This document shows positions 1 through 64,000 of a stretch of 64,000 nt of DNA, one piece after another. Position 1 is the first letter of the stretch. The number at the start of each line of letters is the position of its first letter. Location: positions 1,696,001-1,760,000 of the forward strand of contig OZ220089.1 of the NCBI GenBank assembly GCA_964291625.2, written 5' to 3'. The notes beneath the pieces are model-generated. The model saw only the letters and a list, made by a program, of their open reading frames with translations. It was not told the origin of the DNA and made no database searches. The stretch comes from Candidatus Latescibacterota bacterium. GTDB lineage: Bacteria > Latescibacterota > UBA2968 > UBA8231. Both the position numbers and the translations under genes were made by a program.

Positions 1-1367
1 GTGTACTGCACGTACGGCCCGGTCTCGCCGTCGAAGTTGAGGACCTCCTCCAGGGAGAAGTTGATGTCCCGGGTGCGGCGGTTGTTGACGTCGGCGAAGA
101 CCACGGCGCCGATCCCCACCTGGCGCGCCACCTCCGCGGCGCCGGCGAGATCCGGGTTCTTCTCGGCGATGATGCCCTCCGTGAGGGCGATCGCCTTGTC
201 GAGGACCTCCTCGAGGATGATGATCTCGCCCTTGCGCGTGGCCAGGGCCCGGCCGCGGAAGGACATGAGCCCGAAGGGCGCGTGCTCGCAGCGGTCGATC
301 CAGTCGACGCCGGCCCGCCGCAGGGCGCCGAAGAGCTGCTCGAAGTGCAGGCTCTGCCGCTTGTCGGTGACGTAGACCATCTTGTCGAAGGCGTGCCGCC
401 GGTGCCGGTAGAGCAGCGCCGCCAGGTCCCGGCTGTGGTAGGTGCTGGTGCCGTTGGAGGTGCGCAGCATGAGCGGCGCCGGCTGGTCCTCCAGGGGCAC
501 GATGAGGGCGCCTTCGCTCTCCGCCGCCAGCCCCCGCTCCTCGAAGAAGGCGATCACCTCGTCGAGCCGGCCGGCGTAGTGGCTCTCCCCCAGGGTCTCG
601 TCGAAGCGCACGCCGAGGATGCCGTAGATCCGCTCCGCCTCCTTGCGGCCCTCCTCCGAGAACCAGCGCCAGAGCCGGGTCATCTCGTCGTCGCCGGCGG
701 CCAGGGCCCGCAGGCACTCCCGGGCCCGGTCCCGCAGCTCCGGGTGCTCCTCGGCCTCGCGGTTGAAGCGCACGTAGAGGCCCACCAGCTCGCGGATCGG
801 GTCGGCGCGGATGCGCTCGTCGTCGCCCCAGGCGGCGTAGGCCGCCAGGAGCTGGCCGAAGTTGGCGCCGTAGTCGCCGAGGTGATTGATGCCGACGCAG
901 CGCCAGCCGAGGAACTCGTGGATGCGGTAGATGGCGTGGCCGATGGCGGTGGAGCGCAGGTGGGCGATGGAGAAGGGCCGGGCCAGGTTCGGGGAAGAGA
1001 AGTCGATGGCCACCGTGCGGCCGGCGCCCTGGCCGCGGGTGCCGTACTCCCGGCCGGCGGCGGCGATCTCGTCGAGGGTGTGGCCGATGAAGGCGGGCCG
1101 GTGGAGGGTGAAGTTGACGTACGGGCCGGCGGCGGCGACGGCGGCGATGCGGCCCCCGGGGCCGGCCTCCGGCTCGATGCGGGCGGCCAGGTCGGCGGCG
1201 ATCTGCGCCGGGTTGCGGCGCAGCTCCTTGGCCAGGACGAAGCACGGGAGGGCGTAGTCTCCCATGCTCTCCTCCGGAGGCACGGCGAGCAGGCCGCGCA
1301 CGGTGGACGGGTCCAGGCCGCCGGCGGCGGCCGTCCTCTCGACGATCTCCTCCAGGAAGGGGTTCAT
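1..1367 (-). CDS. argS: Arginine--tRNA ligase (3' end runs off the window)
   Basis: Not in the ORF track; manual minus-strand translation from ATG at 1367 gives MNPFLEEIVER...DFSSPNLARPFSIAHLRSTAIGH...GINHLGDYG...LATRKG...LNFDGETGPYVQY, which are ArgRS motifs. Confidence 0.95.
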   Translation of the reverse strand, partial: MNPFLEEIVERTAAAGGLDPSTVRGLLAVPPEESMGDYALPCFVLAKELRRNPAQIAADLAARIEPEAGPGGRIAAVAAAGPYVNFTLHRPAFIGHTLDEIAAAGREYGTRGQGAGRTVAIDFSSPNLARPFSIAHLRSTAIGHAIYRIHEFLGWRCVGINHLGDYGANFGQLLAAYAAWGDDERIRADPIRELVGLYVRFNREAEEHPELRDRARECLRALAAGDDEMTRLWRWFSEEGRKEAERIYGILGVRFDETLGESHYAGRLDEVIAFFEERGLAAESEGALIVPLEDQPAPLMLRTSNGTSTYHSRDLAALLYRHRRHAFDKMVYVTDKRQSLHFEQLFGALRRAGVDWIDRCEHAPFGLMSFRGRALATRKGEIIILEEVLDKAIALTEGIIAEKNPDLAGAAEVARQVGIGAVVFADVNNRRTRDINFSLEEVLNFDGETGPYVQY

Positions 1368-1377
1368 CCCGGTTCCC

Positions 1378-2211
1378 TCACGGCTCGATGGCCCGGCGCA
1401 TGGCGTCCACGGGCGGCCGCACCCCGGTCCAGATCTCGAAGGACCGGGCGCCCTGGTGGACCAGCATCCCCAGCCCGTCCAGGGCCCGGGCGCCAGCGGC
1501 CAGAGCCTGCTCCAGCAGACGCGTGCGCAGCGGCTTGTAGACGATGTCGAGGACGGCCATGCCGTCGTGGAGGACGCTCCCGTCGCCCAGGGGCGAGGAC
1601 CCGGCCTCCGGCTCCATGCCGATGGAGGTGGCGTTGATCACCAGTCCCGCCTCGCGCAGGGAGCCGCTCTCCGCCAGCGGCGCCACCCGCACCCGGCCGC
1701 CATCGTCCATGGCCTCGGCCAGGCTCTCGGCCCGGGAGGCGGTGCGGTTCAGCAGGATCACCTCCTCCACCTCCCCGCGGGAGAGCAGGGCGTGGAGGAC
1801 GGCCTTCGCCGCCCCCCCGGCGCCTAGGAGGGCGACCTTCGGCGGCAGCCGCTCCAGGCCGCCCTCGCGCAGACTGGCCAGCACCCCGCAGGCGTCGGTG
1901 TTGTGCCCCACCAGCCGGCCGTCCCGGTGGTCGATGGTGTTCACCGCGCCGATGGCCCGCGCCTCGGGGGCGACCTCGTCGAGGAAGGAGAGGACCGCCT
2001 GCTTGTGGGGCACGGTGACGTTGAGGCCGCGGATCCCGAGGTGGCGCATGGCCGCGCCCACATGGGCGGCGCCCTCCGGCGGCACCGGGAAGGCGACGTA
2101 CACGTAGTCGAGACCGGTGGCGGCCAGGGCCGCGTTGTGCATCGCCGGGGACGCCGAGTGGGTCACCGGGTGGCCGATGACGCCCAGGATCCCGGTCCGC
2201 CCGGAGATCAA
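1378..2211 (-). CDS. aroE: Shikimate dehydrogenase
   Basis: Motifs GHPVTHSASPAMHN, GLNVTVPHK, GAVNT, GHNTD, LGAGGAA, NRT, NATSIGM, GLGMLVHQG; probable TTG start overlapping the upstream TGA. Confidence 0.93.
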   Translation of the reverse strand: MISGRTGILGVIGHPVTHSASPAMHNAALAATGLDYVYVAFPVPPEGAAHVGAAMRHLGIRGLNVTVPHKQAVLSFLDEVAPEARAIGAVNTIDHRDGRLVGHNTDACGVLASLREGGLERLPPKVALLGAGGAAKAVLHALLSRGEVEEVILLNRTASRAESLAEAMDDGGRVRVAPLAESGSLREAGLVINATSIGMEPEAGSSPLGDGSVLHDGMAVLDIVYKPLRTRLLEQALAAGARALDGLGMLVHQGARSFEIWTGVRPPVDAMRRAIEP

Positions 2212-2348
2212 CCGAGGAGATCCTCCAGGAACTGGTCGGCGATCTCGAGGGACTCGCTCCAGCTGGCCCCGTAGAGGACCTTGATCATCAGGACGCCGCC
2301 GCCGAAGACCACGGCGCCGAGCACCAGCAACCGCAACATCGCTCTCAT
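2208..2348 (-). CDS. Small single-pass membrane protein (~46 aa)
   Basis: MRAMLRLLVLGAVVFGGGVLMIKVLYGASWSESLEIADQFLEDLLG; start and stop overlap the flanking genes, suggesting translational coupling. Confidence 0.6.
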   Translation of the reverse strand: MRAMLRLLVLGAVVFGGGVLMIKVLYGASWSESLEIADQFLEDLLG

Positions 2349-3646
2349 CACGCATTCTCCCTGGCCCTTGGGGCCTGCAACCCGTCGAGTAGATCGAAGA
2401 ACCCGGGGAAGGAGGCGTCGACGCACCCGGCGTCGTCGATCTCCATCTCCCCGTGGGCGACGAGACCGGCCACGGCGAAGGCCTGCACCAGTCCGGCGTG
2501 GCCCCGGCCCTCGATGCGCTCCCCCTTGAGCGGCCGCCCGCCCTCGATGACCACGCCCTCCGCATACTCGCCGACCTTGGCCTCGACCCGCCGCAACTGG
2601 CCGACGAGGTGGTCGACGAAGTCGTACTCGCCCCGGCGCAGCGACTCGATGTCGCGGATGATGAACTCCCCCTCCGTCTGGGTCGCCAGCACCGCCAGCA
2701 GGGCCACGTGCTCCAGGAGCTCCCGGGCCCGGCGGTCGGCCACCCGGGTCGCCTTGAGCTTGCCGGAGCCCTTGATCAGCAGATCGACGCTGCCGTCGTC
2801 GGCCCCGGCGATCTCCAGCTCGCCGCCGATCTGGCGCACGAGGTCGACGAAGAGGCGGTTGCCGGGGCGCACCATCACCCGGCGCACGGCGACCTCCGCG
2901 CGGCGTACGGCCAGGGCCGCCACCACCACGGGGAGGGCGCCGGCCAGGTCCCCGGGGACGTCCACGTCCAGGGCCTCCGGCGCCGAGCCCGGCGACAGGG
3001 TCAGGCTGCGCACCGGGGGATCGCCTTCGCGGCGGCTCTCCACCGGGACGCCGCGTTCCTTCCACGGCGCCTCGACGCGGTCGCGGCAGGAGGCCGGCTC
3101 GCGCACCACCGTCGGCCCTTCGGCGAAGAGGCCCGCCGTCAGCAGGCCCAGCTTCACCGATGCCGGCAGGTCCGCCGCCTCGTGGTCGCCGCCGCCGGGG
3201 GCCGAACCGGCCTCCAGCCGAAGGACGCCGTCGGCCTCCGCGGCGGCCGTGACCCCGGCGGGCGCCAGCAGCCGCAGGAGCTGATCCGCCCGGTCCCGCA
3301 CCGCCTCGGGGACCCGCACGCGGCCGGGCAAGGGCTGCCGCGCCAGGATCGCCAGGGCCGGCAGCACCGCCTCCTCCGAGCCTTCCAGATCGAGGACATC
3401 GTCCGCCGGCTCGAGCCCCGCCAGTCCGCGGCCGTCGACGCGGAAGCCGCGGTCCTCGCCCTCGACGCCGACGCCCAGCCGGCGCAGGACGTCCACCGTC
3501 CCGGCCGCCCCGGGGGGCACGCCGCCGATGCGGCTGGTTCCCTCGGAGACGGCCGCCATCCACAGGGCCTGGATCGCCCGGTCGCGCTCGCCCGGCACGC
3601 GGACCTCGCCCCTCAGGCGCGCCGCCCTCGAGACGGTGCGCACCAT
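2348..3646 (-). CDS. EPSP synthase (AroA)-fold protein with a degenerate active site
   Basis: Starts MVRTVSRAARLRGEVRVPG; colinear with class II AroA (ASVK.GLL.AGL.AEG.T.V.EP, VPGD, C-terminal SFPGFF.LL) and lies in the tyrA-aroA-aroE context, but catalytic motifs are substituted. Confidence 0.8.
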   Translation of the reverse strand: MVRTVSRAARLRGEVRVPGERDRAIQALWMAAVSEGTSRIGGVPPGAAGTVDVLRRLGVGVEGEDRGFRVDGRGLAGLEPADDVLDLEGSEEAVLPALAILARQPLPGRVRVPEAVRDRADQLLRLLAPAGVTAAAEADGVLRLEAGSAPGGGDHEAADLPASVKLGLLTAGLFAEGPTVVREPASCRDRVEAPWKERGVPVESRREGDPPVRSLTLSPGSAPEALDVDVPGDLAGALPVVVAALAVRRAEVAVRRVMVRPGNRLFVDLVRQIGGELEIAGADDGSVDLLIKGSGKLKATRVADRRARELLEHVALLAVLATQTEGEFIIRDIESLRRGEYDFVDHLVGQLRRVEAKVGEYAEGVVIEGGRPLKGERIEGRGHAGLVQAFAVAGLVAHGEMEIDDAGCVDASFPGFFDLLDGLQAPRARENA

Positions 3647-4767
3647 CAGGGGCGCCTCGCCCGGTAGCCCACGGCCTCGAGGGTCTCCACCGCGCGGTCG
3701 GCCACCCCATCGGCGTCGAACCCCAGCCTCAGGGTCCCTCCCTCTCCCTCGCGCACCTTCATCACCTCGATGTCGTTGATGTTCACGCCCTTCTCCGCCA
3801 GCACCGACGCGATCTCGGCGATCACCCCCGGACGGTCCTCGCAGACGACCAGCACCTCCGCCAGCCGGTGGATGAATCCCTTGGCGTCCTTGGGGATGCC
3901 GTCGCGGACCCGGTTGGCGTACTCGAAGTCGGCCTCCAGGGCGGCGGCGCCCACCTTGTCCCGCACCTCCCCCAGGCGCGCCAGGAAGCGGTCGACCATC
4001 TCGCGGATGCGGTCCGGGTTGGTGGCGCAGATGTCGTTCCAGACCGGCTCGAAGGGGCTGGAGGCGATCCGCGTCAGGTCGCGGAAGCCGCCGGCCGCCA
4101 GGGTCAGGAGCAGGCCCTCCCGCTCCTCGTCGAGGAGGCCGACCATCTCCACGAGGGAGGTGGCCAGCAGCTGCGGCAGGTGGCTGATGGCGGCCACCAC
4201 CATGTCGTGGTCCTCCGCGGACAGCTCGAGGACGCGGGCGCCGAGGCCGCGGAGGAGGTCGCGCAGGCCCTGGTGCAACTCGCCCGGCACGGCGGCGTCG
4301 GGCACGAGGATGTAGATCGCGTTCTGGAACAGGAACGGGTCGGCGGCCGTCACCCCCGACTTCTCGGAGCCGGCCATGGGGTGGCCGCCGAGGAACCAGG
4401 CGTCGGACCGTCCGGAGCCAGCGGCCGCGGCGGCGATGCGGCGCTTGGTGCTGCCGGCGTCGGTGACCAGCGCCCCGGCGGGGACCGCCGCCATCACCCG
4501 CGGCAGGAAGTCGATGATGTGGCGGATCGGCGAGCACAGGAAGACGAGGTCCGCCTCGGCCAGCCCCCGGTCCACCTCCTCGTAGTCCCGGCCCTCGTCG
4601 ACGGCCCCGAGGGCGACGGCCTTCTCCACCGTCTCGGGCCGGCTGATGCCGACGATGGAGCCGGCGTACCCCGTGCGCCGCAGGGCCAGGCCGATGGAGC
4701 CGCCGATCAGGCCGACGCCGACGATGCCGATCCGTTGGAACCGCGAGGCCCGGTTGGCGGTGGTCAC
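3646..4767 (-). CDS. tyrA: Prephenate dehydrogenase with C-terminal ACT domain
   Basis: GVGLIGGS, TDAGSTK, GGHPMAGSEKSG, HD...ISHLPQ, GFRDLTRIASS, ACT-like DRPGVIAEI. Confidence 0.93.
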   Translation of the reverse strand: MTTANRASRFQRIGIVGVGLIGGSIGLALRRTGYAGSIVGISRPETVEKAVALGAVDEGRDYEEVDRGLAEADLVFLCSPIRHIIDFLPRVMAAVPAGALVTDAGSTKRRIAAAAAGSGRSDAWFLGGHPMAGSEKSGVTAADPFLFQNAIYILVPDAAVPGELHQGLRDLLRGLGARVLELSAEDHDMVVAAISHLPQLLATSLVEMVGLLDEEREGLLLTLAAGGFRDLTRIASSPFEPVWNDICATNPDRIREMVDRFLARLGEVRDKVGAAALEADFEYANRVRDGIPKDAKGFIHRLAEVLVVCEDRPGVIAEIASVLAEKGVNINDIEVMKVREGEGGTLRLGFDADGVADRAVETLEAVGYRARRP

Positions 4768-5048
4768 CGCTCCCCCTCTCCCGCGCCCTCGAGGATGCGG
4801 GCCTCGGCCATGATGCGGTCGAAGATGTCGGCGATCGCCTCCCGGCTGAGGGGCCCCTGGTTCAGGGCCTGGAGCCGCTCGATCAGGGCCCGCTCCCGCG
4901 CCCGGTCGCGCACCTGCCGGCCGCTGGCCCGCTTCAGCCGGCCGATCTCTATGGCGTAGCCGAGTCTCTCGTTGATCAGCTCGACGATCCTGTCGTCCAC
5001 CTCGTCGATGCGGGCCCGCCAGTCATCGATGTCCCTGCCGTCGGCCAT
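4764..5048 (-). CDS. Chorismate mutase (AroQ type)
   Basis: R..ID.VD..IVELINER...A.EIGRLK...VRD.ARE pattern; operon context. Confidence 0.9.
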   Translation of the reverse strand: MADGRDIDDWRARIDEVDDRIVELINERLGYAIEIGRLKRASGRQVRDRARERALIERLQALNQGPLSREAIADIFDRIMAEARILEGAGEGER

Positions 5049-5052
5049 GGGC

Positions 5053-6036
5053 TCACCGCAGCCCCATGGCCCGGCGCACGGACTCCATGGTGGCCTCCGC
5101 CGCCGGCCGCGCCCGCTGCCGCCCCGCCTCGAGGATCCCGTCGATGGTCTCCGGGTCGGCGGTGATCTCGGCGTAGCGCCGCCGCACCGGGGCCAGGGCC
5201 TCCACCACCACCTCGGCCACCTCCTTCTTCAGGTCGCCGTAGCCCTTGCCCTCGAAGTGGGCCTCGATGGCGGCCTTCTCCTGACCGGAGAGGGCGTGAT
5301 GGATGGTCAGCAGGTTGTGGACGCCGGGGCGCTCCTCGTCGAAGCGGATCTCCCGCAGCGAGTCGGTGACGGCGCGGCCGATCCTGCGGCGGATCAGGTC
5401 GGGCTCGTCCAGCAGCCCGATGGCGTGATGCTGCCCCTCCACCGACTTGGACATCTTCTTCGTCGGGTCGTCGAGCCCCATGACGCGGGCCCCCACCTCG
5501 CGGATGACGGGCTCGGGCACGGTGAAGACCTCGCCGTAGAGGTTGTTGAAGCGGCCGGCGATGTCGCGGGCCAGCTCGACGTGCTGCTTCTGGTCGTCGC
5601 CCACGGGCACGACGGATGTCTGGTACAGGAGGATGTCGGCCGCCATCAGCACGGGATAGGTGAAGAGGCCCGCGCCGACCCGCTCGCGGCGGCTGCCGGC
5701 CTTGTCCTTGAACTGGGTCATGCGCTCGAGCCAGCCCATGGGCGTGTTGCAGATCAGGAGCCAGGTCAGCTCCGTGTGCTCGGGCACGTGGGACTGGACG
5801 AAGAGGACGCTGCGCTCCGGGTCGATGCCGCAGGCCACCAGCACCGCCGCCAGCTCCCGCACCCTGGACCGCATCTGGGCCGGCTCGTAGGGCACGGTGA
5901 TGGCGTGCTCGTCGACGATGCAGAAGTAGTTGTCGTAGCGCTCCTGGTCGGCCACCCAGTTGCGGATGGCGCCGATGTAGTTGCCCAGGTGGGGCTCGCC
6001 CGACGGCTGGATGCCGGAGAACACGCGCGGGGCCAC
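5053..6036 (-). CDS. trpS: Tryptophan--tRNA ligase
   Basis: SGIQPSG.PHLGNYIGA, YPVLMAADILLY, VPVGDDQKQH, KMSKS. Confidence 0.97.
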   Translation of the reverse strand: MAPRVFSGIQPSGEPHLGNYIGAIRNWVADQERYDNYFCIVDEHAITVPYEPAQMRSRVRELAAVLVACGIDPERSVLFVQSHVPEHTELTWLLICNTPMGWLERMTQFKDKAGSRRERVGAGLFTYPVLMAADILLYQTSVVPVGDDQKQHVELARDIAGRFNNLYGEVFTVPEPVIREVGARVMGLDDPTKKMSKSVEGQHHAIGLLDEPDLIRRRIGRAVTDSLREIRFDEERPGVHNLLTIHHALSGQEKAAIEAHFEGKGYGDLKKEVAEVVVEALAPVRRRYAEITADPETIDGILEAGRQRARPAAEATMESVRRAMGLR

Positions 6037-6037
6037 G

Positions 6038-6826
6038 TCAGCTCTCCTCGCCGCCGAGGAGGTCGCGCACGGCGGCGCCCGGGTCTTCGGCCCGCATGAG
6101 GGACTCGCCCACGAGGACGGCGTCGACCCCGGCCTCGCCGAGCTGGCGCAGGTGATCGTGGTGCTCGATGCCGCTCTCGCTGACCAGGGTCACTCTCTCC
6201 GGCACGAAGGGCCGCAGCTCGAAGGTCGTGTCAAGGCTGGTCTCGAAGGTGCGCAGATCGCGGTTGTTGATGCCCACGGGGGAGGCGTCGGCGGCCAAGG
6301 CGCGCTCCAGCTCCTCCCGGGTGTGGACCTCGACGAGGACCGACAGGCCCAGCTCCCGGCCCAGTCCCTGGAGGTCCTCCAACTGGCCGCCGTCCATGAC
6401 CGCGACGATGAGCAGGGCGGCGTCCGCGCCGATGACGCGGGCCTCGAAGAGCTGGTACGGGTCGATGGTGAAGTCCTTGCGCAACACCGGGATCCCGGCG
6501 GCCTGCCGCGCGGACTGGAGGTGGGCGTCGGAGCCCTGAAAGTACGCCTCGTCGGTGAGCACCGAAAGCGCGCGGGCGCCGTTGCCGGCGTAGGCGCTGG
6601 CGATCGCCGCCGGGTCGAAGTCCTCGCGGATCACGCCCTTGGAGGGGGAGGCCTTCTTCACCTCGGCGATGAGGGAGACGCCTTCGGCGGCCAGGGCGCC
6701 CGCGAAGTCCGCCGGGTCCGGCGCGTCGAGAGCCCGGGCGCGGACCTCGGCCGAGGGCGCGTCGTGGACGCGCCGGGCCAGGAAGTCCCGCTTGCTGGCG
6801 ACGATCTCTTCGAGGATGCCGGCCAT
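6038..6826 (-). CDS. trpC: Indole-3-glycerol phosphate synthase
   Basis: IAEVKKASPSKG, SVLTD, LRKDF, GINNRDL, SESGI, LVGESLM. Confidence 0.97.
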   Translation of the reverse strand: MAGILEEIVASKRDFLARRVHDAPSAEVRARALDAPDPADFAGALAAEGVSLIAEVKKASPSKGVIREDFDPAAIASAYAGNGARALSVLTDEAYFQGSDAHLQSARQAAGIPVLRKDFTIDPYQLFEARVIGADAALLIVAVMDGGQLEDLQGLGRELGLSVLVEVHTREELERALAADASPVGINNRDLRTFETSLDTTFELRPFVPERVTLVSESGIEHHDHLRQLGEAGVDAVLVGESLMRAEDPGAAVRDLLGGEES

Positions 6827-6836
6827 GCCCGCCGCC

Positions 6837-7847
6837 TCAGGCGTTGCTCACCTCCACGAGCCGGGCCAGGGCCTGCCGGGCCCGGCCCGAGGCGATCGAC
6901 TCGCGGGCGGCCTCGAGGCCGCCGGCCAAGTCCGATGCCACGCCGGCGGCGGCCAGGGCGGCGGCGGCGTTGAGGAGCACCACGTCGGCCCGGGGTCCCG
7001 CGGCGCCGTCGAGGACCTGCCGCAGGATGGCGGCGTTCTCCGCCGCGTCCCCGCCCTTCAGGTCCGCGGCCCCGGCGCGGTCGATCCCGAAGTCGCCGGG
7101 CTCGATCTCGTAGGTGCGCACCTCGCCATCGGTCAGCTCGCTCACCCGCGACGGACCGGTGAGGGTGATCTCGTCGAGGCCGTCGAGGCCGTGGACGACG
7201 AAGGCCCGCTCCGAGCCCAGGGCGCCGAGGACCCGGGCCTGCAGCTCGGTCAGCTCCGGCGCGAAGACACCCATGAGGTGGCGCGTCGCCCCCGCCGGGT
7301 TGGTGAGCGGCCCGAGGATGTTGAAGACCGTGCGCGTGCCCAGCTCCCGGCGGGGGCCGATGGCGTGCTTCATGGCGCCGTGCAGGGCGGGCGCGAAGAG
7401 GAAGCCGATGCCGGCCTCGTCGAGGCAGACTCCCACGCGGGCCGGGTCGGCCTCGATGTTGACGCCGAGCTCGGCGAGGACGTCGGCGGAGCCGCATCGG
7501 CTCGACATGGCGACGGTGCCGTGCTTGGCCACCGTGCACCCGGCGCCGGCGGCGACGAAGGCGACGGTGGTGGAGATGTTGAAAGTGCCCGAGGCGTCGC
7601 CGCCGGTGCCGCAGGTGTCGAGCAGGGGCGGCCGGCCGCCGGAGATGCGCGTCGCCTTGGCCCGCATGACCTCGGTGAACCCGGCCACCTCGTCCTCCGT
7701 CTCGCCCTTGCAGCGCAGGGCCACGAGGAAGCCGCCGATCTGGGCGTCGGTCGCCTCGCCGCTCATGATCTGGTCCATCACGGCGGTGGCCGTCTCCCGG
7801 TCGAGGTCGCGGCCGGAGATGAGTTGCTGAATCGCGTCCTGGATCAT
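6837..7847 (-). CDS. trpD: Anthranilate phosphoribosyltransferase
   Basis: DTCGTGGD..GTFNIST, AKHG, GSADVL, RTVFNILGPLTNP, GLDE. Confidence 0.97.
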   Translation of the reverse strand: MIQDAIQQLISGRDLDRETATAVMDQIMSGEATDAQIGGFLVALRCKGETEDEVAGFTEVMRAKATRISGGRPPLLDTCGTGGDASGTFNISTTVAFVAAGAGCTVAKHGTVAMSSRCGSADVLAELGVNIEADPARVGVCLDEAGIGFLFAPALHGAMKHAIGPRRELGTRTVFNILGPLTNPAGATRHLMGVFAPELTELQARVLGALGSERAFVVHGLDGLDEITLTGPSRVSELTDGEVRTYEIEPGDFGIDRAGAADLKGGDAAENAAILRQVLDGAAGPRADVVLLNAAAALAAAGVASDLAGGLEAARESIASGRARQALARLVEVSNA

Positions 7848-7883
7848 GGTTGGTCTCCTCCTTCGGAAAGCAAGATCCCGGGT

Positions 7884-8446
7884 TCAATCCCGCGCAAGGA
7901 AGTTGCCCAGCAGGCGCTGGCCCTCGGCGGTGAGGATCGACTCCGGGTGGAACTGCACGCCCTCGACGTCCAGCTCGCGGTGGCGCAGCCCCATGACGAT
8001 CCCGTCCTCTGTCTCGGCGACGACCTCCAGGCAGTCGGGCAGCGACTCGCGGTCGACGATCAGCGAGTGGTAGCGGGTGGCCACGAAGGGGTTGGGCAGG
8101 CCGGCGTAGATCCCCCCGCCGTGGTGGTGGATCTCCGATGTCTTGCCGTGCATGACGTACGGAGCGCGGGTGACGACGCCGCCGAAGGCCTGGCCGATCG
8201 ACTGGTGCCCGAGGCAGACGCCGAGGATGGGGACCTGGCCGGCGAAGCGGTTCACCACCTCGATGGAGATGCCGGCCACGTCGGGCGTGCACGGCCCGGG
8301 GGAGATGACGATGCGCTCCGGCGCCAGCCCGGCGATTTCGTCGGTGGTGACGCGGTCGTTGCGGTACACGGACAGCTCGGCGCCGAGCTCGCCCAGGTAC
8401 TGCACGAGGTTGTAGGTGAAGGAATCGTAGTTGTCGATCACCAGGA

Positions 8447-8450
<4 letters not shown>
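7884..8450 (-). CDS. trpG: Anthranilate synthase component II (glutamine amidotransferase)
   Basis: [34 protein letters not shown]. Confidence 0.95.
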
Positions 8451-9994
<1,544 letters not shown>

Positions 9995-10063
9995 CTCAGT
10001 TGCTCCGCTCGTTGCGGACGCGGTTCACCGGCAGCGGAAACGGCAAGAGCCCGTTGGGCACGG

Positions 10064-10099
10064 AAAAGGCCGCGAGCGCTGTCGGTGCGCCCGCGGCCT
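10064..10099 (-). terminator. Attenuator terminator hairpin of the trp leader
   Basis: Minus strand GGCCGCGGGCGC-ACCGACA-GCGCTCGCGGCC followed by TTTT, between the leader peptide and trpE. Confidence 0.85.
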
Positions 10100-10128
10100 G
10101 TGTGGTTTCCGTCTGCCGGTCACCCGCC

Positions 10129-10215
10129 TTACGGGTGGACGCACCTCTGTCCTGTCTCGTAGGACCAGAAGCGCCACCACCATCGGCGCGGGTTGTCGGT
10201 GCGATTGTATGTCAT
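10129..10215 (-). CDS. trpL: trp operon leader peptide (28 aa)
   Basis: MTYNRTDNPRRWWWRFWSYETGQRCVHP, with three tandem Trp codons plus a fourth; GGAG RBS upstream; followed by antiterminator/terminator segments and trpE. Confidence 0.88.
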   Translation of the reverse strand: MTYNRTDNPRRWWWRFWSYETGQRCVHP

Positions 10216-10252
10216 TTTGTGCGTGCTCCGTGCGCTTCGAATCGAGTCTTCG

Positions 10253-10281
10253 ATACTAAGGACCGCGCCCACCGGTGTCAA
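10253..10281 (-). promoter_or_regulatory. sigma70-type promoter of the trp operon
   Basis: Minus strand TTGACA (10281-10276), 17-bp spacer, TAGTAT (10258-10253), ~40 nt upstream of the trpL ATG. Confidence 0.8.
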
Positions 10282-10335
10282 CCGGTGCGTATCTTTGAGC
10301 GCCGTCGGCAGCGGATCACCCACGAGAGGTCATCC

Positions 10336-10557
10336 ATGACCACCATCACAGTCCGTGTACCGGCCGGGCTCCGTGGAATGCTCGACAAGGCCTCTGCGGA
10401 GCTGGGGCGCACGCGGTCCGACATCGTCCGGCAGGCGCTGGAACGTTATCTGGAGGACCTCGACGACCTCACCCTTGCCGAGGAACGGCTCCGCGATCCG
10501 ACCGATCCGGTCCTGGAGTGGGAGCCCGTGAGGCAGAAGCTACTCGGACCCGAATAA
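10336..10557 (+). CDS. Ribbon-helix-helix (CopG/RelB-like) antitoxin-type protein, with no intact toxin gene
   Basis: MTTITVRVPAGLRGMLDKASAELGRTRSDIVRQALERYLEDLDD...; beta-strand/helix/helix pattern with acidic tail; GAGAGG RBS. Confidence 0.8.
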   Translation: MTTITVRVPAGLRGMLDKASAELGRTRSDIVRQALERYLEDLDDLTLAEERLRDPTDPVLEWEPVRQKLLGPE

Positions 10558-10581
10558 GGCGTCCTGCACCGCGGGATTGTC

Positions 10582-11073
10582 CTAAGCCGAAAGCGCTGCC
10601 TTGAACCGCTCGACAACGCCCTCGTTGATGTGGAGTGGATTCAGCCTCTGCATCCGGCGTGCGACAGCCAGTGCACGGCGCCTCGTGAGGGCGCCGCCAG
10701 CAACCAGGTCCACCATGAGGCCGAGGCCGAATCTCGTCTTCACCCCGTGACGTCTGCAGAGACGCCGGAGCGCACCGTCATTCGTGACGCAAGTCCAGCC
10801 CTCCTCGCGACACGCGACCAGGCAGAGGCAATCATTGAAGGAAACACCGGACTCGACCTCGGACGCCTGCGCCAACCGCTCTGTTTCGACGGCGACAACT
10901 TCCATGCCGAGTTGCGTGCACTGCGCCGCCCCGAGGCCCCGCACCTCCTCCAGCACGGGAGCCAGGACTACCAGCCGGCCCATATGGGCCGCCACGAGCT
11001 CCAGGACTTCCAACGCCGCGTCCCGGTAATCGATGAGGACATCTGCATCGGCGAGAAGCACCGTTTCGACCAT
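10582..11073 (-). CDS. PIN-domain (VapC-like) nuclease
   Basis: Acidic PIN residues: LADADVLID, VLEEV, SFNDCL, VTNDGALR. Confidence 0.75.
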   Translation of the reverse strand: MVETVLLADADVLIDYRDAALEVLELVAAHMGRLVVLAPVLEEVRGLGAAQCTQLGMEVVAVETERLAQASEVESGVSFNDCLCLVACREEGWTCVTNDGALRRLCRRHGVKTRFGLGLMVDLVAGGALTRRRALAVARRMQRLNPLHINEGVVERFKAALSA

Positions 11074-11079
11074 CTTGAT

Positions 11080-12210
11080 CTACCCCGCCCACTCACGCGC
11101 CTGACTCCTCATCTCTTCCCGGGTCAGGCCCAGGATCTCGGCTGCCCTTCCCATTGAGAGGTTGCCCTGCTCAAGGGCCTGCCGCACCAGCCGCGAGAGT
11201 CGGTTCTCGATGAAGTCATGCCTGGAGAGACCATCGGGCTCGCCCGAGCGGCTCCAGTTCCAAGCGAACTCGCTCTTCTCAAGGGCCAGAGGCTCCTGGG
11301 TTCTTCGCAGGGTCTTGCCGAAACGGCCCTGATGCTGCCGCTGGAAGGCGCCCCAGATACTCGATGTTTCGCGCTCCGTCTCCACGAGCCGGTATAGCAC
11401 GGTCTTGTAACTCACTCGAAAAATACGCTTGACCTTGAGGACCCGGACGAGGAGCGGGTGTCCCCGGGTCTCCTCCCACCGTGGAGCGAAGGCGGTCTCC
11501 GGCATCAGGAACTGGCTCGCAAAAGCGTCTGCCTCCCGCTCCGTAGCCAACGAGGGTTCGGTAGCCTCCCGCTGGTACTCGGCCGGATGGAGCAACAGGT
11601 GACCTAGTTCATGCACCGCGGTGAAGATCCAGCGCTCTACTGAGATCCGATCCCAGGTATTGACCACCACCGCCGGACCTCCATCGGCCTCCGCCACGCT
11701 CAACCCGAAGAAGGAATCGCTCTTCTTGTCGAGAAGCAGGAGCTTCACCCCGTTCTCCTCAAGCAACCCACAGATGTCTCGCACCGGCTCTTCTTGCCCG
11801 ATTCCAATGGCTCCACGGGCTGCCCGTGCGGTTTCAACTGGACTCCCAGATCGAGTGCCCACAGGCCGGAACCGGAAGGCGCACAACTCCCCCAGATCAG
11901 ACTCGATCTGGCTATAGGCCTCTAGCCACCTGGAAACCTCTGCCAGAATCTGGGCACGCCCGAGAACGCGGGCACTGGCCCGAAAACGCACGGTCTCCAG
12001 AACCCGCACCGGCGAGATGAGGTCGCCCACCGGAACCTGCAGTGCTCTCCCCAAGGCGGAGAGACTCCGCGACCTCGGTACAACCGCACCCCGCTCGATT
12101 TTCCCAAGCGCGATCCTAGAGATTCCTGCCCTCTCGGCGAGCTTCTCCTGGGTCAACCCCCGGTCTAGTCGCAACCGGGCGACATTCGCCGCAATGTGCT
12201 CACCAGCCAT
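11080..12210 (-). CDS. XRE HTH / ImmA-IrrE Zn-metallopeptidase fusion
   Basis: N-terminal HTH (RLDRGLTQEKLAERAGISRIALGKIERG); HExxH motif FTAVHELGHLLLH; EREADAFASQFLMP; C-terminal LSMGRAAEILGL. Confidence 0.92.
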   Translation of the reverse strand: MAGEHIAANVARLRLDRGLTQEKLAERAGISRIALGKIERGAVVPRSRSLSALGRALQVPVGDLISPVRVLETVRFRASARVLGRAQILAEVSRWLEAYSQIESDLGELCAFRFRPVGTRSGSPVETARAARGAIGIGQEEPVRDICGLLEENGVKLLLLDKKSDSFFGLSVAEADGGPAVVVNTWDRISVERWIFTAVHELGHLLLHPAEYQREATEPSLATEREADAFASQFLMPETAFAPRWEETRGHPLLVRVLKVKRIFRVSYKTVLYRLVETERETSSIWGAFQRQHQGRFGKTLRRTQEPLALEKSEFAWNWSRSGEPDGLSRHDFIENRLSRLVRQALEQGNLSMGRAAEILGLTREEMRSQAREWAG

Positions 12211-12228
12211 CGTCTTGCCTCCGCGAAC

Positions 12229-12266
12229 TTGACAAGGTAACCACAGATCCCATATTTGTCAATATG
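12229..12266. promoter_or_regulatory. Overlapping divergent sigma70 promoters with a palindromic operator
   Basis: Plus strand TTGACA 12229-12234 with CATATT at 12251-12256; minus strand TTGACA 12262-12257, 17 bp, TACCTT 12239-12234; palindrome CATATT-N4-AATATG at 12251-12266. Confidence 0.7.
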
Positions 12267-12345
12267 ATATCTTTACTTCCTCCCCTCACGGCGCCAAGCG
12301 GGCAAGGACCAGGGACCCACCCGGGCGCCAAGGAGAATCGTCACA

Positions 12346-13452
12346 GTGAAGCCAAGATTGACCCTCTACCCGCTCGGTAACGCAGACTCTTGCCTGATCG
12401 AGCTTACTGATGGGCGCCTTCTCCTCATGGACTTCTCCGCAGCGCGAGGAGACGACCCAGAAGACCTCCGTATTGACCTTCCAGATGCCCTTCGGGAGGA
12501 CCTTGGCACTCGCAGGGATGTGGACGTGCTAGCGATCTCTCACTTGGACGAGGATCACTACGGCGGAGTCAGCGACCTCTTCTATCTTGACCATGCGGCC
12601 AAGTACCAGAGCGACGACCGGATCAGAATCCGTGAACTCTGGGTGCCCGCCGCCGTCATCGTCGAGGAGGGACTCGACGCCACGGAGGCCAAGGTCATTC
12701 GGGCGGAGGCACGGTACCGGCTCAAGGAGGGCAAGGGCATCCGCGTCTACTCACGCCCCGAGGCCCTTGAAGAATGGCTCAACCAGCAGGGCCTCAACCT
12801 CACAGACCGAGCGCACCTCATCACCGATGCCGGATGTGTCGTGCCTGGCTTCTCGTACGCATCCGGTGGAGTAGAAATGTTTGTTCACTCCCCGTTTGCC
12901 GAGGCGGCTTCTGACGGCCGCGCCATCGTGAGGAATTCCTCCTCACTTGCACTGCAAGCAACGTTTAAGGTTGGGGACCGATTCACCCGTGTTCTCTTTG
13001 CCGCCGATTTACACCACGAGGACCTCGCCGGAGTTGTCCGCGTGACCAAAGCACACGCTAACGACGAGCGTCTCCAATGCGATGTCGTCAAGCTGCCTCA
13101 TCACTGTAGCTATCTCTCCCTCGCCCCCGAAAAGGGAACCATTTCGACCCAGCCGGTTCCAGAGGTCGAGTGGCTCTACCAGAACCAGGGTCAATCCAGA
13201 GCGATCCTGGTGTCGTCCAGCGACCCCATTCCCCCCGAGGACACTATTGATCCTCCTCATCGCCAGGCAGCTAAGTACTATGCAACAGTGGCCGGCCTTC
13301 TCCGAGGAGAGTTTGCCGTCACGATGGAGCATCCCAAGCAGAGCGCGCCCGAGCGGCTCATCATCGAGATTGGCAACCTCGGCGCCTCCCTAAAGAAGAG
13401 CACCATAGTCGGTGGCCCACTCCTGAGCCGCGCGGCACCGCGGGCCGGTTGA
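12346..13452 (+). CDS. ComEC-like metallo-beta-lactamase-fold hydrolase with a C-terminal Gly tail
   Basis: GNADS, ISHLDEDH (HxDxDH), FAADL, KLPHHCS; ends ...SRAAPRAG; AGGAG RBS and GTG start. Confidence 0.85.
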   Translation: MKPRLTLYPLGNADSCLIELTDGRLLLMDFSAARGDDPEDLRIDLPDALREDLGTRRDVDVLAISHLDEDHYGGVSDLFYLDHAAKYQSDDRIRIRELWVPAAVIVEEGLDATEAKVIRAEARYRLKEGKGIRVYSRPEALEEWLNQQGLNLTDRAHLITDAGCVVPGFSYASGGVEMFVHSPFAEAASDGRAIVRNSSSLALQATFKVGDRFTRVLFAADLHHEDLAGVVRVTKAHANDERLQCDVVKLPHHCSYLSLAPEKGTISTQPVPEVEWLYQNQGQSRAILVSSSDPIPPEDTIDPPHRQAAKYYATVAGLLRGEFAVTMEHPKQSAPERLIIEIGNLGASLKKSTIVGGPLLSRAAPRAG

Positions 13453-15665
13453 TGACCAAGGACTGCTGGCTGTCCCCACAGGGAGTCCTGTGCAAGGACA
13501 GCACCGCCCTTCCTCCCCGTGCTCGTGAGTTGGCGGAGCGCTTGGCAGCAAGCGAGATTCCTTTTGCACGTCTCCTATCCCTCTCAGAGTCCAACGGTAC
13601 GGGAATCGTCACCCTCGAGGTCGATGTGGAACTCGCACAAGATCGGGTCTACGACATCCGTCCCCGTGAGCGGATTTCAGTCGAATTCTGCCACGATGAT
13701 GCGCAAGCGCCGGAGGTTCTTGCCCTACGTAGTTCCTTTCCCCTTGTACCACATCTAAACTTACGTCCTTCCGAGCTCCCCAGAAGTCTTTGTCTCTCTG
13801 CGGCCCCTTGGAGTGAGCTGCGTACTTGGTGGACACCGGGTCGTTTCGTAACGGACCTGCGCGCGTGGCTTGAGGCAACGGCACGGGGTGATCTACATGG
13901 GGACGATCAGCCCCTAGAGCCACTACTCCTAGGTACAGGTGTGCCACTCATTCTACCGACCGAGATCAGGGAAGGAGCAAGACCGATTCGCCTTGACGTA
14001 CTCGTCGTCAAGACACCCGAGATGGAACGGCCCGTCCTCGTCGCACGAGACCCGGAGGACATCCAAGACTTTGAGCGGGCCTACGCCATCGAGTCAATTG
14101 CCACTGTTCTCGTCGGCACCGCGCAACAGCACGGAATCATCGCACGTACGCCACGTACACTCGCACAGCTCCATGACCTCCTTACTCCCGCCCGTATTGA
14201 CACGCTTGGGGCCCTGATGTCTCGACTTGAGGATTGGCGACAAGACGACGAACTACTTGCCCGAAAGCCCATTCTAATCACAGTTCTCCCTAAAGTCCGA
14301 AGCAACGGCCAGGCCGTGGAGGCCACGGACATTTTCGCCTTCTCCATCGAGGAAACAGTCACGACACTTGGGGAAAAGCTCGGTCTATGGCAGATAACAG
14401 GGGGACACGCCGGCTTTCTGATCCCCCGCGCTACCCCTAACGCTGACGCGGTCCCGCTGGTATGCCTACACCCTGTGTCCCAGCTCTCTATGGGAACCGC
14501 GGCACAGGTGACCGGACGAGGCCCCGACCTACGCAAAGCAGTGGCCGTGGGACAAGGGGCTCTCGGCTCCCAGGTGGTCTCAAATTTGATTCGCACTGGG
14601 TTCGGCTCATGGACCCTTATTGATCACGATGTACTCTTGCCCCACAACCTCGCGCGCCATGCCCTCATCGGCCGAAGCCCGGGCTTCCCGAAGGCTCAGC
14701 ATATGGCAGTCGCCTTGACGGATACAGTTCAGGACTCCGTGGTGCAGGCTCTGGTCTGTGATGTGCTCAATCCAAGAGACAAGTCGGAGGATCTCACTGC
14801 GGCTCTGAGTGAGGCGGATGTCGTGTTCGATTTCTCCGCGTCTATCGCGGTGGCACGCCATCTAGCCGATGATACTCTTGTGAAAGCACGCCGACTCTCG
14901 ATCTTCTTGGGTCCAAGCGGCAGATATCTCGTGATACTTGCCGAGGACGCCAGCCGGACCGTAACCCTCCATGAGTTGGAGGCACAGTACTACCGCCTGC
15001 TCATCCAAACGGAGAGTCTTCACGACTTCTACCTAGATGAGGCCATATCACTTCGATACGGCGGCTCCTGCGCCGACATCTCACTTCACATCCCTCAGGA
15101 TCGTGTGGGACTACACGCGGGGATAGCGACTGGCGCAGTACAGCGCCTTACAGGAGAAGGGTTCATTTCCGTTTGGCACCTGACAGATGAACTCTCTGTT
15201 CAGCGACACTGCCTATCGGTTGCGGTCAGCCAATGGTTTGAGGGATCGAACTGGACGATAGGTATCGACTCCCGTCTCGAGGGTCACCTCCTGACGCTTC
15301 GTCGCAATGCTCTGCCATGTGAGACTGGGGGTGTTTTGGTCGGGGTGGTGGACACGCACCGGAAGACTACTCTAGTTGTGGATGCACTACCGGCACCCCC
15401 GGATAGCGAAGAGTGGCCAACCGCATTCATCCGCGGCTCAGTCGGGCTTCGCGAACGCGTGGAGAGAATCACAGAGTGGACAGGTCAGGCCGTACACTAC
15501 ATAGGAGAGTGGCATTCGCATCCTTCAGGCAGCTCGTTGGGAATGAGTCCTGACGATGAGCAGGTCCTACGGTTCGTGGCCAAGCACATGCGATCAGACG
15601 GACTTCCGGGAATCGTCTTGATCGTCGGAGACACAGGGGTTCAGTGCCACATCGGAGATAGCTAG
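13452..15665 (+). CDS. Prokaryotic E2 - E1(ThiF) - JAB triple fusion (Cap2/Cap3-like)
   Basis: E2: PHLN...SLCL; E1: VGQGALGS, IDHD..LPHNLARH, DFSAS, GSC; JAB: ETGGVLVG...YIGEWHSHP...SPDD; TGATG overlap with the MBL gene. Confidence 0.92.
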   Translation: MTKDCWLSPQGVLCKDSTALPPRARELAERLAASEIPFARLLSLSESNGTGIVTLEVDVELAQDRVYDIRPRERISVEFCHDDAQAPEVLALRSSFPLVPHLNLRPSELPRSLCLSAAPWSELRTWWTPGRFVTDLRAWLEATARGDLHGDDQPLEPLLLGTGVPLILPTEIREGARPIRLDVLVVKTPEMERPVLVARDPEDIQDFERAYAIESIATVLVGTAQQHGIIARTPRTLAQLHDLLTPARIDTLGALMSRLEDWRQDDELLARKPILITVLPKVRSNGQAVEATDIFAFSIEETVTTLGEKLGLWQITGGHAGFLIPRATPNADAVPLVCLHPVSQLSMGTAAQVTGRGPDLRKAVAVGQGALGSQVVSNLIRTGFGSWTLIDHDVLLPHNLARHALIGRSPGFPKAQHMAVALTDTVQDSVVQALVCDVLNPRDKSEDLTAALSEADVVFDFSASIAVARHLADDTLVKARRLSIFLGPSGRYLVILAEDASRTVTLHELEAQYYRLLIQTESLHDFYLDEAISLRYGGSCADISLHIPQDRVGLHAGIATGAVQRLTGEGFISVWHLTDELSVQRHCLSVAVSQWFEGSNWTIGIDSRLEGHLLTLRRNALPCETGGVLVGVVDTHRKTTLVVDALPAPPDSEEWPTAFIRGSVGLRERVERITEWTGQAVHYIGEWHSHPSGSSLGMSPDDEQVLRFVAKHMRSDGLPGIVLIVGDTGVQCHIGDS

Positions 15666-15686
15666 AGGATCGTCTGCGGGGTGCTG

Positions 15687-17000
15687 ATGTACCATCTTGG
15701 ACTTGCGTTGTCTGGAGGGGGTTCTCGCGCCGCCGCATTCCATTGTGGAACGGTCACAGCTCTTTCCGAGCTGCATCTAGTTGACGAGATAGACGTTGTT
15801 TCTACGGTATCTGGGGGCTCTCTCTTTGGTGCTGCTTGGATGGCAGCAAAGATTGGGGGACAGAGCTTGGGGGAGTTCACCCGGAATATGCAGGCAGAAC
15901 TGTCCCGCGGGTTCATCGTTAGGTCAATCAGGCCGTCCCTGCTCCGCGTGTTGATCCCTACTGCATCGTACTCTCGAACTCACCTGCTCGCAGAGACCTT
16001 TGATCGCATCCTGTTCCAGGGACTTACCCTCGGGCGTCTCCCTGAACGCCCGGCTCTGTGCATAAACACGACAGTATTGAATACGGGCCAGATAGCGAAA
16101 TTGACCCGGGATGGATTCTCGGCTTGGGGAATCGCGGTCCCTGGAGGCGACCCCCCCCATGTGGTGCCTTGGGCAAACTTTCCCTTGGCACGTGCCGTCG
16201 CCGCCTCTGCAGCGTTCCCCATCGGCCTGCCACCTCTAACCCTAGGGCTAAGGGACTTCCCACGCGGGACCGAATTCAGAGGCTCGCTGGCTGGGGCGAA
16301 GGGAATCTGCCTTACTGACGGTGGTGTGCTTGAGAACCTTGGAATTCAGACTCTCTTGAAGAGCCGGCGCTATGCCTCGTGGAACCTCGTTGTGAGTGAT
16401 GCGGGTGTTCATGACCGACCTTGGCGGAATGGAGGGATTGTCGACTCAGCCAGGGGTTTCGGCATGTGGGTCTTGAGCGGACAGACTCTTGGTCGGCTCA
16501 TGCTGTTGATGAACGACAAGCAGAACCGGTGGGCAAGGCACGAGGTCCACAACGAGTTGATTCGCTCGTGGCTCGCTGATGAATTGAGGCGGAGCTCCAG
16601 CGCTTCTCTCAAGGGTGTAGCGAGCTACTTGGACCACGAACCAAACCTGCGACGACGGGCACTCCTGTTTGTACGCGTGGCCCAGAGTTGGAACTCCTTC
16701 TTTGCTTCAATCCCGAGATGGAGACTCGTGGAGCTCGCCGAACGTTCTGGAGGGTCCGAATCCGCGATACCTTCCAATGACGATCCCGCACGCATCGTAG
16801 ACTACCTGGAAGGGGTAGGCTGCGACCTCTCCGCGGCGGTGCACTATCATGGCCAACTTGGAGGAGACAGTAGTGCGGAAAGACTGAACCGGGTGAGGAC
16901 TGGATTCTCCTCCTTGTCCCCAGAGACCATTCGGCGCCTTGCAGCACATGCAGCTTGGCAAGTCCACGCGGCACACTCGGTCTATTTCCCTAAGGGCTGA
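15687..17000 (+). CDS. Patatin-like phospholipase
   Basis: LALSGGGSRA oxyanion loop, STVSGGS nucleophile, ASAAFP, LTDGGV.ENLG; alternative GTG start at 15681. Confidence 0.88.
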   Translation: MYHLGLALSGGGSRAAAFHCGTVTALSELHLVDEIDVVSTVSGGSLFGAAWMAAKIGGQSLGEFTRNMQAELSRGFIVRSIRPSLLRVLIPTASYSRTHLLAETFDRILFQGLTLGRLPERPALCINTTVLNTGQIAKLTRDGFSAWGIAVPGGDPPHVVPWANFPLARAVAASAAFPIGLPPLTLGLRDFPRGTEFRGSLAGAKGICLTDGGVLENLGIQTLLKSRRYASWNLVVSDAGVHDRPWRNGGIVDSARGFGMWVLSGQTLGRLMLLMNDKQNRWARHEVHNELIRSWLADELRRSSSASLKGVASYLDHEPNLRRRALLFVRVAQSWNSFFASIPRWRLVELAERSGGSESAIPSNDDPARIVDYLEGVGCDLSAAVHYHGQLGGDSSAERLNRVRTGFSSLSPETIRRLAAHAAWQVHAAHSVYFPKG

Positions 17001-17116
17001 GCGACTGGATCGGTTGGGGGAGCTTGACCTCCCTCCCCCCCACCTCGCCGTTCACTTAGAGCCCCCAACGATGGGCACGTCGCCCACCCGGTGCGAGTTT
17101 GGCCCTCTCGAAACGT

Positions 17117-18397
17117 TCAGCCCGCCATCTCCTCCACCGCCGCCGCCAGCCGGTCCACGTCGGCCTCGCCATTGTAGATGTGGGTGGAAACCCGGAGCGC
17201 GTTGTAGCTCTCTCCCTCCACGTCGTCGTCGGGGACGCAGGCATAGGTCCCCTGGGCGACCTTGACGGCCATGTCGTGCTCCTCCAGGAGCCGGCGCGCC
17301 AACAGACTTGCGCTCAGGCCGTCCACCGAGAAAGTGAGGATTCCCCCGGAGAGCTCCGGCTGCGCCGGAGTGAGGATCCTCACCTTCGGAATCCGCTCCA
17401 GGTGCCCCCGCAGGCGGGCGCTCAGCTCCCGGCAGCGGGCCTCGACGCGGTCCCGGCCGAGGAGGTTGTGGAACTCCATGGCCACGCCGTGGCCGAGGAT
17501 CCCGGCCACGTCGCGGGTGCCGGACGAGGCCGAGTAGCCGGCGTATCCGGAATGCAGAAAGACGGGTTGCACCCGGTCCTGCACCTCCCGGCGGATGTAG
17601 AGCAGGCCGCTGCCCTTGGGGGCGAGCATCCACTTGTGGCTGCTGGAGGCGAAGGTGTCGACTTCGAGAGCCTTCACGTCGACGTCGAGCATCCCCGGGG
17701 AGTGGGCCCCGTCGCAGACGAGCAGGACCCCGCGGGGGCGCGTGATGTGGGCCGCGTCGGCCAGCGGATACCGCATACCCGTGATCGTGTCGACGTCCAT
17801 GAGGCTGCACACCCGCGTGCGGGGGGTCAGATGCCGCTCCAGTAGATGGAGGAACTCGTCCTTGTCCCTCAGTGGAGTCGGCATCTTCAGGTATTTCACG
17901 ACGACGCCGCGGTGCTTCCTGACATGCTGCCAGCAGACCATGCCGCCGCCGTGCTCGTGGTTGGTGGTGAGCACCTCGTCCCCCGGTTCCCAGTCGATGC
18001 CGGTGGCGACGCCGTTCATGCCCTCGGTGGTGTTGCGCGTGAGGGCGATCTCCGACACGTCCGCCCCGAGGAACTCGGCGGCCAGACGGCGGACATCCTC
18101 CATCCGACTCCCCAGGCCGCCGAAGGTGTTCTTCACCGGATCGCCTTCGAGCTGGTGGTCGTACCGGGCCACGGCCTCGGTGACGGCCTTCGGCACGGCG
18201 CCGCAGCTCCCGGTGTTGAAGTGCGCGAAGCCAGGCTTCAACTGGAACTCCCGCCGCAGGCGGCTCCACCTGGAGGCCCCCGCCCCCGCGGCGGCCAGGT
18301 CCTTCTCCAGCTCCTCCAGCCCCCGGGCCGCCCCGGACAGCCCGGGCCAGGGCATCGTGGCCGTCGCCAGGGCCTTGACGAATCCCCGCCTCTGCAT
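17117..18397 (-). CDS. Tat-exported class V aminotransferase (cysteine desulfurase/isopenicillin-N epimerase-like)
   Basis: Twin-arginine signal MQRRGFVK; NTTEG, HEH, DGAHSPG, SSHKWM.APKGSG (PLP lysine), RVSTHIYN. Confidence 0.88.
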   Translation of the reverse strand: MQRRGFVKALATATMPWPGLSGAARGLEELEKDLAAAGAGASRWSRLRREFQLKPGFAHFNTGSCGAVPKAVTEAVARYDHQLEGDPVKNTFGGLGSRMEDVRRLAAEFLGADVSEIALTRNTTEGMNGVATGIDWEPGDEVLTTNHEHGGGMVCWQHVRKHRGVVVKYLKMPTPLRDKDEFLHLLERHLTPRTRVCSLMDVDTITGMRYPLADAAHITRPRGVLLVCDGAHSPGMLDVDVKALEVDTFASSSHKWMLAPKGSGLLYIRREVQDRVQPVFLHSGYAGYSASSGTRDVAGILGHGVAMEFHNLLGRDRVEARCRELSARLRGHLERIPKVRILTPAQPELSGGILTFSVDGLSASLLARRLLEEHDMAVKVAQGTYACVPDDDVEGESYNALRVSTHIYNGEADVDRLAAAVEEMAG

Positions 18398-19305
18398 CAG
18401 GAAGAGACGACCTCCGCGTCGACGAGCCGGCTGCCCGTGCCGGTGGTCACGCAGTAGCTGAACCCGCCGGAGGTGCCGGCAGCGCCGCTGCGGCCCTGCT
18501 TGTCCAGGGCGATGAAGAAGCAGGAGAGCTGCTCCGCCGGGCGCGGGTCCCGGCGCAGGATGTGGCCCACCGTCTCCACGCAGGCCGACTGCGGATCGGC
18601 GCCGCGCGCCATGAGGTCGACGACGCGGTACGAGCCGCAGTAGCGCATGATGTTCTCGCCGAGGCCGGTGGCCCCGGCGGCGCCCACCTCGCCGTCCACG
18701 TAGAGACCGCCCCCGACGATGGGCGAGTCGCCCACCCGGCCCGCGAGCTTGTATCCCCAGCCGCTGGTCGAGCAGCCGCCGGCCAGGCGGCCGCCGCCGT
18801 CCCGGCCGAGGAGGGCGATCGTGTCGTGGCTCTCCGAGATCGGCGGCGGCCCCTGCTGCTCCCGGCGCCAGGCCTCCCAGCGCTGGCGCCGGTCCTCGGT
18901 CAGCAGACCCGCCGACTCGAACCCCTCGTCCAGGGCGAAGCGCCGGGCGCCTTCGCCGGCGAGCATCGCGTGGGGGGTGACCTCCATCACCCGGCGGGCC
19001 ACCGAGACGGGGTGTTCGATCCCCTCGAGGGCGGCGACGCTGCCCGCCCGCTGTCCCTCGCCGTCCATGAAGCAGGCGTCGAGCTGCACGACCCCGTCGG
19101 CGTTGGGCGTGCCTCCGAGGCCGACGGAGTGCTCCTCCGGGTCCGCCTCCACGAGGCGGATGCCCTGCTCCACCGCGTCCAGCAGGCCGCCCGTGTCCAG
19201 CGTCCTGACGGCGGTCTCGTTGGCCGCCCGGCCGAATGCCCAGGTGGAGACGAAGACGGGGCCGCTCCGGGGGGAGGGGGCCGGACCGGCGCGATGGGAC
19301 GCCAT
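18397..19305 (-). CDS. N4-(beta-N-acetylglucosaminyl)-L-asparaginase-like Ntn hydrolase
   Basis: SVGLGGTP, LDACFMD, HPVSVAR.VM, autocleavage site HD/TIA, STSG..KL.GRVGDSPI.G.G. Confidence 0.9.
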   Translation of the reverse strand: MASHRAGPAPSPRSGPVFVSTWAFGRAANETAVRTLDTGGLLDAVEQGIRLVEADPEEHSVGLGGTPNADGVVQLDACFMDGEGQRAGSVAALEGIEHPVSVARRVMEVTPHAMLAGEGARRFALDEGFESAGLLTEDRRQRWEAWRREQQGPPPISESHDTIALLGRDGGGRLAGGCSTSGWGYKLAGRVGDSPIVGGGLYVDGEVGAAGATGLGENIMRYCGSYRVVDLMARGADPQSACVETVGHILRRDPRPAEQLSCFFIALDKQGRSGAAGTSGGFSYCVTTGTGSRLVDAEVVSS

Positions 19306-19324
19306 GTTGGGCGCCTCCTCGGCC

Positions 19325-20452
19325 TCACCCCTCCAGGATCTCCCGCACCCGGCGCGCGATTTCGGCCTCGTCGCCGTCCTCCACCGTGTACATGGAGAAC
19401 CCCACCGAGGCGCCCTCGCCGTGGGCCCAGATGGAGGGGTTGCCCCGCTCCAGGAGGTCCGCCAGGCCGGCGCCGTCGACGGGGGCTTCCGCGCCCAGGA
19501 TCAGCCCCAGGCTGGTGACGCTGTCGCCGTCGGCCGGCACCAGGCTCACACCCGGCAGGCCGGCGAGCCGGTCGCGCAGGACCCGGCCCCGGCGGCTGGC
19601 CGCCTCGTCCCGCGCCGCATGGTTCTCCTCGCGCAGCCACTCCCTCAGGGCGGTGACCACGCCCACCACCTCCTGGCGGTCGATCTTCAGGGGGCGGCCG
19701 TAACCGGAGAAGCCGCGCCGCTCGAAGGCGGCGAAGGCGTGGGCCCGGGCCGCTTCCACCAGCTCCCGGCGGCCGCACAGCAGACCCGAGGAGTTCGGCG
19801 CGCCGAAGTACTTGGCGCCGAAGCCGACGAGGTCGGCGCCGCAGGTGGCGAAGTGGCGGAAGACGTCGAGGGGCTGCACGCGCCAGGCGGCGTCGCCGAT
19901 CACGGGGACGCCGGCGTTGCCGGCGATCTCCAGGACCTCCTCCAGGGACAGGAATCCCGCCGGCTCGGCGACGCAGGGGTAGAGCACGGCCGCCGTGCCG
20001 CGGCCCAGGGCGGCGGCGAAGTCGTCGCGGGTGCACGACTCGGGGGTGCCGGACTCGACGAGACGCGCCCCGGTCATGCGCACGACGCGGTCGTACTTGT
20101 AGCGCTGCGGCGCCTGGATGACGACCTCGCCCTTGAGGCCCGAGGTGTCGGGAAGCCGCTCCATGAGCTCCGGTTCGTCGCCGGTGATGCAGGCCGCCGT
20201 GCCGAGGACCAGGGCGGCGGCGCAGCCGGGGGTCACCAGGGCCGCCTCGCACCCGAGGAGGCCGGAGACGACGACGCCGCTGCCGGCCAGGAGCTGGTCC
20301 ATGTCGACGTAGTAGCGGCTCGACAGCTCCATGGCCGCCGCCACCGTCGGCGAGGGCGCCGAGCCCCCGAGCATGGTGAGGTTGCCCTTGGCGTTGATCA
20401 CGGGCACGGCGCCCAGGTCTGCATAGAGGTCTCGGGCCTGCGTCGGGTCCAC
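19325..20452 (-). CDS. SelA-like/DgaE-family PLP-dependent enzyme
   Basis: PVINAKGNLTMLGGS, VT.GCAAAL.LGTAACITG, DAA, FGAKYFGAPNSSG, GRPLKIDR; GTG start inferred. Confidence 0.8.
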   Translation of the reverse strand: MDPTQARDLYADLGAVPVINAKGNLTMLGGSAPSPTVAAAMELSSRYYVDMDQLLAGSGVVVSGLLGCEAALVTPGCAAALVLGTAACITGDEPELMERLPDTSGLKGEVVIQAPQRYKYDRVVRMTGARLVESGTPESCTRDDFAAALGRGTAAVLYPCVAEPAGFLSLEEVLEIAGNAGVPVIGDAAWRVQPLDVFRHFATCGADLVGFGAKYFGAPNSSGLLCGRRELVEAARAHAFAAFERRGFSGYGRPLKIDRQEVVGVVTALREWLREENHAARDEAASRRGRVLRDRLAGLPGVSLVPADGDSVTSLGLILGAEAPVDGAGLADLLERGNPSIWAHGEGASVGFSMYTVEDGDEAEIARRVREILEG

Positions 20453-20463
20453 GGGTCTCTCCT

Positions 20464-22833
20464 TCAGGGGTGCGGCCGGGGCGGGCCCAGCTCGTCGAGA
20501 ACGGGTTCCGGCGGCATCAGCAGAGGCCGGCCGTTGAGGTCCAGCCGCAGACGCAGCCAGTCGATCCAGAAAGGACTCTCGGCGGGGCCCCGGGCGCCCC
20601 CCAGCAGGTCGGCCAGGGCCGGCAGGGAGAAGGGCTCCGCCGGCGGCCGCTCCACCACGCGCAGCCGCCCCGCGTCGAGGCCGGCCCGCTCGCCGGCCGC
20701 GGCCAGGGCCGCTTCCAGCCCGCCCAGGGTGTCCACCAGGCCGGCCTGCAGGGCGCCGGATCCGGACCACACGCGGCCGCGGGCGACGGCCTCGATCTCT
20801 TCCGGGGTGCGGCCCCGGGCCTCGGCGACGCGGTCGACGAAGCCGTCGTAGAGCGTCTCCAGGGCGGCCCCGAAGAGAGCCGCCTCCTCGTCGTCGAAGG
20901 GGCGGTCGGGCAGGGTCCCGCCAAGCAGGGGCAGGGGCATGCCCAGGCCGAGGTCGGCGTGCTCGCCGGCCTGCACGTAGTCGACGGACAGCCCCAGCCG
21001 CTCGCGGAAGCCCTGGTTGTAGAGCCAGCTCGCCCAGACGCCGATGTTGCCGGTGACGGTCTCGGGGGTGGCGGTGATGGCGTCCGCCTCCATCGACACC
21101 CAGTAGCCGCCGGAGGTCGCCCAGCGCCCCTGGGAGACGACGAGGGGCTTCTCGGCGCGGACCTCGCGGATCGCCTCGGCCACCAGGTCCGAGGCCAGCG
21201 GGTCCCCCCCGGGGGAGTCGATGCGCAGGACCACGGCGCCGATCCGCTCCTGGCCGCCCAGGTCGCGCAGCTCCCGGGAGAGCTGGCGGGCGCGGATCCC
21301 GGTGTCCATGGCGCAGACGCCGAGGGCGTACACGAGGGCCACCGTGGGCGGCGCCCCCCACGCCTCGTCCACCGGCGGCGGCGGCAGGTCGTCCAGGGAC
21401 GGTCCCTCCTCGGCGTCCCAGCGTCCCACCGAGTCCACGAGGCCCCGGGCCAGGGCGGTCCCCGGCGTGAACAGGGCGACCTCGTCCACCAGCCCGTCGA
21501 AGGCCTCCGGCGTCAGGCCGCGGGCCTCGCTGATGTCGGATCGGGCGCGTTCGTAGGCGCCGTCCACGAGGGCCTGCATCTGCTCGCGCTCCGCCCCGGA
21601 CATGTCGGTGCGGGTGAAGGCCTCGGGACCGGTCTTGTACTCGTGATAGTGCCAGGCCTGGCTGCCGATGCCGAGCTTGTCGAGAGCGCCGCGCAGGTAG
21701 AGCCGGCCGGCGGCGAACCCCTGGAAGGCGATCCCCCCCAGCGGGTCGAGGACGACGTGGTCCGCCGCCGAGGCGAGGTGATAGCCGCGCAGGTCGGCGC
21801 GGTCCACGTGCACCACGACCCGCTTGCCCGCCTCCCGGATGCGCTGCAGGCGCCGGCGCAGCTCCCAGGACATGGCCGGGTCCAGCCGTACCTCCGAGAG
21901 GTTGACGGCGACGCCGGCCAGGGCGGGATCGCGCTCCACCCGGCGCAGGGAGAGGAGCAGGTCGAGGTGGGAGCGGCCGTCGTCGAAGAAGGGGGCCACA
22001 CGGTGCTTCACCGGGCCGCGCAGTTCGAGCCGGGCCATGCGCGGCCGGCGCCGGTGCAGGGGCGCCAGCACGGTCCCGCGGTTGGGTCCGAGGCGAACCA
22101 GGAAGAGGTTGCGCGAGCGGTCCCCGTCGCGGCGGGACCGCGTCCACAGCCCCAGTCCGCCCAGCTCGACGCGCAGACCGGCGGTGACCGCCCCGTCCTC
22201 GTGGTACCTCGCCGACAGGTGCATCCCCTCCCACAGGCGCACCTCGCCCCCGGCGTTCCAGGTCTCTTCGCCGGAGTCGGCGCCGGCGGCCTCGCCGTAC
22301 ACGGTCAGCCGCGGCGAGCCGAAGGGACGCAGGCCCACGTGGCCGGCCCACTCGCCGGTGTCCCCGTCGAGGGAGGCCGTCCAGGTGGCGCCCAGGGAAA
22401 ACGCGGTCGACGGCTGCCACACGGCGCCGGCGACCCACACGGGCCGGCGGCCGTCCTGGCTCGACCACCCCCAGGCGAGGCCGGCCGAGGCGCCGCGGTC
22501 GCCGGCGCCGAAGCCGAGCCGGTAGTCCCGGTATCCCTCGCCGCCCTCGGTGCGGCGCAGGAACCCGAAGCCGAGATGAGGCACGGCGGTGAACATCCCC
22601 CACTCGGCGGAGCCGTCCCCGCCGCCGGCGGAGGACCACGCCGCGGCCGACTCCGCCGCTTCGAGGCGGGCCAGGACGGCGGGATTCAGGTAGCCCAGCA
22701 TCCCCGCCGGAGCCACCCCCGGCGGCGCGGGGGCCAGCTCGCTGCGCGCCGCGTAGGGGGCGAACTGGCCGGCGGCGGGCGCGGCGGCGAGGAGTAGCAG
22801 CAGGGGCCAGGCCGGACGGGTCGGGCGCCTCAC
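20464..22833 (-). CDS. sppA: Signal peptide peptidase SppA (S49) with an N-terminal beta-strand-rich domain
   Basis: Signal peptide; YHLASAAD, YKTGPE, LRIDSPGG, ATSGGYW, TGNIGV, GRVWSG..A...GLVD.LGG; GTG start overlaps the upstream stop. Confidence 0.85.
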   Translation of the reverse strand: MRRPTRPAWPLLLLLAAAPAAGQFAPYAARSELAPAPPGVAPAGMLGYLNPAVLARLEAAESAAAWSSAGGGDGSAEWGMFTAVPHLGFGFLRRTEGGEGYRDYRLGFGAGDRGASAGLAWGWSSQDGRRPVWVAGAVWQPSTAFSLGATWTASLDGDTGEWAGHVGLRPFGSPRLTVYGEAAGADSGEETWNAGGEVRLWEGMHLSARYHEDGAVTAGLRVELGGLGLWTRSRRDGDRSRNLFLVRLGPNRGTVLAPLHRRRPRMARLELRGPVKHRVAPFFDDGRSHLDLLLSLRRVERDPALAGVAVNLSEVRLDPAMSWELRRRLQRIREAGKRVVVHVDRADLRGYHLASAADHVVLDPLGGIAFQGFAAGRLYLRGALDKLGIGSQAWHYHEYKTGPEAFTRTDMSGAEREQMQALVDGAYERARSDISEARGLTPEAFDGLVDEVALFTPGTALARGLVDSVGRWDAEEGPSLDDLPPPPVDEAWGAPPTVALVYALGVCAMDTGIRARQLSRELRDLGGQERIGAVVLRIDSPGGDPLASDLVAEAIREVRAEKPLVVSQGRWATSGGYWVSMEADAITATPETVTGNIGVWASWLYNQGFRERLGLSVDYVQAGEHADLGLGMPLPLLGGTLPDRPFDDEEAALFGAALETLYDGFVDRVAEARGRTPEEIEAVARGRVWSGSGALQAGLVDTLGGLEAALAAAGERAGLDAGRLRVVERPPAEPFSLPALADLLGGARGPAESPFWIDWLRLRLDLNGRPLLMPPEPVLDELGPPRPHP

Positions 22834-23453
22834 GCAGACTCCTGGAACTGGCTCAGGTCGCCGGATCCCCGGCGCAGGACCACGGCCTCGTCGCCGACGA
22901 GGGAGACGACGCTGGAGGGCAGCACCGGCAGCTGGCCGCACTCGAGGATCAGGTCCACGTCGTGGCCCAGCTCCTGCTCCAGTTGCAGGGGATCGGTGAT
23001 CGCGTCCTGTTCGGAGCGGTTGGCGCTGGTGCTCAGGATCGGCCGCCCCAGTTCCTTCACCATGGCCGCCGTCACCGGGTGGTCGGGGATGCGGATGCCC
23101 ACCGTCTTCTGGCGGCTGCGCAGCAGGCGCGGGGTCTCCTTGGTGGCCGGCAGCACGAAGGTGTAGGGCCCGGGCAGCAGGCGCCGCAGGGTCCGGTAGG
23201 CGTAGTTCGACACCCGGGCGTAGCGGGCGATGTCGTTGAGGTCGGCGCAGACGAAGGACATCGGCTTGCGGGCGTCGCGGCCCTTGATGCGCCGGATGCG
23301 CTCCACCGCCGTCTTGTGGGTGATGTCGCACCCGAGGCCGTAGATCGTGTCGGTGGGGTAGATGATGACGCCGCCGCCGCTCAGGACTTCCACGGCGCGG
23401 CGCAGGTGCCGGCCCTTGAGGTGCTCGGGATCGATGGACAGCACGTCGGCCAC
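22830..23453 (-). CDS. Sua5/YciO/YrdC (TsaC-family) threonylcarbamoyl-AMP synthase-like protein
   Basis: YPTDTIYGLGCD, K.R...KPMS, LPGPYT, TVGIRIPDH, STSAN. Confidence 0.9.
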   Translation of the reverse strand: MADVLSIDPEHLKGRHLRRAVEVLSGGGVIIYPTDTIYGLGCDITHKTAVERIRRIKGRDARKPMSFVCADLNDIARYARVSNYAYRTLRRLLPGPYTFVLPATKETPRLLRSRQKTVGIRIPDHPVTAAMVKELGRPILSTSANRSEQDAITDPLQLEQELGHDVDLILECGQLPVLPSSVVSLVGDEAVVLRRGSGDLSQFQESA

Positions 23454-23634
23454 GGTCGGACTCCCCGGTTGGGCCCGGCGAGATGGTGCGCAGGCGCCGG
23501 GCGGGACCGGATGAATATAGCAGGTCCTCCGAGAGCGGGTCCTCCGCAACCGGCCCTGGGCGCGTCCCGACCGAACGGGCCGGGCGCGCCCAGGGCGCAG
23601 TGCCGGAGGGCCTTGCCGCTCCCGGGAGGGGGGT

Positions 23635-25361
23635 CTACTTCAGCAGCGTGGTCCTGCGGCTGAGGATGCCGTTGGGGCTGACCAGGCGATAGTGGTAGAC
23701 CCCGCTGGCCAGATCCTCGCCGACGAGCTGCACCGACCAGGTGCCGGCCTCGCGGAAGCCCTGCACGAGGGTGGCCAGCTTCTGTCCGGTGTTGCTGTAG
23801 AGAGTGAGACTGACCTCGCCGCCGACGGGCAGCGAGTAGCGGATCGTGGTGCCCGGGTTGAAGGGGTTGGGGCTGTTGTCGAGCTCGTAGGCCGCGGGCA
23901 CCGAGGACGAGAGGCTGCTCTCCTCGAAGAGGATGGCGGTGTCGGGGCCGGTGAAGTCGCCCTGCACCACGATCCCGAGCCGACTGATGAAGGTCCAGCC
24001 CGCGATCCACAACTCCGACTCCCTCGAGGAGAAGGCGCCCAGGTAGTTGGTGGACGTGTAGAAGCCGTTGGACGGCGGGGTCAGGGCGCCGGAGGTCGCG
24101 GGGCCTGCGGCCACGGGCCGCGGGTCGAGGCCGCCGTCGATGGTGCGGCTGATGCCGCGCAGCTGCGGGTCCTCGATGCGGTTGCCGCCGTCCAGCAGGG
24201 CCGTCTGCACGAAGCCGTCGTCCTTCGGGTCGCCGCAGCCGTCGCCGGAGCAGTCTGCGACGCCGCCCACGTCGTCGCCGGCGCCGAAGCCCCACCAGAT
24301 GTTGTTCCGCAGCTTGAGGGTGCCCTCCTCCAGGCGGTTGCGGCTGTCCTCGCCGTCGGGCAGGTCCTCCACGTCGACGCCGGCGCCGACGAAGTCGGTG
24401 AAGATGCTGTTGAAGTAGCTGCCTGCCCAGTTGTCGCGAAGCTTCAGGGCCTCGGGGTTGTCGGGGTTGCTGGCTTCGACGCCCGAGCCGACGAAGGTGG
24501 CGTTCCAGATCTGCGGGGTGGCGTAGGGCTGCCCGTCCTCGGGATCGGTGCCGCCGTCGTGCTCCCCGGCCCGGTCGCCGATCTCCTCGGCCTGCACGGC
24601 GAACCAGAACTGGTTGTCGCCGCGCCAGCCCTCGTCGATGTCGAAGGAGTCGTCGCCGTTGAAGGCGCTCACCAGGTAGCGGCTGTTCACCGTGCCGCCG
24701 AACCACTCGAAGCCGTCGTCCTGGTTGTTGTAGACCTCCACGTACTCGACGACGGTGCCGCTGCCCACGGCGCCCATGGTCAGGCCGTTGATCTCGTTGC
24801 CGGCGCCGATGTCGGTGCCGCCGTAGCGGATCGAGACGTAGCGGAAGACGCCGGAGTCGTCGCCGTCGTCGGTGCCGCCGTAGGCGCCGCGCGGCTCGGT
24901 GGTGGGAATGCCCTCGATGGCGCCGACGCCGGTGGAGGTGTTGATCACCGCCTTGCCGAGGAGGATGACGCCGCCCCAAAGGCCGCGGGTGTCGAGGGGC
25001 AGGTCGAAGGGATCGGAGACATCGTCCGCCTCGGCGGTGAAGATGATGGGGTTGTCGCGGGTTCCCTCGGCGAAGATCCGGCCGCCCTGGGCCACGATCA
25101 GGGCGCTGGCGTTCTCCCCCTGGCCCGGCTTGCCGCGGACCACGGTGCCGGGCTCGATGGTGAGCGTCGCGCCGTCGTCGACGAAGACGAAGCCGTTGAG
25201 CACGTAGGTGTGGCCGGTGTCCACACGGCGTCCTGGCCGATGTCCTCGGTGACCTGCACGACGGTCTGGGCCGCCGCCGGGACGGCGAGGGCCGTCCACA
25301 CGATCCCGACGATCCCGGCCAGGGCCGCCGGCCGCGGGATCCGGGTTCCGCTGCTTCCCAT
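23635..25361 (-). CDS. Secreted beta-helix-like protein with a C-terminal secretion-tail domain; frameshifted near 25215
   Basis: Signal peptide and QTVVQVTEDIGQDAVWT in one frame continue as GHTYVLNGFVFVDDGATLTIEPGT...NNQDDGFEWFGGTV...NSPNPFNPGTTIRYSL...SGVYHYRL in another frame. Confidence 0.75.
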
Positions 25362-25567
25362 GGTTCCTCCTGTGCTTCGCATGGTTCCTCCTGGTTGCGC
25401 TGATAGTGGCGGATGCTCTGGCGCAAAAGGTGGGAGACGCCATTGGCGGGCCAGCGGCGGTTCGGTGAACGACGGGTCACGAAGGGGCGGCGTTTCGATG
25501 TAACGGAAGGGGACCGCCGCGCCGACGGGCGGTCCCCGGAGAGCCGGGCGGCGAGGATGCGGAGCGG

Positions 25568-28465
25568 TCAGTCGCCGAGCTTGTACGCCACGCTGATCGA
25601 GAAGGAGCGGCCCTTGCGGTGCTCCTGGGCGACGTACTGCCGGCCCTTGAAGGGGTAGGCGAAGCGGTACTCGGAGTCGAGGAGGTTCCTGGCCGCGAGC
25701 CTGACGGTGTACAACCCGTTGATGCGCTTCGACAGGGTGAAGTCCAGGCTGGACCGGGGCTCCTCGAAGACGTTGGGCGTGCCTCCGAGGCTGACCTCCG
25801 AGAGGCGCCGCCCGAAGATGTTGTAGTACAGGCCCGCCGCCGTGCCGGTCTCGAGATCATCGTAGGTGACGTCGAGGTTGACCACGAAGGGCGACTGGCC
25901 CTGGAGGGAGCGGCTGGTCTCCGCGTCGGGGTCGAAGCCCCGGATGATGGCCATCTCGCTCCCGGGGATGTCGACCTTCGAATGGATCAGGGACACGTTG
26001 CCGCCGGCGAAGAAGTCGCTCCACCGCTCTCCGAGGATGCCCAGGTTCTCGCGCGCCTCGAACTCGACGCCCGCCACGGCGGCCTCGTTCACGTTCTGGT
26101 ACTGGATCTCGCCGTTGGTGGTCAGGATCGCCCGCTCGATCGGGTTCTGGAAGAGTTTGTAGAAGCCGCTGACGGCATGGATCTCGCCGGGGTTGGGGAA
26201 CCACTCCCAGCGCAGGTCCCAGTTGTCGATGAGGGTGCGCTTCAGCTCCTCGTTGCCGGTGAGGATGAAGTCCCCCACGAAGGCGAAGGAGGAGAACGGG
26301 GCCAGCTCGCGGAAGGTGGGTCGGGCCAGGGTGCGGCCGTAGGAGAGGCGCATGTTCGCCTCGCCCACCTGGTAGACGAGACTGACCGAGGGCAGCAGGT
26401 CGTTCGTCTCCAACTCGCCGGCGGGCAGCTCCGGGTTGGCGCTGGCCACGCGGGTGCGGGTGGCCTCGAAGCGGGCGCCGGTGATGAGCCGCAGCTGCCG
26501 GTGGAGGGGCAGCTCGACCATCCCGTAGCCGGCGGCGATCCGCTGGTCGCCGTCGTAGGTGTTCGACGGCAGGGTGGCGTCGACGATGTAGTTGCCGAAG
26601 CGCGGCAGGGCGCCCGTGGTGTCGATGATGCCGACGTTGGCGTCGGTGAAGAACTCGTCCACGTCGCCGCCGAAGCGGTGCGAGCTCGGGCGCTGATAGC
26701 GGAACCGGGTCTCGTTGAAGCCGCGGCTCTTGTTCTGGGCGAAGGCCCCCGCCTTGATCTCCCCCGTCAGTCCGTGCCCCTGCCGGAAGGGCAGACTCAG
26801 CCCGAGGTTGGCCTCGCGGCTGGTCTCGTCGAGGTCGCGGAAGTAGCGCGTCGGGTCGGGATAGCTCGAGGGCTTGATCGAGTAGAGGGTGTCGCCGCCG
26901 CGGATGGTGTAGTTGTCGCTGAAGTAGCGGAGATCGGGCTCGTCCTGGGTGGAGGAGGAGGTCGAGCCCGACCATTCCAGGCGAGTCCCCCGCAGGGGCT
27001 CGAGATGGTGCTTGCCCGAGACCTGGAGGGAGCGGATCTCGCGCTCGGTGAAGTGGAGCACGCGGGTTTCGTAGAAGTCGTCCTCGTCCAGGGTCTCGTC
27101 GAACTTGCCCACCAGGTACCGAGCCACGTCCTCGCCGCTGCGGTTGTAGATGAAGGTCGAGCCGAGCTCGTGGGCGTCGTGGGGACGCCAGGCGGCGCTC
27201 GCCATGCCGCCCCACAGGGCCTCCTCGGAGCTCCTGGCGTCGATCAGGTTCAGCTGGTCCACGAGGGACCCGGTCCGGTCGACGCGGCCCGTGAGCTGCC
27301 AGCGGGCGCGGGTGCCGCCGTCGTAGTGGACGTGCTTCCGGCTCGAGTTCAGGCTGGCGATGAAGCCGAAGGGCCGGCCGTTGAGACTGTACCGATCCCC
27401 GAAGGCCAGGGAGGTGCTGTAGTTGAGGGGGGCCGTCCCGCGGGTGGGGCCCATGACGTTGGTGAAGGCCTTGGAGATCCGGTCGAGGGACTCGGCCCGG
27501 GAACGATCCCCGAAGGTGGCGGCGTAGTCGGGGATGTCGCCGGAGGCCTCGGCGGGGATATCGCGGCTGCCGTCGTCGATGCCGAGCCAGTCGGTGCCGC
27601 CGCCTTCGTAGGTGAGCACCTCCTCGAAAGTCGTGCTGGTGTTGTACGAGGTCGAGGTGGAGAAGGAGAGGTGGAAGTCGTCGGGCATGCTCCGCGTGCC
27701 GATGTCGACGGCGCCCCCGGTGAAGTTGCCCGGCTTGTCGGGGGTGAAGCTCTTCACGGTGACGATGCTCTCGAGCATGCTCGCGGGGAACATGTCCATG
27801 GCCACGGCGCGGCGGTTGGGGTCGGCGCTCGGCAGCTCGGCGCCGTTCAGCTGCACCGTGCTGTAGCGGTCGCCCAGCCCCCGGATGGTGACGTACCTGC
27901 CGTCCTGCACGGTGGCGCCGGTGACCTGGGTCATGGCCTCGGCGGCATCGCCGGCGCCGGCCCGGGAGATCTCCTCGGCGCTGATGGCGTCGCTCAGGGC
28001 CGAGGCCTTCTGGCGCTCCTTGAGCAGCGCCGCCCCGGTGTTGCGCAGGGCCCTGGCCTCGACGACCACCGCCTCCACCTCGATCGCCTCCGACTTCAGG
28101 GTGAAGTCGAGGTCGACGACACCGTCGGCCTCGACGACGACCTCCGTGATCGTCGTCCGGTTGTAGCCGATCATCGAGGTCGCGAGGGTATAGGTGCCGG
28201 CCGGGACGTTGGCGATCCGGTAGTCGCCCTCCAGGTCGGTGGCCGCCCCCAGATCGGTGCGCGTGCCGTCGGGGTTCTCGAGGATGACGAAGGCGCCGAT
28301 CAGGGGGTCCCCCGTCTCGCCGTCGACGATGGTGCCCACGATGCGTCCGGTGTCCCGGGCCTCGGCGCCGGCGTGGAGAGCGGCCGCGGCGACGGCGAGG
28401 GTTGCGAGCCGGGCGGTCCTGTTCAATTCACTCTCCCGGATGGGGTCATGGAGCGAGTCCGGCAC
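25568..28465 (-). CDS. TonB-dependent receptor
   Basis: N-terminal carboxypeptidase-regulatory-like domain (GTIVDGETGDPLIGA), plug (IRGLGDRYS, VKSFTPD), RPTFRELAPF, C-terminal beta-strand; exact start uncertain. Confidence 0.92.
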   Translation of the reverse strand: MPDSLHDPIRESELNRTARLATLAVAAAALHAGAEARDTGRIVGTIVDGETGDPLIGAFVILENPDGTRTDLGAATDLEGDYRIANVPAGTYTLATSMIGYNRTTITEVVVEADGVVDLDFTLKSEAIEVEAVVVEARALRNTGAALLKERQKASALSDAISAEEISRAGAGDAAEAMTQVTGATVQDGRYVTIRGLGDRYSTVQLNGAELPSADPNRRAVAMDMFPASMLESIVTVKSFTPDKPGNFTGGAVDIGTRSMPDDFHLSFSTSTSYNTSTTFEEVLTYEGGGTDWLGIDDGSRDIPAEASGDIPDYAATFGDRSRAESLDRISKAFTNVMGPTRGTAPLNYSTSLAFGDRYSLNGRPFGFIASLNSSRKHVHYDGGTRARWQLTGRVDRTGSLVDQLNLIDARSSEEALWGGMASAAWRPHDAHELGSTFIYNRSGEDVARYLVGKFDETLDEDDFYETRVLHFTEREIRSLQVSGKHHLEPLRGTRLEWSGSTSSSTQDEPDLRYFSDNYTIRGGDTLYSIKPSSYPDPTRYFRDLDETSREANLGLSLPFRQGHGLTGEIKAGAFAQNKSRGFNETRFRYQRPSSHRFGGDVDEFFTDANVGIIDTTGALPRFGNYIVDATLPSNTYDGDQRIAAGYGMVELPLHRQLRLITGARFEATRTRVASANPELPAGELETNDLLPSVSLVYQVGEANMRLSYGRTLARPTFRELAPFSSFAFVGDFILTGNEELKRTLIDNWDLRWEWFPNPGEIHAVSGFYKLFQNPIERAILTTNGEIQYQNVNEAAVAGVEFEARENLGILGERWSDFFAGGNVSLIHSKVDIPGSEMAIIRGFDPDAETSRSLQGQSPFVVNLDVTYDDLETGTAAGLYYNIFGRRLSEVSLGGTPNVFEEPRSSLDFTLSKRINGLYTVRLAARNLLDSEYRFAYPFKGRQYVAQEHRKGRSFSISVAYKLGD

Positions 28466-28501
28466 TCCGGCCTTGTGTGCGTACGAGTGTAGGGGGCGGT
28501 T

Positions 28502-28528
28502 GTTGAAGCGCGGTTACGGCGCGGCGAC
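28502..28528 (-). promoter_or_regulatory. Pho-box-like 11-bp-phased repeats upstream of the TonB-dependent receptor
   Basis: Minus strand GTCGC (28528-24), GTAAC (28517-13), TCAAC (28506-02). Confidence 0.45.
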
Positions 28529-28575
28529 GATCGTGCGCACCCGGAGGGCCGCCGTCCGGGCCGTGATCCCCCGGC

Positions 28576-29523
28576 TCAGAAGCGGAGGAAGCAGGTGGCC
28601 CGGACCTGCAGGATCGGGTCCGATCCGTCGGGGAGCTGGAGGTGCAGGTTCGGCTGCAGGTGGACGTCCGCAGCCGCCTCCCAGTCGAACCCGGCGATGG
28701 CGAGGCGGTCGCTGCGGCCCCCTTCCTCCAACGCGTCGAGGCGGGCGAAGACCCACCCGGCGGGGGTCACCGCCGCCGACCCGAAGACGGAGATGCCCGT
28801 AAGCCTCTCGTCCTCGGCCAGGCGACGGACGCGGACGAGGGGCTCGAACCCGAGGCGCAGGCGCTCGCGGGCGAGGCCGATGAGGGCCTTGGCCACGAGG
28901 TGATCCCGGCCCCCGGGGCGCATGTCCAGATCGCCGCAGAGCTCGAACAGGCCGCCCCCGCCGGGCTCGAAGCGGACCGCGGCGTAGAGCTTCTTGCCGT
29001 TGTCGTTCTCCGGCCGCTGTCCCGGGCCGTTGGCGACCATCAGGTGGTAGCCGAGCCCGGCGGCGCGCCCCTTCAGGCTCAGGCCGATGTCGGCGGAGGA
29101 GCCGATGCCGTTCAGGTCGAGGATGGTCTTCTCCACCGACCGGTAGCCCCAGAGCGTCTCGGAGGCCCGCCAGGTCGGCGTGGCCGACACGCCCGCGTAG
29201 AGGTCGGCGCCGGCCACGGCCCGGCGCCAGCGCAGGTAGGCGTGCTTGACGAAGGGCGTCATCCGGCTCCGCTCGCCGAAGCCGGCGTCCCGGGCCTCCA
29301 GGCGGACCCGGGCGGCGAAGCGGTCCGACAGGTCGCGGTCGTAGGTCAGGTAGATGCGCCGGAACTGGAAGGCGTTGCGCCTCTCCAGTCCGGTGCCGTC
29401 GTCCGCGGAGACCACGAAGTAGTAATCCGCGAAGACGGTGCCGCTCATGGTGCCCCGGTCCTGGGCCTCTGCGCCCGCGGTCAGGAGGGCGCCGGCGAAC
29501 AGGACGCAGCCGTAGCGTGACAT
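28576..29523 (-). CDS. Outer-membrane beta-barrel porin (phosphate-selective porin-like)
   Basis: Signal peptide, NAFQFRRIYLTYD, FVKHAYL, NGPG..PENDNGK, terminal Phe; divergent from pstS. Confidence 0.7.
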   Translation of the reverse strand: MSRYGCVLFAGALLTAGAEAQDRGTMSGTVFADYYFVVSADDGTGLERRNAFQFRRIYLTYDRDLSDRFAARVRLEARDAGFGERSRMTPFVKHAYLRWRRAVAGADLYAGVSATPTWRASETLWGYRSVEKTILDLNGIGSSADIGLSLKGRAAGLGYHLMVANGPGQRPENDNGKKLYAAVRFEPGGGGLFELCGDLDMRPGGRDHLVAKALIGLARERLRLGFEPLVRVRRLAEDERLTGISVFGSAAVTPAGWVFARLDALEEGGRSDRLAIAGFDWEAAADVHLQPNLHLQLPDGSDPILQVRATCFLRF

Positions 29524-29583
29524 GTGATCCTCTGATCCTCTGTGGAGTGGCCGTGGAAGAAGCGGGGCGGGGCCCCTGTCCAG

Positions 29584-29692
29584 GTTACGAAGGGGTGTAA
29601 GGGTGGGGGTGTAAGCGTGACGGGCCGGCCGCGAACGTGTTACGATGCCGCGCCGGCACGGAATCGTAACCCGAAGGTGACTGTCGCGTGAC
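29584..29692. promoter_or_regulatory. Bidirectional Pho-box-like arrays
   Basis: Plus strand GGCAC 29655, GTAAC 29666, GTGAC 29677, GTGAC 29688 (exact 11-bp period); minus strand GTAAC/GTCAC/GTAAC at 29643, 29621 and 29588 (multiples of 11). Confidence 0.6.
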
Positions 29693-29751
29693 GCGGAGCC
29701 CTAGCTTTCGTTGCGGCCGCAGCGCAGATCAACGACCACAGGAGGAATCCA

Positions 29752-30726
29752 ATGAGCCCCCCGTCGCCGCAGATCCTGGCCCTGTGCCTGCTCGGCGCGG
29801 CCGTTGCCCTCGAGGCCCAGGCCGTGGAGGTGGACAGCCGGATCCCGCCCTACCAGAGGGCGAGGGGCATCTCGGGAAGCGCCAGCAGCATCGGCTCGGA
29901 CACGATGAACAACCTGATGGCCCTGTGGCTGGAGGGCTTTCGCAGACACTATCCCAACGTCCGCATCCAGATCGAGGGCAAGGGCTCGAGCACGGCGCCG
30001 CCGGCCCTGATCGAGGGCACGGCGCAGTTCGGCCCCATGTCGAGAGCGATGAAGTCCACGGAGAAGGACAGGTTCGAGGAGAGGTTCGGCTATCCCCCGA
30101 CGCCGCTGCGGACCTCCCTGGACGCGCTGGCGGTCTTCGTCAACAAGGACAACCCCCTCGAGGGCATGACCCTGCCCCAGGTCGATGCGGTGTTCTCCAA
30201 GACCCGGCGCGGCGGCCACGGCGAGCAGATCGCCCGCTGGGGACAGCTCGGGCTGGGCGGCGAGTGGGCCACGGCCCGGATCAGCCTCTACGGGCGCAAC
30301 TCGGCCTCCGGCACCTACGGCTTCTTCAAGAGCGTCGCCCTGTTCAAGGGCGACTACCGGGACGAGGTCAAGGAGCAGCCCGGCTCCGCCTCCGTCGTCC
30401 AGGGCGTCACCGAGGACCGCTACGGCGTCGGCTACAGCGGCATCGGCTACCGGACCTCCGGCGTGCGCGTCGTGCCCCTGGCCGAGGCCGGGGAGATGCC
30501 CTTCGTGAGCGCTTCCCTGGCCAACGTCCTCGACGGCTCCTACCCGCTGGGCCGCTTCCTCTATCTCTACGTCAACAAGACCCCCGGCGAGCCCATGGAT
30601 CCCCTGGTGCGGGAGTTCGCCCGCTTCGTGTTCTCCAGGGAGGGCCAGGAGATCGTCATCAAGGACGGGTACATGCCCGTGCCCTTCGAGGTCGTCGTCG
30701 AAGAGCTGGCGATGTTGGGGGAGTGA
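29752..30726 (+). CDS. pstS: Phosphate ABC transporter substrate-binding protein
   Basis: GSDTM, GKGSST, MSR, GRNSASGTYGFF, GYSGIGY, YPLGRFLYLY. Confidence 0.95.
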   Translation: MSPPSPQILALCLLGAAVALEAQAVEVDSRIPPYQRARGISGSASSIGSDTMNNLMALWLEGFRRHYPNVRIQIEGKGSSTAPPALIEGTAQFGPMSRAMKSTEKDRFEERFGYPPTPLRTSLDALAVFVNKDNPLEGMTLPQVDAVFSKTRRGGHGEQIARWGQLGLGGEWATARISLYGRNSASGTYGFFKSVALFKGDYRDEVKEQPGSASVVQGVTEDRYGVGYSGIGYRTSGVRVVPLAEAGEMPFVSASLANVLDGSYPLGRFLYLYVNKTPGEPMDPLVREFARFVFSREGQEIVIKDGYMPVPFEVVVEELAMLGE

Positions 30727-30738
30727 CCCCCGGCCGGG

Positions 30739-32934
30739 ATGGTTCGCCCGACGAAGCACGAGAGACTGAACCGGCGGGTCCGGTTCTACGACCGGCTCGG
30801 GCGGCTGGTGATCGCGGCGGGCGGCATCGGCATCGTCGCCGCCGTCCTCGGCATCTTCGTGTTCATCGGCCGCGAGACGGCGCCGCTCTTCCGGCCCGCC
30901 CGGGTGCAGCCGGGGGCCGGGGAGCTGGCCCCGCCGGGCGGGGGCGTGCTGCTGGCCGCGGTCGATCCGTACCGCGAGGTCCTGCTCGCGGTGGACGGGA
31001 ACGGCCTCCGGTTCGCCGACATCGCCGCCTCCGCCCCTCTCGCCGTGGAGACGCCAACACTCGGCGGCGCCGCGGTCACCGCCGCCGACCGCGCCCCGGA
31101 CGGCCGCGTCGCCCTCGGCCTGAGCGACGGCCGCATCCAGGCGGTGCGCGTCGTCTTCGAACCGACCTACCGCGACGGCCGCCGCATCGTGCGGCCCCGC
31201 GTGCACCTGGAGGAGGAGGCCCGGCTGCTCGCCGGGGCCCCCTCCTCGGTGGTCTACCGCCACGACGGCGGCCGGCGCTCGGCGATGGCCGCCGTCGGCG
31301 ATTCCGGACGGCTGGTCGTCCGTACCGCCCGGTGGCGGACCACCCCGATGGGCGCCGCTCGAGCGCGGGCCTCCACCCACGACCTGGCGCTGACGGAAGC
31401 GGTCACCGCGGTCGCCCTCGACGGCCCGGCCCGCCAGCTGGCGGTGGGCACCGCCGGCGGCCGCGTGCAGGTGTGGCGCCTCGCCGAGGGAGGGCCCCCC
31501 CGGCTCGAGGAGGCCTTCGAGGCCGGCGCGGCGGTCACCGCCCTGGCCTACCTCCTCGGCGACCTCTCCCTCGTGGTGGGCGACGCCGGCGGCGGCGTCC
31601 ACACCTGGTTCCGGGTCGGCGCCGGGGGGGATCGCCGGTTCCGGCGCATCCACGAGCTGGCCCGCCACGGGGCCGCGGTCCTCGCCGTGGCCCCGTCGCA
31701 GCGGGACAAGCAGTTCCTCACCGCCGACGGGTCCGGCGCCGTCGCCCTGCACCATGCCACCACCGAGCAGACCTTCTGGCGGCAGGACCTGGGCCGGGTC
31801 CCTGTCCGCCAGCTGACCTTCGCGCCCAAGGCGGACGGGTTCCTGGCCGTCCTCGGGGACGGCCGGATCCTCGACTACGACACGGACAATCCCCACCCCG
31901 AGGTCACCTGGGGATCGCTCTTCGGGCGCGTCTGGTACGAGGGCTACGACGCGGCCCGGCACGTCTGGCAGTCGACGGGGGGAACCGACGAGTTCGAGCC
32001 GAAGCTGAGCCTGGTGCCCCTGATCTTCGGCACCGCCAAGGGCACGCTCTACGCCATGCTCTTCGCCCTGCCCCTGGCGGTGCTGGCGGCGATCTACACC
32101 GCCGAGTTCGCCACGCCGGCGGTGCGCAACACCGTCAAGCCCACGGTGGAGATCATGGCCTCGCTGCCGAGCGTGATCCTGGGGTTCCTCGCCGGCCTGT
32201 GGCTGGCGCCCCGGCTCGAGCACCACGTCGTCGGCACCGCCCTGGCCCTCCTCTGCGTGCCGCTCCTCGTCGTGGCCGGCGCCTGGGGGTGGCGCCGGCT
32301 GCCGCGCAGGGTCCGCGTCCACCTGCCTTCGAAGGCCGAGCTGATCGCCCTGCTGCTGCTGACCGCCGGCGGCGCCGCCCTGGCCCTGTGGCTCGGCCCC
32401 GCCCTCGAGCGAGCCCTCTTCGAGGGCGGCCTGGCGCGCTGGCTGTCGGCCGCGACCGATCTGCGCTACGACCAGCGCAACTGCCTGGTCATCGGCTTCG
32501 CCATGGGGTTCGCCGTGATCCCCCTGATCTTCAGCATCTGCGAGGACGCCCTGGCGAGCGTGCCGGCGAGCCTCAGGGCCGGTTCCCTGGCCCTCGGCGC
32601 CACCCGCTGGCAGACGGCGACCCGGGTGGTCCTGCCCATGGCCCTGCCCGGCGTGTTCTCGGCGGCGATGATCGGTTTCGGCCGCGCCGTGGGCGAGACC
32701 ATGATCGTGCTCATGGCCACGGGCAACACGCCGGTCATGGAGTGGAGCATCTTCACCGGCATGCGCACGATCTCGGCGAACATCGCCGTGGAGCTGCCGG
32801 AGGCGCCCCACCAGGACACGCTCTACCGCGTGCTCTTCCTCAGCGGCCTGCTGCTGTTCCTCGTGACCTTCGCGGTCAACACCGCGGCCGAGGAGATCCG
32901 CCTGCGGCTGCGCGAGAAGTACCGACGGGTATGA
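30739..32934 (+). CDS. pstC: Phosphate ABC transporter permease with a large beta-propeller-like insertion
   Basis: WQSTGG.DEFEPKLSLVPLIFGT, SLPSVILG, GSLALGATRWQT, GRAVGETM. Confidence 0.92.
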   Translation: MVRPTKHERLNRRVRFYDRLGRLVIAAGGIGIVAAVLGIFVFIGRETAPLFRPARVQPGAGELAPPGGGVLLAAVDPYREVLLAVDGNGLRFADIAASAPLAVETPTLGGAAVTAADRAPDGRVALGLSDGRIQAVRVVFEPTYRDGRRIVRPRVHLEEEARLLAGAPSSVVYRHDGGRRSAMAAVGDSGRLVVRTARWRTTPMGAARARASTHDLALTEAVTAVALDGPARQLAVGTAGGRVQVWRLAEGGPPRLEEAFEAGAAVTALAYLLGDLSLVVGDAGGGVHTWFRVGAGGDRRFRRIHELARHGAAVLAVAPSQRDKQFLTADGSGAVALHHATTEQTFWRQDLGRVPVRQLTFAPKADGFLAVLGDGRILDYDTDNPHPEVTWGSLFGRVWYEGYDAARHVWQSTGGTDEFEPKLSLVPLIFGTAKGTLYAMLFALPLAVLAAIYTAEFATPAVRNTVKPTVEIMASLPSVILGFLAGLWLAPRLEHHVVGTALALLCVPLLVVAGAWGWRRLPRRVRVHLPSKAELIALLLLTAGGAALALWLGPALERALFEGGLARWLSAATDLRYDQRNCLVIGFAMGFAVIPLIFSICEDALASVPASLRAGSLALGATRWQTATRVVLPMALPGVFSAAMIGFGRAVGETMIVLMATGNTPVMEWSIFTGMRTISANIAVELPEAPHQDTLYRVLFLSGLLLFLVTFAVNTAAEEIRLRLREKYRRV

Positions 32935-34529
32935 GAGGCTTCTTCCGGTCGGGCGATCCCTTCATCTGGCTGGCGGGCAGCGCCCTGGCCCTGTGCCTGG
33001 TGATGATCGGCGGGCTGGTGCTGGTGGTGATCGTCAACGGTCTGGGGTTCTTCTGGCCGAGCGATCTGGACCGTCTCGAGCTGGCCGACGGCCAGGTCCT
33101 CCTGGCCCGGACCATCGACCGCCAGGAGATCCCCGGCCGGCCGGGGGCCTTCCGGGTGCAGGCCAAGGTCGGCAACCGCGACCTCTACGGCCTCGACTTC
33201 CGCTGGATCGACGAGGCGGCCATCGCCCGACGGGAGCGGCCGGCCGCGGCGGCCGTCTTCGAGCGCCTGGAGTGGGGCGACGCCCACGGCTACCTGCGCC
33301 GGGTCGAGAGAGCGGGGGTCACCCTCGGGGAAGGCGGCCGCGCCTGGGAGGCGCTGGACCGGGCGCGGACGGAGACGGCGGCGCTGCGGGAGCGGATCGA
33401 GGCGTTGGAGGCCGGCGAGCTCGGGGCGGTCAACGCCGAGATCGAAGCCCTGCGCCTCGAGCGCCGGCGACTGGAGATGTCGGGAGCCCCGGCCGAGGCC
33501 CTCGCCGAAGTCGACAGGCGCCGCGACCACCTCTGGGAGCGCTACGAAGAGCTGGCCGCGGACCTGGCCGGCCTGCGGGATCGGAGCGAGCGCTACGTGG
33601 CCTTTCTCCAGATCGACGGCGGCGCCGAGCGCCCCCTCAAGGTGGCCCACGTGGTGCGCGCCTATCGTCCCAACGACATGGGCCTGGCCTCGAAGACCGG
33701 TCTCTACGCCGAGAAGGTCTGGGAGTTCCTCGCCGGCGAGCCCCGCGAGTCGAACACCGAAGGGGGGATCTTCCCGGCCCTCTTCGGCACGGTGATGATG
33801 GTCCTGCTCATGACCCTGGCGGTGGTGCCCTTCGGCGTGCTGGCGGCCCTCTACCTTCGCGAGTACGCCCGCCAGGGCCTCCTCGTGCGCGCCGTGCGCA
33901 TCGCCGTGAACAACCTCGCCGGCGTGCCCTCCATCGTCTTCGGCATGTTCGGCCTCGGGTTCTTCGTGTACGGCGTGGGCGGCACCATCGACCTCATCTT
34001 CTATCCGGAGTCGCTGCCGACGCCGACCTTCGGCACCGGCGGCATCCTGTGGGCCTCGCTGACCCTCGCCCTGCTGACCCTCCCCGTGGTGATCGTGGCC
34101 ACGGAGGAAGCCCTGGCCTCGGTGCCCATGGGCCTGCGCGAGGGCTCCCTGGCCCTGGGCTCCACGAAGCTGCAGATGATCTGGCGGGTGGTGCTGCCCA
34201 GCGCCCTGCCCGGGATCCTCACGGGGGTGATCCTGGCCACGGCGCGAGGGGCGGGCGAGGTGGCGCCCCTGATGATCACGGGTGTGGTGAAGCTGGCGCC
34301 GGACCTGCCTCTGGACGGTATCTTCCCGTATCTGCATCTGGAACGGAAGTTCATGCACCTCGGCTTCCACATCTACGACGTCGGTTTCCAGTCGCCCAAC
34401 GTCGAGGCGGCGCGGCCCATGGTCTACACCACCACCTTCCTCCTCCTCGTGGTCGTCCTCATCCTCAACCTCGCGGCGATCGTCGTGCGCAGCAGGCTGC
34501 GGAAGCGATACGCCATGGCCGCGTTCTGA
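32931..34529 (+). CDS. pstA: Phosphate ABC transporter permease
   Basis: ATGA overlap with pstC; [44 protein letters not shown]. Confidence 0.93.
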
Positions 34530-34536
34530 GGGCGGG

Positions 34537-35337
34537 ATGCCGCGGATTCCCGAGATCCCGGAGACGGCGACGGTGGCGATCGACAGCCCCGTGGTCACGG
34601 TGCGCGACCTGAGCCTGCACTACGGTTCGACCCAGGCCCTGTTCGACGTCGGCCTCGACGTGCCCGAGAGACAGGTGACCGCCCTGATCGGCCCGTCGGG
34701 GTGCGGCAAGTCGACCCTCCTGCGCTGTCTCAACCGGCTGAACGACCTGATCGACGGGGTCACCATCTCCGGCCGGGTGACGCTGCAGGGCGACGACATC
34801 TACCACCCCGCCTACGACGTGATCGAGCTCAGACGCCGGGTGGGGATGGTCTTCCAGAAGTCGAACCCCTTCCCCAAGTCGATCTACGAGAACGTCGCCT
34901 ACGGCCTGCGCATCGCCGGCGAGACCGACCGCCGCGTCCTGGACGAGGCGGTGGAGAGCGGCCTCCGTTCCGCGGCCCTGTGGGACGAGGTGAAGGACCG
35001 CCTGCAGGAGAGCGCCATCGACCTCTCCGGCGGCCAGCAGCAGCGCCTGTGCATCGCCCGGGCCCTGGCCGTCTCCCCTTCGGTGGTGCTCATGGACGAG
35101 CCCTGCTCGGCCCTGGATCCGACCGCCACCTCGAGGGTGGAGGAGACGATCGCCGAGCTGAAGGAGCGCTACACCATCGTCATCGTCACCCACAACATGC
35201 AGCAGGCCTCCCGGGTCTCCGACTACACGGCCTTCTTCTACCTCGGCCGGCTCGTGGAGATGGATCACACCGAGCGCGTCTTCACCAACCCCAGACTGCG
35301 CCAGACCGAGGACTACGTCTCCGGGCGCTTCGGCTGA
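34537..35337 (+). CDS. pstB: Phosphate ABC transporter ATPase
   Basis: [54 protein letters not shown]. Confidence 0.97.
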
Positions 35338-35348
35338 TCGAGGTGAAC

Positions 35349-36014
35349 ATGGAACGGCAGCTTGACCACCAGCTCGACGAGCTCCGCGGCGAGTTCCTCC
35401 GCATGGGCGCCGCCGTGGAGGAGTCGATCGCGCAATCGATCCTCGCCCTCACGGAGCGCAGCGACGACGTCGCCCGCGAGGCGATCGCCAGCAACGACCG
35501 GATCGACGCCTGGGAGGTGGAGATCGAGGAGAAGCTCCTCGCCCTGCTGGCCACCCACCAGCCGGTGGCCAGCGATCTGAGGCTGGTGGCGACGATGATG
35601 AAGATCAACTACGACCTGGAGCGGATGAACGACCAGGCGGTGAACATCGCCGAGCGGGCCCTGGAGCTGAACCAGGTTCCCCTGCTCAAGCCCCTGATCG
35701 ACATCCCCCGCATGGCCGACATCGCCCAGGGCATGGTGAAGGACGCCCTCGACGCCTTCGTCAAGCTCGACGCGGAGCTGGCCCGGCAGGTCTGCCGGCG
35801 CGACGACGAGCTCGACCTGCTGCGGGACCAGGTCTTCCGCGAGCTGCTGACCTACATGCGCGGAGGCCAGCCGGACACGGTGGACCGGGCCATCCACCTG
35901 ATCCTCGTGTCGCGGCACCTCGAGCGCATCGGCGACCACAGCTCCAACATCTCGGAGAACACGGTCTTCCTGGCCGAGGGACGGATCATCCGTCACCAGA
36001 AGGACACCCTTTGA
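35349..36014 (+). CDS. phoU: Phosphate signalling protein PhoU
   Basis: MERQLDHQL..., QPVASDLR, DLERMND, LERIGDH. Confidence 0.95.
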   Translation: MERQLDHQLDELRGEFLRMGAAVEESIAQSILALTERSDDVAREAIASNDRIDAWEVEIEEKLLALLATHQPVASDLRLVATMMKINYDLERMNDQAVNIAERALELNQVPLLKPLIDIPRMADIAQGMVKDALDAFVKLDAELARQVCRRDDELDLLRDQVFRELLTYMRGGQPDTVDRAIHLILVSRHLERIGDHSSNISENTVFLAEGRIIRHQKDTL

Positions 36015-36032
36015 CACGGGAGGGCATGGAGA

Positions 36033-36734
36033 GTGACTGAACGGATCCTCGTCGTGGAGGACGAGCCCGACATCGTCGAGGTCGTCTCCTACAACCTGCG
36101 GCAGGAGGGCATGGCGGTGGAGGCCGCCGAGGACGGGGAGGCCGCCCTCGAGATGGCGGAGCGAAGCCAGCCGCACCTGATCATCCTCGACCTGATGCTG
36201 CCCGGAATGGACGGCCTCGAGGTCTGCCGGCTGCTGAAGCAGCGGGTCTCGGTGCGCGGCATCCCCGTCCTCATGCTGACCTCGAAGGCGGAGGAAGTGG
36301 ACCGCATCGTCGGCCTCGAGCTGGGGGCCGACGACTATGTCGTGAAGCCCTTCTCGCCCCGGGAGCTCGTCCTGCGGGTGAAGGCGATCCTGAGACGCTC
36401 CCGGGGGGCGGCGGCGGAGGCGGCGGGCTCGGAGGACCGCATCACCGCCGGGCCGCTGACCGTCGATCCCGAGGGCCATCACGCCTTCGTCGAGGGCCGG
36501 CCCCTGAGTCTGACCGCCACCGAGTTCAAGCTGCTCTCGATCCTTCTTCAGCGGCGCGGCCGCGTACAGAGCCGCCAGGAGCTGCTGAACGTGGTGTGGG
36601 GGTACCAGTACTCGGGATACGGCCGCACCGTGGACACCCACATCCGCAGGCTTCGCGAGAAGCTCGGCGACGCCCATGTCCTGGTGGAGACCGTTCGAGG
36701 CGTGGGCTACCGGTTCCGCCGGGACCTGGGCTGA
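36033..36734 (+). CDS. phoB: OmpR/PhoB-family response regulator
   Basis: VVEDE, LDLMLP, GLELGADDY..KPF, RTVDTHIRRLREKL, TVRGVGY; pst context. Confidence 0.88.
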   Translation: MTERILVVEDEPDIVEVVSYNLRQEGMAVEAAEDGEAALEMAERSQPHLIILDLMLPGMDGLEVCRLLKQRVSVRGIPVLMLTSKAEEVDRIVGLELGADDYVVKPFSPRELVLRVKAILRRSRGAAAEAAGSEDRITAGPLTVDPEGHHAFVEGRPLSLTATEFKLLSILLQRRGRVQSRQELLNVVWGYQYSGYGRTVDTHIRRLREKLGDAHVLVETVRGVGYRFRRDLG

Positions 36735-36758
36735 CCCCTGCCGCCGGGAGCGCGGAAC

Positions 36759-38225
36759 GTGGGTGTGCGACTGCACTGGCACCTGGCCATGGGCGGCGCC
36801 GTCCTGGCCGTGGGCGTGCTCCTCCTCTGCCACCTCTACGCCGGGCCGGCCGGCCGCAACCGGCTCACCGATCCCCTCTTCATCCTCTGCATCGTCGCCG
36901 CCGGCGGGGGCGGCGGCCTGGCCATGGGCGTCGTCCTGGCGCGCCCCCTGCGCCGCTTGGCGGCCGCCGTGCGGACCATGGCCGACGGCGGCCCGGACGC
37001 CTGGACGACCCCCCGGCTGCCATCGACGGAGCTGTTGGAGCTGCAGCGGGCCGTCGGCGAGCTCAACGCCCGGCAGGGACGGGACACCTCGGAGTTGCGC
37101 GGCGAGATCGAACGGCTCGAGGTCATCCTCGACAGCATCACCGAGGGCATCCTGGTCACCGACGGCGACGGCCGCGTGCTCATGGCGAACCGCGCCCTGC
37201 GCAACCTCTACGGCCTGACCCGGCCCCTCCTGGGCCGCAGGATGGTCGAGGCGGTGCGCAACGCCGACGTCAGCGACGCCGTCGAAGGCGCCCTCGCCGG
37301 CCGCGGCCCCACCTCCTGCGAGATCGCCGAGGGCACGGGGCCGCCCCGCTACCTCGAGGTCCACACGGCGCCGATCCCCGGACCGGAGGGGGTCTCCGGC
37401 ACGGTGACCGTGTTCTACGAGATCACCCACCTGCGCCGCCTGGAGCGCATGCGCCAGGACTTCGTGGCCAACGTCTCCCACGAGCTGCGCACGCCGCTGA
37501 CCTCGATCAAGGGCTGCGCCGAGACCCTGGCCGAGGGCGCCCTGCGCGACCCCGGGGCGGCGCAGCGCTTCGTCGCCGTCATCAACAGCAACGCCGACCG
37601 CCTGACGACCCTGCTGAACGATCTCCTCGACCTGGCCCGCCTCGAGTCCGAGGAGACGACGCCGGAGCCGGCCGAGGTCGAGATGGAGCGGCTGATCGAG
37701 GCGACCCGGGACGCGGTCTCGGAGGCCGCCGCCCACAAGGAGATCCGCATCGAGTCGGCGGTGCCGGCCGGCCTGGCGGCGCGCTGCGACCGCCGGCTCA
37801 TCGAGCAGGCCCTCATCAACCTCGTGGACAACGCCGTCAAGTACACCTCCGAGGGCGACACCGTGCGCATATCCGCCCGCCGGCTCCCCCGGGCGCGGGC
37901 GGGGGCCGAGCTCGACGGCCGCGGCTGGAGCAGCCCGGCCGCGAACCGGACGGACGGCGAGGCCAACCTCGATGCCGTGGTGGTCGAGGTGGCGGACACG
38001 GGCATCGGCATCCCCTCGGACCAGGTGGAGCGCGTCTTCGAGCGGTTCTACCGGGTGGACAAGGGGCGCTCCCGCGTCCTCGGCGGCACCGGTCTCGGCC
38101 TGTCGATCGTGCGCCACGCCCTCGAGCTCCACGGCGAGCGCGTCTTCGTCGACACCGAGCTGGGCCGCGGATCGACCTTCGGGTTCACCTTGACGGCCGC
38201 CCCGGACCCGCCGCCAGGCCGGTAG
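36759..38225 (+). CDS. phoR: PhoR-like sensor histidine kinase (TM-HAMP-PAS-HisKA-HATPase)
   Basis: FVANVSHELRTPLTSI, NLVDNAVKY, DTGIGI, FERFYRVDKGRSR..GGTGLGL. Confidence 0.88.
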   Translation: MGVRLHWHLAMGGAVLAVGVLLLCHLYAGPAGRNRLTDPLFILCIVAAGGGGGLAMGVVLARPLRRLAAAVRTMADGGPDAWTTPRLPSTELLELQRAVGELNARQGRDTSELRGEIERLEVILDSITEGILVTDGDGRVLMANRALRNLYGLTRPLLGRRMVEAVRNADVSDAVEGALAGRGPTSCEIAEGTGPPRYLEVHTAPIPGPEGVSGTVTVFYEITHLRRLERMRQDFVANVSHELRTPLTSIKGCAETLAEGALRDPGAAQRFVAVINSNADRLTTLLNDLLDLARLESEETTPEPAEVEMERLIEATRDAVSEAAAHKEIRIESAVPAGLAARCDRRLIEQALINLVDNAVKYTSEGDTVRISARRLPRARAGAELDGRGWSSPAANRTDGEANLDAVVVEVADTGIGIPSDQVERVFERFYRVDKGRSRVLGGTGLGLSIVRHALELHGERVFVDTELGRGSTFGFTLTAAPDPPPGR

Positions 38226-38298
38226 ACGGGCCGTTTCCGCTCTCCTATCTTCTCCGCCTTCGTTCCACCGAGCCCCTCCCCCGCTCCGAGCCCCTGCC

Positions 38299-39102
38299 TT
38301 GTCCTCGACCTTCGCCGTCGTCCTGCCCTACTACAACGAGCAGGAGTTCCTGCCCCGCACCCTGAGGTCGTGGCTGGGCCAGAGCCGCCGCCCCGATCAG
38401 CTGATCCTCGTCGACAACGGATCGACCGACCGATCGGCCGAGATCTGCCGCCGGGTGGTCGGTCTCCCCGACGACATGGAGGTCGTCTACGCGAGGGAGG
38501 ACCGGGCCGGGAAGACCAACGCCCTCGAGACCGGCTGCGCCCGAGTCACCTCCGACTTCGCCGTCCTCTCCGACGCCGACACCTGGTACCCGCCCCACTA
38601 CATCGAGACTTGCGCCCGCCTGGCCGCCGAAGCCGCGCCCGGCGTGGTCTGCCTCATGGCCCTGCCCGCCAACGGCGACCCCCGCGGCGCCTCGTCGCGG
38701 GTCCGGCGCGGCGTCCGCGTGGCCCTGTCCCGGGTCTTCAGCCGCCAGGGCTTCGTCGGCGGCTACGGCCAGGTGATGCGCGCCGAAGCGCTGCGCAGGG
38801 CCGGCGGCTTCTCCACCCGCCACTGGAACTACGTCCTCCTCGACCACGAGATCCTGAACCGCATCTTCCGCTACGGCCACAGCCTCTATCACATGGACCT
38901 CTGGTGCGTCCCCTCCCTCCGGCGGAGCGATCGCCGGCGGGTGCGCTGGAACCTCTTCGAACGCTGCCTCTACCACCTGACCCCCTACCGCCTGCAGGAC
39001 TGGTACTTCTACGGCTTCCTCGGCCCCCGGTTCGAACGCCGGAACCTGAGCCAGCTCAACCTCCGCGAACAGCCCTGGCAGACATCCGGCGCCCCCCTGT
39101 AG
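38299..39102 (+). CDS. GT2-family glycosyltransferase
   Basis: VVLPYYNE, VDNGSTD, GK.NAL, DAD. Confidence 0.88.
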   Translation: MSSTFAVVLPYYNEQEFLPRTLRSWLGQSRRPDQLILVDNGSTDRSAEICRRVVGLPDDMEVVYAREDRAGKTNALETGCARVTSDFAVLSDADTWYPPHYIETCARLAAEAAPGVVCLMALPANGDPRGASSRVRRGVRVALSRVFSRQGFVGGYGQVMRAEALRRAGGFSTRHWNYVLLDHEILNRIFRYGHSLYHMDLWCVPSLRRSDRRRVRWNLFERCLYHLTPYRLQDWYFYGFLGPRFERRNLSQLNLREQPWQTSGAPL

Positions 39103-39117
39103 GCTGGCCGCCCTGAC

Positions 39118-41628
39118 GTGCTCGAACGCCTCTTCGACTCGCTGAGGCCGTTCATCCGGTGGGTCATGCGGCGGCCCGGCCTGGTGCTGACGGCCTGCGG
39201 CCTGCTGACGGCGGCCTCCCTGCGCTTCACCCTCCAGCTCGGCATCGACGCCGAGCTGGCGAACCTGATCCCCCGGGACTACCCCAGCGTCATCGCCCTC
39301 GACCGGCTGCGCCAGGTGGTCGGCGGCGAGGACCGCGTCGACATCGCCGTGGAGAGTCCCTCCTTCGAGGCCAACCAGGCCTGGGCCGAGGAGTTCCTGG
39401 CGCGGGCCATGGACCTGCGCTGCCGCGGCGGAGCGCCCTGCTTCGAGCGCGTCGAGTACCGCCGGGACGCCGACTTCCTGCGGCGCAACGCCCTCTACTT
39501 CGCCACCGACGGCGAGCTCGACCGCCTGGAGGGCTACCTGGAGGAGCGCATCGAGGAGGCGCGGCTGGCGGCCAACCCACTCTACTTCGGTCTCGACGAG
39601 GAGCTGGGAGAAGAGGACCGCCGGCAGGAGGAGGAGCGGGAGCTGCGCGGCATCTACGACGCCATCGTCGTCCGCGAGTACCCGGTCTCCCCCGACAGCA
39701 CCACCCTGGTCCTGCGCTTCCACCCGGCGGGGTCTCAGACCGACCTGGGGATGATCGCCGACCTCTACGGCTCGGTCGATTCTCTGGCCGCCGCGGTGGG
39801 GACCACCGCCTGGCACCCGCAGCTGGAGGTGACCTCGGCGGGCCGGCTGCTGCGCCGTCTCACGGAGGTGCGCACGATCACCGGGGACGTGCGGCGCTCC
39901 TTCGGCGCCGGGGTGACCGCCGTCCTCCTCGTGGTGGTGGCCTACTTCGCCTGGAAGTCGTACCGCGCCCGCTCCCGGGGGCGGCACAGCCTGCGCCTGG
40001 CCCTGGCCACGGCGGCGCGCATGCCGGTCATGGCCGTCCTCATCGGGCTGCCCTTCCTCATGAGCCTCTCCTGGACCTTCGCCCTGGCCCGCCTCGTCCA
40101 CGGCGACCTGAACCTGATGACGTCGACCCTGGGGCTGGTCCTCTTCGGCCTCGGCATCGACTACGGCATCCACTTCTACGCCCGCTACACCGAGGAGCGG
40201 GGCGCGGGACGGGACGCCGTGAGCGCGGCGGAGATCACCTTCACGAGCACGGGCCAGGCGATCGCCGTGAGCGCCCTGACCACGGCGGGGGCCCTGCTCG
40301 TGCTCATGGCGTGCAGCTTCAAGGGCTTCAGTCAGTTCGGGTTCATCGCCGGCGCCGGCATCCTCTTCGCGCTCTTCGCCATGATCGTCATCCTGCCGGC
40401 GCTGGTCTCGCTCTTCGAGGGCTGGTCGCTGCTGCGCTTCGACGCGGGCGCCGGCGGCGGGGCGCTGGAGGCCGGCCGCGGCGGCCGCTTCCCCCTGGCG
40501 CGGACCGTGATCGCCGCCGGGCTCCTCTCGGTGGCCGCCGCCATCGTCATGGCGCCCGGGAAGGTGCGCTTCGAGTACCGCTTCGGGGAGCTGGAGCCGA
40601 CCTACTCGGAGTACAACGCCCGGCGCGAGAAGGTCCGCGCCGTGTACCCGCCCGACGGCCGACGCAACGCCGCCTACATCGTCACCGATACCCCCGCCCA
40701 CGTGCCCGCCGTGGCCGCGGCCCTGCGCCGCCGGGCGGCGGAGGACACCCTGTCGCCGACGATCGCCGAGGTCGTGACGATCCAGGACCGCTTCCCCATG
40801 GACGCGGCGGCCCAGGGCGCCAGACTCGACCGGATCGCGCGCATCCGCGCCCTGCTGGACGATCCCCTGCTCGAGGGCGTGGAGTCGGAGGACCTGCGCC
40901 GCCTGCGGCAGGCCTCGCAGACGCGCGCGGCGATCACCCTCGACCAGGTACCGGGATCGCTGCGCGACCCCTTCCTGAGCAAGTCCGGAGAGGCGGGCAA
41001 CTTCCTGCGCATCTACCCCTCGGTGGGGCTCTCCGACGGCCGCAACTCGATCGCCTTCGCCGAGGACGTGTCGCGCATCGAGGTGGAGGGCCGCACCTAC
41101 CACGCGGCGTCGCCCACCATCGTCGCCGCCGACGTGCTGCGCCTGGTGCAGCGGGAGTCGCCGTGGATGGTGCTGGCCACGGCGGTCCTGGTCTTCCTGC
41201 TGATGTGGCTGAACTTCGGGAAGCTGCGCTGGGGCCTGCTGGCCTGCCTGCCCCTGGTGGTGGGCGTGCTGTGGATGCTGCTGCTCATGGAGCTGCTGCA
41301 GATCCGGCTCAACTTCTACAACATGATCGTCCTGCCCGCGGTCCTCGGCATCGGCAACGACGCCGGCGCCCACCTCGTGCACCGCTACCGGCAGGAGGGC
41401 CGCGGCTCGATCCTGCCGGTGCTGCGCTCCACGGGCGAGCACATCACCGTCGGCTCCCTGACCACGGCGATCGGGTTCTCGGGGCCCCTGTTGAGCTTCC
41501 ACCCGGGGATCGAGACGATCGGCGTCCTCGCCATCGTCGGCATCGGCTCCACCTGGCTGGCGGCGGTGCTGTTCACGCCGGCGCTGCTGCAGTGGCTGGA
41601 GGACCGCGGCAGCGGCCCCTCGGGGTGA
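39118..41628 (+). CDS. MMPL/RND-family lipid transporter
   Basis: Two TM repeats with GLGIDYGIH and GIGND.GAH motifs plus large periplasmic loops. Confidence 0.88.
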   Translation: MLERLFDSLRPFIRWVMRRPGLVLTACGLLTAASLRFTLQLGIDAELANLIPRDYPSVIALDRLRQVVGGEDRVDIAVESPSFEANQAWAEEFLARAMDLRCRGGAPCFERVEYRRDADFLRRNALYFATDGELDRLEGYLEERIEEARLAANPLYFGLDEELGEEDRRQEEERELRGIYDAIVVREYPVSPDSTTLVLRFHPAGSQTDLGMIADLYGSVDSLAAAVGTTAWHPQLEVTSAGRLLRRLTEVRTITGDVRRSFGAGVTAVLLVVVAYFAWKSYRARSRGRHSLRLALATAARMPVMAVLIGLPFLMSLSWTFALARLVHGDLNLMTSTLGLVLFGLGIDYGIHFYARYTEERGAGRDAVSAAEITFTSTGQAIAVSALTTAGALLVLMACSFKGFSQFGFIAGAGILFALFAMIVILPALVSLFEGWSLLRFDAGAGGGALEAGRGGRFPLARTVIAAGLLSVAAAIVMAPGKVRFEYRFGELEPTYSEYNARREKVRAVYPPDGRRNAAYIVTDTPAHVPAVAAALRRRAAEDTLSPTIAEVVTIQDRFPMDAAAQGARLDRIARIRALLDDPLLEGVESEDLRRLRQASQTRAAITLDQVPGSLRDPFLSKSGEAGNFLRIYPSVGLSDGRNSIAFAEDVSRIEVEGRTYHAASPTIVAADVLRLVQRESPWMVLATAVLVFLLMWLNFGKLRWGLLACLPLVVGVLWMLLLMELLQIRLNFYNMIVLPAVLGIGNDAGAHLVHRYRQEGRGSILPVLRSTGEHITVGSLTTAIGFSGPLLSFHPGIETIGVLAIVGIGSTWLAAVLFTPALLQWLEDRGSGPSG

Positions 41629-41631
41629 GGG

Positions 41632-43878
41632 TCAGCCGGTGGTTCGCGAGCCTCGCGCCAGGGACCGCATGAGCTCCACGTAGCGGTCGGCCACCACCGG
41701 CCACCGGAACCGACGAGTGTGCTCCACGGCGCGGCCCCGTACCGCCTCGAGGATCGACCGGTCCTCCACGTAGCGCATGATGGCCCTGCGGAACCCGTCG
41801 GCGCACCCGCTGGTGACGAGGTGGCCGTTCTCCGACTCCGAGATCACGTCCTGGATCCCCTCCAGGCGCGAGGCGATCGTCGGCAGCCCGCACGAGCCCG
41901 CCTCCAGCATGACCACGCCGAAACCCTCCATGGTGCCCGGCACGGCGATGTTGGGCATGATGAACAGGTCGGAGTTGCGGTAGAGCAGGCCCAGGTGCTC
42001 CTCCGTGACCGGGCCGAGGAGCCGCAGACGCTCGTCGAGTCCGCGGCGGCTGGCGGCGGCGCGGATCTCCCCGGTCTGGGGGCCGCTGCCGGCCAGCCAG
42101 TAGTGGACCTGGTCGGGGAGGGTGGGCATGACCTCGTCGACGAACCAGGCGAAGCCCTTGCGCGGGACCTGGCGTCCGACGCTGCACAACAGGAAGGCGT
42201 CGTCCTCCAGGCGCCGGGCCGATGCGTCGAGGGCGGCGAGCCGGTCGCCGCGGGAGGCGCTCTCCGGGTCGGCCTCCGGGAAGCGGTCCTCGCGGATGCC
42301 GTTGGGGATCACGTGCAGCCGGGCCGGGTCGAGGCCGCGGTCGGTGCAGGCGCGGCCGGTGGCGCGGCTCACGGAGACGACGGCGTCGAGGCCGTCGAAG
42401 ACGCGGCGCAGGCGCCGCTGGTACGGCCCCAGGGAAAAGGTGACGTCGTCGCCGTGGGCTACGGCGGCGGTGCGCACGCCGCACTCGCGCAGGGTGCGGT
42501 GCAGCGGAAAGCTGACGAGGACGGCGGGGAGGACCGAGGAGAACAGGACGACGTCGATCTCGCCGCGGCGGGCCAGCCCCTCGATGTGGCGGTAGAGGCG
42601 CGCCAGGTACGGCGGCGTGCGCAGGTAGATCCAGCGCCACGAGCTGCGCAGGACCCGGGTGCTCACGGTCACCTCCGGATGCTGCAGCAGGGCCTCGTGC
42701 AGGTCGGTGGCCACCCGCTGCATGCCGCCCACGCTCGACAGCGGGCGACCCGCCGGGGGGAAGGTGTGCGAGACGAAGAGGACGCGCACCGGAGGCTGGA
42801 GGACGGCGTCGGAGAGGCTCATGGGGAGGGGGCCAAATCTCGCTTCGGCTCCACCGAAGGGCAACGGCGCCCCGGAGCGGTTCCGCCGGACCGCGGCGCC
42901 CTCGGGGGCCTGGCGCGGCGACCGCCGCGGCCGGGCCGCGGCGCGGATCGGGCGCCACCACCTGCACAGCAGGTAGAGGACGAGGTTGAGGCCGCGGTCG
43001 AGGACCGCCGTGGTGAGCAGGATGCTCGCCACCGTGGCCGACTCGAGGCTGAGGTACCCGGACAGGCCGAGTCCGGCGCCGACGAAGAGGAGATCGCGGC
43101 CGGGCAGGAAGGGGATCCGCGTCAGCACGATCTGGGCCGCCAGCAGGGTCAGCCACGAGGTCAGCGGCACCGAGGGCTCGACCACGGCCCAGAGGGCCAC
43201 CTGCAGCACGTGCACGGCGGCCTGGCGGAGCAGGTGGGCGGCGCCCACGACGGCCGCCACCGGCGGCGGAGCCGACAGCAGGCGGCGGCGCATGGCCCGG
43301 GCCGCGGCGAACAGGGCGCCGAGGACGAGGGGAGCGGCCAGCAGCCACCCCCAGCGCCCGGAGAGGGCGCCCGCCTCCAGGACCAGCCAGCCTCCGGCGG
43401 CCAGAACGCCGAGGACGGCCGCCGCGAACAGGGTCGACACGACGGAGGAGAGGATGACGTTGTCCTTGATGCCGTGGACGATGCGGCGATGGGGCAGGTC
43501 CGTGCGGCGGCGCGCCCACAGGTAGAGCCAGGCCTCCCCCGAATAGTCGATGAGGTGGCCCGAGTAGAGCCGCCGCATCAGCATCGCCGGCCACAGCCCC
43601 GGGACGGCCCCCCAGAGCCGGCGGAAGACGAAGACCTCCGACAGGGGCGGTACCAGGTACATCCCCGCGAAGATCAGGTAGAACCACGGGGTCGCCGGCA
43701 GCGAGTCGGCCACCTGGCGCCACCCCACCTCGGTGATCTGGTGGATCACCCACCCGGCGACGCCCGCCGTGAACAGGACACCGGCGGCGCGCAGCGCCGG
43801 CCGCCCGCGGAGGCGGCCGGCCCGGGGAGCGGCGCCCGGGCGGAACGGCGTCTCCGGATCAGCGTTGGACAAGGACAA
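41632..43878 (-). CDS. Multi-pass membrane domain (LPG-synthase/flippase-like) in frame with a GT4 glycosyltransferase (GT4 part 41632-42822)
   Basis: N-half has about 8 hydrophobic segments with YSGEAW and IKDN.ILSS; C-half has GGMQR, VGR.VPRKG, EGFGVVMLEA; internal ATG at 42822. Confidence 0.75.
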   Translation of the reverse strand: MSLSNADPETPFRPGAAPRAGRLRGRPALRAAGVLFTAGVAGWVIHQITEVGWRQVADSLPATPWFYLIFAGMYLVPPLSEVFVFRRLWGAVPGLWPAMLMRRLYSGHLIDYSGEAWLYLWARRRTDLPHRRIVHGIKDNVILSSVVSTLFAAAVLGVLAAGGWLVLEAGALSGRWGWLLAAPLVLGALFAAARAMRRRLLSAPPPVAAVVGAAHLLRQAAVHVLQVALWAVVEPSVPLTSWLTLLAAQIVLTRIPFLPGRDLLFVGAGLGLSGYLSLESATVASILLTTAVLDRGLNLVLYLLCRWWRPIRAAARPRRSPRQAPEGAAVRRNRSGAPLPFGGAEARFGPLPMSLSDAVLQPPVRVLFVSHTFPPAGRPLSSVGGMQRVATDLHEALLQHPEVTVSTRVLRSSWRWIYLRTPPYLARLYRHIEGLARRGEIDVVLFSSVLPAVLVSFPLHRTLRECGVRTAAVAHGDDVTFSLGPYQRRLRRVFDGLDAVVSVSRATGRACTDRGLDPARLHVIPNGIREDRFPEADPESASRGDRLAALDASARRLEDDAFLLCSVGRQVPRKGFAWFVDEVMPTLPDQVHYWLAGSGPQTGEIRAAASRRGLDERLRLLGPVTEEHLGLLYRNSDLFIMPNIAVPGTMEGFGVVMLEAGSCGLPTIASRLEGIQDVISESENGHLVTSGCADGFRRAIMRYVEDRSILEAVRGRAVEHTRRFRWPVVADRYVELMRSLARGSRTTG

Positions 43879-44209
43879 CCGGGGTCATGTGCCGGGAAGG
43901 TGGAGGCCCCTGGCCGATGCGGCCCTGGCGGCGGCCGGTTCGGCCTCTTCGCCTGAACCGCGCCGTGTCAGAAGGGTCCCATGCTTTGAGTGGTCGCTGC
44001 ATCTCCGGACGCACGCCCACGAGGTCGGGTTCCTGGCGGCGATGGCCGCCCGGCCTCCGCATCTGGCCCGAGTGGGCCGGTTTGACGACGTTCTCCTGTG
44101 CGTGGCCCGGCCGCCGCCGCCGGCCCGGTCCTGCCCGGCCATCGGCCCGCCGGGGATCTTTCGGCGAGGCCCGGCCGTCTGTGCTTGAAGACTCCGAAGA
44201 GCTGACCAC

Positions 44210-44845
44210 TTGGAACTGACCCTCGGCAAGACCCTGACCGGACGGCCGTTCTCGCGCTCTGCCGCCAGGGCCGAGAGACTGGCGCGGTGGGTCTCGGGCA
44301 CCCTGACCCCGCCCATGTGCGCCGCCGCCGCCGCCGCCGCCGTGGCCGCCCACGGGGGAACCGCCGCCGCCTGGGGTTGGGCGGCGCTGCTCATCGCCGT
44401 CGGCGTGCTGCTCCCCACCGGCTACACCGTGTACCTCCACCGCAGCGGACAGCTCAGCGACCTGCACATGAACGTGCGCCGGGAGCGCCGGCGGCCCCTC
44501 GCCGCCGCGGCGGCTTCCGCGGCCATGGCCCTGGGGCTGCTGTGGGCCGGCGGCGCCGGACCCCTGCCGATCGTCGTGGCCGCCGTGTGGACGGTGCAGT
44601 CGCTCCTGTTCTTCGGCGTCACCCTGCGCTGGAAGATCAGCGCCCACTGCGCCGGCTGCGCCGGACTGGCCGTCCTCTGCGGGTGGCTCTACGGGTCCGG
44701 GGCCCTGGTGCTGCTCGCCCTCGTTCCGGTGGTCGCCTGGTCCCGCGTCTTCCTGCGCCGGCACACCCTGGGACAGACCCTGGCCGGCACAGCCGCCGGC
44801 TGCGCTACGTGGCTGCCGGCACTCGCCGGGCTTCCCGCTCTCTGA
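44210..44845 (+). CDS. PAP2-superfamily membrane protein
   Basis: WKISAH and WSRV.LRRHT..Q..AG motifs; multiple TM helices. Confidence 0.7.
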
Positions 44846-44898
44846 GGCGCCGCCGGCGCCTCTGGCACGGCACCGGCCGCCGGGCGGCCGCCTCCCCC

Positions 44899-46017
44899 AT
44901 GCGCATCGCCCTCTTCACCGAGACCTTCCTGCCCAAGATCGACGGCATCGTCAACACTCTCTGCCGCCTCCTCCACCACCTCGAGGAGAGGGGGCATCCG
45001 TCGATCCTCTTCGCGCCCCGCGGCGGCCCCGAACGCTATGCCGCCACCGAGGTCGTCGGCCTCGGCGGCCTCCCCCTGCCCCTCTACCCCGAGCTCAAGG
45101 TCGTCAATCCCCTCACCGACGTCGGCGGCCGTCTGGACGCCTTCCGGCCCGACCTGGTCCACGTCCTCAATCCGTTCTTCCTCGGCGTCGCCGGGGTCCG
45201 CTACGCGCGCCGCGCCGGGGCGCCCCTGGTCGCCTCCTATCACACCGACATCCCCGGCTACTCGCGCCGCTACGGCTTCGGGTTCCTGGAGGGGACGCTC
45301 TGGCGTTACATCCGCTGGCTTCACAACCAGGCCGCCCTGAACCTGTGCCCCTCCAGCGTCACCCGCCGGGAGTTGGAGGAGCGCCAGGTGCGCAACGCCC
45401 GCGTCTGGACCCGCGGCGTCGACACCGGCCGGTTCTCGCCGGAGTGGCGTTCGGCCGAGATGCGCGGGTTCCTCTCCGGCGGCCATCCGGAGGCTCCCCT
45501 GCTGCTCTACGTCGGCCGCGTCGCCCCCGAGAAGCGGGTGGACTGGCTCGCCGACGCCCTCGAGGGCGTGCCGGGGGCGCGCCTGGCGGTGGTGGGCGGC
45601 GGCCCGGGGCTGGAGAAACTCCGCGCCCGGCTCGAGGGCACGCCGACGGTCTTCGCCGGGTACCTGCGGGGAGCGGAGCTGGCCAAGGCGTACGCCAGCA
45701 GCGACCTCTTCGCCTTCCCCTCGGCCAACGAGACCTTCGGCAATGTCGTCCTCGAGGCCTGCGCCTCCGGCCTGCCGGTGGTCACCGCCGATTCCGGGGG
45801 TGTGCTCGACATCATCCGCCACGAGGAGAACGGTCTGCTCTTCGACGCCGAGTCGCGCCCCGGGTTCGTGGCCGCCGCGCGGCGACTCGTGGAGGATCCG
45901 GAGCTGGCCCGCGGCCTGGGCCGGCGGGGCCGGGAGACCGCCCTCGGCCGCACCTGGACCGCCGTCCTCGACGGCCTGATCGAGGACTACGCCCGCGTCG
46001 CCCGGCCGGCGGACTGA
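44899..46017 (+). CDS. GT4 glycosyltransferase (PimB/SqdX/MgdA-like glycolipid synthase)
   Basis: [39 protein letters not shown]. Confidence 0.9.
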
Positions 46018-46244
46018 CCGCCGGGCCGGGCCGGTCCTCCGGTGGGACGCGTTCCGTGCCGCGGCGGCGCCCGGCGCGGCCCCTCGACGATCCGGGCTCG
46101 CGACGGCTGACCGCGGAGACAGCCGCGGCGAGATCCCCACTGATGGCCGGGGGCCGCATCCCCCGGGCCGTATCTCCGGGACCCCTCCACGGTTCCAGCC
46201 GTATCTTTGCCTGCAAGCTTCAGACCGCCCGAACGAGTGAGACC

Positions 46245-47033
46245 ATGCCCGAAGCACGGTTCCCGATGGTGAGCATGCCGACCCGGCCCGGGAGGTCCAC
46301 CAAAACCTGCGCCTGCCCTCGCCGCCCCTGGCGCGGCCTGATACCCGTTCTCCTCGCCGCAGCCGCCATCGGCGGCCCGGGCCACCCCCCCGCGGCGGCG
46401 GGCCCCGGCCGGATCCTCATCGACGACTTCGAGAGCTACCGCGGCGGCGATCTGCCGGCCTGGCGCATCGGCCGCAAGATGCATCCCTTCGGCCCCCGCT
46501 TCATCGACGAGGACGAGTACTTCGTGGTCCGCGAGGAGGCGGGAGGCCGCTTCCTGCGCGGCTTCACCCGCGCCGAGGCGATCTGGATCGGCCTGCCCAA
46601 CGGCGAGGGCTACGAGTGGGACCTGGCCACCCATCCGCGGCTGCGCTGGGACTGGCGCGTCCACCAGCTCCCCGAGGGAGCGAGAGAGGACAGGAAGAGC
46701 CGCAACGACGCCGGCGCCGCCGTCTACGTGATCTTCTCCCGGGACTGGAAGGGCCGCACCAAGGGCCTCAAGTACACCTACAGTTCCTCCCTGCCCCCGG
46801 GCACCTTGGCCGAGTACGGACCGCTCAAGGTCCTCGTCGTGGCCTCCGGCCTCGGGCAGCGCGGCAACTGGCAGTCCGTCGAGCGCGACGTCGCCGCCGA
46901 CTACCGCCGCGCCTTCGGCAAGGCGCCCCCGGACCGCCCGCGCACCATCGCCCTGTGGAGCGACTCGGACTCGACGAAGGAGTCGGCCGAGGTCGACTTC
47001 GACAACCTCCTCCTGCTGCCGGCGGCGGACTGA
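46245..47033 (+). CDS. DUF3047-like exported protein
   Basis: HPRLRWDWRV..LP, ND..AAVYVIF, W..VERDV.ADY..AFG, SDSDST...A..DFDN; start uncertain. Confidence 0.7.
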   Translation: MPEARFPMVSMPTRPGRSTKTCACPRRPWRGLIPVLLAAAAIGGPGHPPAAAGPGRILIDDFESYRGGDLPAWRIGRKMHPFGPRFIDEDEYFVVREEAGGRFLRGFTRAEAIWIGLPNGEGYEWDLATHPRLRWDWRVHQLPEGAREDRKSRNDAGAAVYVIFSRDWKGRTKGLKYTYSSSLPPGTLAEYGPLKVLVVASGLGQRGNWQSVERDVAADYRRAFGKAPPDRPRTIALWSDSDSTKESAEVDFDNLLLLPAAD

Positions 47034-47038
47034 ACCTC

Positions 47039-47533
47039 GTGGGGTTCAAGGGGCGCGCCACCCGGGTCCTGGCCCTCTGCCTCGCAGGCTACGTCCTCCT
47101 CGTGGCCGCCAACGAGGGCGAGTTCTGGCCGGCCAGCATCTATCCCATGTTCTCCATCGCCGGCCGGCCCTGGACGCGGGCCCTCGTGCGCGACGTGGAG
47201 GCCCTGCCCGACTCGGCCCGCTGGCGGGTGACCGATCTCGACGGCCTGCCCGGCCGTCCCGTGGTGCTGCCCGAGATCGGCATCGATCCCATCGACTTCG
47301 CCAACTTCCTGTCGAAGACGCGGGTCTGGGACGAGGACCGCGTCGGCGGCCTGCGGTCGCTCTTCACCGAGGATCTGCTGCGGTCGCGCCAGCTCATGGT
47401 CTACAAGGTCCGGGGACATCTCGCCGCGGGCGACTCCGTCGTCGTCGAGGCCACCCCCTTCCTGCTGCTCACCGGCGGCGGCACGGCCCGCAACCCGGAA
47501 CTGCCGCCGGCGGCCTACGCGCGGGACCTGTGA
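47039..47533 (+). CDS. Hypothetical membrane-anchored protein
   Basis: N-terminal TM followed by GEFWPASIYPMFS; coupled to the downstream HTTM-like gene; start uncertain. Confidence 0.55.
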   Translation: MGFKGRATRVLALCLAGYVLLVAANEGEFWPASIYPMFSIAGRPWTRALVRDVEALPDSARWRVTDLDGLPGRPVVLPEIGIDPIDFANFLSKTRVWDEDRVGGLRSLFTEDLLRSRQLMVYKVRGHLAAGDSVVVEATPFLLLTGGGTARNPELPPAAYARDL

Positions 47534-48426
47534 GAGGGATCCTCGACAACCTCTTCGACTTCGACCGCGCCCGCGACGAGACGCCGGGCGAGGCCCTGCA
47601 CTTCCGCATCTGGGAGCTGTTCATCGGCTTCCAGGCGGTCCGCTACGCCTGGCTCTGGGGCTGGGAGAGCCTGCGCATCACCGACATCGTCCTGCCCCTC
47701 GGCATCGCCCGCTACATCGACATCGGCCACCTGATCGGCGGTCCCCTGCCCCTGGTCAACGCCGGGCTCCTCACGGCGCTGGTGGTCCTCGGCTTCCTGC
47801 GCCTCGGGTCGCGGTGGCCCTACGCCGCGGCCATGGCCCTCCTGCACCTGCAGTACGCCACCCGCTTCTGCCTGGGGGAGATCCCCCACAGCTCGAACCT
47901 CGTCGGCATGGGCCTGCTCTCCCTGGCCGTCGGCGGCGCCTGCTTCCGCGACGCGGCGGCGCAGCGCCGGTTCGTGTGGGGCAGCGTCTGGTTCTTCACC
48001 GGCCTCGGCTACGCCTCGGCGGGGGTCTGCAAGCTCGCGGCCACCGGCCCGGGGTGGATCGACGGCCGCCACCTGTGGCTGTGGATGGCGGAGAAGGCCT
48101 CCGACACGATCTCGAAGACCGGCGGTTACGAGCCCAACCTGCTGCAGAGCCTGGCCGCCGACCACTGGATCGCGGCCACGGCCGTTCTCGGCATCGGCCT
48201 GGGGACCGAGCTGATCGGGGTCCTGCTGTGGTGGCGGCGCACCCGCCCGTGGGCCACCGCCGCCCTCATCGCCATGCACTTCGGGATCGGCTGGACGATG
48301 AACATCTTCTTCACGGTCTTCATGGCCGAGCTGGTCATCATCGGTTTCGCCTGGGGCGGGTGGCTCGACCGGCTGCGGCCGGGGCGTCTGCCCGAGGCCT
48401 TCCTGAGGCTGCGGGGCGCCTTCTGA
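47530..48426 (+). CDS. HTTM-like multi-pass membrane protein
   Basis: Y.SAG.CKL...G..W.DG and MHFGI..TMNI.F pattern typical of HTTM domains. Confidence 0.65.
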   Translation: MRGILDNLFDFDRARDETPGEALHFRIWELFIGFQAVRYAWLWGWESLRITDIVLPLGIARYIDIGHLIGGPLPLVNAGLLTALVVLGFLRLGSRWPYAAAMALLHLQYATRFCLGEIPHSSNLVGMGLLSLAVGGACFRDAAAQRRFVWGSVWFFTGLGYASAGVCKLAATGPGWIDGRHLWLWMAEKASDTISKTGGYEPNLLQSLAADHWIAATAVLGIGLGTELIGVLLWWRRTRPWATAALIAMHFGIGWTMNIFFTVFMAELVIIGFAWGGWLDRLRPGRLPEAFLRLRGAF

Positions 48427-48433
48427 TCGGGTC

Positions 48434-49183
48434 ATGGGCCGGTCTCCCCGCCAGCTGCAGAGCGACCAGTACCGCTTCCCCTACCACTACCTCGTCGACC
48501 TCGAGGAGCGCCGGTTCTCCGCCCACCTGGGCTGGGGCCTCGACTACGCCGCCTACATGGGACGGGCCCTCGCCCTCCTCGAGACCCATCACCGCGGCGG
48601 AGACGTCCTCGACGTCGGCTGCGGAGACGGCTTCCTCCTCAACCACTTCGCCCGGGGGCCGGCCTTCGACGGCGCCTTCAGGGCCCTCGGGATCGACCCG
48701 GACGCCCGGGCGATCCGCTTCGCCCGCGCCTTCGCCCCGGAGGCGGAGGGCCTCGAGTTCCGCTGCCGGGACGTGGCGGAGCTGGAGACCGGGGCCTTCT
48801 CCACCGTCACCGTGGTCGAAGTCCTGGAGCACGTCCCGGACGAGGCCCTGCCGGCGTTCACCGGGCACGTGGACCGGGTCCTGGCTCCGGGCGGCACCCT
48901 GATCCTGACGGCGCCGTCTACCAACCTGCCCCTCGTCGCCAAGCACCACCGGCACTACACGGCCGAGGCCCTGGCCGCCCACTTCCCCGGCTGCGAGGTG
49001 CTGGAGCGGCACTTCCTCACCCGCCGCTCCGCCCTCTACCACCTGCTCTCCTTCCTGCTCTGCCGCCTCGACATCGGACCCGGGCCGCTGCGCCGGCTGC
49101 TGCTGGCCGCCTTCGACCGGCGGGTCTGCGAGGCCACGGAGAGCACGGGCTCGCGGGTGATCCTGGTCCTGCGCAAGCCCTGA
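48434..49183 (+). CDS. Class I SAM-dependent methyltransferase
   Basis: VLDVGCGDG, GID, EVLEHV, VLAPGG. Confidence 0.9.
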   Translation: MGRSPRQLQSDQYRFPYHYLVDLEERRFSAHLGWGLDYAAYMGRALALLETHHRGGDVLDVGCGDGFLLNHFARGPAFDGAFRALGIDPDARAIRFARAFAPEAEGLEFRCRDVAELETGAFSTVTVVEVLEHVPDEALPAFTGHVDRVLAPGGTLILTAPSTNLPLVAKHHRHYTAEALAAHFPGCEVLERHFLTRRSALYHLLSFLLCRLDIGPGPLRRLLLAAFDRRVCEATESTGSRVILVLRKP

Positions 49184-49275
49184 GGCCCTGGCCGGACCTC
49201 GAGCGAGGCCGGGGATCCCGGTCCCTCGCGGACACCCGAGGCCGGGGGCTCCCGCCGACGGGCGGACCGGACCCC

Positions 49276-50790
49276 TCAGCGCAGGTACTTCAAGCTGAGC
49301 CAGTCCCGCAGGTGCCCGCGGTCCTCGCGGCTGATGACGCCGCTGACGGAACCGACGACGAGGAAGACCACGCCGTAGGCCACGACCGTCGCCGCCATGC
49401 GGGGGATCTCCTCGAGGGGCAGGACGCGCAGCAGGCGCAGGCCCCAGGTGGCGCCGGCGCTCACCAGGGCCACGGCCAGGACCCGGCCGTAGTAGCCGAA
49501 GGGCAGGACCCGGTGCGCCGGCAGCTGCATGTGGCGCGAGAGGATGGCGAGGATGTGGAAGAGGTTGAGGAAGCTGGCCAGGGCGGTGGCCGCCGCCGTG
49601 CCGACCGTCCCCCACCAGAGGGTGAAGGGGATGGTGAGGACGACGTTGCCGGCGAACCGGGAGAGGGCGACCCAGAGGACGGCGCGGGTGTCGCCGAAGG
49701 ACTGGAGGATGCTGGAGAACGAGGCGACCCGCAGGAGCAGCACCGTGGTGCAGATCTGGAAGGGCCGGATCGAGGCCTCGTAGTTCTCGCGGCCGAAGAC
49801 CAGGGGGATCGCCTCCGGGGCGATGGCGATGAGCAGCACCGTGACGGGCACCACGAAGAGAGACATCTTGCGGATGCCCTGGTACCACAGCTCCAGCAGC
49901 TCCCGCCGGCGGTCGTCCTTCACCAGCCGGACGTAGCGGGTGATGAGCACCGTGCCCACGGCGTAGGGGAGGACCGCCACCAGGGGGATCTCCTGGGAGG
50001 CGATGTTGTACTCCGCCAGGGCCGCGGGGGTGAGCATGGCGCCGACGACGAGCTTGTCCGCGTAGCGGTTCATGCGGTTCACGAGGAGGGAGCTGCCGAG
50101 GGGAATGGCGAAGCGGATCTGGTCCCTCAGCAGGCCGCGGTGGCGCTCCCCCGTGGACGCCGGCAGGACCAGCGAGACCCAGGTCACGGAGACGAGCAGC
50201 CGCACCGCGGCGTAGACGGCCAGACCGATCAGGGCGTAGCGCAGGGAGTAGCCGAGGGCCAGCGGGCCGATGAGGCCGGCGAAGGTGAGGACGCTGAAGA
50301 GGACCTCGTAGAGGGCGGCGTGGCGGTGCCGGCCCGAGGCGAGGAGCACGTTCATCGCCGGCCACGTGGGGATCTCCAGGACCGCCACGAGGGCGAGCCA
50401 GGGCAGGAAGCGCTGCAGGTCCTGGACGTTGCCGCCGGTCCACTCGCCGCTGACGAGATGGGGGACGGCGTGGGCGGAAAGCAGGAGGAGACCGCCGGCG
50501 CCGGCGGCGGTGGCCGCCAGGACGAGGAAGGTCTGCAGGCAGAAGGCGCGGCGGGCGGAGCCGGAGAGGCGCTCGAAGAAGTAGAAGACGCTGTCGGGGA
50601 AGCCCATCATCGCCAGGTAGCGCAGCACCTGGTAGAGGACCAGCAGGTAGCTGAGGACGGCGAAGTCGGTCTTGCTGAGGAGCCGGGCCGTGGCCACGGC
50701 GGTGGCGATGTCGACGAGGGTGCTGGTGATGCGCGCCGCCACGACCACGCCCACCTGTTGCGACAGGCGCCGCTCCGGGGCCTCGGTCAT
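49276..50790 (-). CDS. Oligosaccharide flippase (Wzx/MOP family)
   Basis: About 12-14 TM segments; RLLSKTDFA, ADKLVVG, G..GTAAAT. Confidence 0.8.
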   Translation of the reverse strand: MTEAPERRLSQQVGVVVAARITSTLVDIATAVATARLLSKTDFAVLSYLLVLYQVLRYLAMMGFPDSVFYFFERLSGSARRAFCLQTFLVLAATAAGAGGLLLLSAHAVPHLVSGEWTGGNVQDLQRFLPWLALVAVLEIPTWPAMNVLLASGRHRHAALYEVLFSVLTFAGLIGPLALGYSLRYALIGLAVYAAVRLLVSVTWVSLVLPASTGERHRGLLRDQIRFAIPLGSSLLVNRMNRYADKLVVGAMLTPAALAEYNIASQEIPLVAVLPYAVGTVLITRYVRLVKDDRRRELLELWYQGIRKMSLFVVPVTVLLIAIAPEAIPLVFGRENYEASIRPFQICTTVLLLRVASFSSILQSFGDTRAVLWVALSRFAGNVVLTIPFTLWWGTVGTAAATALASFLNLFHILAILSRHMQLPAHRVLPFGYYGRVLAVALVSAGATWGLRLLRVLPLEEIPRMAATVVAYGVVFLVVGSVSGVISREDRGHLRDWLSLKYLR

Positions 50791-52064
50791 CGGGCGATGG
50801 AGTCCAGGAGGTCGGCGAGCTGGCGGGTCGTGGCCCGGGCCTCGTAGGCGGCGATCCGCTCCCGGTCGCGGGCGCAGGGAATCGGCAGCGGGTCTCCCTG
50901 CTGTTTCGCGCCGGCGCAGCGGAGCAGCAGGTCGGCGAGTCCCGCGGCGTCGTCCACCGGCAGCTGCACGCCCGTCCCGGTCTCCTCCAGGATCCGCGCC
51001 ACCTCGGGGTTCGGCGACAGGGACAGGATCGGACGGCCGACCGCCAGGTATTCCAGCAGCTTGGCGGGGATGATCTCGTCGCGGTCCGGGTGGGTGCTCA
51101 GCAGGAGGACGTCGAAGCGCCGCAGCGCCGACAGGGCCTGCTCCAGGGGTACCGCCTCCTCGGCGTGGAAGCGGTCCGCCAGGCCGCGGGCCCCGGCGCG
51201 GGACCGGTCCTCGGCGTTGAGGGGCCCGAAGGAGTGGACGTGAACCGCCGCGGCGAGCTGCGGGTCCCGGCGTCCGGCCTCGGCGAGGGCCTCGATCACG
51301 GGGCCGGCCGGAGACATCTCCCGGAAGCGTCCGAAGAAGCCGATGCGCAGCCGGCCGCCCGGCCCCGCCGGCGGGGCTCCCCCCTCCAGCACCGGGTCGG
51401 CGAGGAGGGCCTCGTCGAAGCTGTTGGTGATCGTCGTCGTGCGCAGACCCAGTTCCGCGAAGCGCTCCCGGTAGCGGCGCTCGGTCTCGGTGGCCTGGAA
51501 GAGGACGGCATCCGCCCCCCGCAGGACGCGGCCCTCGAAGCGCCGGTCCAGGGCCCGCACGATCGGCCCTCGGCCCTGTGAGCGCACCCGGCAGATCGTC
51601 CAGGGATCGCGGAAGTCGGCGATCCAGGGGATGCCCAGGCGCCGGCAGAGCATCTCGGTGATCACCAGGCCCGACCACGGGTCGCCCGTGCTCCACACGG
51701 CGTCGGGGTTGATGCGCCGCACCTCCCGGAGGATCCGCCGGTACGACCACAGGAAGAAGGGCAGCCAGCCGTCCACCGGGAGGCGCAGCCGCAGCAGTCC
51801 CCGCGCCGCCGGCCGCCGGCCCGGCCCCTCCCCCAGCTGGCTCTCCGAGCCTCCCGTGAGATCGAAGGGCGGGCTCAGTTCGACGACGGGGATCCCCTTC
51901 AGGAGCCCCGCCTCGCGCGGCGTCAGGGACCCGCGGGAGGCGATGGTCATGACCACCGGGTCCCAGCCGAACTCGCGCAGGTGAATGGCGAACCGCAGCG
52001 GCCGCATGGCGCCGACGCGCCGGCGGGGCAGGAAGTAGGGTGCGACGAGAAGGACGGTCGGCAT
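50787..52064 (-). CDS. GT4-family glycosyltransferase
   Basis: YF.P...VGAMR, ADFRDPW, ITNSFD, PAKLLEYLA.GRPIL. Confidence 0.85.
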   Translation of the reverse strand: MPTVLLVAPYFLPRRRVGAMRPLRFAIHLREFGWDPVVMTIASRGSLTPREAGLLKGIPVVELSPPFDLTGGSESQLGEGPGRRPAARGLLRLRLPVDGWLPFFLWSYRRILREVRRINPDAVWSTGDPWSGLVITEMLCRRLGIPWIADFRDPWTICRVRSQGRGPIVRALDRRFEGRVLRGADAVLFQATETERRYRERFAELGLRTTTITNSFDEALLADPVLEGGAPPAGPGGRLRIGFFGRFREMSPAGPVIEALAEAGRRDPQLAAAVHVHSFGPLNAEDRSRAGARGLADRFHAEEAVPLEQALSALRRFDVLLLSTHPDRDEIIPAKLLEYLAVGRPILSLSPNPEVARILEETGTGVQLPVDDAAGLADLLLRCAGAKQQGDPLPIPCARDRERIAAYEARATTRQLADLLDSIAR

Positions 52065-52267
52065 GCTCGCTCGCGGATTCTCCGGGCGCCGGCTCGGGCC
52101 ATGGGCCGGTTGCCCGGGGTCATGGAACGATACCGCCCCGCGGCGCGGCCGGCGACCGGCGGCAGGGCTATCGACCGAGCCGCCAGGACCGGACGTCGAC
52201 GGCGGCGGCGCGGTATCCCGGCGATCGTCGCCCAGGCTTCGCCGCCAGGATCTGCGGCGGCGGCGGC

Positions 52268-52483
52268 CCGGGTCTCGAGAGCGCCGCACAGGCCTCCCCC
52301 GAGGCGCCACCCGGAGCCTCGGCCGCGACAGGGCACGGGGGCTCGCGATCGTCGCTTGGCCATCGTCTGAAGCCGCCGCCGGGAGGCGCACGGCGGCAGG
52401 GACGCGGCGGCAGGGACCCGGGATCCCGCGCGCCGGGACCCGCGGCCGGGGGACTCCGGGTCTCGCGAGCACCGCACAGGCCT
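52268..52483 (+). repeat. Intergenic 28-bp direct repeat pair
   Basis: CCGGGTCTCGAGAGCGCCGCACAGGCCT (52268-52295) and CCGGGTCTCGCGAGCACCGCACAGGCCT (52456-52483); 2 mismatches. Confidence 0.7.
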
Positions 52484-52648
52484 TTCCCGACCGCCCGGAG
52501 CCGTGCGGCCGCCGGAGGACCGGGACCCTGCGCCGGGACGGGTTGGTTGACCGGTACTCCGTCCCCCGGGTAACGTAGGCCGCCTCGACCCCCTTCCACC
52601 GGCGGCCTGACCCGCCGGGAGAAGCCCACCGCAGCCCAGGATGATCCC

Positions 52649-54286
52649 ATGACCTCGCCCACCGCCGACTGGTCCGCCTTTCCCCAGGGGTACAGCCTGC
52701 TGCTGAACGAGAAGGCCCAGTTCCCACAGGACCTCCAGTCCTGGCGCACCCGGATCGACGGCTCCCATCAGCTCTTCGCCGACACCTTCTGGATCGCCCG
52801 CGGCACCAACCTCGAGCGGCGCCTGCACGAGGTGCGCAAGCATCCGGCCAACCCGCTCGTGGAGGACCTCTGGGCCTGCTGGGTGCACCCCGAGCCGGAG
52901 GGCGGCTACCGCCTCTTCGCCAACGGCTGGCGGGGCCGGCTCGCCGGGGCGCCGGAGCCCGCCGAGGCCCGCGAGCGGATCGTGTGGACGGCCCGCTCCG
53001 ACGACGGCCTCGGCTGGCGGTTCGACCCCGATCCGGTCCAGGCCCGCGACCATGCGTCCGCCCCCTGGCGGCCCATGCAGGGCCAGCTCCACGGGTTGCT
53101 CTTCGAGCCCTGGGAGTCCGATCCCGAGCGCCGCTGGAAGATGATCATCCTCGACCGCGCCAGGCCCCGCCAGCCGCCGGGAGAGACGCCGTTCACCGGG
53201 CCCACCGTCTCCATCTCTCTCTACACCTCGCCGGACGGACTGCGCTGGACCTGGCGGGCCGACACGTCCCTGTTGCGCAAGGGCACCTCGGGCCTCCGCC
53301 ACACCGGCCCCGAGGACCCCTTCCCCGAGGGCCTCGGCGACGTGCTGCAGGTGCGCTGGGACCCGGTCCTCGAGAAGTACGTGGCCCACACCAAGCACAC
53401 GGTCGGTCCGGACCCGCGCTTCCCCTTCTTCCTCCACGACCGGGACGGGGGCTCGACGGGCCGCTACGAGGCACGCGTCGCCGGCTGGGCCGAGAGCGAC
53501 GACCTGGTCCACTGGAGCGCCCCCCGGATCTACGCCTACCCCGACGCCGAGGACGCGCGCATGCCGGGGATGTACGGGATCTACGAGGCCGACGGGTTCC
53601 CCTACGAGGATATGTGGCTCGGCTGTCTCTCCATGACCGCCAACATCCCGGACCCGTCCTGCGAGGCGACACCGAGGCACGCCGGCGGCTTCAAGCGCAA
53701 CTGGATCCGGCTGGCCGGCAGCCGCGACGGGAGGCACTGGTACTACCTGGGCGACCGCCGGCCCCTGATCCCCGTCGGCCCCGACGACGGCTGGGACGCC
53801 CACTACCTGCGCATGGCCCAGAGAACGACCGTCGCCGGCCCGGTGATCGCGCAGGACGAGGTGCGGCTCTACTACCACGGGCACTACGGCGGCGTCCCCG
53901 GCTGCAAGGGGCTGACCCTGCCCAAGGACACCTGGCAGTCCGCCCTGGGGCTCGGGGTCGTGGACCGCGACCGCTTCGTCTCCCTCGAGGCCGGCGAAGA
54001 GCCCGGCGAGGTGATCACCCGGCCCCTGGTCTTCAGCGGCGCCGGAACCCTGTGCGTCAACGCCCGCGCCGACCGGGGCGGGTCGGTGCGAGCCGCGGTC
54101 CTTGAGGAGGACGGCACGCCGATCGCCGGTCTCGGCTTCGCCGACTGCGCTCCCCTGGACGGCGACAGCCTGCGGGCGCCCGTGTCGTGGTCGGGCGGCG
54201 ATTCCCTGGGGCCCCTGAAGGACCGCTACGTGCGCCTCGCCTTCCGCCTCGAGCGCGCCGGGATCTACTCCTTCTGGATCGAGTGA
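52649..54286 (+). CDS. Hypothetical beta-propeller glycoside-hydrolase-like protein with a C-terminal beta-sandwich
   Basis: Repeated S.DGL.W / SRDG.HW blades, KHPANPL, DRFVSL, C-terminal IYSFW. Confidence 0.6.
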   Translation: MTSPTADWSAFPQGYSLLLNEKAQFPQDLQSWRTRIDGSHQLFADTFWIARGTNLERRLHEVRKHPANPLVEDLWACWVHPEPEGGYRLFANGWRGRLAGAPEPAEARERIVWTARSDDGLGWRFDPDPVQARDHASAPWRPMQGQLHGLLFEPWESDPERRWKMIILDRARPRQPPGETPFTGPTVSISLYTSPDGLRWTWRADTSLLRKGTSGLRHTGPEDPFPEGLGDVLQVRWDPVLEKYVAHTKHTVGPDPRFPFFLHDRDGGSTGRYEARVAGWAESDDLVHWSAPRIYAYPDAEDARMPGMYGIYEADGFPYEDMWLGCLSMTANIPDPSCEATPRHAGGFKRNWIRLAGSRDGRHWYYLGDRRPLIPVGPDDGWDAHYLRMAQRTTVAGPVIAQDEVRLYYHGHYGGVPGCKGLTLPKDTWQSALGLGVVDRDRFVSLEAGEEPGEVITRPLVFSGAGTLCVNARADRGGSVRAAVLEEDGTPIAGLGFADCAPLDGDSLRAPVSWSGGDSLGPLKDRYVRLAFRLERAGIYSFWIE

Positions 54287-54396
54287 GGTGACCCGCGCCG
54301 GAGGCCCCGCCCTTGGGTGGCGCCGATGCAGGCCCCTATGATTCCGGGCTCCGTAGCCGGCCTTCGCCGGCCACCCTGCTGACCAAGGAGAGCCCC

Positions 54397-56495
54397 ATGG
54401 CGGACGGCACCTTCGTCGATCTGCGCACCCACTGGCTCGGCCGCATCGGGACCGCGGCCGTCCACTTCGCCCGCCACCAGGGCGGCGTCCTGCACGTGGC
54501 CCGGGACACCGGGGAAGTCCCCGAGCCCCCGGCGCCGGGGGAGGCGCCCGCCCACCTCGTGCGCCTGGGGACGCGCCTGCGCCTGCGGTCCCGCTCCGGC
54601 GGCGGCACCCGCCTCGTGCGCCAGGAGAACGACCCGGCGCCGAAGTTCCACTTCCTCGAGGAGGGGCCGGTGCGCCTCGGCATGCGGGTCGCCTTCGACC
54701 TGCTCGACGAGGACGGACGCTACCACGGCGACGGCCGCCAGGACGTGTGGATCTACCCCGAGGGCGACCTCCACGTGACTTGGGCCCTGCAGACCGTCGA
54801 TCCGGTGGGCCACGGCCCCGTGGAGGCGGTCTGGGCCGAGGTCGACGGCGACGCCGGGTATCGCCGGGTGAGCCTGGGGGACGCCGACTTGAGCGAGTCC
54901 GGGACGAGCGCGCGCCGGGCCTTCGGAGAGGAGCTGGCCTCCCGCCGGATCCTGCTCTCGGGCGCGGGACGGCCCCCGCTGGGCCTCTACTGGCAGCGCG
55001 ACGAGGGAGAGGCCCTGACCATGGGCTACGACCACGGGGTCGTGCCGCCCTTCTACGCCTCGCGCTGGCCCACGGGGATGCAGCAGTGGGCCCGGGGCAA
55101 CCTCGGCTGGAAGCGCTCCCCGTCGGCGGCGGTGGACGCGAGCCTCTGCGGCGAGGGGCCGCGGGTGCGGCTCTGCTGGCTCGAGGACGGCGCCGAGCCG
55201 GACATCACCCACGCCGCCACCCTGGTCCTCTCCGTGGCCGCGGACGAGGCGGACCTGGAGCGCCGCATCGCCGCCGTGCAGGAGCCGCTGACCCCCGAGG
55301 TCCACGGCGGCGGCTTCCGCAGCTACACCCCCGAGGACGGCACCTACGAGATCGGCCAGGGAGACCCGGCCTCAACGCGGATCACCTTCCCCCCGACGAG
55401 CACGAGCGCACCGTGCGCCTGCGCCACTACCGGCGCAAGACCGACCCGCGCCACCGCGGCGGCGTGGTGGCCACCGTCGACGGGCAGGTCACGCGGGCGC
55501 AGCTGATGTCGGAGGGGGAGCTCACCGACGACATCTGCGTGGTCATGGAGATGAGCCACCGCAACGACTCGGTGGACGACGTCATCGTCAGCGCCGTCCT
55601 CAAGGCGGACGGGCCGACGACGATCGGGATCGACAAGGTCCCGGGCATCCAGGCGACCTACCAGAGCGAGATCGCCGGCCTCGACCTGCAGCGCCGCGCC
55701 GGCAACCGCCGCGACGTGGCCGTCTGGAGCAGCCGCAACAAGGAGCGCCCCGAGCTGGAGCTCGACCTCTTCAGCGGCGCCGTGCACCGCTGGACCAACC
55801 ACGGGCAGACCGACCCGGTCCTGTGGGAGATGCCCATGGCCTGGTTCCTCTCGTGCGGCATCTCCCGCCACCACTACTGCAACACCAACGACACCTTCGA
55901 GGTGCTGGAGAACGGAGCGGAGCGGGTGCGGCTCCATTTCAGCGGCACCAACCCCAACCGAAGGGCGCGCTCCAGGACCTGGCTGACGATCCCCGGCGGC
56001 CACCCGCGGCCACGGATCGAGGTGCGCATGCGCATGGAGGTGGAGGAGCAGTGGGAGGGCGCCAACGTCGAGTTCTCCGACATCTTCCCCTACCCCTCGC
56101 GGCTGGTGGAGACCTGGCTCCACGACGCCGTGCTGTTCATGACCCGGGGCGGCTCGACCCTGATCTACAACCTGCGCCCGGACTGCAGCGCCCACAGCCC
56201 CGCCAAGGGCGACCCGGGACCGCACCTGTTCTACGGGCTCTTCGCCGCCGACCACGGCAACGTCCTGGCCTTCTTCGAGAACCCCCAACACCCGCAGATC
56301 CCCCTTCACTACTCCGTGTGCGGCAACTACATCGACGTGCACGTCAACCTCCACCCCGAGCGGGACCCGGTGCCGGCCGGCACGGTCTTCGAGGTGAGCT
56401 ACGCGGCCGAGCTCTACGGCGACGGCGGCACGAGCGCCGACGAGGTTCGCGCCATCGGCGAGCGCAGCCTCGAAGCCGGGACCCTGGTGATCTGA
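54397..56495 (+). CDS. Hypothetical protein, frameshifted at the C6 run 55389-55394
   Basis: AAGGAG RBS; MADGTFVDL...STRITFPP continues as DEHERTVRLRHY...GTLVI in another frame; one extra C restores a single ~700-aa ORF. Confidence 0.65.
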
Positions 56496-56503
56496 AGGAA
56501 GAG

Positions 56504-59026
56504 ATGACGATGGAACCGATTCGACTGACGGTGACGGCCCGCGACGGCCAGGAGCGCTCGAGCTGGCCGCTGACCCGCGGCGTGACCCTCCCCGAGGGGG
56601 CCGTTGGCGATGCCGGCGAGCTGACGCTGGCCGGACCGGATGGCGCGGTCCCGGTACAGCTCCGGCCCCTGGCGCGCTGGCCGGACGGCTCCCTCAAGTG
56701 GGTGCTGGCCGACTTCCAGGCCCGCGTCGAGGGCGGCGGGACCCCCGTCTACCACCTGCGGGCCGGTGAGCCCGCCGCGGTCTCCCCGGAAGAGGCGGTC
56801 GAGGTGACAGAGACGGAGGAGGCCGTGGTCGTGTGCACCGGACCGCTGCGCTTCTCCCTCTCCCGGCTGCGCCCCGGGCTCTTCGAGGAGGTCGCGACCG
56901 GCCGCCGCGTCGACGGCGTCTTCCAGCCGGAGGCCGACCTGTCCGGGGACGGCGGCGAGCTGTGGGCCCGAATCCGCGAGGGCGAGTTCCTCGGCGGCAC
57001 CCGCCGCCGGATCTACGGCATGGGCGGCGAGTGCCTGGCCAGCCTGGCGCCGGAGGAGTGGTCGGTGGAGGTGGAGGAGGCCGGCCCCCTGCGTACGGTC
57101 GTCACCTGCCGGGGCGCCCTGGAGCAGCGGGCGCCGATGCACCACTACACCGGCTACCGGCCCCTGCGCTTCGTGGTGCGCATCCACGCCTTCGCCGGCC
57201 AACCCTTCCTGCGCCTCCAGCACACCGTGGTCTTCACCCTCAACCCGCGGGAGACGCAGGTCGCCGAGATCGGCCTACGCCTGCCCCTGCCCGATGGCGG
57301 CGAGGGGGTCCTCTGCCGCTCGGCGGCGGAGCCCCACCGCGCCGTGGGCCTGCCCGCCGGCGGCGAGCTGCTCCTGGCCCAGCAGGAGGACGCCCACTTC
57401 CGCCAGATCGAGACCGGCGGCGAAGGGCGGGTCAGCGAGGGGGAGCGCACCGAGGGCTGGCTCACGGCGGAGAGCGGAGCCGGCGGCCTGGGCCTGGCCA
57501 TGCGCCACATGGCCGAGCAGCATCCCACGGCGCTGCGGGTCTCCGGCGGCGGCCTCGCCGCCATGCCCTGGCACCACCCCGAGGGCCGGCTCCTGAGCCT
57601 GGAGCGCTACTCGGAGGAGGTCGCCTGGCACGAGGGCGAGGGGGTCTACTCCGACGGCACGGGCGCGGCCCGGACCAGCGAGATCTTCGCCGCCTGGTTC
57701 GCCTCAGGCGACTCGGAGAGCGCCGTCGACAACCTGCGGGGCCTGCTGAATCCGCCCCACGCGGCGGTCGACCCCGGGCACCTGGCGCGGTGCCGGGCCA
57801 CCGGCGGGTTCGCCCCGGCCGGCGGCGCCTTCCCGCGCTCGGACCGCATGCTCGCCGGCTTCATGGAGTGGATGCAGCGGCAGATCGAGATCGGCCGCTG
57901 GTACGGCTTCTTCGACTACGGCGACGCCCTCGTGGCCTGGGACGAGGCCGATGACGACTGGCGCTTCACCGGCCGCTGGGGCTGGTGCAACAGCGAGTGG
58001 GACCCGCGCCACGGCGTCTGGATCGAGTACCTCCGGACCGGCGACCCCGGTTGGTTCGACCTCGGCGAGGCGATGACCCGCCACTCCACCGACGTCGACA
58101 CCTGCCACTGGCACCCCTTCCGCCCCTACTTCGTGGGCGGCTGCTACCGCCACAGCACCGACCACTTCGGCGACGAGCCCTGCGCCTCCCACACCTTCAT
58201 CGACAACTGGGTCGACCACTACTACCTCACCGGCGACCTGCGCACCCTGGAGGTCCTGCGCGAGGCCGGGGGCTTCCTGCACCGCTTCCACTGGACCGAG
58301 GACGCCCAGTACAGCTTCAGCCTGCGCGGCATCGGCAACGCCTTCCGCGGCCTCCTCTACCTCTACGAGGTGACTGGGGAGGAGTCCTTCCTGCGGCGGG
58401 CCGAGGAGGTCTGGGAGGTCATCGCCCGGGGGCAGAACGACGACGGCAGCTGGCACAAGCGCTTCCAGGTGTCGACGCCGGACCGGCTGGCCCTGCAGAA
58501 CCCCTACGGCATGGCCTCCGAGGGCACGACCCTGGCCGTGGAGCTGGGGGCGCCCCCCTTCAGCGACGAGGAGCACCTGGAGCTGCGGGGGCGGGACCGG
58601 CCGATCGTGCGGGTCATGCCCTACGAGGAGCAGAAGGGCTACCAGACCCACTACCTGCTCATCGGCGTCGAGCTGCTGCACCGGCTCACCGGGAGGGAGG
58701 ACGTAGGCGCCGCCTACGTGCGGGCCGTGGACTGGTTCTGCGGGGGGCCGGGGTCCACGGAGCCGGAGTTCGCCCTGTCGCAGCACTACTACGGGATCGT
58801 CTGCCGGCACCTGGCCTACGCCTGGCGCCTCACGGGGCACCGGCCCTACCTGGAGATCGGTCGGGCCGTCCTCGAGCGGCTCATGCGGATGCAGGACTGG
58901 AGCGACGACCCCAAGAGGCGGGGCTCCGTGGGCATGAGCCCCATGGGGCTCAGCCTGCTGTTCTTCGGGGTGCCGTACCTGCTGGAGGCGCTGGCCGAGT
59001 CGGGGATGGAGGAGCCGGGGGGCTGA
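56504..59026 (+). CDS. Exo-rhamnogalacturonan lyase-like (PcRglX/YetA-type) protein
   Basis: N-terminal PLTRGV.LP.G...Q..PLARWPDGSLKW; YGFFDYGD, W.NSE, YLRTGD...F...EAM.RH..DVD..H, RH...H.G. Confidence 0.65.
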   Translation: MTMEPIRLTVTARDGQERSSWPLTRGVTLPEGAVGDAGELTLAGPDGAVPVQLRPLARWPDGSLKWVLADFQARVEGGGTPVYHLRAGEPAAVSPEEAVEVTETEEAVVVCTGPLRFSLSRLRPGLFEEVATGRRVDGVFQPEADLSGDGGELWARIREGEFLGGTRRRIYGMGGECLASLAPEEWSVEVEEAGPLRTVVTCRGALEQRAPMHHYTGYRPLRFVVRIHAFAGQPFLRLQHTVVFTLNPRETQVAEIGLRLPLPDGGEGVLCRSAAEPHRAVGLPAGGELLLAQQEDAHFRQIETGGEGRVSEGERTEGWLTAESGAGGLGLAMRHMAEQHPTALRVSGGGLAAMPWHHPEGRLLSLERYSEEVAWHEGEGVYSDGTGAARTSEIFAAWFASGDSESAVDNLRGLLNPPHAAVDPGHLARCRATGGFAPAGGAFPRSDRMLAGFMEWMQRQIEIGRWYGFFDYGDALVAWDEADDDWRFTGRWGWCNSEWDPRHGVWIEYLRTGDPGWFDLGEAMTRHSTDVDTCHWHPFRPYFVGGCYRHSTDHFGDEPCASHTFIDNWVDHYYLTGDLRTLEVLREAGGFLHRFHWTEDAQYSFSLRGIGNAFRGLLYLYEVTGEESFLRRAEEVWEVIARGQNDDGSWHKRFQVSTPDRLALQNPYGMASEGTTLAVELGAPPFSDEEHLELRGRDRPIVRVMPYEEQKGYQTHYLLIGVELLHRLTGREDVGAAYVRAVDWFCGGPGSTEPEFALSQHYYGIVCRHLAYAWRLTGHRPYLEIGRAVLERLMRMQDWSDDPKRRGSVGMSPMGLSLLFFGVPYLLEALAESGMEEPGG

Positions 59027-59029
59027 GCC

Positions 59030-61483
59030 TCAGGGGACCGGCTGCGTGGCCGGCGGAGCCTCGTCGACGCGGACGTCCCAGCCCTGCACGTCGACGCCGC
59101 CGTTGCGGTTCTGGACGCGGATCGTCACCGTGTGGGTGCTCACGTCGGCCGGCCCGGGGGCCAGGGTCATGACCCCCGTCTCCCGGTCGAGGCTGATGAA
59201 GGGCGGGGCCTCGTCGAGGATGAACAGCAGCTCGTCGCCGTCCCGGAAGGCCGCCTGGTAGCGCCCGCCGGCCCCCGGGTCCTCCTGCTTCTCCGGATCG
59301 GTGATCGCGCGCAGATCGCCGATGGAGCGGATCGCCCTCACCCGGTACTGGAGGCGTTCACCGGCCGCCATGGCCGTCGGCGGGGTCGAGTAGATGAACG
59401 GCCGCGGTGCCTCCACGTAGTCCGAGGGGCCGCTGCGGACGCCGTCGGCGTCGACGGCGACGACCCGGTAGAAGCCGCGGTTGCCGGCCTCCGGCGAAAT
59501 CCCGGCGCCGGCGACGACGATCGACGTGTCGCCGCTGGCCGCCAGCCGGTTGCCCGGGACATGCCGGGACTCGGCGCCGTCGAAGACGGCGTAGGAGTCG
59601 GCGCTGGCCGTGAAGCCGCGCTCGTCGCTGCCGTAGATCTCGTAGCTCCGGGGCGGCGTCCCCTCTTCGGCGGGGCGCCAGCGAAGGGTGATCGACCGCG
59701 CCTCCCAGTCGGTGGCCAGCTCCAGGTCCCGGGGCACGCCCGGCGCCCTCGGGGTGAAGCTCCAGACCTCGCTCCAGGGGCCCCAGAGGCCATCGGCGCT
59801 GCGCGCCCGGACCCGCCAGTAGTAGCGCTCGCCCGCGTTCAGCAGCCCCTCGAAGGGGACCTGCCAGCGGGCCTCGCCCGCGGCCGGAGTCTTCGACGAG
59901 AGCTTCTCGAAGACGGGCGACAGGATGCGGCGCATGTCGGGATGGCGGGACAGCTCGAAGTGGTAGTCCTCGGCCTCCGGCACCGGCTCCCAGCGGAACT
60001 CGACCTGCGTTCCCGCCACCTCGGCGCCCGCCAGCGGATGAAGGGCCTTCGCCGGAGGCGGGGGAGGCGCCAGGTCGTGCCGCTCCTGCCAGGCGTGGAC
60101 GACGCGCACCCGGCGCGGGCCCGGGCTCTCGTCGGTGTAGACGATCTCGTTGGCCCCCAGCTCGAGGGCCGGCAGCGACAGGGGCGCCATCTGCAGGTCG
60201 GACTCGATCTCGAGGGAGGCGATGCCGCCGCCGGAACCGCGCAGCCGCAGGCGGTAGTCGTAGCACGCCTCTAGCCGCGGCAAGCCGTCCTCGAGGGCGA
60301 ACTCGCCGTCCCCGCGGATGTCCGCCAGGTGGGTCCAGCCCTCCTCGCCCTCGCGGGCCAGCTCCAGGCTCCAGGGGCCGCTCTCCGGCGCCATCTGCAG
60401 GCGCACGCGCCCTCCCACGAAGACGTAGGGGCTGCGCAGGCGGTAGACGACGCTCCCCTCCTCCTGCGGGTCGAGGACCCTCAGCCCGTCGTCCCCGGCC
60501 TCCAGGTTCGCCGACGCCTCCGTCCAGCGCCCGAAGGCGGAGTCCAGCCGCGGCCGGTAGTGCAGGCGGCCGTTGGCCAGCCGCGGCGGCGGCCGCTCGG
60601 AGAGTCCGTGGTAGCGCCCCCGGTCGGCCCACTCCCAGCGCAGCCCCTCGCCCGGCCGCAGGGTGATCTCCATGCGGTGGCCGCCGATGTAGGGCCGGCC
60701 TCCCGACCGCGGTCCGAGGTAGCAGAACAGGGAGGCGGAGAACTCGTTCGTCCGGCGGTCCTCGGCGGCCAGGATGCCGTAGGCGTGGGAGCGCTTCATC
60801 AGGTCGTGGTCGCGCGAGATCTCGGCCTCGCCGGCCACCGTGCGGTTGTCGCGCATGAGCACCAGCAGGTGCTCGTCGCTGTCGAGGAGGTGGTAGGCGC
60901 CGTCGAAGAACACCTCGGTGGTGCAGTGGCCGTGGGGCAGGCCGCGGCGGATCTTCAGCCCCGCCCGCTGCCACAGGTTGGACATGGTGTAGGCCGCGTC
61001 CCAGCACAGGGTGTAGCCGTAGACGTTGAGCATCTTCACCGTGTCCTTCACCTCGTCCGTGCCCGGCGTCGAGTGGTAGCGCCGCCGCCGGGCGAACTCC
61101 CAGATGGCGCGCGCCTTCTGCGCCTCCGTCATCTCCGGCTCGAGGATCCCCGAGAGGATGTGGTCCATCGAGCGCCAGTCGCGCCGGCCGTCGACGAGGA
61201 CCCAGGGATTCACGACCTCGTCGTCGCCCACGTTCTCCATCAGGACGTAGCGGTTCGGCTCCCACGCCTGTCCGTAGACGCCGTAGCCGACGGGGTCGCG
61301 GGTGTTGGCCCCGTCCACGGTGCCGCCCATGTCGATGCGCCAGGCCTGGCGCGCCCGGGTCACGATCTGCTCTTGCTCGAAGTCGAGGGGCCCCGCCTCG
61401 CCGCTCGCCCCGGCGGCGACACCGAGGGCCACGGCCGAGGCCACCAGGCCGGGGGCCTTGGGGTCGGTCTGCGACTCTCTCAT
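59030..61483 (-). CDS. Secreted transglutaminase-like protein with FN3/Ig domains
   Basis: Signal-like N-terminus; YGYTLCWD...HGHCTTEVFFDGAYHLLD (Cys-His-Asp); YYWRVRA...WGPWS (FN3). Confidence 0.65.
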   Translation of the reverse strand: MRESQTDPKAPGLVASAVALGVAAGASGEAGPLDFEQEQIVTRARQAWRIDMGGTVDGANTRDPVGYGVYGQAWEPNRYVLMENVGDDEVVNPWVLVDGRRDWRSMDHILSGILEPEMTEAQKARAIWEFARRRRYHSTPGTDEVKDTVKMLNVYGYTLCWDAAYTMSNLWQRAGLKIRRGLPHGHCTTEVFFDGAYHLLDSDEHLLVLMRDNRTVAGEAEISRDHDLMKRSHAYGILAAEDRRTNEFSASLFCYLGPRSGGRPYIGGHRMEITLRPGEGLRWEWADRGRYHGLSERPPPRLANGRLHYRPRLDSAFGRWTEASANLEAGDDGLRVLDPQEEGSVVYRLRSPYVFVGGRVRLQMAPESGPWSLELAREGEEGWTHLADIRGDGEFALEDGLPRLEACYDYRLRLRGSGGGIASLEIESDLQMAPLSLPALELGANEIVYTDESPGPRRVRVVHAWQERHDLAPPPPPAKALHPLAGAEVAGTQVEFRWEPVPEAEDYHFELSRHPDMRRILSPVFEKLSSKTPAAGEARWQVPFEGLLNAGERYYWRVRARSADGLWGPWSEVWSFTPRAPGVPRDLELATDWEARSITLRWRPAEEGTPPRSYEIYGSDERGFTASADSYAVFDGAESRHVPGNRLAASGDTSIVVAGAGISPEAGNRGFYRVVAVDADGVRSGPSDYVEAPRPFIYSTPPTAMAAGERLQYRVRAIRSIGDLRAITDPEKQEDPGAGGRYQAAFRDGDELLFILDEAPPFISLDRETGVMTLAPGPADVSTHTVTIRVQNRNGGVDVQGWDVRVDEAPPATQPVP

Positions 61484-63630
61484 CAGTAGGCCACGGCGAT
61501 GGCGCCGGAGTGAACGCGGGTCGACGCGTCCGTCTCGAGGTGGATCCGGAAGAGGTAGAGTCCCGGCGGCACCATCCGGCCGTCGTCGTCGCGTCCGTCC
61601 CACTCGGGCTCGGGGATGCTCCTCCCGGAGAGTCCCCGGCGGACCTCGCGCTCCTCGAGCCGGCGCACGAGGCGGCCCCCCAGGTCGTGGATGTCGACGG
61701 TGAGCCGGCGCGGCACCGTCAGCTCGTGGACGCGGAACTGCAGATGGGCGACGTCGTTGATCCCGTCGCCGTTCGGGCTGAAGGGATTCGGCGAGGCCCG
61801 CACCACGGCGAGGGGGGAGGCGCCCAGATCCGAGGTCCGCACGCCGAGGGTGTTGCCGGGATAGGCCACGGTGGCGTCGCCCTCGGTCACCTGCTGGCGC
61901 ACGCCGCCGCCCTCGGTGTCGAAGATCCAGCCGTCGAACCGGGTGCCGTAGCGCACGACCTGGGAATCGAACTCCACCTCGATGAGCTTGAAGCTGTCCC
62001 GGGCGTCTCGCAGGGGGGGCAGGCTGACGAGGAACCCGTCGTCGGCGATCTCCACGGCGCCGGTCAGGTCGATGGCGGCGCCGTCGACGCGCACGGCGCG
62101 GACCGAGTCGACCCGGGTCAGGGTGAAGACCTCGAGCCGGTCGAATCCCTGGCCGTCCTCCAGCGTCGGGAGGACGCTGTAGGTGAAGGTCGTCGCCTCG
62201 GTCCTCGGCACGTCGAGGGGCCAGATCTCGGCGACCACCCGGGCCGCCGAGGGGCGGCCGAACTGGATCTCCAGGTCCCGCAGCCGCACCGTCTGCTGCA
62301 GGGGTGACTCGAAGACCATGTGCAGCTGCAGGAAACGGGCCGGACCGGGGGAGCGGATCGGCGTTCCGTCGAGCCACGATTCGGCGCTCACCGTGGTGTC
62401 CCGCAGGCCCTCCTCCCAGGAGTACGGCGCCGACCAGTAGCTCCAGCGCTCGTCGAGGGTGGTGAAGCGATTGACGATGTCGGCCCGGTCGAACTGCTCG
62501 CGGGTCAGTTCCTCGTCGACCCCGAGGACCTCTGTCGGGATCCAGTAGCGGTCCGGGTCGGAGTCGGATCCGGAACGGGTGCGGACGATGATCCGCGCAT
62601 TCGGGTCGTGGTCGCCGCGCCAGCGCATCCGGCCCCAGGCCATGGGCTCGCCGAAGTCGAGGACGGCGGTGGTGTACACCGCCCGCGGCACGAAGCCCTC
62701 GCCGAAGACCTGGAACTCGGCCATCTCCCAGTTGGCGATGGGGTCCACGGGCCGGAAGGCGATCCACTGCAGCGGACGGGTCGGGAAACGGAGGTCGACG
62801 ACGACGTCGAAGTTCTCCCGCTCCAGGCGCAGGAGGGTGAGCTGTGGATCGGACTGCGGGTTCGACCAGCGGATGTACTGAAACCAAGGCTGGCCGCCGC
62901 CCCGCCAGAAGCAGTGGCCGGCGAAGTTGGCGGAGTTGGGCGCCACGGAGATCTCGTACCAGGGGAGGGTGTTGAGGGAGAAGTCCTGGTCGCCGAGGTC
63001 CTCCGGCTTCAGGCGCGGGGGATCCATATCGGCCAGGATCTGTTCGAGCTTGGGGTTCTCCCGGCCGATGCGCGGGAAGAAGCGGACGCGGTTGATGGGG
63101 AAGTCGGCGCCCAGATCGACGATCGTGTTCTGCACGTAGAACTGGGCCCTGACGTTCGGGTCCTCGCTGGCGCTGGCGCGGAAGAAGGCGGCCGTCTTCG
63201 GGTCGCCGTCGAAGATGGGCCGCACCACGACGACGGCGGAGACGATGTTGTTGCAGCCGCTGATGGCGATGTTGTGCAGGATGCCGTGCTTGATGCGGTC
63301 GCGCACGCCGTCCTGGGCCAGATTCAGAGTGTCGGGCAGGAAGAAGGGGCGCAGCCACTGGCCGCCGGTGCTGTCGACGGATACGGCCAGGGTCTCGCGC
63401 CACGTGGGGTACGAGGTCTGGGTGCCCACGGCCACCCGGCGGGTGCCCAGGCCGTCGCGGCCGGCGACGATGTAGTCGCCCGGCTCGGAGGAGACCGCCG
63501 CGCTCCACGGGTTGGGCTGCTCCCCCCCGAGGCCGTAGACGTTGTAGCCGTGGGCGGGGACCCCGGAAACCAGGACGGCGGCGGCGAGCAGCCAGGCGCC
63601 CGCGCTCCGTTGGCAGAGTGTCCCGAACAT
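61483..63630 (-). CDS. Secreted protein with a C-terminal FlgD-Ig/secretion-tail domain
   Basis: Signal peptide; C-terminal PNPFSPNGDGIND...DIHDLGGRLVRRL...WDGRDDDGRMVPPGLYL. Confidence 0.75.
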   Translation of the reverse strand: MFGTLCQRSAGAWLLAAAVLVSGVPAHGYNVYGLGGEQPNPWSAAVSSEPGDYIVAGRDGLGTRRVAVGTQTSYPTWRETLAVSVDSTGGQWLRPFFLPDTLNLAQDGVRDRIKHGILHNIAISGCNNIVSAVVVVRPIFDGDPKTAAFFRASASEDPNVRAQFYVQNTIVDLGADFPINRVRFFPRIGRENPKLEQILADMDPPRLKPEDLGDQDFSLNTLPWYEISVAPNSANFAGHCFWRGGGQPWFQYIRWSNPQSDPQLTLLRLERENFDVVVDLRFPTRPLQWIAFRPVDPIANWEMAEFQVFGEGFVPRAVYTTAVLDFGEPMAWGRMRWRGDHDPNARIIVRTRSGSDSDPDRYWIPTEVLGVDEELTREQFDRADIVNRFTTLDERWSYWSAPYSWEEGLRDTTVSAESWLDGTPIRSPGPARFLQLHMVFESPLQQTVRLRDLEIQFGRPSAARVVAEIWPLDVPRTEATTFTYSVLPTLEDGQGFDRLEVFTLTRVDSVRAVRVDGAAIDLTGAVEIADDGFLVSLPPLRDARDSFKLIEVEFDSQVVRYGTRFDGWIFDTEGGGVRQQVTEGDATVAYPGNTLGVRTSDLGASPLAVVRASPNPFSPNGDGINDVAHLQFRVHELTVPRRLTVDIHDLGGRLVRRLEEREVRRGLSGRSIPEPEWDGRDDDGRMVPPGLYLFRIHLETDASTRVHSGAIAVAY

Positions 63631-63714
63631 GACGGAGTTAGGGTACGAACCCCCCGAAGCGGCCCGCAACCGGATCGCCGCGGTCCCGCTCGAGGTCCGC
63701 CGCCCCGGCCGGTC

Positions 63715-64000
63715 TCACCAGCTCATGACCGGGTTGCCGCTGGTGCCGGTGAAGTGGTCGATGACGTACCACACCCCGGCGGTGACGAACTGCCCCAGGA
63801 TGAGGCCGAGGAAGAAGGGCCGGGTGCGCAGGTACAGCCCCGGACCGCCGTATCGCAGGACCACCGTCTTGAACAGCCAGGCGAGGAAGACGGAGAAGAA
63901 CATGGTGCCGAAGACGGCGCTGATGGGGAAGCCGAGGTGGTGGAAGGGCCACCACAGCCAGTGGTGGCGGGCCCACATGAGGAAGCCCATGAGGCCGCCG
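63715..64000 (-). CDS. DUF6785/DUF6784-type membrane protein, C-terminal part (starts beyond the window)
   Basis: WWPFHHLGF...FLAWLFK..VLRYGG..LY...RPFFLGLILG motif. Confidence 0.6.
   Translation of the reverse strand, partial: GGLMGFLMWARHHWLWWPFHHLGFPISAVFGTMFFSVFLAWLFKTVVLRYGGPGLYLRTRPFFLGLILGQFVTAGVWYVIDHFTGTSGNPVMSW

Follow-up and report, generated by a model that had tools for sequence, protein, structure and literature searches.

A 6A-MBL operon in an uncultured Candidatus Latescibacterota lineage and the conserved Gly-ending tail of its MBL-fold enzyme, a predicted substrate of the adjacent E2-E1-JAB ligase

Can a complete hydrolase be used by a bacterium in the way that ubiquitin is used, as a protein modifier attached through its C-terminus? 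The question is raised by an operon in the window, the 64,000-nucleotide stretch of contig OZ220089.1 from a Candidatus Latescibacterota bacterium analysed here, in which a gene for an MBL-fold protein is followed by one for a fused E2-E1-JAB protein. The initial annotation proposed that the adjacent E1 takes the tail of the MBL protein as its substrate, and that the enzyme as a whole acts as the 'ubiquitin', is ligated to host or phage proteins and is released by the fused JAB. Judged by its gene content and by profile models, the locus is a complete operon of the named 6A-MBL anti-phage system, in which a divergently transcribed HTH-M78 regulator gene accompanies genes for an MBL-fold hydrolase, a 'cap2_3' protein (E2-E1-JAB) and a patatin phospholipase (table). 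The MBL protein matches the NCBIfam equivalog NF058524.1 ('6A-MBL_enzyme') at 351.4 bits (cut-off 220, E 5.2e-105) and the E2-E1-JAB protein matches NF058523.1 ('cap2_3') at 604.8 bits (cut-off 320, E 2.2e-181). Since both equivalog cut-offs are exceeded and the gene order is that of operon type 6a, we assign the operon to 6A-MBL. The 2006 study of Iyer, Burroughs and Aravind defines type 6a as E2-E1-JAB beside a specialised MBL protein, 'usually with two genes'. The names 6A-MBL and 6A_MBL are found in later papers, which credit van den Berg et al. 2024 with its anti-phage activity.

Table. Features of the 6A-MBL operon (positions in the window)
Feature	Position	Strand	Description	Basis
HTH-M78 regulator	11080..12210	-	376 aa; XRE-type HTH + peptidase M78 (ImmA/IrrE) fusion	Pfam
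Imperfect inverted repeat	12245..12272		within 135-bp divergent promoter region	repeat search
6A-MBL MBL-fold enzyme	12346..13452	+	368 aa	NCBIfam NF058524.1
Disordered C-terminal tail, residues 351-368	13396..13449	+	ends P365-R366-A367-G368	AlphaFold2 + conservation
E2-E1-JAB 'cap2_3' protein	13452..15665	+		NCBIfam NF058523.1; Pfam Prok-E2_A, ThiF, Prok-JAB
Patatin-like phospholipase	15681..17000	+	439 aa	Pfam Patatin 8.7e-20

The junction between the two core genes is as it was first described. Read directly, 13390-13452 runs in frame from CTA to CCG CGG GCC GGT TGA and encodes the C-terminus LKKSTIVGGPLLSRAAPRAG-stop, and the reported overlap of this stop with the ligase start is equally present, with TGA at 13450-13452 and ATG at 13452-13454 sharing one base in TGATG. 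The ORF listing puts the ligase start one codon upstream of this ATG, at TTG 13449, for a protein of 738 aa as against 737 aa, and ligase residues are numbered here from that TTG. At the other end of the MBL gene, GTG 12346 (or a nearby start) is taken as the true start because homologues align from residue 1-4 and N12, A13, D14, D29 and D40 are invariant; the annotated protein P0001, which has 308 aa and 100% identity across 84% of the query, lacks about the first 60 residues. The pairing of the genes is nearly constant. Of the 75 related loci with over 300 nt of sequence beyond the MBL gene, 74 have the ligase gene immediately 3' of it on the same strand, and the single miss, L062, has just 431 nt beyond its MBL gene.

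The body of the MBL protein has the features of a metal-dependent hydrolase. Its AlphaFold2 model, built on 56 homologues, has a mean pLDDT of 91.1 and is ordered to about residue 350. Lactamase_B is a weak Pfam match; the metal motif HxDxDH is present as H66, D68, D70 and H71, and these four residues together with H181, D221, H252 and H253 do not vary among the 56 sequences of alignment A1, which share 52-79% identity with the window protein; they presumably serve in catalysis or metal binding, as assigned by position and motif. The best solved folds are the beta-lactamase-like domain of ComEC (9ic4, 1.1e-14) and then the Pce esterase (2bib and 1wra, about 8e-11), and by sequence the body also matches MBL modules of other defence systems, namely LmuA, RTasMBL and Avs1a in PADLOC. 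The metal motif, the likeness to the ComEC and Pce folds and the matches to defence modules favour nuclease or phosphodiesterase chemistry. Both AlphaFold2 and the structure search return an MBL alpha-beta/beta-alpha sandwich and no beta-grasp fold in this protein, which, by analogy with known conjugation systems, would be modifier-like in action yet not a Ubl.

Relatives of this body occur in several other arrangements, and in a minority of homologues other domains take the place of the tail, which counts against the conjugation reading. In the homologues P0017 and P0023 (59-71% identical; P0147, P0165, P0177 and P0198 are also listed) the PRAG tail is missing and the chain runs on into a hydrophobic helix and a further domain of about 130 aa, and another group of about 500 aa bears a different C-terminal domain. 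P0125 (660 aa), whose domains were read by eye, fuses the MBL body to an E2-like region containing GNLCLG and then to a SEC-C-type Cys/His motif; this architecture would link the 'modifier' covalently to an E2, unlike the window operon. Some loci hold a second, distinct MBL-fold gene beside the 6A-MBL pair (L012 at 9437-10531; the Hymenobacter plasmid L099 at 2160-3320 and 8391-9818). The Hymenobacter plasmid also encodes an upstream WYL-domain regulator and a 578-aa 'Mov34/MPN' protein, with a small opposite-strand gene between MBL and that protein.

Beyond the ordered body lies the tail, which had been described as flexible. The model agrees: order ends near residue 350, the tail has a pLDDT of about 49 (block means of 49-50 over residues 351-368) and residues 354-363 fall below 50. 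An alignment of homologue C-termini, the comparison put forward with the original proposal, finds the terminal glycine conserved. Alignment A1 shows no variation at R366 and G368 and a conservation of at least 90% at P365 and A367, and among the best 120 MBL homologues the chain ends in G in 83 and in AG in 70. Across 82 related loci (2 from genomes and 80 from metagenomes, some of them near-duplicates of one another), the motif x-P-[RK]-[AVS]-G lies within the last 12 residues in 75; glycine is the last residue in 41 of these and is followed by 1-6 further residues in the remaining 34. The genome-contig scan, run with the single MBL protein, gave two true relatives and four weak N-terminal MBL matches (L003-L006), and these four are excluded from all counts. 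Seven loci depart from the motif: L002 has ARRAG, L081 has PARAG, L040 ends in ...GGGRFA, and L060, L062, L083 and L084 have QRVGFG plus 1-3 residues. The 75 motif loci encode it in 64 distinct 15-nt versions, in which every codon for Pro (4), Arg (6), Ala (4) and Gly (4) appears. Since every synonymous codon is used, the constraint lies at the level of the peptide; a ribosome-binding site or the gene junction would not account for it.

The same ending can be followed on plasmids and among more distant proteins. The MBL protein of G. oxydans pGOX1, one of the founders of type 6a, ends ...AAPRAGRWR, and the copy on the Hymenobacter plasmid ends ...APPRAGRGLN. Among 150 listed 50%-identity cluster representatives, 33-55% identical to the window MBL protein, 64 are at least 340 aa long, and [RK][AVSG]G stands at most 7 residues from the end in 34 of the 64; about a dozen more have an R-F/M/Y/H/Q-G end by eye, two end in GRFA or NRYA, and the rest carry unrelated C-terminal additions. 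Two loci were considered as tail-less controls and discarded. In L095 (G104:C10, 3876-9600) a diverged 6A-MBL operon is interrupted by an opposite-strand 458-aa IS-type transposase ORF between the MBL and ligase genes; the operon is broken, the MBL C-terminus has been replaced by an end without R-x-G, and a membrane-protein third gene follows the ligase. L096 (G134) carries a QRVGFG-type tail and a ligase-patatin fusion.

The downstream protein has the make-up claimed for it at the outset, as Pfam places Prok-E2_A, ThiF and Prok-JAB in that order. The E2 covers about residues 1-175 (Cys115) and is followed by a linker, the E1 adenylation domain at about 356-600 (Cys541) and the JAB/JAMM domain at about 600-738 (E625, H689-S-H691, D703). 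Throughout 37 aligned E2-E1-JAB proteins, 29-71% identical to that of the window, C115, G368/G370, D392, R403, K415, D461 and C541 are invariant, as are E625, H689, S690, H691 and D703. From the motifs, we take Cys115 to be the E2 cysteine, G368/G370 to bind the nucleotide, Cys541 to be the cysteine of the crossover loop and the last five residues to belong to the JAMM site. The ligase model has a pLDDT of 82.1, with the loop 531-546 that holds Cys541 below 50; such low confidence is as expected for an E1 crossover loop. A Foldseek search with this model returns full-length E. cloacae Cap2 best (7to3_A, 5.1e-25), then Atg7. By sequence, phmmer against the PDB gives Cap2 at 1.5e-9, with Cap2 and MoeB as the only solved relatives, and PADLOC gives E1-E2 at 1.4e-29 and JAB at 1.8e-20. 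A complex prediction run without controls, in which a monomeric ligase fragment (176-600) and the full MBL protein were supplied as alignments together with ATP, reached a best score of 0.18 against a mark of 0.32, which speaks on neither side of the binding question.

A further line of evidence comes from loci in which a similar MBL body carries another tail. The clearest case is L040, whose MBL protein is 54% identical in its body to that of the window over residues 5-357, ends in GGGRFA and is encoded beside a 653-aa E2-E1 protein and a separate JAB gene. This E2-E1 matches E. cloacae Cap2 (7to3) at 3.7e-83, compared with 8.4e-9 for the window ligase in the matching comparison. According to the Cap2 study, GRFA is the C-terminus of E. 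cloacae CdnD, and the peptide was crystallised as an AMP conjugate in the Cap2 adenylation site (10.1101/2022.03.31.486616). A Q/E-R-V-G-F-G tail, in turn, stands beside a diverged E2-E1-JAB (L060) or beside E2-E1-JAB-patatin fusions (L083, L084 and L096); it is also present in L062, where no ligase lies within the 431 nt downstream. By these comparisons, the tail thus follows the type of ligase. A similar MBL body with a different tail and a different ligase is what would be expected if the ligase recognises the tail, and these natural tail swaps, GRFA with Cap2 and QRVGFG with diverged and patatin-fused ligases, amount to ready-made specificity tests. The distant representatives P0159 and P0176 have the Cap2/CdnD-like ends GRFA and NRYA, which suggests that the pairing with a true Cap2 seen in L040 may be a recurring sub-type.

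Taken together, these observations make it quite probable, by analogy with Cap2, that the adjacent ligase attaches the whole MBL enzyme to other proteins via its Gly-ending tail. The glycine is conserved, the constraint is on the peptide, extensions of 1-6 residues occur beyond it, the tail co-varies with the ligase, the ligase residues are intact, the ORF list of the window operon has no beta-grasp gene and Cap2 is the nearest solved relative. The original claim, that the tail is a substrate of the adjacent E1 and the whole enzyme acts as 'ubiquitin', is to this extent supported by comparison, through the conserved glycine, the protein-level constraint, the extensions and the pairing of tail and ligase. 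Adenylation, thioester relay, targets and any effect on activity are proposed by analogy, and the same holds for what would be modified ('host or phage proteins') and for a release by the JAB, both of which are modelled on Cap2/Cap3. The disordered 18-residue tail would reach the E1 adenylation site, where Gly368 of the MBL protein would be adenylated; it would next form a thioester with the crossover-loop Cys541 and be handed to Cys115 of the E2, after which the entire MBL enzyme would be ligated to a target through its C-terminus. The fused JAB would reverse this ligation. In homologues with 1-6 residues past the glycine, the JAB would first trim the pre-protein; the window protein stops exactly at Gly, so that trimming is unnecessary. 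Conjugation may prime or relocate the hydrolase, and the patatin, or the membrane protein that replaces it elsewhere, would be the killing effector.

Several other explanations of the conserved tail can be weighed against this one. A constraint at the DNA level, imposed at the gene junction by a ribosome-binding site or by translational coupling, would suit the TGATG overlap of the window and has practically no probability left: the codon counts, with all synonymous codons at the four motif positions, refute it, and the junction has no fixed geometry, since the genes may overlap or stand up to about 12 nt apart and the motif may be followed by 1-6 extra codons. It is very unlikely, too, that the ligase conjugates something else, such as a host ThiS/MoaD-type protein or itself, with the MBL protein as a regulated effector or target only. 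Such a substrate would accord with the MBL fold, which is not beta-grasp, and with the use of 'the available ThiS/MoaD' that Iyer 2006 proposed for operons without a Ubl. It leaves unexplained, however, the invariant, disordered, Gly-ending tail, the extensions of 1-6 residues of the kind found in pre-modifiers and the GRFA tail beside a true Cap2 in L040. Moreover, what Cap2, the closest relative with a solved structure, conjugates is its partner from the operon rather than a Ubl (10.1101/2022.03.31.486616).

The tail could also be kept for a role other than conjugation, as an autoinhibitory plug of the MBL active site, as a site at which cleavage by the JAB alone activates the enzyme, or as a degradation tag, and to these possibilities together we give only a slim chance. 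Processing is made plausible by the extensions past glycine in 34 of 75 loci, and hydrolase effectors often need restraint. Against this, an invariant E1 adenylation site and both catalytic cysteines would be without a substrate; the window protein ends at Gly, leaving a JAB nothing to cleave; and AlphaFold2 leaves the low-confidence tail undocked, contrary to an autoinhibitory plug. A point against the main reading itself is that the MBL enzyme could be a plain effector whose tail serves another regulatory use, as its hydrolase fold, the ComEC nuclease domain as its nearest structure and the presence of the same fold in LmuA, RTasMBL and Avs1a would allow. The conjugation of the MBL enzyme by its neighbour remains the preferred explanation.

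What the modified enzyme might act upon, or with, is bound up with the third gene of the operon. In the window this gene starts 16 nt after the ligase gene and encodes a Patatin domain at residues 8-225 (Pfam). It has no match among the PADLOC families and hence is not CapV-like by sequence; for residues 230-439, Pfam and PADLOC show nothing past the patatin domain, and the ESM Atlas gives unnamed clusters and no structure. A census was taken of the 44 loci in which the ligase is complete and followed by at least 900 nt. A patatin gene lies directly downstream of the ligase in 11 and is fused to it in 2, and in 16 the next gene encodes a 2-4-pass membrane protein of one of two families, as judged by a crude hydropathy test; a patatin or multi-pass membrane protein is thus present in 29/44. 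The other 15 have something else or nothing directly downstream, and among these BLAST still locates a patatin on the same strand in L081 and convergent ones in L037 and L050, and picks up fragments of patatin genes in L051 and L053. Ligase-patatin fusions occur in three independent records (L083, L084 and L096), and a patatin is also present on G. oxydans pGOX1. Given the 15/44 loci without a recognisable third gene directly downstream, the patatin may not be essential.

CBASS and Pycsar use patatins and small membrane proteins as effectors. By analogy, the window patatin is probably a membrane-attacking effector or third component, and such a third gene of 6A-MBL loci is possibly new. Its presence in two thirds of loci raises the question of whether the MBL protein is itself the effector or an upstream signal-maker. 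It is conceivable, if rather doubtful, that 6A-MBL is a three-part CBASS-like pathway, in which the conjugation-primed MBL hydrolase would make an activating product by cleavage instead of cyclisation and so switch on a membrane effector. That the effector would be the patatin in the window and the 2-4-pass membrane protein elsewhere, with the MBL protein as signalling enzyme and not as killer, is a suggestion just as tentative. The low rating follows from the many loci without a recognisable third gene directly downstream. In an alternative version, the patatin or membrane protein would itself be the conjugation target, tethering the hydrolase at the membrane.

Upstream, the divergent gene encodes a protein with Pfam matches to HTH_3 (3e-12) and Peptidase_M78 (6.5e-16) and PADLOC matches to RmrA (1.6e-35), capP (6.1e-16) and capH (5.5e-7), and resembles CapH and CapP joined in one chain. 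The regulator is conserved upstream of the operon in L001, L002 and L007; a similar HTH-M78 gene lies upstream of the L040 operon and an M78 gene upstream of that of L096. The inverted repeat in the promoter region (12-nt arms, 83% complementary, 4 nt spacer) is a candidate operator for the HTH regulator. The GC content of the region is 57-65% across 10-17 kb against 70-75% on both flanks, the MBL gene turns up in 8 of the phylum's 168 genomes whereas the 9 other genomes of the genus lack it, and an MBL homologue is found in 73 plasmid records, 55 of them mobilizable or conjugative. The low GC, the patchy spread and the mobile plasmids fit a mobile defence island. At its left edge are two ORFs, one for a ribbon-helix-helix protein (10339-10557, +) and one for a PIN-domain protein (10582-11073, -), which are convergent and therefore not a standard toxin-antitoxin operon.

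Much of this framework was already in place. The operon type has been known since 2006, the defence system bears a name and NCBI has curated models for it. The idea that the MBL protein is conjugated is also in print, in a 2024 preprint which states that the enzyme of MBL pathways undergoes conjugation. What the present comparison adds to this is modest, namely the statistics of the tail, the natural tail swaps and the frequency of a third gene. In the literature searched, the primary 6A-MBL paper aside, we found neither a description of the PRAG tail of the MBL protein nor a link between a patatin and the 6A-MBL operon. The sharply defined P-R-A-G end would be the recognition element, and since about half of the family makes it in pre-protein form, the JAB is predicted to have a part in processing. 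It was van den Berg et al. (Cell Host Microbe, 2024) who reportedly gave the anti-phage system its name and tested it.

Compared with 6A-MBL (type 6a), the window has the same two core genes in the same order, and adds a patatin gene and a fused HTH-M78 regulator in a high-GC, uncultured lineage that has Latescibacterota MAGs as its nearest named relatives. The ComEC domain and Pce, the best structural matches of the MBL body, are just 12-17% identical to it and have neither a conjugation tail nor a link to a ligase. The closest parallel in design is type II CBASS, which consists of a CD-NTase, Cap2 (E2-E1), Cap3 (JAB) and an effector. The window ligase is nearest to Cap2, and the operon has a Cap3-like JAB, a CapH/CapP-like regulator and a patatin (a membrane protein in other loci) in the effector slot. 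The Cap2 substrate carries a disordered C-terminal tail whose last residue is small and conserved (10.1101/2022.03.31.486616), and the tail of the window MBL protein answers to this description. Unlike in type II CBASS, however, E2, E1 and JAB are joined in one chain, and the patatin matches no PADLOC model of a CBASS effector. The ORFs, Pfam and PADLOC give no CD-NTase (cGAS/DncV-like) in 10000-17100, where an MBL-fold protein partners the ligase instead; with no cyclic-nucleotide synthase evident in the window, any signal would need another origin.

Other systems with Cap2 and Cap3 extend the comparison. TIR enzymes with a conserved Gly-ending tail beside Cap2/Cap3 follow the same conjugation logic, according to a recent preprint (10.64898/2025.12.03.692087), and Pycsar and MBL have been named together as Cap2/Cap3 pathways (PMC11601596). 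The conjugated cyclase or TIR of type II Pycsar and of Thoeris with Cap2/Cap3 has a known signal chemistry, whereas the window enzyme is an MBL-fold hydrolase. Bil and Bub operons share the logic of E1, E2 and JAB with the window operon, and their JAB pre-processes a C-terminal extension to expose the glycine (PMC10557695). These systems, in contrast, use a true beta-grasp Ubl with E1 and E2 of canonical type, whereas in the window a 40-kDa enzyme would serve as the modifier of an Atg7/Cap2-like ligase.
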